A DNA stretch of 38,221 nucleotides from assembly GCF_002087085.1 (NCBI RefSeq), contig NZ_MWQY01000016.1:62001-100221 (forward strand), in the 5' to 3' direction. The position numbers and the translations under genes are program-made. Below are positions 1 through 38,221 of this stretch, one piece after another (within the stretch, counting starts at the first letter, position 1; each line of letters opens with the position of its first letter). Below the pieces are notes generated by a model. The model did not search any database, was not told the DNA's origin, and worked only from the letters and a program-made list of their open reading frames with translations.

Positions 1-183
1 GTCCTTTGCTTCCATACGATAAGAAAATCTGCCGCCCGGTTTCAGATTGTTTTCTGCATGCGGACATATCCAGTCGTGAGAAGCGAAATTCCAGTGGATA
101 ATATGTTCCGGAGATGTCCAGCTGTTCCAGACCGAGGGCGTATCTTTTTCTACTTGTGTTTCGACGGTAATTTTTTCGCTCAT
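1..183 (-). CDS. SRPBCC / Aha1-like (CalC-type) domain protein, 5' part, runs off the window edge
   Basis: Not in the ORF track. Manual translation from ATG at 183 (GGAGG SD upstream) gives MSEKITVETQVEKDTPSVWNSWTSPEHIIHWNFASHDWICPHAENNLKPGGRFSYRMEAKD, which has the WNFAS.DW.CP.A.N.L.PGG.FSYRMEAKD pattern of this family. Confidence 0.85.
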   Translation of the reverse strand, partial: MSEKITVETQVEKDTPSVWNSWTSPEHIIHWNFASHDWICPHAENNLKPGGRFSYRMEAKD

Positions 184-328
184 TGCTGCCTCCTCGAACA
201 GGCATTTCCAGACTATACTATAACTAACAAAAATAGTCATAAATATACGAGGAAATCAAGGGAGTTATCCGGATTTTTCGATCCTTTTTACGGTTCCGGA
301 TAGCTGTGTTCATTGAGACGAATCTGTG

Positions 329-358
329 TTGACAGCTGCGGATTTCGTCCGTTAGATT
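329..358 (+). promoter_or_regulatory. putative sigma70 promoter for the 381-1846 gene run
   Basis: TTGACA (329-334), 18-nt spacer, TAGATT (353-358). Confidence 0.45.
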
Positions 359-380
359 ACTCATACACAGGCAAAGAAGT

Positions 381-740
381 ATGATTGGTTTTATCAGTAC
401 AAGGGTAATCCGCTGGACAGCTCGGATTCTGTCTGCCCTTATAATTCTTATAGGCCTTCCTTTTTATTTCGGATACGGGAGTCCTCTGCCTTTTGCTGAT
501 CCCGCTTATTCCACACTGGATAATCTCTGGCTGATTATATTCCCGCTGATGTTTATCGGCCTGGGGCTCGGCTGGAGGTATGAGAAATTGGGCGCTGTGC
601 TGGTGCTTATGCCCCTCAGTATCGGTTTTGCTGCAGGTATGATAACCGAAGGCGAGATTCCTGTGTTTATGGGTGTTCCCTTTCTTGCCGGTCTGCTCTA
701 TGGTATATCAGAATTCACGCGACCCCACGCTAAAGGATGA
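381..740 (+). CDS. small integral membrane protein (about 4 TM), function unknown
   Basis: 119 aa with four hydrophobic segments; first gene of a tightly packed + strand run. Confidence 0.75.
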   Translation: MIGFISTRVIRWTARILSALIILIGLPFYFGYGSPLPFADPAYSTLDNLWLIIFPLMFIGLGLGWRYEKLGAVLVLMPLSIGFAAGMITEGEIPVFMGVPFLAGLLYGISEFTRPHAKG

Positions 741-744
741 GTTC

Positions 745-1215
745 ATGTCAATTGAGTCAGTCAGGGAATATTTCAGCACCTTGAATATGGAAGACAGGAT
801 CCTCGAGTTTGATGTCTCAAGCGCCACCGTCGAGCTTGCGGCCAGGGCTTTGAGCTGCGAGCCGAAACGAATTGCCAAAACGATGTCCTTTCTGCTGGAT
901 GACAGATGTGTATTAATCGTGACGGCCGGGGATGCAAGGATCGATAACGCGAAATACAAAAAGCTCTTCGGTAAAAAGGCAAAGATGCTAAGCCCGGAGC
1001 AGGTGGAAGCATTAACCGGGCACCGGGTGGGCGGGGTGTGCCCCTTCGCCGTGCCCGAGGGTACGCCGGTGTATCTCGATTTCTCCCTGAAGAGGTTTAC
1101 CACGGTCTTTCCCGCCTGCGGGAGCAGCAACAGCGCTATAGAGCTCAGCCCGGAGGAGCTGGAGAGATATTCCCGGGCTGAATCCTGGATCGATGTCTGC
1201 AAGGACTGGATCTGA
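745..1215 (+). CDS. YbaK/EbsC family aminoacyl-tRNA deacylase-like protein
   Basis: IAKTM catalytic Lys region and GGVCPF motif; start moved to ATG 745 (MSIESVREYF), just after the previous stop. Confidence 0.9.
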   Translation: MSIESVREYFSTLNMEDRILEFDVSSATVELAARALSCEPKRIAKTMSFLLDDRCVLIVTAGDARIDNAKYKKLFGKKAKMLSPEQVEALTGHRVGGVCPFAVPEGTPVYLDFSLKRFTTVFPACGSSNSAIELSPEELERYSRAESWIDVCKDWI

Positions 1216-1228
1216 GAAGGAGGATAGC

Positions 1229-1846
1229 ATGTCGGCAGATTTTGGAATCACTGATAACAGTCGCCTGGAGAGACAGCTTGATTTTCTTGTCGAGATAGAC
1301 AAAGTCAAGAACATCCTGCGAAAGTCCCGGCTTTTTGATGCTTCCCGTTTCGAAAATGACGCGGAGCACTCATGGACAATCAGCCTGATGGCGATCCTTC
1401 TGAAGGAGTACGCGGACTTTGAGGTAAATATCGAGAAGGTCCTGGTTATGCTCCTTATCCATGATATCGTCGAGATCGATGCGGGGGATACCTTTCTGTA
1501 CGCGGAAGCACGGGAATCCGCCCATATCGAGGAGGAGAAGGCGGCGCGGAGGATTTTCGGCATGCTGGATGCCGACCAGCGGGATTATTTTATCGGGGTC
1601 TGGCATGAATTCGAGGCCCGTCAGTCGAATGAAGCCCGTTTTGCCGCCGTATTCGATCGTCTTGAACCCCTGCTTCAAAACTTTCTCAATGAAGGCTTTA
1701 CCTGGAAAAAAAACAACATTTCCTGTGCCATGGTGATCGAGAAGAACAGACAGATCGCGGAGGGGTCCCCCCGAATCTGGGATTTTGTGCAGAAGCTGCT
1801 GAAGATCGCTGTTCAGAGGGGCTATTTTCCGGAACCGGAAGCTTGA
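1229..1846 (+). CDS. HD-domain phosphohydrolase (HD_3 / HDDC2-like nucleotidase family)
   Basis: ENDAEHSW, LIHDIVEIDAGD and DRLEP motifs; AAGGAGG SD before ATG 1229. Confidence 0.9.
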   Translation: MSADFGITDNSRLERQLDFLVEIDKVKNILRKSRLFDASRFENDAEHSWTISLMAILLKEYADFEVNIEKVLVMLLIHDIVEIDAGDTFLYAEARESAHIEEEKAARRIFGMLDADQRDYFIGVWHEFEARQSNEARFAAVFDRLEPLLQNFLNEGFTWKKNNISCAMVIEKNRQIAEGSPRIWDFVQKLLKIAVQRGYFPEPEA

Positions 1847-1865
1847 GCTTCAGGCAATGTCTCTT

Positions 1866-2399
1866 TCAGCTGTTTTTTATGGCGTCCTGATTGATCCCCG
1901 CAAAGGATTCGGCAATGAAGGCGGAGGTCTGGCCCAGGAGCCTGCTCTGGTCCGCGGCGGACAGGCTTTCCGGACATACGGCTATTCTGAAAATTCGTGA
2001 GGTCTGCTTGAGCGGACCATTCTGAAACGTAAGGGGCTTGTCGACTTCCCCGTCGGAAGAAAGAGAACAGCTGTTTCTGGACAGCGAGGGGGGTACGTCT
2101 CCGCGGAAGCCTATGCTGGTATACTCGATTATGCGACCGTCATCGGTCAGCGGACCGACAGAAACCAGGGAGCCTGAATATGTCAGCATAAGGGCGCCCC
2201 TGTTGTCGGTGCTGCTGAAGGAACCGACATCGTCCATTCCCTTTTCGATTATCAGATTGTCGAAGGCGTCCTTCTTTTCGAGCCAGCAGGCCCCCAGCCG
2301 GGCAATCGTATCTTCGTCCGTTTCGAGTCCGAAGGCTTCCGCCGCTTCGTACAGATGCTTCATGATGCTGTCAGGTAAAACGTTTCGTGATCTTTCCAT
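1866..2399 (-). CDS. hypothetical protein
   Basis: 177-aa ORF with globular composition and GGAGAAAAGGG upstream; fills the gap between two confident genes. Confidence 0.7.
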   Translation of the reverse strand: MERSRNVLPDSIMKHLYEAAEAFGLETDEDTIARLGACWLEKKDAFDNLIIEKGMDDVGSFSSTDNRGALMLTYSGSLVSVGPLTDDGRIIEYTSIGFRGDVPPSLSRNSCSLSSDGEVDKPLTFQNGPLKQTSRIFRIAVCPESLSAADQSRLLGQTSAFIAESFAGINQDAIKNS

Positions 2400-2516
2400 C
2401 CCTTTTCTCCGCCGGCGCCAAGTGTGATGCTGTAATATATAACCCGTAACAGGGGAGTTAACAAGAAAACACCATTTTTTGGACCTGCGGACGCGAGAAT
2501 CGGATAAAAAGACGAT

Positions 2517-3719
2517 CTATACCTGCTCCAGGAGTTCCTGTGCTTTTTTATTTCCCGGATTAATGTCCAGTATGCGGCGGCAATCGCTGCTGCAGCTGAC
2601 AATGTCACCGATTTTATGAAAAAGCTTGGCCCGTTCAAGCAGGGCGTCCTGGGAAAAGGGATCATGGATCAGGGCCTGGTCGAAGTTGTCAAAGGCTGCC
2701 CTGTATTCCTGCTGCACCGCCTTTACGAGTCCCAGATACAGGTATCCCTTGCTGTTTTCAGGATCCTCACCGATGGACTGTGAGAAGTCCCTCTCAGCAG
2801 CTGCAAGATCATCCTTGGTAAAATAGGCCATTCCCCGATGAACATAGACGATGGATCGGAGGTCCCGGCGAAGTTCATTCTCCAAAATTACACTGTAAAT
2901 CTCCACTGCCCGTTCCAGGTCCCCTTCGTTATGGGCGAGCAGGGCTTCGAGGAGTCTTTCGTCGTTATTGCGGGGGACCGGTCCTTCCTGTCGATCGCTT
3001 TTTTCCTCCTCTTCCATGCTGAAGGGCGAATCCTCGAGGACATTCAGTTTGTTCCAGAAGGCATGCCTGCGTTGCCGCAGCTGATCATGCAGGGTTTCCT
3101 GATAATCTCTGATTTCCTGAAACATAATATCCGACAGGGTGAGGTTTGCGTTCAATGCCGCAAGACGTCTTTTCAGGGGCTCGTCCAGAGGCGAGAACTC
3201 CGATTTGTAAATGAGCCGGTGCTCAACCTCTGCCCAGGCGTCCTGCAGCAGGGTCCGCACCTGGATTTCTATAACTGTATCGGGACTCAGTTTTTCTTTA
3301 TCCCTGATTGTATCAGGACAACGGATCAGAAAATGAAGCGACTCGTAGCCGAATTCCTTGAACCCTAAATCAGCACCCTTCTGTTCTTTCTCTGTTACGG
3401 AAAACTTGGTTTCGATCAGTCGGGCTGCCGTATCTATATCAGACAGGAAGGGGCACACAATTCGCATTCCCATCAGATCAGTGGGAATGATATGGCGTGT
3501 CCCCGCCGGCAGGGATGAAAGTCTGCGGCACAGCTTATCATAGAGATTTTTCAGGGATTTAACCCGGTACTTGATGGTTACTTTCAGATCCTGTTCCGCA
3601 AAGAGGTTTTCCAGTTCCTTATGCATCCGGACCAGAGCCCTTTCATACCGCCTGATTCTCGGCATGTACAGCTTTTCAATGCGGGAAAACGGCGGCAGAG
3701 GAAGGGGTACCACAAACAT
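2517..3719 (-). CDS. RelA/SpoT-domain small alarmone ((p)ppGpp) synthetase with C-terminal TPR repeats
   Basis: Synthetase motifs YRVKS..LYDKL, DLMGMRIV, GYESLH, EIQVRT and AWAEVEH; TPR-like helices at the C-terminus (VYVHRGMAY, GYLYLGLV, ALLERAKL); no hydrolase, TGS or ACT domain. Confidence 0.9.
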   Translation of the reverse strand: MFVVPLPLPPFSRIEKLYMPRIRRYERALVRMHKELENLFAEQDLKVTIKYRVKSLKNLYDKLCRRLSSLPAGTRHIIPTDLMGMRIVCPFLSDIDTAARLIETKFSVTEKEQKGADLGFKEFGYESLHFLIRCPDTIRDKEKLSPDTVIEIQVRTLLQDAWAEVEHRLIYKSEFSPLDEPLKRRLAALNANLTLSDIMFQEIRDYQETLHDQLRQRRHAFWNKLNVLEDSPFSMEEEEKSDRQEGPVPRNNDERLLEALLAHNEGDLERAVEIYSVILENELRRDLRSIVYVHRGMAYFTKDDLAAAERDFSQSIGEDPENSKGYLYLGLVKAVQQEYRAAFDNFDQALIHDPFSQDALLERAKLFHKIGDIVSCSSDCRRILDINPGNKKAQELLEQV

Positions 3720-3775
3720 CTGTCCATTCTACAGGGAGCTTCCGGCCCGGTGCAAGTGTCCGGGATCTGTGAATA

Positions 3776-4225
3776 CTAATCTTCCAGAGGGAAGTAGATC
3801 TCCGTCCGGAGCTCCTTTTCCGGGGTCGTTGCCGGATCGTTCAGGTAATACTCGTAGCTGACTGATGCGGTTTTCAGCTTGTGTTTCTGTATATAGTCCA
3901 TCAGCTCTCCGTAGGGTTTCTCTATTTCGGAGTAGGGTCCAGTGTACAGGGTATACAGGACCCTGCCTCCCGGCAGGGTCCCAGCCTGAATTCTGTCGTC
4001 TCCTTCGACGGCCTTCTGGACCGGAAACCCGATCTCCACATCCAGGGCCTCCATGTCCATATTGTGGTAAAGAGCAAAGGGAGCGCCGGCAAAGGGAATT
4101 CCCTTCTGCTGCATGAAGGCGGCGATCTCTCCGTAATGCTGACCCATGATCGCAGACAGTTTGCTCACGGGGGTGGTAAAGCGCATTGCCAGGGTGCGCT
4201 GTTCTTTGACTTCTCTGATTTCCAT
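3776..4225 (-). CDS. stand-alone GyrI-like small-molecule-binding protein
   Basis: 149 aa; GAPFALYH, YTGPYSEI and YEYYLNDP...RTEIYFP pattern; AGGAG SD. Confidence 0.9.
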   Translation of the reverse strand: MEIREVKEQRTLAMRFTTPVSKLSAIMGQHYGEIAAFMQQKGIPFAGAPFALYHNMDMEALDVEIGFPVQKAVEGDDRIQAGTLPGGRVLYTLYTGPYSEIEKPYGELMDYIQKHKLKTASVSYEYYLNDPATTPEKELRTEIYFPLED

Positions 4226-4270
4226 GATTTTCTCCTGTTATTGTATGATGAGTTTATAATGGCACGGGGT

Positions 4271-4292
4271 ATGCGACAGCTGTCTGTCGTAA
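4271..4292. promoter_or_regulatory. palindromic operator, probable WYL (YafY/DriD-like) activator site for the GyrI-like gene
   Basis: TGCGACAG-CTGT-CTGTCGTA inverted repeat in the -35 position, 13 nt from a minus-strand TATAAA (4253-4258). Confidence 0.65.
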
Positions 4293-4304
4293 TTAAAAAC
4301 AGGA

Positions 4305-5237
4305 TCAGTAAATTTTTTCTATTTTTCCCGCAGTTTCCGCAATAATCTTCCGCAGCCGATGGGGCTTCAGAACCTCCACATATTCACCAAAGGAGAGTAT
4401 GTAACCGTAGAGCCATCCGTCTTCGGGCATCCTTGTTCGGACAAGCAGACTTCCGTCATCCAGAATACGGCACAGCCTTGGTTCGTAGTACTCCTCCACC
4501 ATGGCCCGCATGATCGGGGCGAATTTCAGCTCAATTTCAAGGGCTTCGGTAGAGACTTTCCGGTAATTATCTTCCAGGAACTGCTCAAAGGAGAGCTCTC
4601 TGCGGTGTATGATCGATGCCAGTATTTCCGGGTCCTGGATGCGGGATATTCTGAACAGGCGGTAGTCTTCCCTGTTTCTGCAGTAGGCGTACAGGTACCA
4701 GGATCTCCAGCGAAAAGCGATTGTGAGGGGTTCCACGATTCGGGTGGTGGATTCCAGTTTGTTATTGGTATAGCGAAACCGCAGCAGACGTTCATGTTCC
4801 ACAGCTTCCCGTACAATCTTGAAGGCTTCCCGGTGTCTCTGATCGCCGCCAAGCATACTGAAGTCCAGGGACAGCTTCTCGTTCCTGCCGAAGAAGATAT
4901 CGGTTGATGTCCTGGGCAGAAGGGTCTGCACTTTCTGCAGGGTGCTGTCCAGGTGTTCGTCATCCAGGGAACCGGCAACCCCTTTCAAAGCTGTTACAAT
5001 GTAGTAGAAATCGTCGACGCTCATCAGCTGGCGTTCCATCTTGTAGGATTCCACTATTCCATAGCCTCCCTGGGGGCCCTGCAGGGTAAAGATGGGAATT
5101 CCCGCGAGTTCGATGCACTCCATGTCCCGCTGTATGGTCCGCCTGGAAACACCGAAACGTTCAGCCAGGGAGGAGGCACTGACCATCTCCCGGTTCAGCA
5201 GAAAAATGATCTCCGACAGCAGGCGGTCCAGCTTCAT
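4305..5237 (-). CDS. YafY-family HTH-WYL-WCX transcriptional regulator
   Basis: N-terminal wHTH (LAERFGVSRRTIQRD, GPQGGY), WYL motif (RSWYLYAYC...YRLFRISRI), C-terminal ILSFGEYVEVLKP. Confidence 0.93.
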   Translation of the reverse strand: MKLDRLLSEIIFLLNREMVSASSLAERFGVSRRTIQRDMECIELAGIPIFTLQGPQGGYGIVESYKMERQLMSVDDFYYIVTALKGVAGSLDDEHLDSTLQKVQTLLPRTSTDIFFGRNEKLSLDFSMLGGDQRHREAFKIVREAVEHERLLRFRYTNNKLESTTRIVEPLTIAFRWRSWYLYAYCRNREDYRLFRISRIQDPEILASIIHRRELSFEQFLEDNYRKVSTEALEIELKFAPIMRAMVEEYYEPRLCRILDDGSLLVRTRMPEDGWLYGYILSFGEYVEVLKPHRLRKIIAETAGKIEKIY

Positions 5238-5333
5238 GGGTCGATGGTAACACCATTCGCGTCATGGGTATACTGTTTCCGTGTCGTGTGCGCATGGTAT
5301 TCTTCCGGGTCCTGATTCGTTGTGAATCCACGG

Positions 5334-7409
5334 TCAGGAAGAGTAAATCCGGTTCCTGCCTGCCCTTTTTGCCCGGTACAGCTTGGTGTCCGCCTCGTTG
5401 ATAATCTTTTCCAGATCGCACCCCTGCTGCATGCAGACCCTTGAATCTGCAATACCGCAGCTGAAGGTAAAGCTGATTGCTGCTTCCCCGTAGGGAATCG
5501 ACATTTCTCTGACGGCGGCAAGTATTCTGTCCATCATTTTATGGGCTTTTTCCTGTGCCATTCCGGTGAACACAATAAGAAACTCTTCGCCCCCGAAACG
5601 GCCCAGGGTATCGTATCCGCGAATGCTCCGGGAGAGTATTTGTGCAAATTCCTTCAGGACCAGGTCTCCGGCGACATGGCCGTAGTTGTCATTTATGGAC
5701 TTGAAATGGTCGATATCCAGAATTGCCAGGGAGAATATTTCTTCCCCGCGTTCAACCTTTTCAATCAAGGCTCCCAGAATCTCGAAGAGATGCCTGCGGT
5801 TGTACAGGCCGGTGAGGGTGTCTCTGATGGAGACTTCATGAAGCTGCTTCTCCAGCTGTTTACGCTCACTTATGTCTCTGGCGATTCCGGCTATCCGCTG
5901 AGTATCTCCGCTGGAGCTGTGCACTGGAAATGTGGAGGCCCAAATCCAGCGTTCGCTGCCGTCTGGTAAAATGATTCTGTACTCATATTCGGATTTGTCC
6001 TCCGTATACCAGCGCAGAACCTCGTTTTTGTCCTCCGGATGGATGACTTCCTGATAAGAATCTGGATTGTCGTACAGACTCTGACAGCTTCGCCCGAAGA
6101 TTTTTTCATACGCGGGGCTTACATAGAGCATTCTGTGTTCCGTACGCAGAAAGAATATCTGGTCAATATTCTCCGCCAGTTGTCTGAAGCGTTCTTCGCT
6201 TTCCCGAAGCTTCTCCTTGACTTCTCTCTCGAAGGAAACATCTCTCTGTACACCGAAGTGTCCTGTGATCCTGCCTTCTTCATCGTAGAGACAGATATAG
6301 TCTCCCTCGATGGTCATCGGTGTTCCGTCGAATTTCTTTTCCGTAGTGTCCACATGGAGCGTTCCGTTATCGAAGAACTCTCTCCAGACTTTTTTGCCGT
6401 ACTCCATATCGTGCTGATAAAAATCGGCGGGGGTCAGTCCGATAAAATTCTCTTCCTCCGCTCCGTACTGATCCAGCATTGCCCGGTTGATTCGCGTTAT
6501 CTTCTGATGGGAAAAGGCATAGTCCAGAGCCGCATCCTTGTCTGTCGACTCATTCCACTCCAGGGGCCGGTCCAGCATCATGAAGAAGAATCCGTCAAGG
6601 GACTGGCGGAAAAACAGATTTAAAAGCTCATTGCTCTGTCGCAGTTTGTCTTCGATTGATTTCCTGAGGGTGATGTCCTCTTTTATGGCCACATAATTGG
6701 AAATTTCTCCGGACTCCTTTAAAATAGGAGCAATAAGTGCGGACTCCCAGTAGAGTTCTCCGTTTTTTTTCCTGTTATGGAAGACTCCCCTCCAGCTTTT
6801 CCCCGAACTGATGGCATTCCAGAGATCTGTATAAAAGGCGCAATCCTGTTCGCCCGATTTCAGTATGCCGGGGTTCTCACCTATGGCTTCATCCGGTTTA
6901 TAGCCGGTCAATTCGGTGAATTTTTCGTTGACGTAGGAGATTGTTCCCGATGTATCCGTTATGACTACCGAGACAGGGTTGTGTTCAACTGCCTTGGAAA
7001 GCAGCAGAAGGCTGTGTTCGGCCCGCTTTCGCTCTGTTACATCCCTGGCTGTTGCGTAGATAAGCTTGTCTCGTCTGATGGCCCGCCATTCGAGGTCATG
7101 ATAGCCGCCTTCGGTGTGTTGTATCCGGTTTTCAAAGGAAGCTATGGAGCCTGCGCTGTTCAGGTTCCTGCGAACAGCAGCAAGGGTCTGTTTTCTCTCG
7201 GAAGGATGTATAAATTCCAGGAAATTTATTCCTTCCATGGTTTCCGGTTCGTACCCCAGAATATCTTTCCAGGCCATATTTGTTTTGAGGATGATTCCGC
7301 TTGTATCTGCGATGCAGAGCAGGTCAGGGCTGAGGGAAAAAAACATCGTAAGGTCCGGTTGTTCGCCGGAAGCGCTGTGTCGGGTCATATGGTATCCAGT
7401 ATTCTGCAT
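5334..7409 (-). CDS. multi-PAS sensor diguanylate cyclase
   Basis: About four PAS/PAC domains; DTLTGLYNRR, DIDHFKSINDNYGH and GGEEF; intact RxxD I-site (RGYD). Confidence 0.93.
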   Translation of the reverse strand: MQNTGYHMTRHSASGEQPDLTMFFSLSPDLLCIADTSGIILKTNMAWKDILGYEPETMEGINFLEFIHPSERKQTLAAVRRNLNSAGSIASFENRIQHTEGGYHDLEWRAIRRDKLIYATARDVTERKRAEHSLLLLSKAVEHNPVSVVITDTSGTISYVNEKFTELTGYKPDEAIGENPGILKSGEQDCAFYTDLWNAISSGKSWRGVFHNRKKNGELYWESALIAPILKESGEISNYVAIKEDITLRKSIEDKLRQSNELLNLFFRQSLDGFFFMMLDRPLEWNESTDKDAALDYAFSHQKITRINRAMLDQYGAEEENFIGLTPADFYQHDMEYGKKVWREFFDNGTLHVDTTEKKFDGTPMTIEGDYICLYDEEGRITGHFGVQRDVSFEREVKEKLRESEERFRQLAENIDQIFFLRTEHRMLYVSPAYEKIFGRSCQSLYDNPDSYQEVIHPEDKNEVLRWYTEDKSEYEYRIILPDGSERWIWASTFPVHSSSGDTQRIAGIARDISERKQLEKQLHEVSIRDTLTGLYNRRHLFEILGALIEKVERGEEIFSLAILDIDHFKSINDNYGHVAGDLVLKEFAQILSRSIRGYDTLGRFGGEEFLIVFTGMAQEKAHKMMDRILAAVREMSIPYGEAAISFTFSCGIADSRVCMQQGCDLEKIINEADTKLYRAKRAGRNRIYSS

Positions 7410-7505
7410 CCTCAGGGCTTTTGCAAGCTACGGCCGACAGCCGACTGTCTGGAGAGGAGGCTGTGGAGCGGATGATCCATGAATTGTGGTGTTGGCCGCA
7501 GGTGT

Positions 7506-8009
7506 TTACATATACCTTACCAGGTCATCGAGATTCTTCCGCTGTTTCTCCCGGGGAGTCCGTTCGGTATATCCCAGGGGAGTAAAAGCCACCGGCTCCC
7601 ATTGCGGACCGAACCCGGCGAAATCTCTGGCCGCCTGGCTGTCGAAGGCCCCGATCCAGCAGGTACCGAGCCCCTGGGCTGCAGCGGCCAGTATCATGTG
7701 GTCCATTACGATGGCGGCGTCCACATAGGCGTAATTTTTTCCGTCACCCCGGACCCAGCATGCATCGTAATCCGCATAGACCCCGAGTACCAGAGGTGCC
7801 TTGCTGAAAAAGGAGCTGGAATAGATCTTCTTCAGCCTTTCTGCGTACTTTTCTGTCGGGATAACCAGAATCCTGAAGGCCTGCAGATTGCATGCCGTCG
7901 GCGCAAGGCGGCCTGCCTCGAGAATCCTGTCGAGTTTTTCCTGTTCTACTTCCCTGTCAATATATCCACGGACACTGAAGCGTTTCTCAATGACTTCGAA
8001 AAAATCCAT
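7506..8009 (-). CDS. nitroreductase family protein
   Basis: KRFSVRGY, APTACNLQ and GLGTCWIGAF motifs; start at ATG 8009 after GGAGAGGAAGAG. Confidence 0.92.
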   Translation of the reverse strand: MDFFEVIEKRFSVRGYIDREVEQEKLDRILEAGRLAPTACNLQAFRILVIPTEKYAERLKKIYSSSFFSKAPLVLGVYADYDACWVRGDGKNYAYVDAAIVMDHMILAAAAQGLGTCWIGAFDSQAARDFAGFGPQWEPVAFTPLGYTERTPREKQRKNLDDLVRYM

Positions 8010-8345
8010 CTCTTCCTCTCCTTTTATTCTGAGTGGCACCTCTACCAACTACTCTTTTTCCCATATCCTGCGATGTCAAGATTTCCCGCGGTCCTCAACT
8101 CTTGTTACCACAAGAGTTTGCGGGCGCTACAAAATCTTTCCTCCTTGACTATGGAAAAAATACCACGTTTTTAGAGGTGCCCTATATGCAAATAGTTCAA
8201 GACCGGATTGTCAAGAGGGTATATTCTGTTGTTGAGGTACCCTGTATGTAATCCGCATAAACAAGCCCTGTCGGCGTGGAAACCTGAGGGGACTGTACTT
8301 TTGGGGATTGATTTACGATATTTAACCCTTCAGAAGGAGTAATGA

Positions 8346-9425
8346 ATGAAGAGCAGCCTGAAAATCGGTTTTGGATTTTACCGGCATATGCTGAATGACG
8401 ACAACTACCGCTTTGCCCGGCAGGCGGGTGCTACCCACGCGGTTGTACACCTGACAGACTACACCGGACAGCTGAAAGGCGCACCCGTCACGGATGATCA
8501 GCCCATTGACGGCGAGAACGGCTGGGGGAGTACCTCCGGGGATCGGGAGATCTGGAGCGTCTCTTCCCTGACTGATTTGAAGAAACGCATGGCGGCTCAC
8601 GGCATTGATCTCTATGCCCTGGAAAACTTTGATCCTGCCCACTGGTACGATGTACTCCTTGCCGGTCCCCGGAGGGATGAACAGATTGAATGGATCAGGG
8701 AGATCATTCGCAACATGGGCCAGGCCGGCATATCTGTAATGGGATATAACTTCAGCCTGGCCGGTGTTGCCGGCCGGGTTCACGGTCCCTTTGCCCGGGG
8801 CGGCGCGGAGTCGGTGGGGGTCTCCGGTGTGGATGATACCCCGATACCGAAAGGAATGGTCTGGAATATGGCCTACGAAAGCACCCGTACCGGAGAGATG
8901 CTCCCGGAGATTTCCCACGAGGAACTCTGGGAACGGCTGCGCTATTTTCTGGAGCGCGTTGTTCCCGTGGCCGAGGAGGCCGGCGTTACCATGGCCGCCC
9001 ATCCGGATGATCCTCCCGCGGAGCGGGTACGCCGGCAGCCGCGGCTGATCTACCGGGATGCACTTTACCGGAAGCTCTTCGGTCTGGTGGAGAGTCCTGC
9101 AAGCAGGGCAGAACTGTGCCTGGGTACGGTTCAGGAGATGCAGGGAAGCGATGTGTACCGTTTAACCGAAGAGCTCGTCAGGGAGAGGAAAGTCGCCTAT
9201 ATTCATTTTCGTAATGTTGTGGGCAAGATTCCCGAATACCACGAGGTTTTTGTTGACGAAGGTGACATCGATATGCCCCGCATTATCCGTATCCTTGTGG
9301 AGAACGGCTACGACGGGGTTATTATCCCTGACCATACCCCGCAGATGAGCTGTGCCGCTCCCTGGCATGCCGGAATGGCCTATGCCCTGGGGTATATGAG
9401 GGGATTGTGCCAGGTTTACGGCTGA
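8346..9425 (+). CDS. uxuA: mannonate dehydratase (UxuA family)
   Basis: GYNF, AHPDDPP, LCLGT, YIHFRNV, FVDEGD and IPDHTP motifs; AAGGAG SD. Confidence 0.88.
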   Translation: MKSSLKIGFGFYRHMLNDDNYRFARQAGATHAVVHLTDYTGQLKGAPVTDDQPIDGENGWGSTSGDREIWSVSSLTDLKKRMAAHGIDLYALENFDPAHWYDVLLAGPRRDEQIEWIREIIRNMGQAGISVMGYNFSLAGVAGRVHGPFARGGAESVGVSGVDDTPIPKGMVWNMAYESTRTGEMLPEISHEELWERLRYFLERVVPVAEEAGVTMAAHPDDPPAERVRRQPRLIYRDALYRKLFGLVESPASRAELCLGTVQEMQGSDVYRLTEELVRERKVAYIHFRNVVGKIPEYHEVFVDEGDIDMPRIIRILVENGYDGVIIPDHTPQMSCAAPWHAGMAYALGYMRGLCQVYG

Positions 9426-9447
9426 TATTTTAACCGTGCATGTGTGC

Positions 9448-9476
9448 TTGCACTACATTCTCTGCTGCGCTATGAT
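9448..9476 (+). promoter_or_regulatory. putative sigma70 promoter of the V/A-ATPase operon
   Basis: TTGCAC-N17-TATGAT, 55 nt upstream of the first gene. Confidence 0.6.
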
Positions 9477-9531
9477 GATTCTGCCGACAGACCAGTCGCG
9501 TACAGAGAAAGTGATGTGAGTACGGAAAACA

Positions 9532-9864
9532 GTGAATGAGATAATCAGAAAAGTCGAAGAGACCGAAAAGACCGCCCAGAAACTCATAGAGACCGCCCGA
9601 GAGGAAGCTGGAAAGCTCCGGAAGCAGAGCGAACAGGAATCATCAGAGCGTCTTGCCGATGCCCGGGCCGAGGCTAAAAAGATCATCCAGACCGCCCTTT
9701 CCGAGGCCCGTTCAGAGGCGAAGGCTTACCGGGAAAAAACCCTGGACGAAGCACGCGGCAATGCAGAGACCCGTGAACAGAGGCTCCGTGAAGGCTCCGA
9801 GGTCCTTCTGGAAAAACTCGTATCCAGGGTTCTGCCTTTCAAGGGGACCACAGGTCGTCTATGA
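9532..9864 (+). CDS. V/A-type ATPase peripheral stalk subunit G/H
   Basis: 110-aa charged Ala/Glu/Lys coiled coil; first gene of the operon; GTG start. Confidence 0.75.
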   Translation: MNEIIRKVEETEKTAQKLIETAREEAGKLRKQSEQESSERLADARAEAKKIIQTALSEARSEAKAYREKTLDEARGNAETREQRLREGSEVLLEKLVSRVLPFKGTTGRL

Positions 9865-10922
9865 GCCGGGGCAGACTCGACCGTTACGCCTTTATCAACG
9901 CCAAGCTCAAAACCCGTTTGAGCCTGGTTCTGCCGGATGAGTTTTTTATCCGTTTGAGCCGTACTGCCACCCCCAACGAGGCGGTACAGCTTCTGAAGGA
10001 GACTCCCTTCGCCCCCCTCGAGCGTATCTATGCTGAAACCGGAGACCTCAAGCTCGTTGAACTGGAGCTGTTTTCCATGGAACTTCATTTTTACCGGGAG
10101 ATCCAGAAAATGGTTGACGGTGAGCTGCTTGTCTTTGTCAATGCCCTGCTGCTTCGTCCCGAAATAGAGAATCTCAAGGAAGCCCTGCGGCTCTGGCTGG
10201 ACCGTACTGTTCGCCGAAGGGACATCAGTTCTCCCCTGGGCTATATGTATCAGGGAACCATTTACCATGGAATGGATATCAACCAGATTGTCAACTCCGC
10301 TGACCTCGAGGCTCTTCAGGTTGCCCTGGAAGGCACTCCCTATGCGTCCCTGGTTTCTGCCAACGCCGAGGAAATCATCAGTTCCCGTTCCCTCTTTTCT
10401 CTGGAGACGGACCTCGACCGCTTCTATTATTCCCGCGTAAGGGAGGCCTCTGCCGGGTTGGGGGATGAGGACCGGGCTGTGGTGGCACGGATCCTGGGAA
10501 TGGAAATTGATCTTGAAAATCTGGAGCGGATTGTCCGTTTCCGCAGCTTTTACGGCTTCGAAGCAGACCGGATCAGAGGCTGCCTGATTTCCGGGGGATA
10601 CCGCATCGATCCTGAAGCGGCTTTGTCCTCCCTCGGCACCCAGGATTCCCGGGACCTGCCACCTGAAGCTCTGCAGGGATATCCGGAATTGTCCTCCTTC
10701 AGTTCCTCCGGGGATGCGTCGTCACGGCTGCTCCTGCTGGAAGAGTACCTGCGCCAGGTCCTTTTCAAGGAAGTAAGCAGGCTCCTGGGGGGAGACCCTT
10801 TTTCCGTGGGTATAATTCTTGCCTACTTCAGTATTCGAAGCCGTGAGGTCCGGCGCCTTTCTACAATTCTGAACGCGAAATACTACGGCCTTGGAGAAGA
10901 GACAATCGGGAGGTATCTCTGA
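9861..10922 (+). CDS. atpC: V/A-type ATPase subunit C (d)
   Basis: YAFINAKLK start, ETDLDRFYY, GMEIDLENL and C-terminal REVRRLSTILNAK; ATGA overlap with the previous gene. Confidence 0.88.
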   Translation: MSRGRLDRYAFINAKLKTRLSLVLPDEFFIRLSRTATPNEAVQLLKETPFAPLERIYAETGDLKLVELELFSMELHFYREIQKMVDGELLVFVNALLLRPEIENLKEALRLWLDRTVRRRDISSPLGYMYQGTIYHGMDINQIVNSADLEALQVALEGTPYASLVSANAEEIISSRSLFSLETDLDRFYYSRVREASAGLGDEDRAVVARILGMEIDLENLERIVRFRSFYGFEADRIRGCLISGGYRIDPEAALSSLGTQDSRDLPPEALQGYPELSSFSSSGDASSRLLLLEEYLRQVLFKEVSRLLGGDPFSVGIILAYFSIRSREVRRLSTILNAKYYGLGEETIGRYL

Positions 10923-12979
10923 TGTTTACCTCAACCATGCGGCATCTTACCGCTGTAGTGCTGCGCAGGGATTCCGAGGCGGTTTCCAGAGAACTCCTGA
11001 AGGTCGGTCTTCTTGATTTTGTCCGGATAGAGGAGTTCCTCCCTGAAGGAGCTTCGTCGTTTGAGAGGGGCTCCGAGGCTGAAAAGGGCGGAGAAAAATC
11101 CGCCTCCCGACTCAGGGACGACCGGCTCAGGATCGAGAATCTGACCTCCTCAATGCCGGGTTTCTCCCTGAAAACAGCCCCCTTGAGCCTTGAGACGGTA
11201 CCGGATCTCGATATTGATGAAATTGAAAACGGTCTTAACCATCTTGCCGCAGGCCTGCAGGAGATCAGGAACCGTCAGCGGGAACTGAACCAGGAGCTGA
11301 TGAAGCTGGATGACCTCTGGCATCATTTCGAGCTGCCCGGGGAAGGGCCTGATCCCGGGGGTATAGAAAAGCTTGCCCGGCGGGAGGATTCCTTCATATC
11401 CGTCAGGACCGGCAGCATCGTACCGGGCTTTCGGGTGCAGGCCCGGGAGCGTATCCACCGCTTTCCCTCGGTTCTGATGGACCTGCCGGAAAGGGAGGGG
11501 CGTCTTCCCCTGATGGTCATCTCTCTGCGAAGGGACTCCCGGGAGATCCTTTCGATCCTCGAAGAGTACGGCTGGCGGGAGGAAAAGCTTCCGGAGGCCG
11601 GCGGGCAGAAGCATCACGTTGAAGCCCTCAAGGAGCTTGAGTCCCGGAAGGAGGCGCTCCGTAAGCAGCAGCAGGCTGCGGCTGAAGAGTATAAAGGTAT
11701 GCTGGAGGATAAGCGTTCCCGTCTGCAGGAACAGTGGGTAAGCCTGGCGGTACACGAAAAGCTTATTCAGATCAGGTCGAACTTTTCCCATACAGAACGA
11801 ACCGTCCTTTTTACCGGCTGGGTCCCGGCTGACAAAACCTCATCCCTGGAAGCGGTGATACGGAAAGCGTCGAACTCCCGCTGCTGGATCGAATGGCACG
11901 AGGCCGGTGAGGTCCGGACTTCCACGGGAGGAAAGGTCCCGGCACCTGTGGAGCTTCATAATCCCGGTTTCCTGAAACCCTTCGAGATGCTGGTGGAGAA
12001 TTATGCCATCCCCGAGTACGGTTCGGTGGACCCCACTCCCTTTGTGGCCGTGGCTTTTCTGAGCATGTTCGGTCTGATGTTCGCCGATGCGGGGCAGGGC
12101 CTTGTCCTGATATTGATCGGACTCCTGGGGCCCCGTCTGATTCCGGGAATTGCCGGTAAGATGCGCCGGCTCTTTACCCTCATTGCCTATTGCGGTGCTG
12201 CGGCGGTTGTTTCGGGTACCCTTTTCGGTTCCTGGTTCGGCCGTCCCTGGCTGCCGCCTCTCTGGTTCAATTATCATGCCCTGGTCTCTGGTCATTCCAG
12301 CGGAAACCCTGCCGTACGGTCGGTCTACGATATTCTCTTCATTACCATTGTTTTCGGCATAGCGGTACTGGCCACGGGGCTCCTTTTGAACTGGATCAAT
12401 CTGTTCAAAAAGCGGGACTGGTTCTCCCTGACCTTTGAAAAGGGAGGAATCCTCGGGGCCTGGATCTACGCATGGGGTATATACGCCGCCTTCTTCTTTG
12501 CCGGCAGCGGCTACAGGGAGCTTCCGTCGGATGCGGTACTGCTGGCAGGTTTTGGCATACCGGCGCTGCTTCTTTTCTTCAAGCACCCGATCCACCGGCT
12601 GCGCCACAGGACAAAGGGGGCCGGCCTGGGGTTTACCGCGATCATGACCTTTCTGATGGAGTGGATTGTGGAACTGCTGGAGATTTTTTCCGGTTACCTG
12701 GCCAACACCCTCTCCTTCATGCGGGTTGCGGGCCTCGGTATCGCCCACGTCAGCCTTATGACAGCCTTTGACCAGATTGCCTCAATGGCCTCCCCGTCGG
12801 GCTCATTCTCTTTCTGGTCCCTGCTGATCCTGCTGACGGGCAATATTCTGGTAATCACCCTGGAAGGCCTCTCTGCGGGTATTCAATCCCTGAGGCTGAA
12901 CTATTACGAGTTTTTCTCTAAATATTTTACCGGTTCGGGAAGGGCCTATGCCCCGATCTCCCTCCGGAGCAGCATGTAA
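10922..12979 (+). CDS. atpI: V/A-type ATPase subunit I (a)
   Basis: PFEMLV..YAIPEYGSVDPTP, FGLMFADAGQG, NTLSFMRVA (essential Arg) and IQSLRLNYYEFFSKYF. Confidence 0.95.
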   Translation: MFTSTMRHLTAVVLRRDSEAVSRELLKVGLLDFVRIEEFLPEGASSFERGSEAEKGGEKSASRLRDDRLRIENLTSSMPGFSLKTAPLSLETVPDLDIDEIENGLNHLAAGLQEIRNRQRELNQELMKLDDLWHHFELPGEGPDPGGIEKLARREDSFISVRTGSIVPGFRVQARERIHRFPSVLMDLPEREGRLPLMVISLRRDSREILSILEEYGWREEKLPEAGGQKHHVEALKELESRKEALRKQQQAAAEEYKGMLEDKRSRLQEQWVSLAVHEKLIQIRSNFSHTERTVLFTGWVPADKTSSLEAVIRKASNSRCWIEWHEAGEVRTSTGGKVPAPVELHNPGFLKPFEMLVENYAIPEYGSVDPTPFVAVAFLSMFGLMFADAGQGLVLILIGLLGPRLIPGIAGKMRRLFTLIAYCGAAAVVSGTLFGSWFGRPWLPPLWFNYHALVSGHSSGNPAVRSVYDILFITIVFGIAVLATGLLLNWINLFKKRDWFSLTFEKGGILGAWIYAWGIYAAFFFAGSGYRELPSDAVLLAGFGIPALLLFFKHPIHRLRHRTKGAGLGFTAIMTFLMEWIVELLEIFSGYLANTLSFMRVAGLGIAHVSLMTAFDQIASMASPSGSFSFWSLLILLTGNILVITLEGLSAGIQSLRLNYYEFFSKYFTGSGRAYAPISLRSSM

Positions 12980-12993
12980 GCAAGGAGCATACA

Positions 12994-13362
12994 ATGGATG
13001 TACGAAAGAAATTCAGACAACAGGTTTCAATGCGGCTGATGATAATGGTCATCGTTATGGCAATTATCAGTCTGGTATCCGTGACAGGGCTTTTTGCCGA
13101 TACCGATCAGGCGGCATCAGCAGAAGCTGCAGCGGCGGTTGACCCGGGGGTCCAGCAGTTCGGACTCATAGCCGCGGCCCTGGCCTTCGGTCTCGGGGCC
13201 ATAGGTGCGGGGATCGCTATAAGCCATGTCGGTGCGGCAGCCATGGGCGCCATTGGGGAGAAGCCTGAGATTGCAGGCCAGGCCCTGATCTTCATCGCCC
13301 TGGCCGAGGGACTCGTGGTCTTCGGGTTTATTACCGCCCTGATGATTCTGGGAAAGATTTAA
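12994..13362 (+). CDS. atpK: V/A-type ATPase proteolipid subunit K (c), single hairpin with N-terminal extension
   Basis: GLGAIGAGIA helix, EKPE loop and ALAEG carboxylate. Confidence 0.93.
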   Translation: MDVRKKFRQQVSMRLMIMVIVMAIISLVSVTGLFADTDQAASAEAAAAVDPGVQQFGLIAAALAFGLGAIGAGIAISHVGAAAMGAIGEKPEIAGQALIFIALAEGLVVFGFITALMILGKI

Positions 13363-13377
13363 GGGAAATCAGGGGGA

Positions 13378-13686
13378 ATGAATTATTTCCTGATCGGTGA
13401 TGAGGATGCGGTCCTCGGTTTTGCCATGGTCGGTGTTCCCGGAAGGGTAGCCGGGACAGCTGCAGAGGCAGAGTCGGCTTTTAACGAAGCTATCTCCTCC
13501 GGAGAGACCGGTATAATCATCATCACCGAGGATGCCGCGGATCTGATCCGCACCCGGATAGACCGGTATATCTTCAGCGAGCATTTCCCCCTGATTGTGG
13601 AGATCCCCGGCCGCAGGGGAAGGGACCCGGAACGTCCTGCTCTGCGGGAGATGGTGAACAAAGCCATCGGCATCAATCTTTCCTGA
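13378..13686 (+). CDS. atpF: V/A-type ATPase subunit F
   Basis: LIGDEDAVLGF, GIIIITE, PLIVEIP and VNKAIGI. Confidence 0.93.
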   Translation: MNYFLIGDEDAVLGFAMVGVPGRVAGTAAEAESAFNEAISSGETGIIIITEDAADLIRTRIDRYIFSEHFPLIVEIPGRRGRDPERPALREMVNKAIGINLS

Positions 13687-13707
13687 AAACAGGTCAAGGA
13701 TGTCATC

Positions 13708-14358
13708 ATGAGAGACAACAGTGCAGATACCGGACTCCCCATTCTGGATGGAATCCTCGGTGAGGCCGGAGCAGAGGCGGAACGTATCCGATCAGAAGCC
13801 GAACAGAAGGCCGAAGAACTGAAGCAGTCCACGGAAAACCAGTGCCGCAGGATACTCGAGGAGGCCCGACAGCGGGCGGAGACTCAGCGCCGCTCGGTGC
13901 TGAAAGCCGGAGAGACAGCCGTGGCGGCGGAACTTCGGCGCATCGAACTGAGAGCCCGGGAAAGGCTCAACGAAGAGCTCCTTGAACAGCTCAGGAAGCG
14001 GCTGCTGCAGCTTGAGCAGAGCCCCGGGTATCGGGATATCTGCAGGGAACTGATCGCCGAGGCCGCCGAAGGAATCGGAACCGCTAAGGTTCTGGTGTGT
14101 GTTCCCTCCTCCGGGAAGGGACGCATCGACCGGGAACTTCTCGCGGAAGCACAGGAGCTTCTTTCCCGGCGGGGTCTGAAGACCGCTCTTGAACTGCAGG
14201 AGGACGACACTGCGACAGGTCCCGGCATTGTGTGCAGGGACCCTTCGGGCAGAATGGTTTTTGACAACCGCTTCGAAGCGAGAATGCGGCGGCAGCGCCG
14301 GGAGCTTGTACGGATAATCGCCGGGGAGATCGAAGGGCAAGATGGAAAGGCATCATGA
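13708..14358 (+). CDS. atpE: V/A-type ATPase subunit E
   Basis: N-terminal coiled coil; C-terminal GIV...GRMVFDNRFEAR. Confidence 0.88.
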   Translation: MRDNSADTGLPILDGILGEAGAEAERIRSEAEQKAEELKQSTENQCRRILEEARQRAETQRRSVLKAGETAVAAELRRIELRARERLNEELLEQLRKRLLQLEQSPGYRDICRELIAEAAEGIGTAKVLVCVPSSGKGRIDRELLAEAQELLSRRGLKTALELQEDDTATGPGIVCRDPSGRMVFDNRFEARMRRQRRELVRIIAGEIEGQDGKAS

Positions 14359-16136
14359 GTAAAAAAGAAGCGGACAGGATTATTGGCAGGGTACGGCGGG
14401 TCAACGGGCCGGTTGTGGAGGCCGAAGGAATTACCGACGCCGGGATGCTCGAGATGGTCGAGGTCGGGGAAGTCCGGATTGTCGGGGAGGTTACCAAGCT
14501 CTCGGGCTCCAGGGGCATTATCCAGGTCTACGAGGATACCACCGGCATACGTCCGGGAGAGAATATCTACGGTTCAGGCATGCCCCTGAGCGTGGAACTC
14601 GGTCCCGGACTGCTGGGGACTATTTATGACGGTATTCAACGACCCCTGGAGGAGATCTATAAAATTTCCCGGGAGTACATCAGCCGGGGGATAAGCGTAC
14701 CCTCCCTGAACCGGGATCGCAGCTGGTCCTATACCCCTCTTTTAAAAGAGGGGGAAGCCCTCACGGAAGGAAGGATAATCGGCACCGTTCAGGAGACCGA
14801 ACAGGTACTGCACCGTATTCCCGCTCCACCGGACTGCAGCGGACGGATCGTCTGGGCCGCCGGGGCGGGGGAGTACCGGGTCGAGGATGTAATCCTCAAG
14901 GTGGAAACCGCTTCCGGCCTGCGGGAGCTCAGCATGGTGCAGCGCTGGCCGATCCGGAAAGCCCGGCCATCAGGCGGAAGGCTGCCCCTGGCGACTCCCC
15001 TCATAACAGGCCAGCGGGTCATCGATACCCTTTTTCCCCTGGCCAAGGGAGGCACCGTCTCGATTCCCGGCGGTTTCGGTACCGGGAAGACCATGACCCA
15101 GCACGCCATTGCCAAGTGGTGCGATGCGGATATCATCGTCTACATCGGCTGCGGGGAACGGGGCAACGAGATGACCGATGTTCTGACGGAGTTCCCCCGT
15201 CTTGTAGATCCCCGGAGCGGTCTGAGTCTCATGAACCGCACCATCCTGATAGCAAACACCTCGAACATGCCCGTCTCCGCCCGGGAGGCCAGCATCTACA
15301 CCGGGGTGACCCTGGCGGAATACTACCGCGACCAGGGCTATCATGTCGCCATAATGGCCGACTCCACCTCCCGCTGGGCCGAGGCACTGCGGGAGCTCTC
15401 GGGACGTATGGAGGAGATGCCCGCCGAGGAGGGCTTTCCCGCCTACCTCCCGACCCGCATTGCCGAGTTCTACGAACGGGCGGGCTATATGGAGACCCTG
15501 GGACACGAAGAAGGCTCGGTCACCATTATAGGGGCAGTCTCGCCCCCGGGGGGTGATTTCTCCGAGCCCGTCACCCAGCATACCCGGCGCTTTGTGCGCT
15601 GTTTCTGGGGGCTCGACCGGCAGCTGGCCAATGCACGCCACTATCCGGCCATCTCCTGGCTCGACAGCTACAGCGAATACCTGAACGATGTACTCCCCTG
15701 GTGGGAGGAACGGGTGGGAAGCGCCTGGAAGGAAGACCGCCGGGAGATGCTCGACCTCCTGCAGCGGGAGGTGCGCCTGCAGCAGGTGGTCAAGCTGGTG
15801 GGCCCCGACGCCCTGCCGGACAGCCAGCGCTTTGTTATCGAGGTCTGCAGTGTTTTCAAAAACGCCTTTCTGCAGCAGAACGCCTTTGACGACATCGACC
15901 GTTTTTCCACCGTGGAGAAGCAGCAGCGTATGCTTGAGCTGATTCTCCTCTACTGGCGTCGGGGAAACGAGGCAATCCGGCGGGGTGTAACCCTGGTAAA
16001 ACTGCGGCGCATGAAGGTGCTTCAGGAGATTATCAAGATGAAATTCACCGTCGCCAACGAAGACGTGGAAAGCATAGACAGACTGGCAGCCAGGCTGGAA
16101 CGGTCCATCGACAAACTGGAGGCGATCTATGTCTGA
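14355..16136 (+). CDS. atpA: V/A-type ATPase catalytic subunit A
   Basis: Walker [30 protein letters not shown] and [12 protein letters not shown]. Confidence 0.98.
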
Positions 16137-17544
16137 ATCGGATACTGTACAACTGAGTTCCGGCCGGGAGTATGTGGGAATCGACGAAATCGACGGGCCG
16201 CTGATTTTTATACGCAAAACCCATCCGGTGGGGTACCGCGAACTGGTGGAGTGTACCGACTCTTCCGGGGCTGTGCGTCTCGGAATGGTGCTGGATACCT
16301 CGGAGGATGTGGTGGTGGTCCAGGTTTTTTCCGGTACCGCCTCCATGACCCTTCCTTCGACCAGGGTACGCTTTCTGGGGGAGCCCCACCGGCTGGATGT
16401 AAGCCGGTCCATGCTGGGCCGCGTTTTCAACGGGCTGGGAGAACCGGCCGATGGCGGTCCCGCCCCCGTGGGGGATGCCCGGGAGGATGTAAACGGCCGC
16501 CCCATCAACCCCACTGCCAGGGAGTATCCCCGGGACTTTATCCAGACCGGAATCTCCGCCATCGACGGCATGAATACCCTGATCCGGGGACAGAAACTCC
16601 CAATCTTCTCCGGAAGCGGTCTGCCCCACAACGAGCTCGCCGCCCAGATCGCCCGGCAGGCGAAGATACAGGGAGGAAAAAGCGATTTTGCAGTGGTCTT
16701 CGCCGCAATGGGGGTCAAGCACGACGTGGCCCGTTATTTTATCTCCTCCTTCGAGGAGTCCGGCTCCCTGGAGAACGTGGCCCTCTTTCTCTCCCTGGCG
16801 GATGATCCCTCCATCGAGCGGCTCATAACCCCCAGAAGCGCCCTGACCCTGGCGGAGCATCTGGCCTTCCGGGAGGATATGCACGTGCTGGTCATCATGA
16901 CCGACATGTCCAACTACTGCGAATCCTTGAGGGAGATTTCCACCCTGCGGGGGGAGATTCCCTCCCGTAAAGGCTACCCCGGGTATCTCTATTCCGATCT
17001 CGCGGAGATTTACGAACGCTCGGGAATGCTGAAGGGCTTCAAGGGCTCCATTACCCAGTTGCCGATTCTGACCATGCCCAACGATGATATCTCCCATCCG
17101 ATCCCGGACCTGTCAGGGTATATTACCGAGGGGCAGATTGTCTTTGAACGGGAGATGCACGGCCGGGGAATATATCCGCCTGTTGCAGGGCTCCCCTCCC
17201 TGTCGCGGCTCATGAAGGACGGAATCGGGGAGGGCATGACCCGGGCGGATCATCCTCATCTGGCGAGCCAGCTCTTCGCGGCTTACAGTTACGTCAAGGA
17301 TGTGCGCAACCTGGCCTCGGTTATCGGAGAAGAGGAACTCACCCCCCTGGACCGCCAGTACATGGAGTTCGGCGAAGCCTTCGAAAAGCACTTCGTTACC
17401 CAGGGATCAGACGAGGATCGGCCCATCGAGCATACCCTGGATCTGGGTTGGGAGGTCTTGAGCAAACTGCCGGCGGAAGAGCTTCACCGGGTTACCGAGG
17501 AAGAGATCGACGAATACTACGGCAGGACGGCGGAGAAACGCTAG
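16129..17544 (+). CDS. atpB: V/A-type ATPase subunit B
   Basis: [33 protein letters not shown] and [15 protein letters not shown]. Confidence 0.98.
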
Positions 17545-17546
17545 GT

Positions 17547-18176
17547 ATGGCCGGCGGCGGTATTGCTCCAACCAAGACCAATCTCCTTAAACTGAAGAAT
17601 GAGCTTGAGTTCGCCCGGCTCGGCTATGACCTGCTGGATCAGAAGAGGAATATCCTGATCAACGAGCTTCTGAACCTGATAGACCAGACCGTTGATTATC
17701 AGGAGAAGGTGGACACCGCCCTGGCTGAGGCCTATTCGAGCTACCAGTCCGCGGCCCTTGCCATGGGAAAGCGCAGGACCGTCTCCATCGCCAGTGCCGT
17801 CAATATCAGCTCTTCCATAAAGATCAGCGAACGTCGCATCATGGGGGTCTCTCTTCCCCAGGTGGAGACCTCCTATCAGGAGCATCCGCCCTATTTTTCT
17901 CCCCTGGATACCAGCTTCTGGATCGATATCAGCATCTCCCGCTTCAAGACAGCCCTGGAACTCATGGGACGTCTGGCGGAACTGAAAATTTCCATCATGC
18001 GCCTGGCCAACGAGGTCAAGAAGACCATCCGGAAGGTCAACGCCCTGGAAAAGATCGCGATTCCCGACCTCCAGGAGACGGTGCGTTTTATCAGCAGCCG
18101 CCTGGAGGAGAATGAACGGGACATGATCATCCTGATGAAGATGGTTAAAAACCGTCTTGAAAAGAAAAAAAGGTAG
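17547..18176 (+). CDS. atpD: V/A-type ATPase subunit D
   Basis: PTKTNLL...GYDLLDQKR and TIRKVNALEKIAIP; start at ATG 17547, right after the subunit B stop. Confidence 0.95.
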   Translation: MAGGGIAPTKTNLLKLKNELEFARLGYDLLDQKRNILINELLNLIDQTVDYQEKVDTALAEAYSSYQSAALAMGKRRTVSIASAVNISSSIKISERRIMGVSLPQVETSYQEHPPYFSPLDTSFWIDISISRFKTALELMGRLAELKISIMRLANEVKKTIRKVNALEKIAIPDLQETVRFISSRLEENERDMIILMKMVKNRLEKKKR

Positions 18177-18186
18177 GTACACCAGC

Positions 18187-18672
18187 ATGTCCGATGTAAT
18201 ATCACGAATTCTTGTCTATATTGACGGTACCGAAGAGTCCGTTACCGCCGCCGAGTATGCCGTATGCCTGGCAAAAAGCAGCAGTGCCACCCTGCATGCC
18301 CTTTACGTGGTAAATACCAGGGCCCTGCAGGATCTGCTTCGGGCCAGGATTTTTATCGAGTCGGAGGAGCAGGAATACGCCAGGGATCTGGAGGCTGATG
18401 CCGAGCGATATCTGAATCATGCGGCTGAACTCGCCTCTGCCAAGAATGTTCCTCTGGCCAGGCGCAAGGTGGAAGGATCGGTTCTGACGGAAATTAAAAA
18501 GGCCGTGCGGGAACTGGAAATCGATACCCTGGTCATCGGTGCCCTGTCCCGGGTTCAGAGCCGTCGGGATGAGATCTACAATGAGGTGGAAAGGGCGGTC
18601 CGAAGTGTGGACTGTACCGTTATAATAGCGAAGGACGAGGAGCGTATCTGGTCGCTCTATGAAGAACTCTAG
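18187..18672 (+). CDS. universal stress protein (UspA family)
   Basis: RILVYIDGTEES, LHALYVV, DTLVIG and VDCTVIIAK; start at ATG 18187. Confidence 0.88.
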   Translation: MSDVISRILVYIDGTEESVTAAEYAVCLAKSSSATLHALYVVNTRALQDLLRARIFIESEEQEYARDLEADAERYLNHAAELASAKNVPLARRKVEGSVLTEIKKAVRELEIDTLVIGALSRVQSRRDEIYNEVERAVRSVDCTVIIAKDEERIWSLYEEL

Positions 18673-18695
18673 GTTAAGATAAGGAAGGTTGAACC

Positions 18696-19142
18696 ATGGC
18701 CATTGCCGATATGCTGTATCCCGACAATGTAAAAGCCCCGCTTGAAAAGACGGAAAAAAACGATATTATCCTGGAGCTTCTGACCCTTCTGTATGATTCC
18801 GGGCGAATCAGCGACCTCGATAAAGCCTTTAGAGCGATTCGACAGAGGGAAGACCAGGGGAGTACCGGCCTGGGAGAGGGAATCGCCGTTCCTCATGCCA
18901 AGACCGACCTGGTCTCATCTTTGACCCTTGCCCTGGGAGTAGCCCCCCAGGGGGTCGATTTTGACTCTCTGGACGGCAAACCGACCAGGGTCTTCTTTTT
19001 GCTGCTGGCTCCCCCCGACCAGTCGGGTCCCCATGTCGAGGCCCTGTCGGAGGTCGCCAAGATTTCCCGCTCCGCCTCCTTCATGAGGCTGCTGAGCTCT
19101 GCCCGTTCCTCCGAAGAGGTTCTTGACCTTTTCAGGGATTAA
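18696..19142 (+). CDS. stand-alone PTS EIIA (fructose/mannitol/Ntr-type) protein
   Basis: REDQGSTGLGEGIAVPHAK with the phospho-His; GVDFDSLDGKP; HVEALSEVA. Confidence 0.93.
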   Translation: MAIADMLYPDNVKAPLEKTEKNDIILELLTLLYDSGRISDLDKAFRAIRQREDQGSTGLGEGIAVPHAKTDLVSSLTLALGVAPQGVDFDSLDGKPTRVFFLLLAPPDQSGPHVEALSEVAKISRSASFMRLLSSARSSEEVLDLFRD

Positions 19143-19162
19143 CAGGCTGTACAGCAGAAGAG

Positions 19163-20860
19163 TTATTTCTCCCTGTGGTAAGGCCAGGCCATCAGACCGC
19201 CTTCCATTACCTTGACGTTTGTGTAGCCGTTGGCAATCAATGTCCGGGCGGCTTCATAACCCCTCAGGGATATCTTGCAGTAGGTGATGATTTCGGTGTT
19301 CTTGTCTTCCGGCAGCTCATTGAGCCGGTGGCGCAACGCGCCTACAGGGATCAGGTGTTCTCCTACACCTAAGCGCATCTCTTCCCACTCCTCGGGGCTG
19401 CGGGTATCGATTATGAAAGGCTTTTCCCCCTTATCCAGTTTTGCCTTGACCTCTACCGCCGAACAGCCCTCCATCAGGCCTCTGATCTTGTTCTGCAGGG
19501 CATGGGCACAGGCGACGATGTTGTCGATGGCCAGGGAGAAGGGAGGGGCGTAGGGCAGATCGGCGTTGACCAGCTGGTCAACGGTAAGTCCCCCCATGAT
19601 CGCCATTGCCGCCATACCGATCTGTTTGCTGGCATCGGCCATCCCGATACACTGAAAACCCAGGATCTTTCCCGAATCTCCGTCGGCAATCATCCTGTTG
19701 ATCAGAATCTTTGCCCCCATAAAGCCCGGTTTATCGGGGCCCGAGGTTGTAACGGAAACCACATTCCTGTAACCCAGTTTCTCGGCCTGGGCTTTGGATA
19801 TGCCCGTGGAACCGGCGGAAAAGTCAAAGACCTTGCAGACGCCGGTCTGAATGGTTCCGGGGAAGGTGACAATGTTGCCCCGTGCGGCATTCTCCCCGGC
19901 AACACGCCCTTCCAGGTTGGCCAGGTCACCGTAGGGGGCATGTACGTTGGAGCCGGTCAGCCGCTGGGGGATTTCCGTGCAGTCACCCACAGCGTATATA
20001 TCGGGATCGTTGGTCTGCATGTACTCATTGACCGTGATTCCTCCGGTTCTTCCTGTTTCGATTCCCGCATCCTTTGCGATCTTTGTATTCGGCACTACAC
20101 CTATGGCGACTACCGCCATTTCGCAGGGGATTTCATCTCCGTTGGCCAGTTTGACCGCCCTGAGTTTACCCTTCTCATCCCCCAGGAAGGCCGAAACAGC
20201 GTTGTCGGTTATTACATCCGCGGCATGGGCTTTGACATGGTTCTCAAGGATCTTTGCCAGCTGCCAGTCCAGGAACATCAGTATCTGGGGCAGCATTTCC
20301 ACCACGGTAATCTTGATACCCGCAAGCTGCAGGGCTTCGCAGGTCTCTATTCCGATTAAGCCGCCGCCCACGACAACGGCCTTTCGTATCTTGCCCTCAT
20401 CCCGAACCTTGCGCAGATAATCGGCGTCCGGCATGGACTGCAGGGTGGTTATTCCGTCCAGATCAATACCCGGAACAGGAGGCATTCTGGGTGTGGCCCC
20501 CATGGCCAGGATCAGTTTGTCATACTCGTAGGTCTCGGTCTCTCCGGAAAGCAGATTTTTTGCCGTTACCTTCTTTGCCTTACGGTCGATGCCGGTAACT
20601 TCCGTATCGGTCCTGGCGATTATGTTCTTGGCCTTCATGTAGTAGACCGGGTCCCGGACTACCCCGGTGGGTGTACAGAGCAGCTGGTTCCTGTCGTCAA
20701 AGAAACCACCAACATAATAGGGATATCCGCAGGAGGCCATGGAAAGATCGTGGGCCTTCTGCAGGATTATAATCTCAGCGTCAAAATCGAGGCGTCTGGC
20801 CCGTGCCGCAGCCTTCGGACCGGAGGCGGAGCCGCCGATTACGAGAATTTTTTTTGCCAT
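19163..20860 (-). CDS. CoA-disulfide/persulfide reductase with C-terminal rhodanese domain (CoADR-RHD)
   Basis: FAD motif IGGSASG, redox Cys in SMASCGYPY, NAD motif VGGGLIG, YAPPFS, rhodanese YCKISLRG; start at ATG 20860. Confidence 0.9.
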   Translation of the reverse strand: MAKKILVIGGSASGPKAAARARRLDFDAEIIILQKAHDLSMASCGYPYYVGGFFDDRNQLLCTPTGVVRDPVYYMKAKNIIARTDTEVTGIDRKAKKVTAKNLLSGETETYEYDKLILAMGATPRMPPVPGIDLDGITTLQSMPDADYLRKVRDEGKIRKAVVVGGGLIGIETCEALQLAGIKITVVEMLPQILMFLDWQLAKILENHVKAHAADVITDNAVSAFLGDEKGKLRAVKLANGDEIPCEMAVVAIGVVPNTKIAKDAGIETGRTGGITVNEYMQTNDPDIYAVGDCTEIPQRLTGSNVHAPYGDLANLEGRVAGENAARGNIVTFPGTIQTGVCKVFDFSAGSTGISKAQAEKLGYRNVVSVTTSGPDKPGFMGAKILINRMIADGDSGKILGFQCIGMADASKQIGMAAMAIMGGLTVDQLVNADLPYAPPFSLAIDNIVACAHALQNKIRGLMEGCSAVEVKAKLDKGEKPFIIDTRSPEEWEEMRLGVGEHLIPVGALRHRLNELPEDKNTEIITYCKISLRGYEAARTLIANGYTNVKVMEGGLMAWPYHREK

Positions 20861-20912
20861 AAGTCTTCTCCTTTCGTTTGTTGCATTGAGCAAATATAGT
20901 GAATATCATTAT

Positions 20913-20940
20913 CAATATATTAACATGTTAACGTATATTG
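20913..20940. promoter_or_regulatory. AT-rich inverted repeat, probable operator in the divergent CoADR-RHD / panE promoter
   Basis: CAATATA-TTAACATGTTAA-CG-TATATTG: perfect 12-bp core palindrome with 7-bp outer arms. Confidence 0.5.
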
Positions 20941-20998
20941 TGAAACTACTATTTATTGCATTGCCCTCATCCCTTCTTGTGTTATATCATGGTGATTA

Positions 20999-21913
20999 AT
21001 GAATTCGATTGCTGTTATTGGCGCAGGCGCTTTAGGCCTGTTGTACGGAGCACCCCTGGCGACCCTGCTGAAGGACAAGCTTTTTTTTATCGCGGAAGGG
21101 GACAGGGTCCGAAGAATCAATGAAACCGTTTATTCCATCAACGGAAAGGAACACAGGTTCCAGGCTTTTTCTCCGGATCAGCTTGGCGAAAAGCCCGATA
21201 TTGTCCTGGTGGCAGTGAAGAACCACCACCTTGAATCCATTGTTCCGCTGCTGGATGCCCTTCTTGAAGAGGGTACTCTGGTTGTTTCGGTGCTGAACGG
21301 TATCGACAGCGAGCGCTTTATTGAAGAGAGGTTCCCTCAGGCCAAGGTGCTCTACAGCGTTGCCGTGGGGATGGATGCAGTTAAAGAGGGGAACAGCCTC
21401 AATTACAGTAACCCCGGAAAGCTTCTGCTGGGCACGAAGAATAACGATTCCCGTGACGGGGACCTTAACGAGTTAACCGCACTCCTTGATACTGCAGGAA
21501 TCCCCTGGGATGTACCGGAGGATATTATCCGTTCCCTCTGGTGGAAGTGGATGATCAACATCGGTATGAACCAGGTATCTGCCGTAACCGGTGCTCCCTA
21601 TGGGGTCTTTCATGCCGATAAAACCGTGCAGGCATTGATGGAAGATGCCATGCTGGAAACGGTACGGGTCGCCAAGGCCGAAGGTGTGGACCTGCGGGAT
21701 GAGGATGTCCCCGCCTGGTACTCCATAATGAACAAGCTCGGTCCGGAGGGGAAAACCTCAATGCTTCAGGATGTCGAGGCTCGACGAAAGACCGAGGTCG
21801 AGGCCTTTGCGGGAAAACTTATGGAACGAGCAAAAAAGCACTCCATACCCGTACCGGTAAACCAGACCCTGTTCAGAATAATCAAGATGAAGGAACTGTT
21901 GTACCTGACCTAG
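20999..21913 (+). CDS. panE: 2-dehydropantoate 2-reductase (ketopantoate reductase family)
   Basis: IGAGALG, VAVK, LNG, WWKWMINIGMN and SMLQDVEARRKTEVE. Confidence 0.9.
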   Translation: MNSIAVIGAGALGLLYGAPLATLLKDKLFFIAEGDRVRRINETVYSINGKEHRFQAFSPDQLGEKPDIVLVAVKNHHLESIVPLLDALLEEGTLVVSVLNGIDSERFIEERFPQAKVLYSVAVGMDAVKEGNSLNYSNPGKLLLGTKNNDSRDGDLNELTALLDTAGIPWDVPEDIIRSLWWKWMINIGMNQVSAVTGAPYGVFHADKTVQALMEDAMLETVRVAKAEGVDLRDEDVPAWYSIMNKLGPEGKTSMLQDVEARRKTEVEAFAGKLMERAKKHSIPVPVNQTLFRIIKMKELLYLT

Positions 21914-21922
21914 GAGGACCCA

Positions 21923-22153
21923 ATGTCTGAAAAACTGATCATGTTTCACGGCTTCGACCAGGATGAAGTACTGGGCCTGATGCGCCTTTTAAAGGCAAAT
22001 ATTGCAGAACCCCGGAAGGTAGCCTTCTGCATGACCACAGAGAACAATCTGGAATGGAAAATCAGGGACCTTATAAGCGATGTGGTCGAGGAGCATGAGT
22101 ATATGCTCAAGAGGGAAGAAGAGCGGGCAGCGAAAAGGGAAGCCGAAGAGTAG
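21923..22153 (+). CDS. DUF3783-like small protein
   Basis: IMFHGF...FCMTTENNLEWKIRDLI..V.EEHEYM pattern; AGGAGG SD. Confidence 0.8.
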   Translation: MSEKLIMFHGFDQDEVLGLMRLLKANIAEPRKVAFCMTTENNLEWKIRDLISDVVEEHEYMLKREEERAAKREAEE

Positions 22154-22288
22154 CTGGCCCGAGAGCAGTCCGTTTTAAAAAAGTTGCCCCCCGCCGGGAT
22201 TCATCGCTATATTAATCATACACAAAGAAACTTGTACATAATCTCCATTGAATATAATCCGTGACACACGGAGATGAGGAAGGAATAT

Positions 22289-24904
22289 ATGCAATACAAC
22301 AGGATGACTACCAAAACCCAGGAGGCCCTGCAGGCTGCCCATTCTGAAGCCAACCGCTCGGGACACGCCCAGATCGATGTGGACCATATGCTCCTGGCCC
22401 TGTTGGAACAGGAGGACGGGGTAGTACCCCCGCTTCTGGATTCCCTGGGTGTGAATGCCGGGACCCTCAGACGGGATCTTTCCCAGATATCCGCATCGAA
22501 GCCCAGGGTCTCCGGGGAAGGAGCTCAAGTTACCATATCCCCGGAGCTTTCACGGGTTTTAAGCAGCGCGGAGAAGGATGCCGAGTCCCTGAAGGACGAG
22601 TATGTCTCCACCGAACATATCCTCATGAGCATGAGTTCCGCCGAGAACCGTACAGCTGACCTGCTGCGCCGTTACGGAGTGACGAAGGACAGGATTATCA
22701 CGGCATTGAAATCAATCCGGGGAAATCAGCGGGTAACCGATCAGGATCCGGAGGGACGCTACCAGGTGCTGGAGAAGTACTGCAAAGACCTCACCGCCCT
22801 GGCCCGGAAGGAGAAGCTCGATCCGGTAATCGGCCGGGATGAGGAGATCCGCCGGGTTATGCAGGTTCTGAGCCGCAGGACCAAGAACAACCCGGTATTA
22901 ATCGGCGAACCCGGAGTCGGTAAGACCGCCATTGTCGAGGGACTGGCCAGAAGGATCGTCTCCGGCGACGTTCCGGATTCCCTGAAAAACAAGCGTCTTC
23001 TGGCCCTGGACCTGGGGGCCCTGATTGCAGGGGCCAAGTTCCGCGGCGAGTTCGAGGAGCGCCTGAAAGCTGTCATCAACGAGATCGCCGCTTCCGACGG
23101 GCAGATCATACTCTTCATCGATGAGCTTCACACCCTGGTGGGGGCGGGGGCCGCTGAAGGGTCCACCGACGCGTCAAACCTGCTCAAGCCGGCCCTGGCC
23201 AGGGGTGAACTGCGGGCCATCGGTGCAACTACCCTGGATGAGTACCGCAAGCACATCGAGAAGGACGCTGCCCTGGAGCGCCGCTTCCAGCAGGTCTACA
23301 CCGCCGAACCCTCGGTGGAGGATACCGTTGCCATTCTGCGGGGTATTCAGGAACGTTACGAGGTTCACCACGGGGTTCGTATCCGGGATGACGCCCTGAT
23401 CGCTGCGGCAACCCTGTCGGACCGCTATATAACAAGCCGTTTTCTGCCGGACAAGGCTATCGACCTGGTAGACGAGGCGGCCAGCCGGCTGAAAATGGAA
23501 ATAGAGAGCCAGCCCACGGAGCTGGATCAGATTGAACGGCGTATTCTTCAGCTGAACATAGAGAAACAGGCCCTTTCCCGGGAAGAAGATGCCGCCAGTA
23601 AGGAGCGGCTCGCTAAGCTGCAGGAGGAGCTGAACGAGCTCACCCATAAACGGGATGCCATGCAGCTTCAGTGGAAGAACGAGAAGAACATTATCGACGA
23701 GATCCGTTCCCTCAAGGCAAAGCTGGAGGAGTACAAGCTCCAGGAGACCCGCTACGAACGGGAGGGCGACTTTACCAGGGCCGCGGAGATAAAACACGGA
23801 AAAATCCCGGAAGCCAATGCCCAGATCGCTGCCCGCAGTAAAGAGCTGGAGGAACTTAAAGGGGACCATCGTCTTTTGCGGGAGGAAGTCTCGGAAGAGG
23901 ATATAGCCCAGGTAGTCTCCACCTGGACGGGGATTCCCGTGTCCAAGATGCTCTCCTCGGAGATGGCCAAGTATCTGAAACTGGAAAAGATCCTGGAAGA
24001 GCGGGTTGTGGGCCAGGACGACGCGATCGAGGCAGTCAGCGATGCGATCCGGCGCAACAAGACCGGCCTCTCCGATGCCGCGAGGCCCCTGGGTTCCTTT
24101 CTTTTCCTGGGACCCACCGGTGTGGGCAAGACGGAGCTTGCCAAGACTTTGGCGGATTTTCTCTTCAACGATGAGCGGGCCCTTACCCGGATCGACATGA
24201 GCGAGTACATGGAGAAGTTTTCCGTAAGCCGCCTTATCGGGGCGCCTCCCGGATACGTGGGTTACGACCAGGGCGGCCAGCTGACCGAAGCGGTGCGGCG
24301 CCGGCCCTATTCGGTCATTCTGTTTGACGAGGTGGAGAAGGCCCATCCCGATGTATTCAATGTACTCCTCCAGCTCCTGGACGACGGACGGCTCACCGAC
24401 GGCCAGGGCAGAGTAGTAGACTTCCGCAACGCCATCGTAATCCTTACCAGCAACCTGGGGAGCGACCTGATCCTCCAGGTCGAGGATCCGGCGGAGGTGA
24501 AGCAGAAGATCGAGCTGCTTTTAAAAGGTTCGTTTAAGCCTGAATTCCTGAACCGCCTGGATGAGACGATCATCTTCAGCCGCCTGGGGAAAGATCAGAT
24601 CCTGAAGATTGTCGATATTCAGCTGCAGCGCCTGGCAAAGCGTCTGGAGGAGCGGAATCTGACCCTTGTGCTGGACGCCAAAGCCAAAGAGCTGGTCGCT
24701 GCCGAGGGATTCGACCCCGCCTTCGGCGCCCGGCCGGTAAAACGGACTATCCAGAGCTTACTGGAGAACCCCCTGGCCAAAAAGATCCTGGCAGGAGAGA
24801 TCCCCGAAGGTTCACAGGTGTCCGTCAGCGCTTCCGACGGGGAGCTTGTCTTTACGGCAAAAGCCGGGAAGAATACGAAGAGAGCCGCCCGGGTCGAAGT
24901 ATAG
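22289..24904 (+). CDS. clpB: ATP-dependent chaperone ClpB
   Basis: Clp N-domain, two AAA+ modules ([16 protein letters not shown]), long coiled-coil middle domain, GAPPGYVGY. Confidence 0.97.
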
Positions 24905-24908
24905 AGAG

Positions 24909-26747
24909 TCAGGAGGCAGTTCCCCGGTAGAGCATAAGGCAGCCTGCCGGGGGGACCTCGACTTTTACGGCCAGGTTATCCCCTGCCTGTTCCACCTTTA
25001 CCCTTTCCGAACTCTTTCCGGGATCTGAGCTATATAGAAGCTGGAACTCGTCTCCTTCTGTATGCAGAGATGAGTCCACGGCGATGCTCACAGTCAAAGC
25101 GTTCTCCATATCCGTATTGAAGGCAAGCACAGCTTCCTCCGTGTTGAATATCCGGGCCCAGGCAACGACCGAGGTTATCCGGCCTTCCCCGATTTTCCGG
25201 GGATAGTCAAAGCGCTCCCCGTCATGGGAGATAGGGCGCAGATACTGCCTGCCCTGCCGAAGAATGAGGTAGCTGTGCCGAAGCTTTAGGAGCTTTGCCA
25301 GCTCCACATAGATAAGATTGGCGGTGTTAAAAAAGTGTTTGCCCTGGGTCCTGAAGGCCCCGAAGTTCCCAGCAAACATGCATTCCCTAATGTAGCTGTC
25401 CTCGCCGCCGCCGCCGTCGAAGCCCTGCTCGGTACCGTAGTAGATGCATGGAATCCCGAGACCCATGACATTGAGAAAGAGGGCGTTCAATAAGAGGGGG
25501 GCAGTCTCTTTGTCGGCGGCAAAGCGGTATTTCCAGTCTCCTTCCAGGCTGACCATGTCGTGATCGTCAAACATGGTGACCACGTTGTCCTGGTACCAGC
25601 GATTATCGTCGTCCCCCGGCAGCTGGCTGTTGGAGAAGGCTGCGAAATAATCCTCCGGATTAACCGCTCCCTTTGCACAGCCTTCGAGCTGGTTCGGTAT
25701 GCGATTTATTCCCAAGGCGGCGTTCAGACCCGTCTCTTTAAAGGCCTTGATGGCATATTCCAGGCCTCCGGTGATCTCCCCGATAAGATAGAAATTCTTC
25801 TTGCCCAGGGACTTGGCGAACTCGTGGATCTCCCTCACAAAATAGCGGGTTGCTCCCCATTCCATGTGTTTAACCGTGTCGATACGGAAACCATCCACGT
25901 CCGCATAGGCGATCCAGTACTTGTAGGCTTCGGTAATTGTTTTCAGGGCAGGGGATGGCTGGAACTCCTCTCCGCTGCCGCCGGTACCGAGGTTATGGGT
26001 TTTGAGACTGAAAAAGTCCCCCTCCACATATTCCGGATAGTTCTCCCAGTTCTGAATATATCCTTTACGGTAATAGGCGGAGGGGTACTGCATTTCCCGC
26101 GGCCATACGGCCCCGTCGGGCCACACAGATTCCCGATCCTTTCCTTCCCCGTAAGGAATCTCTGGTTTACCTTCCGCGTTGCGGTATCCTTTTACCGGGT
26201 ACTGCTCCCCGGTCCAGGGAGTGTTCTCTTTCTCGTAGGCGAATACATCACCGGAGTGGTTTATAATGATGTCCAGGATGACCCTCATGCCCTGCTTATG
26301 GGCCTCCTGTGCAAGGAACTTGAGATCCTGATCGCTGCCAAGGTGAGGATCGATGGCCAGGAAGTTCTGAATGCCATAACCGTGATAAGACTCCTGGAAG
26401 GAGACCTGCTTGAAGATGGGGCTTATCCAGACGGCGGTAATCCCAAGCTGCTGCAGATAATCGAGCTTTGACAGAACCCCTGTAAGAGTACCACCGTTCC
26501 AGCGCTTCCCCCAGCTCTGCCAATCCTCTTCTTTTCCGCTCTTCTTTACGAGCTCATAATCGCGTTCTGCGTCGTAGAGGGCCTCATCGTTTTCGTTACC
26601 GTCCGAGAAGCGGTCGGCCATGAGGAAATAGATTACCTGATCCTCCCAGTCATCAGGGGAGGGGTAATATTCCCTGTCTCGGACCAGACTTGTAAAGTCA
26701 ATATCCCCAATACTCCGTAATTCTTTCATGGGCATCTTCTCCTCCAC
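24909..26747 (-). CDS. GH13 alpha-amylase family glycoside hydrolase
   Basis: YHGY, DIIINH, DGFRIDTVKH (nucleophile), IGEITG (acid/base), DDHD and GIPCIYYGTEQ; no signal peptide. Confidence 0.92.
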   Translation of the reverse strand: MEEKMPMKELRSIGDIDFTSLVRDREYYPSPDDWEDQVIYFLMADRFSDGNENDEALYDAERDYELVKKSGKEEDWQSWGKRWNGGTLTGVLSKLDYLQQLGITAVWISPIFKQVSFQESYHGYGIQNFLAIDPHLGSDQDLKFLAQEAHKQGMRVILDIIINHSGDVFAYEKENTPWTGEQYPVKGYRNAEGKPEIPYGEGKDRESVWPDGAVWPREMQYPSAYYRKGYIQNWENYPEYVEGDFFSLKTHNLGTGGSGEEFQPSPALKTITEAYKYWIAYADVDGFRIDTVKHMEWGATRYFVREIHEFAKSLGKKNFYLIGEITGGLEYAIKAFKETGLNAALGINRIPNQLEGCAKGAVNPEDYFAAFSNSQLPGDDDNRWYQDNVVTMFDDHDMVSLEGDWKYRFAADKETAPLLLNALFLNVMGLGIPCIYYGTEQGFDGGGGEDSYIRECMFAGNFGAFRTQGKHFFNTANLIYVELAKLLKLRHSYLILRQGRQYLRPISHDGERFDYPRKIGEGRITSVVAWARIFNTEEAVLAFNTDMENALTVSIAVDSSLHTEGDEFQLLYSSDPGKSSERVKVEQAGDNLAVKVEVPPAGCLMLYRGTAS

Positions 26748-26814
26748 GAAAACTCATACATAAGGATCATGATTAATTATAAGCCCGGGAGGAGGAGCCG
26801 AACAACGGAATTGT

Positions 26815-27318
26815 CTAAAAAAGCTTCAGATATGCCGCCATGTAATCGGGAAGGTCCGCAGGTTTTCGGGCCGAAACGATATTGCGGTCGGTGACGGCAC
26901 TTTTATCCACCCATTCCGCTCCCGCATGGATCAGATCATCCTTGATACCCGGGGTCGAGGTCATTGTATAACCCTTCACTATGTCAGCCGAGGCGAGTAC
27001 CCATCCGGCATGGCAGATATGACCCACCGGTTTCCCTGCCTTGAAAATCTCCCGGGTCAAGCCTAATACAGCTTCATAGCGCCGGAGTTTGTCCGGTGCC
27101 CATCCCCCGGGGACCAGCAGGCCGTCGTAGTCGGCGGCCTTCAGATCCTCGAAGGAGACCTCTGATGTAGCGGGTACGCCGTGTTTTCCGTGGTAGACCT
27201 TTCCCGCCTCCTTGCCGGCTATGTCGACCTGGAAGCCCGCCTCCCTGCAGCGCAGTACGGGATACCAGAGCTCGAGATCTTCAAACTGTTCATCTATAAA
27301 AGCCAGAATTTTCTTCAT
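26815..27318 (-). CDS. PfpI/DJ-1 family (type 1 glutamine amidotransferase-like) protein
   Basis: FEDLEL, VPGGWAPD and ICHAG nucleophile elbow; AGGAG SD before ATG 27318. Confidence 0.92.
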   Translation of the reverse strand: MKKILAFIDEQFEDLELWYPVLRCREAGFQVDIAGKEAGKVYHGKHGVPATSEVSFEDLKAADYDGLLVPGGWAPDKLRRYEAVLGLTREIFKAGKPVGHICHAGWVLASADIVKGYTMTSTPGIKDDLIHAGAEWVDKSAVTDRNIVSARKPADLPDYMAAYLKLF

Positions 27319-27528
27319 AGTTGTCTCCTGTATTGTGTTCGCTGGGTAATAAGGTACGGATCTCATGGCAATCAGTCAAAAATTCCCGGCTTTCAGTGGT
27401 CTGTTCTGTTTTATTACGTGATTCCGGAAACCGGGCAAATCTTGCCTGGCGGGACATTCTATCTGGAAAGAGGCTGCCGTTTTGAACACGTCTTGCAGCA
27501 GCTGGATCAAGAATTATAAAATCGTTCC

Positions 27529-28494
27529 ATGAAAGTGGAATATCTCAGGCGTTTGAACCGGGTCCTCGAGTATATTGACTCTCACCTGGGGGAGGATCTG
27601 GACCACGAAACCCTGGCAGGGGAAGCTGCCTTTTCCAGGTTCCACTTTGCCCGGATTTTTTCCGCAGCCCTCGGTGAATCTCTGGGAGCCTATATTCAGC
27701 GGTTGCGCCTGGAACGGGCTGCAGGGTATATCTCTGGACGTCCGGATATGACGATAACCCGTATCGGTATTGAATCAGGGTTTTCCTCTTCTGCAGTATT
27801 CTCCAGGGCTTTTCGTGATCATTTCGGCATGAGTCCCAGCGAATGGCGGGCCGGTGGTGACGCTGAATACAGCAGGAATTGCAAACTGCAGAGCAAGCGA
27901 TATCATCCCATGAGCATATATTGCGAAGCAACCACGGTGGAATCCTCGTATTCTGTGTATACACAACAGAAATGGAGGGTATCTATGAAAACACCGACAA
28001 AAAATCTCGATTACACTGTGCGGGTAGATGAACAGCAGGAAAAGACAGTGGCCTATGTCCGACACACCGGTCCCTATGCCGGTAACGAGGAACTCTTTCA
28101 CGGTCTGTTCTCCCGACTGTTGAAATGGGCCGTCCCGCGGCAGCTTTTCGAGGCTGGCAAAACGGAGATGCTTACTATCTATCATGATTCTCCGGAGATA
28201 ACCGAAGAGGAGAAGCTCAGGATAAGTGTCTGTATTACCGTTCCTCCGGATACGGAGGTCTCCGGAGATATAGGTAAAACCGCCATTCCCGCCGGGCGCT
28301 ATGCGGTTGGAGAGTTTCTTATATCCGCTGATGAGTACGGTGATGCCTGGAACAGCCTCTTTGCCGGGTGGCTCCCGGAAAGCGGGTATCAGTGCAGTGA
28401 GGGGCCCTGCTACGAGGTTTATCTGAACGATCCGGAAGAACACCCGGAAGGCAGGCACCGGGTGGCGATCCACATCCCGGTCGCCCCGCTGTAA
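27529..28494 (+). CDS. AraC-family regulator with C-terminal GyrI-like effector domain
   Basis: N-terminal double HTH (SRFHFARIF, RLRLERAA, GFSSSAVFSRAFRDHFGMSPSEWR); GyrI domain (AYVRHTGPY, WLPESGY, YEVYLNDP). Confidence 0.93.
   Translation: MKVEYLRRLNRVLEYIDSHLGEDLDHETLAGEAAFSRFHFARIFSAALGESLGAYIQRLRLERAAGYISGRPDMTITRIGIESGFSSSAVFSRAFRDHFGMSPSEWRAGGDAEYSRNCKLQSKRYHPMSIYCEATTVESSYSVYTQQKWRVSMKTPTKNLDYTVRVDEQQEKTVAYVRHTGPYAGNEELFHGLFSRLLKWAVPRQLFEAGKTEMLTIYHDSPEITEEEKLRISVCITVPPDTEVSGDIGKTAIPAGRYAVGEFLISADEYGDAWNSLFAGWLPESGYQCSEGPCYEVYLNDPEEHPEGRHRVAIHIPVAPL
27870..27987 (+). promoter_or_regulatory. putative intragenic AraC-activated promoter with SD and in-frame ATG for a GyrI-only isoform
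   Basis: AGCA at 27871, 27892 and 27913 (21-bp period); TATTCT at 27949-27954; GGAGG at 27974-27978; in-frame ATG at 27985. Confidence 0.6.
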
Positions 28495-28540
28495 GCTTGA
28501 AGAACTGACAGAGAAAGAATCAATCTTCACCCCGCACGGT

Positions 28541-28563
28541 CCCTGCAGTCCCCGGCTGCAGGG
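28541..28563. terminator. GC-rich hairpin downstream of the AraC-GyrI gene
   Basis: CCCTGCAG-7 nt-CTGCAGGG; weak U-tract. Confidence 0.4.
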
Positions 28564-28702
28564 GCTTCCTGTGCTCTCTTAAATCGTGCGGACCTGCCGG
28601 CTCTGTTCCCGTTCCGTGGACAGAAGGCGGAAAAACTGTAAAAAGAGACGATTTCCCGGGTTTTTTGGGGAGGCGACTTGACGGGATCAATAATTTACCG
28701 TA

Positions 28703-28728
28703 TTGGTTTAACCATAAGGTTAAACCAA
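28703..28728. promoter_or_regulatory. TetR operator palindrome
   Basis: Perfect inverted repeat TTGGTTTAACC-ATAA-GGTTAAACCAA, 13 nt upstream of the tetR ATG and downstream of TTGACG (28678-28683). Confidence 0.8.
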
Positions 28729-28741
28729 GAGGTTTTACAAG

Positions 28742-29392
28742 ATGACCAATGATATCGATCGAGGCACAGAAGAGCAGATCCTGGCCGCCGCCTACCGGGT
28801 GATCATCCGCCGCGGCAAGTCCGGTACCCGCATGCAGGAGATCGCCGACGAGGCGGGGGTGAACAAGGCTCTGCTGCACTACTACTTCCGCTCCAAGGAC
28901 AGGATCTACGAGGCGGTTCTAAGGAAGGTCCTCTCCTCGCTCCTGAAGTCCATGCTGCAGAGCATCGATTTCTCCATGCCCATCCGAGAGGTCCTCGAGG
29001 CCTTTATCCGGGGGCACATCGGCGCGCTGAAGAGCAATCCGCAGGTTTTCCAGTTCTTCATGGCCGAGATGTGGACCAACCGGGAGGAGGTGATTCCGGT
29101 ATTCGTCGGGCTGTTAACCGAGAACCGCGAGATCATCACGACCAGGTTCTTTGCCCGGCTGCAGCAGGCGATGGACGACGGCGAAATCAGGCGGGTGAAT
29201 CCCTTCCATTTTCTAATGAACATCATCAGTCTCGACGTCTTCTATTTTGTCGCTTCGCCGCTGTTTTTTGCTGTTCTGAATGTGCCGGAAAAAGAACAGG
29301 AAGCGATGACCGGGCAGCGGGCCGATCAGGTGGTGGAGTTCATCTGGGAATCGATTCGTCCAAGGGAGGAATCAGGATGCACAGAATCTTGA
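28742..29392 (+). CDS. TetR/AcrR family transcriptional regulator
   Basis: GTRMQEIADEAGVNKALLHYYFRSKD HTH. Confidence 0.95.
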   Translation: MTNDIDRGTEEQILAAAYRVIIRRGKSGTRMQEIADEAGVNKALLHYYFRSKDRIYEAVLRKVLSSLLKSMLQSIDFSMPIREVLEAFIRGHIGALKSNPQVFQFFMAEMWTNREEVIPVFVGLLTENREIITTRFFARLQQAMDDGEIRRVNPFHFLMNIISLDVFYFVASPLFFAVLNVPEKEQEAMTGQRADQVVEFIWESIRPREESGCTES

Positions 29393-30690
29393 AGTTAGCG
29401 ACGCTGCTGGCGCTTATATCCACGCCCCTGGGGGCCCGGGAATATTCCATGACCCAGCTGTTTGAGCTGGCATTGGAGGAGGACAGTCGGCTCGCCCGGA
29501 TCGAGGCCGGTGTGGCCGCCGCCGAAACCGTCGTGGCCGATGCCGGCGCCGCCTTTCAGCCGGATCTGAGCGCCGGATTTCGCGTTTCATACGTATCCGA
29601 GCTGCCGGAGATGGAGCAGCCCAAACCCGGCGGCGGTACGACCACTGTCGAGGCGGGGGTTAAGGATACCTATGCGGCTAATCTCACCGCCCGGCAGCTG
29701 ATATTCGCCGGATTCACACGGCGCTACGGGCTGGCGGCGGCGGAGAACCGGCTGGCCGAAGTACGCTTTCAGAAAAGTATGCGCGAGGATGCGCTGCGCT
29801 TCAGTCTGCTCCAGGCGGCCTACGGCTATTCCCTGGCCGATCTTTCGGTGGAGTCCCTGGAAGCCAGTCTGGCCCGGCTGGAACTGAATCGCCGCCGGGT
29901 GGAGTCGTTCTTCTCTCAGGGCTTCGCCTCGGAGCTGGACCTGCTCGAGATCGACGCCTCCATCGCCGAGCTCAACCTGCAGCTGCGGCAGCAGCAGGCG
30001 GACCGCCGCGCGGCTCTGATCAGCCTCAGAAGTCTCAGCGGCGCGGAGGACCTCGACGCGCTAGCCGTGGAGGAGGCCTATCTCGCGCTGCCGGACGTGG
30101 AGGCCGTCGATATCGAAGGAGCTGACCTGGCGTCCAACGCCGACTACCGGGCTACCGATTATACACGGCAGGCCCGCGAGTTGGAAACGGAGATTCATCG
30201 CGGTGACTACTATCCCCGGCTTTCCGCTTTCGGCAGCTTCAACTACGGCCGGCCGGGAGCCAATTTCTTCGCCGACGAGTGGCAGTTTTACTACCAGGGC
30301 GGTGTGGAGGTCTCAATGAATCTCTGGGACGGCGGCCGGCGGGGCAACGCCCTCGAGCGTGACCGGGCCAGGCTGGAGCAGCTGGCGGCCGAGCGGGAGG
30401 AGCTCTTTACGAATCTGCTGGCCCGGGGGCGGCAGACCGGGGAGTCCCTGCAGTCGGCGGCCGAACAGCTGACCACCGCCCGCAGTCTGCTCGAGAACAA
30501 GCAGCGCAAGTACGAACTGATACAGCAGCTCTGGGACGCCGGCGAACAGAGCACCCTCGAGGTGCTGGAGGCCGAACAGGAGCTTACCGCCGCGGACATC
30601 AGGGCCAAGGGGCTGGAAATCCGGCTGCTGTCGCTCTATCAGGATTACCTGCTGCTGATCAATCGTCCCCTGTGGAGGAATACCAAATGA
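29377..30690 (+). CDS. TolC-family outer membrane efflux protein
   Basis: Start at ATG 29377 after GGAGG gives signal peptide MHRILKLATLLALISTPLGA; two OEP repeats (FQPDL, YYPRLS, NLWDGG, STLEVLEAE). Confidence 0.88.
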   Translation: MHRILKLATLLALISTPLGAREYSMTQLFELALEEDSRLARIEAGVAAAETVVADAGAAFQPDLSAGFRVSYVSELPEMEQPKPGGGTTTVEAGVKDTYAANLTARQLIFAGFTRRYGLAAAENRLAEVRFQKSMREDALRFSLLQAAYGYSLADLSVESLEASLARLELNRRRVESFFSQGFASELDLLEIDASIAELNLQLRQQQADRRAALISLRSLSGAEDLDALAVEEAYLALPDVEAVDIEGADLASNADYRATDYTRQARELETEIHRGDYYPRLSAFGSFNYGRPGANFFADEWQFYYQGGVEVSMNLWDGGRRGNALERDRARLEQLAAEREELFTNLLARGRQTGESLQSAAEQLTTARSLLENKQRKYELIQQLWDAGEQSTLEVLEAEQELTAADIRAKGLEIRLLSLYQDYLLLINRPLWRNTK

Positions 30691-31592
30691 GTATGCCAAG
30701 GAGTACCGGGATGAACCGGAACAGGATAATTCGAAACGGAATTTTTACAGCGCTCGTGCTGCTGCTGGCAGCCTGCGGTGCGGGCGATGGCGAGCGCAGC
30801 TTTACCGGGCAGGTGGAAGGCCGGGTCTACAGCGTCTCCTCGCCGGTAAGCGACCGGCTCCTGGAGCTCAGCGTCTGGGAAGGCGACCGACTGGCCGAGG
30901 GGCAGACAGTGGGGCGCATCGATACGGCCGCGCTGGAACTTCAGCGCAAGTCGCTGATCGCCGGGCGGGATCAGATCGGGCTGCAGCTCCAGGAGCTCAC
31001 CCTCACTACCGCGCAGGTCAAGGATACCCGCGACTACTATGCGACCACCTACCGCCGCAATCTGGAGCTCCTGAAGGAACAGGCGGTCTCGGATCAGAAG
31101 GTGCGGGATCTGAAACTGAACGCGGACAAGTGGGAGCGGGAGCTGACGACCCTGCGTATCAAAGAACAGTCCCTCAAGCGGCAGCAGGACGAGATCGGCT
31201 ACAAGCTCGAGGAACTCGATCTGATGATCAGCAAGGCCACTCTTACCAGTCCCGCCGCAGGCTATGTGGATCAGGTCTATTTCGAGAAAGGGGAGTTCGT
31301 TCCCGCGCTGCGTCCGGTGGTGGAGCTGGTCAGTCTCGAATATGTCTGGTGTTATCTCTATCTTGGCGAGTCCGGTATCGCGCAGATCAGTCCCGGTCAG
31401 GAGATGACCGCCCGCCTGGGGGAAAACACCTTCCGCGCCCGGGTCGAGCATATCAACTCCAGCGCCGAGTTCACCCCCAGGGAGGTACTCACCCCCGAGA
31501 ACCGCGAGGCCCTGGTCTACGCGGTACGGGTCGGGATCGAGAATCCCGACGGAATCCTGAAGATAGGCATGCCTGTCGTGCTGGAGTGGTAA
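30687..31592 (+). CDS. HlyD/YbhG-like membrane fusion protein, probable lipoprotein
   Basis: LLAAC lipobox; lipoyl halves around a coiled coil; AEFTPREVLTPENREALVYAV...LKIGMP; ATGA overlap with tolC (alternative start 30711). Confidence 0.9.
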   Translation: MSMPRSTGMNRNRIIRNGIFTALVLLLAACGAGDGERSFTGQVEGRVYSVSSPVSDRLLELSVWEGDRLAEGQTVGRIDTAALELQRKSLIAGRDQIGLQLQELTLTTAQVKDTRDYYATTYRRNLELLKEQAVSDQKVRDLKLNADKWERELTTLRIKEQSLKRQQDEIGYKLEELDLMISKATLTSPAAGYVDQVYFEKGEFVPALRPVVELVSLEYVWCYLYLGESGIAQISPGQEMTARLGENTFRARVEHINSSAEFTPREVLTPENREALVYAVRVGIENPDGILKIGMPVVLEW

Positions 31593-31599
31593 AGGTAGA

Positions 31600-32505
31600 A
31601 TGAACGCCGCGAAATGTATTGAAGCAGAAGCGATCAGCAAGCGCTACGGCGAGATTCGGGCCCTCGAGGGCGTCGACATCCATGCGGCCGCCGGGGAGAT
31701 CACCGGCCTTATCGGACCCGACGGAGCCGGGAAATCGAGCTTCATGCGCATCGTCCTCGGTCTGCTTGAAAGTGATGGCGGCGAACTGAAGCTCTTCGGC
31801 GAGACCCCGGAGCGGGGCCGACGCGGCGGAATCGGCTATATGCCCGAGGTTTTCTCCCTCTATACGGATCTGACCGTGGAGGAGAACATGCGCTTCTCCT
31901 TCAGGATTCACGGCGGCAGGCCTGCGGAGTACACGGCCAGGAGCGAGCGGCTCTACACCTTCAACCGCCTCTCCGATTTCAAGGCCGCCCGGGCCGGCAC
32001 GCTCTCGGGGGGTATGAAGCAGAAACTGGCCCTCTCCTGCGCCCTGATGCAGGAGCCTCGTCTGCTGGTGCTCGATGAACCGACCACCGGCGTCGACCCC
32101 TTGAGCCGCCGGGAGTTCTGGCGGATGCTGAGCGAACTGAAAAGAGAGGGCATCGGCATCCTGGTTTCGACCCCCTACATGGAAGAGGCCCTGCAGTGCG
32201 ACCGGATCTACCTGATGAACGAGGGCCGCATCCTGAACGCCGGAGCTCCCCGGGAGCTGATCGACGGTTTCGACGGCCGTATCATCGAGTTCGAGGATTC
32301 CGAGCTGGCGCCTCAGGATCTGCGCCGGGAGCTGGCCGCCGCCTGGTCCGGGCGGCCGGTCTATCTGTCGGGGCGCAGCGTGCACCTGGTGCTGCCCGCC
32401 GCGGCAGGAGACGCTGCGGCCGACCTTCCGACTCGCTCATCAGGGACGAGCCGTGAGATCGAACCTGACCTGGAAGACATCTTTCTGGCGGGGATACTCA
32501 GATGA
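31600..32505 (+). CDS. ABC transporter ATP-binding protein (like the first NBD of YbhF)
   Basis: GPDGAGKS, LSGGMKQKL and LDEPTTGVDP. Confidence 0.93.
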   Translation: MNAAKCIEAEAISKRYGEIRALEGVDIHAAAGEITGLIGPDGAGKSSFMRIVLGLLESDGGELKLFGETPERGRRGGIGYMPEVFSLYTDLTVEENMRFSFRIHGGRPAEYTARSERLYTFNRLSDFKAARAGTLSGGMKQKLALSCALMQEPRLLVLDEPTTGVDPLSRREFWRMLSELKREGIGILVSTPYMEEALQCDRIYLMNEGRILNAGAPRELIDGFDGRIIEFEDSELAPQDLRRELAAAWSGRPVYLSGRSVHLVLPAAAGDAAADLPTRSSGTSREIEPDLEDIFLAGILR

Positions 32506-33245
32506 CGAGCGATTCATCCATGATGATTTCAATTCAAGGCCTGAGCCGCCGTTTCGGCGCCTTCACCGCGGTGGACGACATCTCCTTCGAGGTCGCCCCC
32601 GGGGAGGTCTTCGGTTTTCTGGGAGCCAACGGCGCCGGCAAGACCACGACCATCCGCATGATGTGCGGGCTGCTGAGCCCCAGCGAGGGCGACATCCTGA
32701 TCGACGGGGTCTCGGTCTCCGCCGATCCCGAGCAGGTCAAGCGGCGCCTGGGCTACATGTCCCAGAAGTTCTCCCTCTACGGCGACCTCTCGCCGGAACA
32801 GAACATCGACTTCTTCGGGGCGGTCTACGGCGTCGACCCCGAGCGCCTGGAGGCGGAGAAGAGGAGAATCCGCGCCCAGCTGGGGGGGGCTCCCGGCAGC
32901 GGCCGCGCCGGGAAGCTGCCCCTGGGTTTCAAGCAGCGGCTGGGGCTAACCTGCGCCCTGCTGCACGAACCGCCGGTCATCTTCCTGGACGAACCGACCT
33001 CGGGCGTCGATCCCCTGGGGCGCCGGGAGTTCTGGGAAGAGATCTACGACCTCTCGTCCGCCGGGCGCACCGTCCTGGTGACGACCCACTTCATGGACGA
33101 GGCCGAATACTGTCACCGCATCGCCATCATGAGCCAGGGGCGCCTGATCGACCTCGACAGCCCCGCGGCCATCAAGCGCAAATACGGATCCGATACCCTC
33201 AACGAGGCCTTTATCCGGGCCGTCGAAAGCGACCGGGAGGAGTAG
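32502..33245 (+). CDS. ABC transporter ATP-binding protein (like the second NBD of YbhF)
   Basis: GANGAGKT, degenerate signature LPLGFKQRL, LDEPTSGVDP and TTHFMDEAE. Confidence 0.93.
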   Translation: MTSDSSMMISIQGLSRRFGAFTAVDDISFEVAPGEVFGFLGANGAGKTTTIRMMCGLLSPSEGDILIDGVSVSADPEQVKRRLGYMSQKFSLYGDLSPEQNIDFFGAVYGVDPERLEAEKRRIRAQLGGAPGSGRAGKLPLGFKQRLGLTCALLHEPPVIFLDEPTSGVDPLGRREFWEEIYDLSSAGRTVLVTTHFMDEAEYCHRIAIMSQGRLIDLDSPAAIKRKYGSDTLNEAFIRAVESDREE

Positions 33246-33246
33246 C

Positions 33247-34317
33247 ATGGGACTCTACGGCATTATCCTGAAAGAGTTCAAACATATTGTGCGGGACTAC
33301 CGCACGCTGATGATCCTCTTCATCCTGCCGGTGCTGATGCTGGTGCTCTTCGGCTACGCGATGACCCTGGAGATTCCGAATATCAGGCTGGCGGTCGAGG
33401 ACCTGGACAATTCGGCGGCCTCCCGGGAGCTGATCGCAGGCTTCCGGGGCTCGGAATTCTTTACACTCCCCGAGGCCGGGGGACTCTCCGGGCGGGAGCT
33501 CTTCCGCCGCCGCGTCGCCGACGCGCTTCTGACCATCCCCGGGGATTACGGCCGGGGTGGGGCGGTCGACCTGCAGATCGACGCCTCCGACTCGAACCGG
33601 GCGCTGATCGTGCGGCAGTACATCGATGCCGTGGTAGAGCGCGCCTCGGACGCGCGGACCCGCAGACCGCCGATCGTCGCCGTCCCGGCCTTCCTCTACA
33701 ACCGGCAGCTCGACAGCGCCTTCTTTTTCGTCCCTGCCCTGACAGCGCTGATCATCATCATGGTCACCGCCCTGCTGACGAGTCTGACCATCACCCGGGA
33801 GAAGGAGCAGGGCACCTTCGATCTGATCAAACTGAGTCCCGTGCACGCCTACGAGGTCATCATCGGCAAGGTGGTACCCTACCTGCTGCTGTCGCTCGTT
33901 ATCGGCACCCTGATCGTGCTCTGCGGGGTGCTGATGTTCGGCGTCCCCATGAGGGGCAGTATTCCGGCCATGCTCTTCTACCTGATCCTCTACTGTCTGA
34001 CCGGCCTCTCCTTCGGGATTCTGATCTCCACGGTGGCGGCCAGCCAGCAGACGGCCATGCTGCTCTCCCTGATCGGAACCCTGCTGCCGACCCTCTTTCT
34101 CTCCGGCTTCATCTTTCCCCTCGAGTCGATGCCCTCCCTTTTGCGGGCGATAAGCTGGATCGTGCCGGCCAGGTATTTTCTGATCATCATCCGGGGACTG
34201 ATGCTCAAGGGCAACACTCAGCGGGAGCTGATCTTCCCCATCCTGATGCTCTCCGCCTTCAGCGCCTTCTTCCTGCTGGTGGCGATACGCCGCTTCAAGG
34301 CCTATCTCGAGGGCTGA
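33247..34317 (+). CDS. ABC-2 type permease (YbhS-like)
   Basis: KEFKHIVRDYRTL, ITREKEQGT and FLSGFIFPLESMP. Confidence 0.92.
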   Translation: MGLYGIILKEFKHIVRDYRTLMILFILPVLMLVLFGYAMTLEIPNIRLAVEDLDNSAASRELIAGFRGSEFFTLPEAGGLSGRELFRRRVADALLTIPGDYGRGGAVDLQIDASDSNRALIVRQYIDAVVERASDARTRRPPIVAVPAFLYNRQLDSAFFFVPALTALIIIMVTALLTSLTITREKEQGTFDLIKLSPVHAYEVIIGKVVPYLLLSLVIGTLIVLCGVLMFGVPMRGSIPAMLFYLILYCLTGLSFGILISTVAASQQTAMLLSLIGTLLPTLFLSGFIFPLESMPSLLRAISWIVPARYFLIIIRGLMLKGNTQRELIFPILMLSAFSAFFLLVAIRRFKAYLEG

Positions 34318-34351
34318 TTCAGACGGGGAACCGGAATTTAAGGAGACGACG

Positions 34352-35464
34352 ATGCGAACCCTGATTGCGATGGTAAAAAAAGAGATCCTCCAGCTGCGGG
34401 CCGATACCTTCTATCTGCGCTTTCTTTTAATCGCGCCCCTCTTCCAGCTGATCGTGCTCGGCTTCGCGCTGACCATCGAGACCACCAACGTGCCGACCCT
34501 CATCTGCGATCTCGACAGGACCGCGCTCAGCCGCGAGTTCGTGCGCAGCGTCAGCACCAACGAGCGCTTCAACGTCATCGGCACGGTGGAGGAGTACGAG
34601 GAACTCGGCGACGCCCTTCAGCGCTGGCAGGCCAGCATCGGCATCTACATTCCCCCCGGTTTCGGCCGCGACCTGAAGCGCGACGCCTCCGCCGAACTGC
34701 AGGTCCTGATCGATGCGGTGGACGGCAACAAGGCCCTGACCGCCTACGGCTACCTGCAGCAGATCGCCGCCGAACAGGGCCTCCGCCTGGCCGCCGTGCC
34801 CCTCGACGCCGGCGGCGCCCCCGGCCCGCGCCTGGTCTACCACTACCTCTTTAACCCCGAGCTCAAGAACGCCGCCTTCATGGTTCCCGGCATCGTCGTG
34901 GTTATCGTCACCATCATCACTCTGATGATCGGCGCCATGAACCTGGTGCGGGAGAAGGAGGTCGGCACCCTCGAACAGCTGATGGTCACCCCCATCAACC
35001 GGAGCCAGCTTATCCTCGGCAAGCTGATTCCGTTTCTGGTCTACGCCTTCATCGAGGTGGCGGTACTGCTGAAGGTCGCCGAGCTGGTTTTCGGTCTGCA
35101 CCTGGCCGGAAGCCTGTTGAGCCTCTACCTGGCGCTGCTGCTCTACCTCTTCTCGACCCTCGGTCTGGGGCTGCTCGTCTCCTCGGCGGCGGGCACCCAG
35201 CAGCAGGCCCTCTTTATCGCCTGGTTTTTCATGATCTTCATGATCCTGCTTTCGGGCTTCTTCATTCCCATCCGGAACATGCCCCGCTGGCTGCAGTGGC
35301 TGACGATGCTGAACCCCCTGCGCTTCATGATGACCATCGTGCGGGAGATCTATCTCAAGGCCACGCCGCTGAAGCTCCTGGCCGACCAGCTGCTCCCCTT
35401 GAGCGCCCTGGGACTGGTGATCTTCGGCACCAGCATCTTCACCTTCCAGAAAAAGAGCGGCTGA
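34352..35464 (+). CDS. ABC-2 type permease (YbhR-like)
   Basis: KEILQLR, FNPEL, VREKEVGTLEQLMVTP and LSGFFIPIRNMP. Confidence 0.92.
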   Translation: MRTLIAMVKKEILQLRADTFYLRFLLIAPLFQLIVLGFALTIETTNVPTLICDLDRTALSREFVRSVSTNERFNVIGTVEEYEELGDALQRWQASIGIYIPPGFGRDLKRDASAELQVLIDAVDGNKALTAYGYLQQIAAEQGLRLAAVPLDAGGAPGPRLVYHYLFNPELKNAAFMVPGIVVVIVTIITLMIGAMNLVREKEVGTLEQLMVTPINRSQLILGKLIPFLVYAFIEVAVLLKVAELVFGLHLAGSLLSLYLALLLYLFSTLGLGLLVSSAAGTQQQALFIAWFFMIFMILLSGFFIPIRNMPRWLQWLTMLNPLRFMMTIVREIYLKATPLKLLADQLLPLSALGLVIFGTSIFTFQKKSG

Positions 35465-35478
35465 GAATCTGTGTTCCG

Positions 35479-35609
35479 GGCCCCCCGGCTGACGCCGTCG
35501 GGCCTGCTGCGGGGTTCGCGGCCCTTTTCCCGGGCTACTTACGTGCGCCCGGGGGGCCGCTCCGTCCTGACGGACCCGGGCTGCGCCCGACCCTCCGCGT
35601 CCCTGGGGC
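35479..35609 (+). repeat. 131-bp GC-rich multi-hairpin interspersed repeat (REP/MITE-like), copy 1
   Basis: About 90% identical by manual alignment to 36595-36725; four hairpins. Confidence 0.85.
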
Positions 35610-35863
35610 TGGGAGCTCCGGGTACCGTCCATCCTCTCCCCACCACCCAGGCTCGGTAATCTCAGGGGCGGGCAATTCACAGAATTTTCAGGGTAAAGAT
35701 AAGCGCAAGAAGGGGGAAATGTCAGGCCATATAGAATATACTGAAAGAAACGAGGGGGCAGCTGGAGACACTTCGGGCCGAGGTTCAGCAAGCTTCCTCC
35801 GACCTGGAAAGGGTATCAGGTGATACCCTGGTATCATGAACAGAAAACGAAGCGGGGTACCGG

Positions 35864-36466
35864 ATGAAAAGATTTATCTCTTCACTATTTATTCTCATCA
35901 GTATGATATTCATGCTCTTCTCCGGCGGACAGACCGAGTCTCTGCCTTCGGATGCTGAATCATCCGCCTCCGTCTGGGTAGAAGAGGAGGTTCTCAATCC
36001 CGAGGATCTCGAGTTTGGTGATCTCTTTATGGGGCTGCACTATACCGCGAAACCCATCGATCTGGATGAAGAGACCTACCGGCTGACAGTCACCGGCAAG
36101 GTGGACAAACCGCTCTCCCTCTCCCTGGCTGAGGTAAAGGCCCTGGCCACTGTCGATATACGGGTACGGCTGGTCTGTCCAGGCTATTTTACCGATGAAG
36201 GGGTCTGGAGCGGCGTTCTTGTAAGGACACTTCTTAAGGAGGCCGGGATCAGGGATGATGCCAAAACGGTAATATTCGCCGTACCCGATGAGAGCTACCG
36301 TACCCGGTTTCCTGTTGAACGCGCCACTGCGGACGACTTCCTGGTCGCCTGGGCTTTCGAAGGAGAGACCCTGCATCGGGTTCACGGTTTTCCCCTCAGA
36401 CTGGTGGCCGGCGATACCGAGGGCAGCAACTGGGTCAAGTGGCTGCAGATAATACGGGTCGAGTAG
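35864..36466 (+). CDS. exported molybdopterin-binding-domain oxidoreductase (Oxidored_molyb / sulfite oxidase-MsrP family)
   Basis: YRLTVTGKV..PLSLSL, Mo-ligand-position Cys in LVCPG, WSGV, HGFPLRLV and WVKWL..I; hydrophobic N-terminus ending LFSGGQTE. Confidence 0.85.
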   Translation: MKRFISSLFILISMIFMLFSGGQTESLPSDAESSASVWVEEEVLNPEDLEFGDLFMGLHYTAKPIDLDEETYRLTVTGKVDKPLSLSLAEVKALATVDIRVRLVCPGYFTDEGVWSGVLVRTLLKEAGIRDDAKTVIFAVPDESYRTRFPVERATADDFLVAWAFEGETLHRVHGFPLRLVAGDTEGSNWVKWLQIIRVE

Positions 36467-36594
36467 TAGTTTGCCCCGGACACATATTCCGGTAATAATG
36501 TTCCTGATGGTGGATCTGTTACGTATTTTCATTACCGTTTTGAAGTAGCCATCGAATAAGTCCGCGAAACAGAACAGTACCGATTTTTTCTTTC

Positions 36595-36725
36595 GGCCCC
36601 CCGGCTTCGCCGTCGGGCCTGCTCCGGGGTTCGCGGCCTGTTTGCCGGGCTACTTCGTGCGCCCGGCGGGCCGCTTCCGTCCTGACGGACCCGGGCTTCC
36701 GCCCGGCCCTCCGCGTCCCTGGGGC
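36595..36725 (+). repeat. 131-bp GC-rich multi-hairpin interspersed repeat, copy 2
   Basis: Direct repeat of 35479-35609 with stem-preserving changes. Confidence 0.85.
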
Positions 36726-36849
36726 GAGTGAAGCCTTCGGTAATCTCTCCGCTGGTAAACATATAAAAAATACTATATAAAACCGGTTTTTTCGTTCACC
36801 CGGGGGTATCTTTATATCTGACAAGAAATATCAGATTAAGGAGCATACT

Positions 36850-37395
<546 letters not shown>

Positions 37396-37419
37396 TCGGT
37401 AATCTCGGGTCCCCGTTTT

Positions 37420-37461
37420 GCGACAGCCGCCCCTTGAAGGCGGCTGTCGTGTTTTTAGTTT
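37420..37461 (+). terminator. rho-independent terminator after the poly-Asp gene
   Basis: GCGACAGCCGCC-7 nt-GGCGGCTGTCGT followed by GTTTTTAGTTT. Confidence 0.75.
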
Positions 37462-37482
37462 CCCCTCATAAAGCCTCCAGCC

Positions 37483-37566
37483 TTAGGCGTTCGATATTCG
37501 GGCGATCCGGGCGGTGGTCAGGACCTGACGCAACAGGCACAGGTAACAATCAAGAAAGGTGTTCAT
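37483..37566 (-). pseudogene. N-terminal fragment resembling a DUF89/ARMT1-like damage-control phosphatase
   Basis: MNTFLDCYLCLLRQVLTTARIA.. matches the M.T.LDC..C..RQ.L..AR start of DUF89 proteins; stops after 27 codons. Confidence 0.45.
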
Positions 37567-37595
37567 GCCTGGCGCCCCTGAAGCGGGTATGTATT

Positions 37596-38221
<626 letters not shown>

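Follow-up and report, generated by a model that had tools for sequence, protein, structure and literature searches.

The window analysed here (the whole stretch of DNA, 38,221 nucleotides) contains an AraC-GyrI regulator gene on the + strand, at positions 27529..28494, delineated from the list of open reading frames, Pfam domains and a structure match. Its 321-aa product (the long product) comprises two AraC-type helix-turn-helix motifs (HTH_18, residues 29-108, E = 1.1e-21; HTH_AraC, E = 4.3e-16) and a C-terminal GyrI-like domain (residues 164-318, E = 7.7e-36), the only domains detected with Pfam, where no MerR-type or TipAS-type domain was found. Among the PDB matches, the best solved relative is STM3175 (7r3w, E = 4.5e-24), with further matches to SbmC/GyrI (1jyh, E = 3.7e-15) and to Rob, RamA, SoxS and MarA (E about 1e-10 to 2e-8); the AlphaFold model has a pLDDT of 88.7. 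Judged by these matches, the regulator is a member of the AraC/XylS family that has a GyrI-like domain as its effector part, of the Rob / STM3175 type.

Downstream of the helix-turn-helix domain, an ATG at 27985 (Met153) opens an in-frame reading frame of 169 codons (27985..28494, + strand, stop codon at 28492-28494), as the original prediction had it. The predicted short product would consist of the GyrI-like domain only, which is complete in this frame (residues 12-166, profile positions 3-154 of 155, Pfam E = 1.3e-36). An RNA-library run (X2) yielded a single assembled contig of 257 nt within the GyrI part (28179-28435), which shows neither start, strand nor level; the same applies to the contig 28314-28556 from a second run (X1), which is probably DNA.

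The segment of about 115 bp that encodes the linker between the helix-turn-helix and GyrI-like domains was compared across 95 homologous AraC-GyrI genes, picked by similarity and including the best 80 of 571 metagenome matches; the homologues are mutually related, so that the counts below do not represent independent events. Among the 67 homologues with the full set of features, the median pairwise identity is 47%. Constraint on the linker codons is evident in the DNA itself: in an unbiased scan of third-base conservation over 319 columns, all ten columns with the greatest excess (133, 142, 129, 122, 119, 115, 148, 126, 150 and 116) fall in the linker. The boxes, the −10 element and the SD-start combination described below are all present in 67 of 108 homologues and entirely missing from 14; these 14 have short linkers (33-192 nt, mostly <160), compared with about 186-195 nt in the others. 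Short predicted proteins of 150-185 aa (n = 90), many of which begin at the equivalent of Met153, were excluded as evidence because most of them come from contigs of 0.5-3 kb, where gene callers favour an internal start of a cut gene; L026, considered as a GyrI-only relative, was rejected as a truncated remnant.

Three AGCA-led units, exactly 21 bp apart, had been noticed in the linker, and reading of the window placed them at 27871..27891 (unit 1, AGCAG..GCAAA, codons Ser115-Gln121, peptide SRNCKLQ), 27892..27912 (unit 2, AGCAA..ATCAT, codons Ser122-Met128, peptide SKRYHPM) and 27913..27933 (unit 3, AGCAT..GCGAAG, peptide SIYCEAT, starting at Ser129), all on the + strand. All three are predicted regulator-binding sites, and unit 3, the promoter-proximal one, overlaps the place of a −35 hexamer. 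The recurring 21-bp unit in the homologues is A-GCAA-n5-R-n2-AA, in three copies. Scored with a weight matrix from which the window and its two nearest relatives had been left out, the units reach 13.0, 7.4 and 7.8 bits, respectively, and all three rank in the top 0.06% of the + strand positions of the window. Each unit has one key base that differs from the family consensus (GCAG, ..CAT and GCAT); this, and the low scores of units 2 and 3, count against the promoter reading.

Interchangeable use of AGY and TCN codons for the linker serines, together with loss of the 21-bp phasing, had been named as a refutation test. Serine at positions 115, 122 and 129 is encoded by AGC in 36/36, 61/62 and 48/48 homologues, respectively (145/146 overall), compared with an AGC share of 0-58% at most other Ser columns and 82% at Ser285, and the phasing is preserved in 61/61 and 85/85 aligned unit pairs. 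Residues other than serine in these three columns are Arg (CGC) or Gly (GGC). Similarly, 70-81 of 87-91 genes retain the wobble A of the B-site AA, and the residue encoded there may be K, Q or E.

A −10-like TATTCT lies at 27949..27954 (+ strand), 36 nt downstream from the A that opens the final AGC, again as originally predicted, and TANNNT occurs at this distance from unit 3 in 79/91 homologues, compared with at most 8 at any other offset. The last T of the element is a wobble base that is kept in 81/91 homologues, although the residue there may be I, F, D, T, N, S, H, V, P or L. Placed 7 nt after the −10 element, the predicted transcription start is an A, preceded by T, at 27961 (+ strand); in the homologues, this column contains a purine in 74/91 cases and the preceding column a pyrimidine in 77/91. 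No −35 match was found at the 17-bp position, where the family consensus is AAG[A/C]NN, which argues against constitutive activity. A generic promoter scan of positions 27200-28800 returned 1 site, compared with 1.2 expected; this candidate (TTGCAA-16-TATCAT, 27879-27906) was rejected as being at the chance level and differs from the conserved −10 site. The TATTCT site was not flagged in that scan, as expected for a promoter without a −35 element, and we consider this neither support nor surprise.

The Shine-Dalgarno (SD) sequence GGAGG occupies 27974..27978 (+ strand, codons Trp149-Arg150), separated by 6 nt from the ATG and located within a leader of 24 nt if counted from the predicted transcription start. 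Conservation of this SD and start in homologues was borne out as well: an SD core of at least 5 nt with an in-frame start within aligned positions 148-160 was detected in 66/95 homologues, with the start at exactly position 153 in 58/95. Any other interior position has such a combination in no more than 4 genes, and the column of the annotated N-terminus has it in 6 (n = 95). The codon for Arg150 is AGG in 60/72 homologues, compared with 167/1103 (15%) in the other Arg columns. Replacements of Trp149 keep GGAGG (codon pairs CGG AGG, AGG AGG or GGG AGG), and homologues with Val in place of Met153 use GTG. The peptide WRVSMKT (148-154) is modelled by AlphaFold as a beta strand with a pLDDT of about 70-77, and, therefore, the conservation of Trp, Arg and Met could be partly protein-level.

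In the spacer of the promoter, CCTC at 27944..27947 (+ strand) is a candidate anti-Shine-Dalgarno sequence that would be present only in the long mRNA. CCTC or CTCC is found at +22..+36 in 33/69 homologues, compared with 6% of control windows, and folding predicts that the CCUC(C) stretch pairs with the internal SD. The predicted unpaired fraction of the internal SD is 0.22 in the long-mRNA context, compared with 0.54 for the short transcript and 0.42 when the upstream part is shuffled; for the sequence of the window itself, the effect of CCTC is small (0.17 vs 0.22 unpaired).

Copies of the same arrangement exist outside coding sequences. In four loci (L129, L143, L098 and L099), the linker of the AraC-GyrI gene is short and lacks the internal cassette, and the 134-221-nt spacer downstream of the regulator holds three boxes spaced by 21 nt, a TANNNT 36 nt after the third box, and an SD followed by the ATG with which a stand-alone GyrI-only gene begins. 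In L166, the cassette begins 9 nt past the end of the reading frame of an AraC-GyrI gene of this kind, upstream of a gene judged by eye to be TsaA/TrmO-like, and L132 has an AraC-GyrI regulator paired, in convergent orientation, with a gene given the same by-eye call. When 301 genomes of the class were searched for the motif only (two boxes and a −10), there were 21 matches, and none for the reversed control; 14 of these were inside AraC-GyrI genes and 1 directly after one, whereas 6 had no AraC-GyrI gene within 1.5 kb, 2 of these being simple repeats. Thus, 15 of the 19 non-repeat matches are inside or directly beside an AraC-GyrI gene, and cassettes inside or beside such genes occur across phyla. 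The strict box pattern used in this search misses the source genome and its genus.

Within a single genome, the pattern is weak evidence: three GCA at 21 nt followed by TANNNT occur 3 times on both strands of the 4.2-Mb genome. Given the homologue comparison, the linker pattern is, at the sequence level, beyond chance. The single-box matrix (12.7 bits, with 232 sites in the genome above 13 bits) is too weak for finding other targets; a scan with this matrix revealed no outstanding box site in the gene's own upstream region, and the strict unit occurs 925 times in the genome, where a second tandem pair was not found.

Taken together, the nucleotide-level conservation and the geometry of all elements, and the intergenic copies next to such regulators, suggest that the linker DNA is very probably a regulator-dependent promoter combined with a ribosome-binding site for the predicted 169-aa GyrI-only product, and that two proteins, a sensor-regulator and a separate one that binds ligand, are probably made from a single gene. 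The segment would form a complete activator-dependent expression cassette with three 21-bp boxes in direct repeat, of the MarA/SoxS/Rob type, in each of which an A site GCAA is followed, one helical turn further on, by a B site [C/A]AA. The last box would cover the place of the missing −35 hexamer, with the −10 hexamer 19 bp after the box, and transcription starting near 27961 would yield the 24-nt leader that leads, via the strong SD, to the ATG at 27985. The 321-aa regulator would be expressed from an upstream promoter and the 169-aa protein from the internal one, the most likely regulator of which is the long product itself, binding the boxes via its two helix-turn-helix motifs. We infer that the long product, with ligand in its GyrI domain, would recruit RNA polymerase in class II fashion, and that the abundant short protein may bind the same ligand, acting as a sponge, that is, in sequestration, or in feedback. 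We regard this explanation as a whole, namely, an activator-dependent cassette in the linker, two products, self-activation and ligand binding by the short protein, as likely.

The alternative under which there is solely an internal translation start, such that the short GyrI protein would be made from the full-length mRNA in a TipAS-like manner and the boxes and TANNNT would serve, for example, roadblock autoregulation or be no promoter at all, appears unlikely. The SD-ATG is indeed the best conserved part of the cassette, and there is the precedent of TipA (PMC7762955). Against it, TANNNT is kept at a fixed distance from the third box with its wobble T under selection, the same boxes, −10 and SD are found upstream of separate genes in intergenic DNA, and folding predicts a mostly paired internal SD in the long mRNA.

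That the internal promoter is real but not self-regulated, being either bound by another AraC/MarA-type protein or constitutive, seems to us improbable. The genome encodes 18 further matches to the AraC-type DNA-binding part, and conservation of the recognition helices is the same whether or not a homologue has the cassette, so that they do not tie the boxes to the regulator. Against this alternative stand the location of the cassette in or beside an AraC-GyrI gene in 15/21 motif-only matches (15/19 without repeats) as well as in the four intergenic loci and L132, and the lack of a −35 match at the 17-bp position, which argues against constitutive activity.

Action of the conserved bases in RNA, as a repeated protein-binding or structural mRNA element that tunes translation from the internal start, is very improbable: conservation in a transcribed region cannot by itself separate DNA from RNA function, and the CCUC(C)-SD pairing would fit such an element, but the period of 21 (two helical turns), the sub-sites one turn apart, the class II position of TANNNT and the pyrimidine-purine step 7 nt later are promoter geometry, and in the intergenic copies, the predicted start of the downstream gene comes after the boxes. 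Finally, protein-level constraint (a heptad-like, Ser-Lys-rich linker and a structural Trp-Arg-x-x-Met motif) or chance can be practically dismissed, despite the 7-residue repeat in the linker protein and the helix and strands modelled by AlphaFold in parts of it, given that codons are fixed where the residue is free and residues vary where the bases are fixed (AGC/CGC/GGC, NAA, NNT, AGG), and that the cassette also occurs untranslated in intergenic DNA.

For the activator-dependent cassette, a more detailed evolutionary scenario can be proposed tentatively, and we would put it somewhat below an even chance. In this scenario, the linker of the family would primarily be promoter DNA that also gets translated. 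A once-intergenic, regulator-dependent promoter, with its three boxes, −10, anti-SD and SD, would have been captured in frame when a regulator fused with its GyrI target, and subsequently kept as doubly coding DNA across several phyla; ligand would induce self-activation, the anti-SD would close the internal start on the long mRNA, and the sponge would be made only from the induced short transcript. If so, a single gene would make up a ligand-inducible sense-and-sequester circuit in which translation depends on the transcript. More generally, the linker would represent a clear, widely conserved case of bacterial dual coding, with operator boxes, a −10 element and a ribosome-binding site embedded in linker codons, the cassette dictating the choice of codons and even of residues (Ser/Arg/Gly, Lys/Gln/Glu). 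The one-gene logic of TipA/AlbA, a regulator plus a binding protein, would then extend to the large AraC-GyrI class, which includes proteins neutralising gyrase-targeting antibiotics, and annotations such as 'AraC family regulator' would conceal a second product. The linker cassette offers a testable set of operator, promoter and regulator, and synonymous-site scans appear able to reveal promoters within genes.

The resemblance of the linker promoter to P_BAD had been proposed and holds for the E. coli K-12 sequence: a distance of 21 nt separates the AGC of araI1 from that of araI2, and the latter is 36 nt from TACTGT, which we take to be the −10 of P_BAD. The repeat length and the distance to the −10 are thus those of the linker promoter. 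Class II promoters of MarA/SoxS/Rob/RamA, such as micF, resemble the linker in a bipartite GCA(C/A) and (C)AA(A) site, one turn apart, forward and overlapping the −35. Forward MarA-type boxes centred between −36 and −55 are described as class II (PMC12052159), and unit 3, also forward, is centred at about −41.5 from the predicted start, within that range, a position conserved in 79/91 homologues. At micF, Rob contacts the A-site G and A at −47 and −45, and the B site CAAA overlaps the −35 (PMC9178005); the A-site G and A of the internal promoter are at −47 and −45 as well, counted from the predicted start, and the family consensus GCAA ... R-Y-C/A-A-A has the same spacing as GCAC/CAAA at micF and is similar but not identical. 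The arrangement of monomeric MarA/SoxS/Rob at class II promoters matches the boxes and their distance no less well than does araI of AraC. The linker promoter differs from both in having three tandem boxes (one in the MarA type, two in AraC), and in that its upstream boxes are direct repeats, whereas upstream MarA-type (class I) boxes are described as reverse-oriented. Furthermore, unlike MarA-type promoters or P_BAD, it is translated as a protein linker, and the product that it would regulate is part of the regulator's own gene.

VirF21 of Shigella retains the DNA-binding part, in contrast to the short GyrI product predicted here, which would be devoid of a DNA-binding domain and whose start would follow a strong SD in a 24-nt leader. 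VirF21 is the second, shorter in-frame product, after VirF30, that an AraC-like gene yields from its own transcript, and it is translated from a leaderless mRNA (PMC5101355).

STM3175 of Salmonella has the same AraC plus GyrI-like architecture, with long (288 aa) and short (160 aa) variants in databases. The long and short STM3175/YgiV forms are, however, described as variants in different species, and the linker is short, with about 10 aa unresolved. GyrI-only relatives bind and neutralise drugs, as described for YgiV/STM3175 with albicidin and cystobactamids (PMC10414762, PMC11721078); the accessible text of these two papers makes no mention of an internal start, isoform or internal promoter, and our literature searches returned no description of an internal promoter for a GyrI-only product such as the one proposed here. 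In E. coli K-12, ygiV was considered as an internal start of a longer frame and rejected, being a separate 160-aa gene located 52 bp after ygiW.

A close parallel is with TipAL/TipAS of Streptomyces and AlbA/AlbAS of Klebsiella, in which a full-length ligand-sensing regulator is accompanied by its in-frame ligand-binding domain alone; expression of such a regulator is increased by the regulator itself, and the drug is bound by the short form (PMC7762955; bioRxiv 10.64898/2026.09.21.753095). The two TipA isoforms are reported to arise from two start codons of one gene (PMC7762955), whereas the AraC-GyrI gene has a predicted promoter and operator boxes inside the coding sequence. TipA and AlbA belong to the MerR family and have a TipAS domain, unlike the AraC/MarA-type, GyrI-like protein analysed here. 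Thus, by its domains, the AraC-GyrI gene is not a member of the TipA/AlbA group, but, judging from the sequence comparisons, it probably works like one.

The analyzed regulator gene is a single open frame in the ORF list (27529-28494, + strand) that encodes a 321-aa protein, in which Pfam assigns residues 29-108 to a double helix-turn-helix of the AraC type and residues 164-318 to a GyrI-like small-molecule-binding domain. The top solved relative of this protein is Salmonella STM3175 (7r3w, E = 4.5 × 10−24), and the next solved matches are SbmC/GyrI to the C-terminal half and Rob, RamA, SoxS and MarA to the N-terminal half. Close database relatives are named Marispirochaeta and other Spirochaetia, and the gene is the sole full-length AraC-GyrI match of its genome. 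A divergent DJ-1/PfpI family gene lies upstream (26815-27366, − strand), and 28742-35464 (+ strand) carries a TetR-family gene followed by genes for an outer-membrane efflux protein, an HlyD-type fusion protein, two ABC ATPases and two ABC-2 permeases. The neighbourhood is of the xenobiotic-response type.

Within the linker-coding DNA, three box units start with AGCA at 27871, 27892 and 27913 (+ strand; codons Ser115, Ser122 and Ser129), followed by the candidate −10 hexamer TATTCT (27949-27954, +), the Shine-Dalgarno (SD) sequence GGAGG (27974-27978, +) and an in-frame ATG at 27985 (+; Met153; stop at 28492-28494) opening a predicted 169-aa product that contains the complete GyrI-like domain. 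Direct reading of the sequence confirmed all these elements, which the original prediction had combined into an internal promoter yielding a GyrI-only isoform.

Homologous DNA was drawn from the genomes of relatives, from one species-representative genome collection (37 loci) and from metagenomes queried with a 42-sequence alignment, of which the best 80 of 571 confirmed relatives were retained. The 147 loci gave 117 stop-to-stop frames at E ≤ 10−30 to the query, and 113 after identical DNA was dropped; the family denotes the 95 frames that scored at least 200 in phmmer, the 18 rows left out being distant homologues and second frames of the same loci. Family counts are not independent events, the genes being mutually related and chosen by similarity.

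Serine codons at columns 115, 122 and 129 are AGC in 36/36, 61/62 and 48/48 genes, respectively, compared to an AGC share of 0-58% at other Ser columns (82% at one). Residues other than Ser at these columns are Arg (CGC) or Gly (GGC), so that NGC, with AA after it, is what is conserved; this AA contains a wobble A, the encoded residue being Lys, Gln or Glu. Anchored on the Ser codons, the 21-bp unit has the consensus A-G-C-A-A-n5-R-Y-(C/A)-A-A, and consecutive units are spaced by 21 bp without exception (61/61 and 85/85 pairs). The anticipated AGC usage and 21-bp phasing thus hold across the family, and the predicted conservation of the −10, SD and ATG was borne out as well. In 79 of the 91 genes, a TANNNT hexamer follows the first base of unit 3 at a distance of 36 nt, with at most 8 genes at each other offset between 15 and 69; its last T is a wobble base and is T in 81/91 genes, although the encoded amino acid varies (I, F, D, T, N, S, H, V, P or L). 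The column 7 nt past the hexamer is a purine in 74/91 genes and the preceding column a pyrimidine in 77/91, which places the predicted transcription start at A27961 in the window. No −35 element was found at a 17-bp spacer, where the family consensus is AAG[A/C]NN.

In the protein alignment, most of 120 database homologues have W-R-[VI]-x-M-K directly before the GyrI domain, and the underlying DNA is TGG AGG NNN NNN ATG. The Arg150 codon is AGG in 60 of the 72 genes with Arg at this position, whereas the AGG share at ten other conserved Arg columns is 3-24% (pooled, 167/1103, 15%). Where the Trp is replaced, the codon pairs are CGG AGG, AGG AGG or GGG AGG, that is, the GGAGG bases are kept while the residue changes; Met153, when replaced by Val, is encoded by GTG. 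Of the 95 genes, 66 (71 with a 4-nt core) have an in-frame start with an SD core of at least 5 nt within aligned positions 148-160, and 58 have it exactly at 153, compared to no more than 4 genes at any other interior position and 6 at the annotated N-terminus column. Among database proteins P0121-P0238, many entries of 160-170 aa begin exactly at the Met153 equivalent, part of them carrying the name 'AraC family transcriptional regulator'. Gene callers seem to choose the strong internal SD where a contig cuts the gene, which inflates the apparent count of stand-alone GyrI proteins.

Part of the conservation of Trp149, Arg150 and Met153 could reflect constraint on the protein. In the AlphaFold model (42-sequence alignment; mean pLDDT 88.7), the linker blocks of residues 111-160 have pLDDT values of 69, 66, 81, 71 and 77, with a modelled helix (128-134) and strands (135-140 and 148-154), so that the WRVSM stretch may have some protein-level role; such a role, however, cannot account for the codon choices. 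When the commonest third codon base was compared with the expectation from the residues of each column under the pooled codon usage of the family, the ten top z-scores among 319 well-occupied columns (12.8 down to 6.8; median z 0.8) fell on columns 133, 142, 129, 122, 119, 115, 148, 126, 150 and 116, all within the linker at box, −10 and SD positions. In an alignment-free count over 108 homologues, 67 had all three features (at least two GCA at 21 nt, the −10, and the SD-start), 14 had none and 27 were mixed (7, 11, 5 and 4), some mixed states being detection errors of the simple rules; genes with none of the features have shorter linkers. Among the 67 all-feature genes, pairwise identity has a median of 47% and a minimum of 23%, and these genes spread over 31 of the 55 clusters at 60% identity, a diversity at which silent sites should be largely randomised.

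The cassette also occurs outside the coding frame. In two pairs of closely related metagenome loci (L129 and L143; L098 and L099), the AraC-GyrI gene has a short linker and carries no cassette inside its frame, and a separate GyrI-only gene (~158 aa) comes next after a spacer of 134-221 nt. This spacer contains three boxes 21 nt apart, TANNNT exactly 36 nt past the third box, and then SD and ATG. The first bases of the boxes lie at −115/−94/−73, −119/−98/−77 or −118/−97/−76 from this ATG; locus L144 is arranged like L143. These loci represent a two-gene form of the system, with the GyrI-only paralogue as its second gene, and suggest interconversion with the one-gene form via fusion or duplication. 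In locus L166 (1501-2078), a two-box cassette begins 9 nt past the end of an AraC-GyrI frame lacking an internal cassette and precedes a 162-aa gene, and in L132 (1399-1973), the same kind of ~160-aa gene with a cassette is convergent to an AraC-GyrI gene without one; judged by eye, these ~160-aa genes are TsaA/TrmO (YaeB)-like. A search of 301 genomes of the class for the motif only (two strict boxes and TANNNT) gave 21 matches, compared to 0 for the reversed control pattern: 14 lie inside AraC-GyrI genes, 1 (L166) directly after one, and 6 have no AraC-GyrI gene within 1.5 kb, of which 2 are a simple GCAACAA repeat and 1 is AT-rich DNA. The genome and genus of the window itself escape this strict search, as every one of their boxes deviates by one base from the pattern. 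Thus, at the level of sequence, a conserved cassette of three boxes, a putative −10 without a −35, and an SD-ATG is established inside or beside AraC-GyrI genes.

CCTC or CTCC occurs in the stretch from unit 3 to the −10 (offsets +22 to +36) in 33 of 69 genes, compared to 6% of equal-length windows elsewhere in the same genes; in the window, the predicted partner of the internal SD is CCTC (27944-27947, +), a pairing confined to the long mRNA. For the SD, the predicted probability of being unpaired is 0.22 in the long-mRNA context and 0.54 in the transcript from the predicted start, the SD being more open in the short context in 54/69 genes and less open in 6. With the upstream part shuffled, this probability is 0.42, and the real value is lower in 57/69 genes (Wilcoxon p = 3 × 10−8, uncorrected for kinship of the genes); the predicted pairing partners peak at +28 to +32. 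These folding predictions suggest an internal start that is accessible on the short mRNA but occluded on the long one, with CCTC(C) as a candidate for transcript-specific translation control. The window's own difference is small (0.17 vs. 0.22), and the bases of the CCTC region also code for Ser-Ser. In the intergenic cassettes of L129, L098 and L099, as read by eye, there is no CCTC or CTCC at this place, which would fit, if weakly, a role specific to the translated version.

The N-terminal start has a 4-nt SD core in just 17 of the 70 genes with a placeable start. The ATG of the long product (27529) has no SD, and a TANNNT sequence, TAAAAT (27517-27522), ends 6 nt 5' of it, with TTGCAG at 27493-27498; in close spirochaete relatives, too, the start is preceded at 12-15 nt by a −10-like hexamer (17/70 genes at offsets −15, −13 or −12). 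Judging from sequence, the mRNA from which the regulator is translated may have little or no leader, whereas the internal start has a strong SD.

In the available text of the studies on STM3175 and YgiV, these proteins neutralise albicidin and cystobactamids through binding, and long and short variants are described in different species, with no mention of an internal start or promoter (PMC10414762, PMC11721078). Among the openly accessible papers searched, none combined GyrI with an internal, alternative or second start codon, or with an internal or intragenic promoter. In E. coli K-12, ygiV is a gene of its own (160 aa) that begins 52 bp after ygiW; the region 5' of its ATG (L148 3233-3260, − strand) has AGGGAGG next to the ATG, preceded by a hairpin-like inverted repeat. 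The cystobactamid-resistance changes at −4, −9 and −13 in the available text of PMC11721078 would fall in the ygiV ribosome-binding region, if numbered from the K-12 ygiV ATG.

By analogy with MarA/SoxS/Rob and AraC, a two-HTH domain would occupy each box, and the proximal one would activate RNA polymerase in class II fashion. Given the co-location, the activator of the internal promoter would be the gene's own long product, and the short product, as in the YgiV/STM3175 family and TipA/AlbA, might bind the inducing ligand, as a sponge or in feedback. The interpretation of the locus as an internal promoter with a short isoform is supported by every available computational test.

The proposed likeness to araI holds on the E. 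coli K-12 sequence, where the AGC triplets of the two araI half-sites in the araBAD control region have a spacing of 21 nt and TACTGT, taken as the −10, lies 36 nt from the second one. Counted from the predicted start, the centre of unit 3 lies near −41.5, and the available text of PMC12052159 describes class II MarA promoters as having forward boxes that overlap the −35, with a centre between −36 and −55. For Rob at micF, the available text of PMC9178005 describes a 20-bp box with an A site GCAC and a B site CAAA overlapping the −35, with contacts at −47G and −45A; on the same count, unit 3 would place its G and A at −47/−45 and the AA of its B site at −35/−34.
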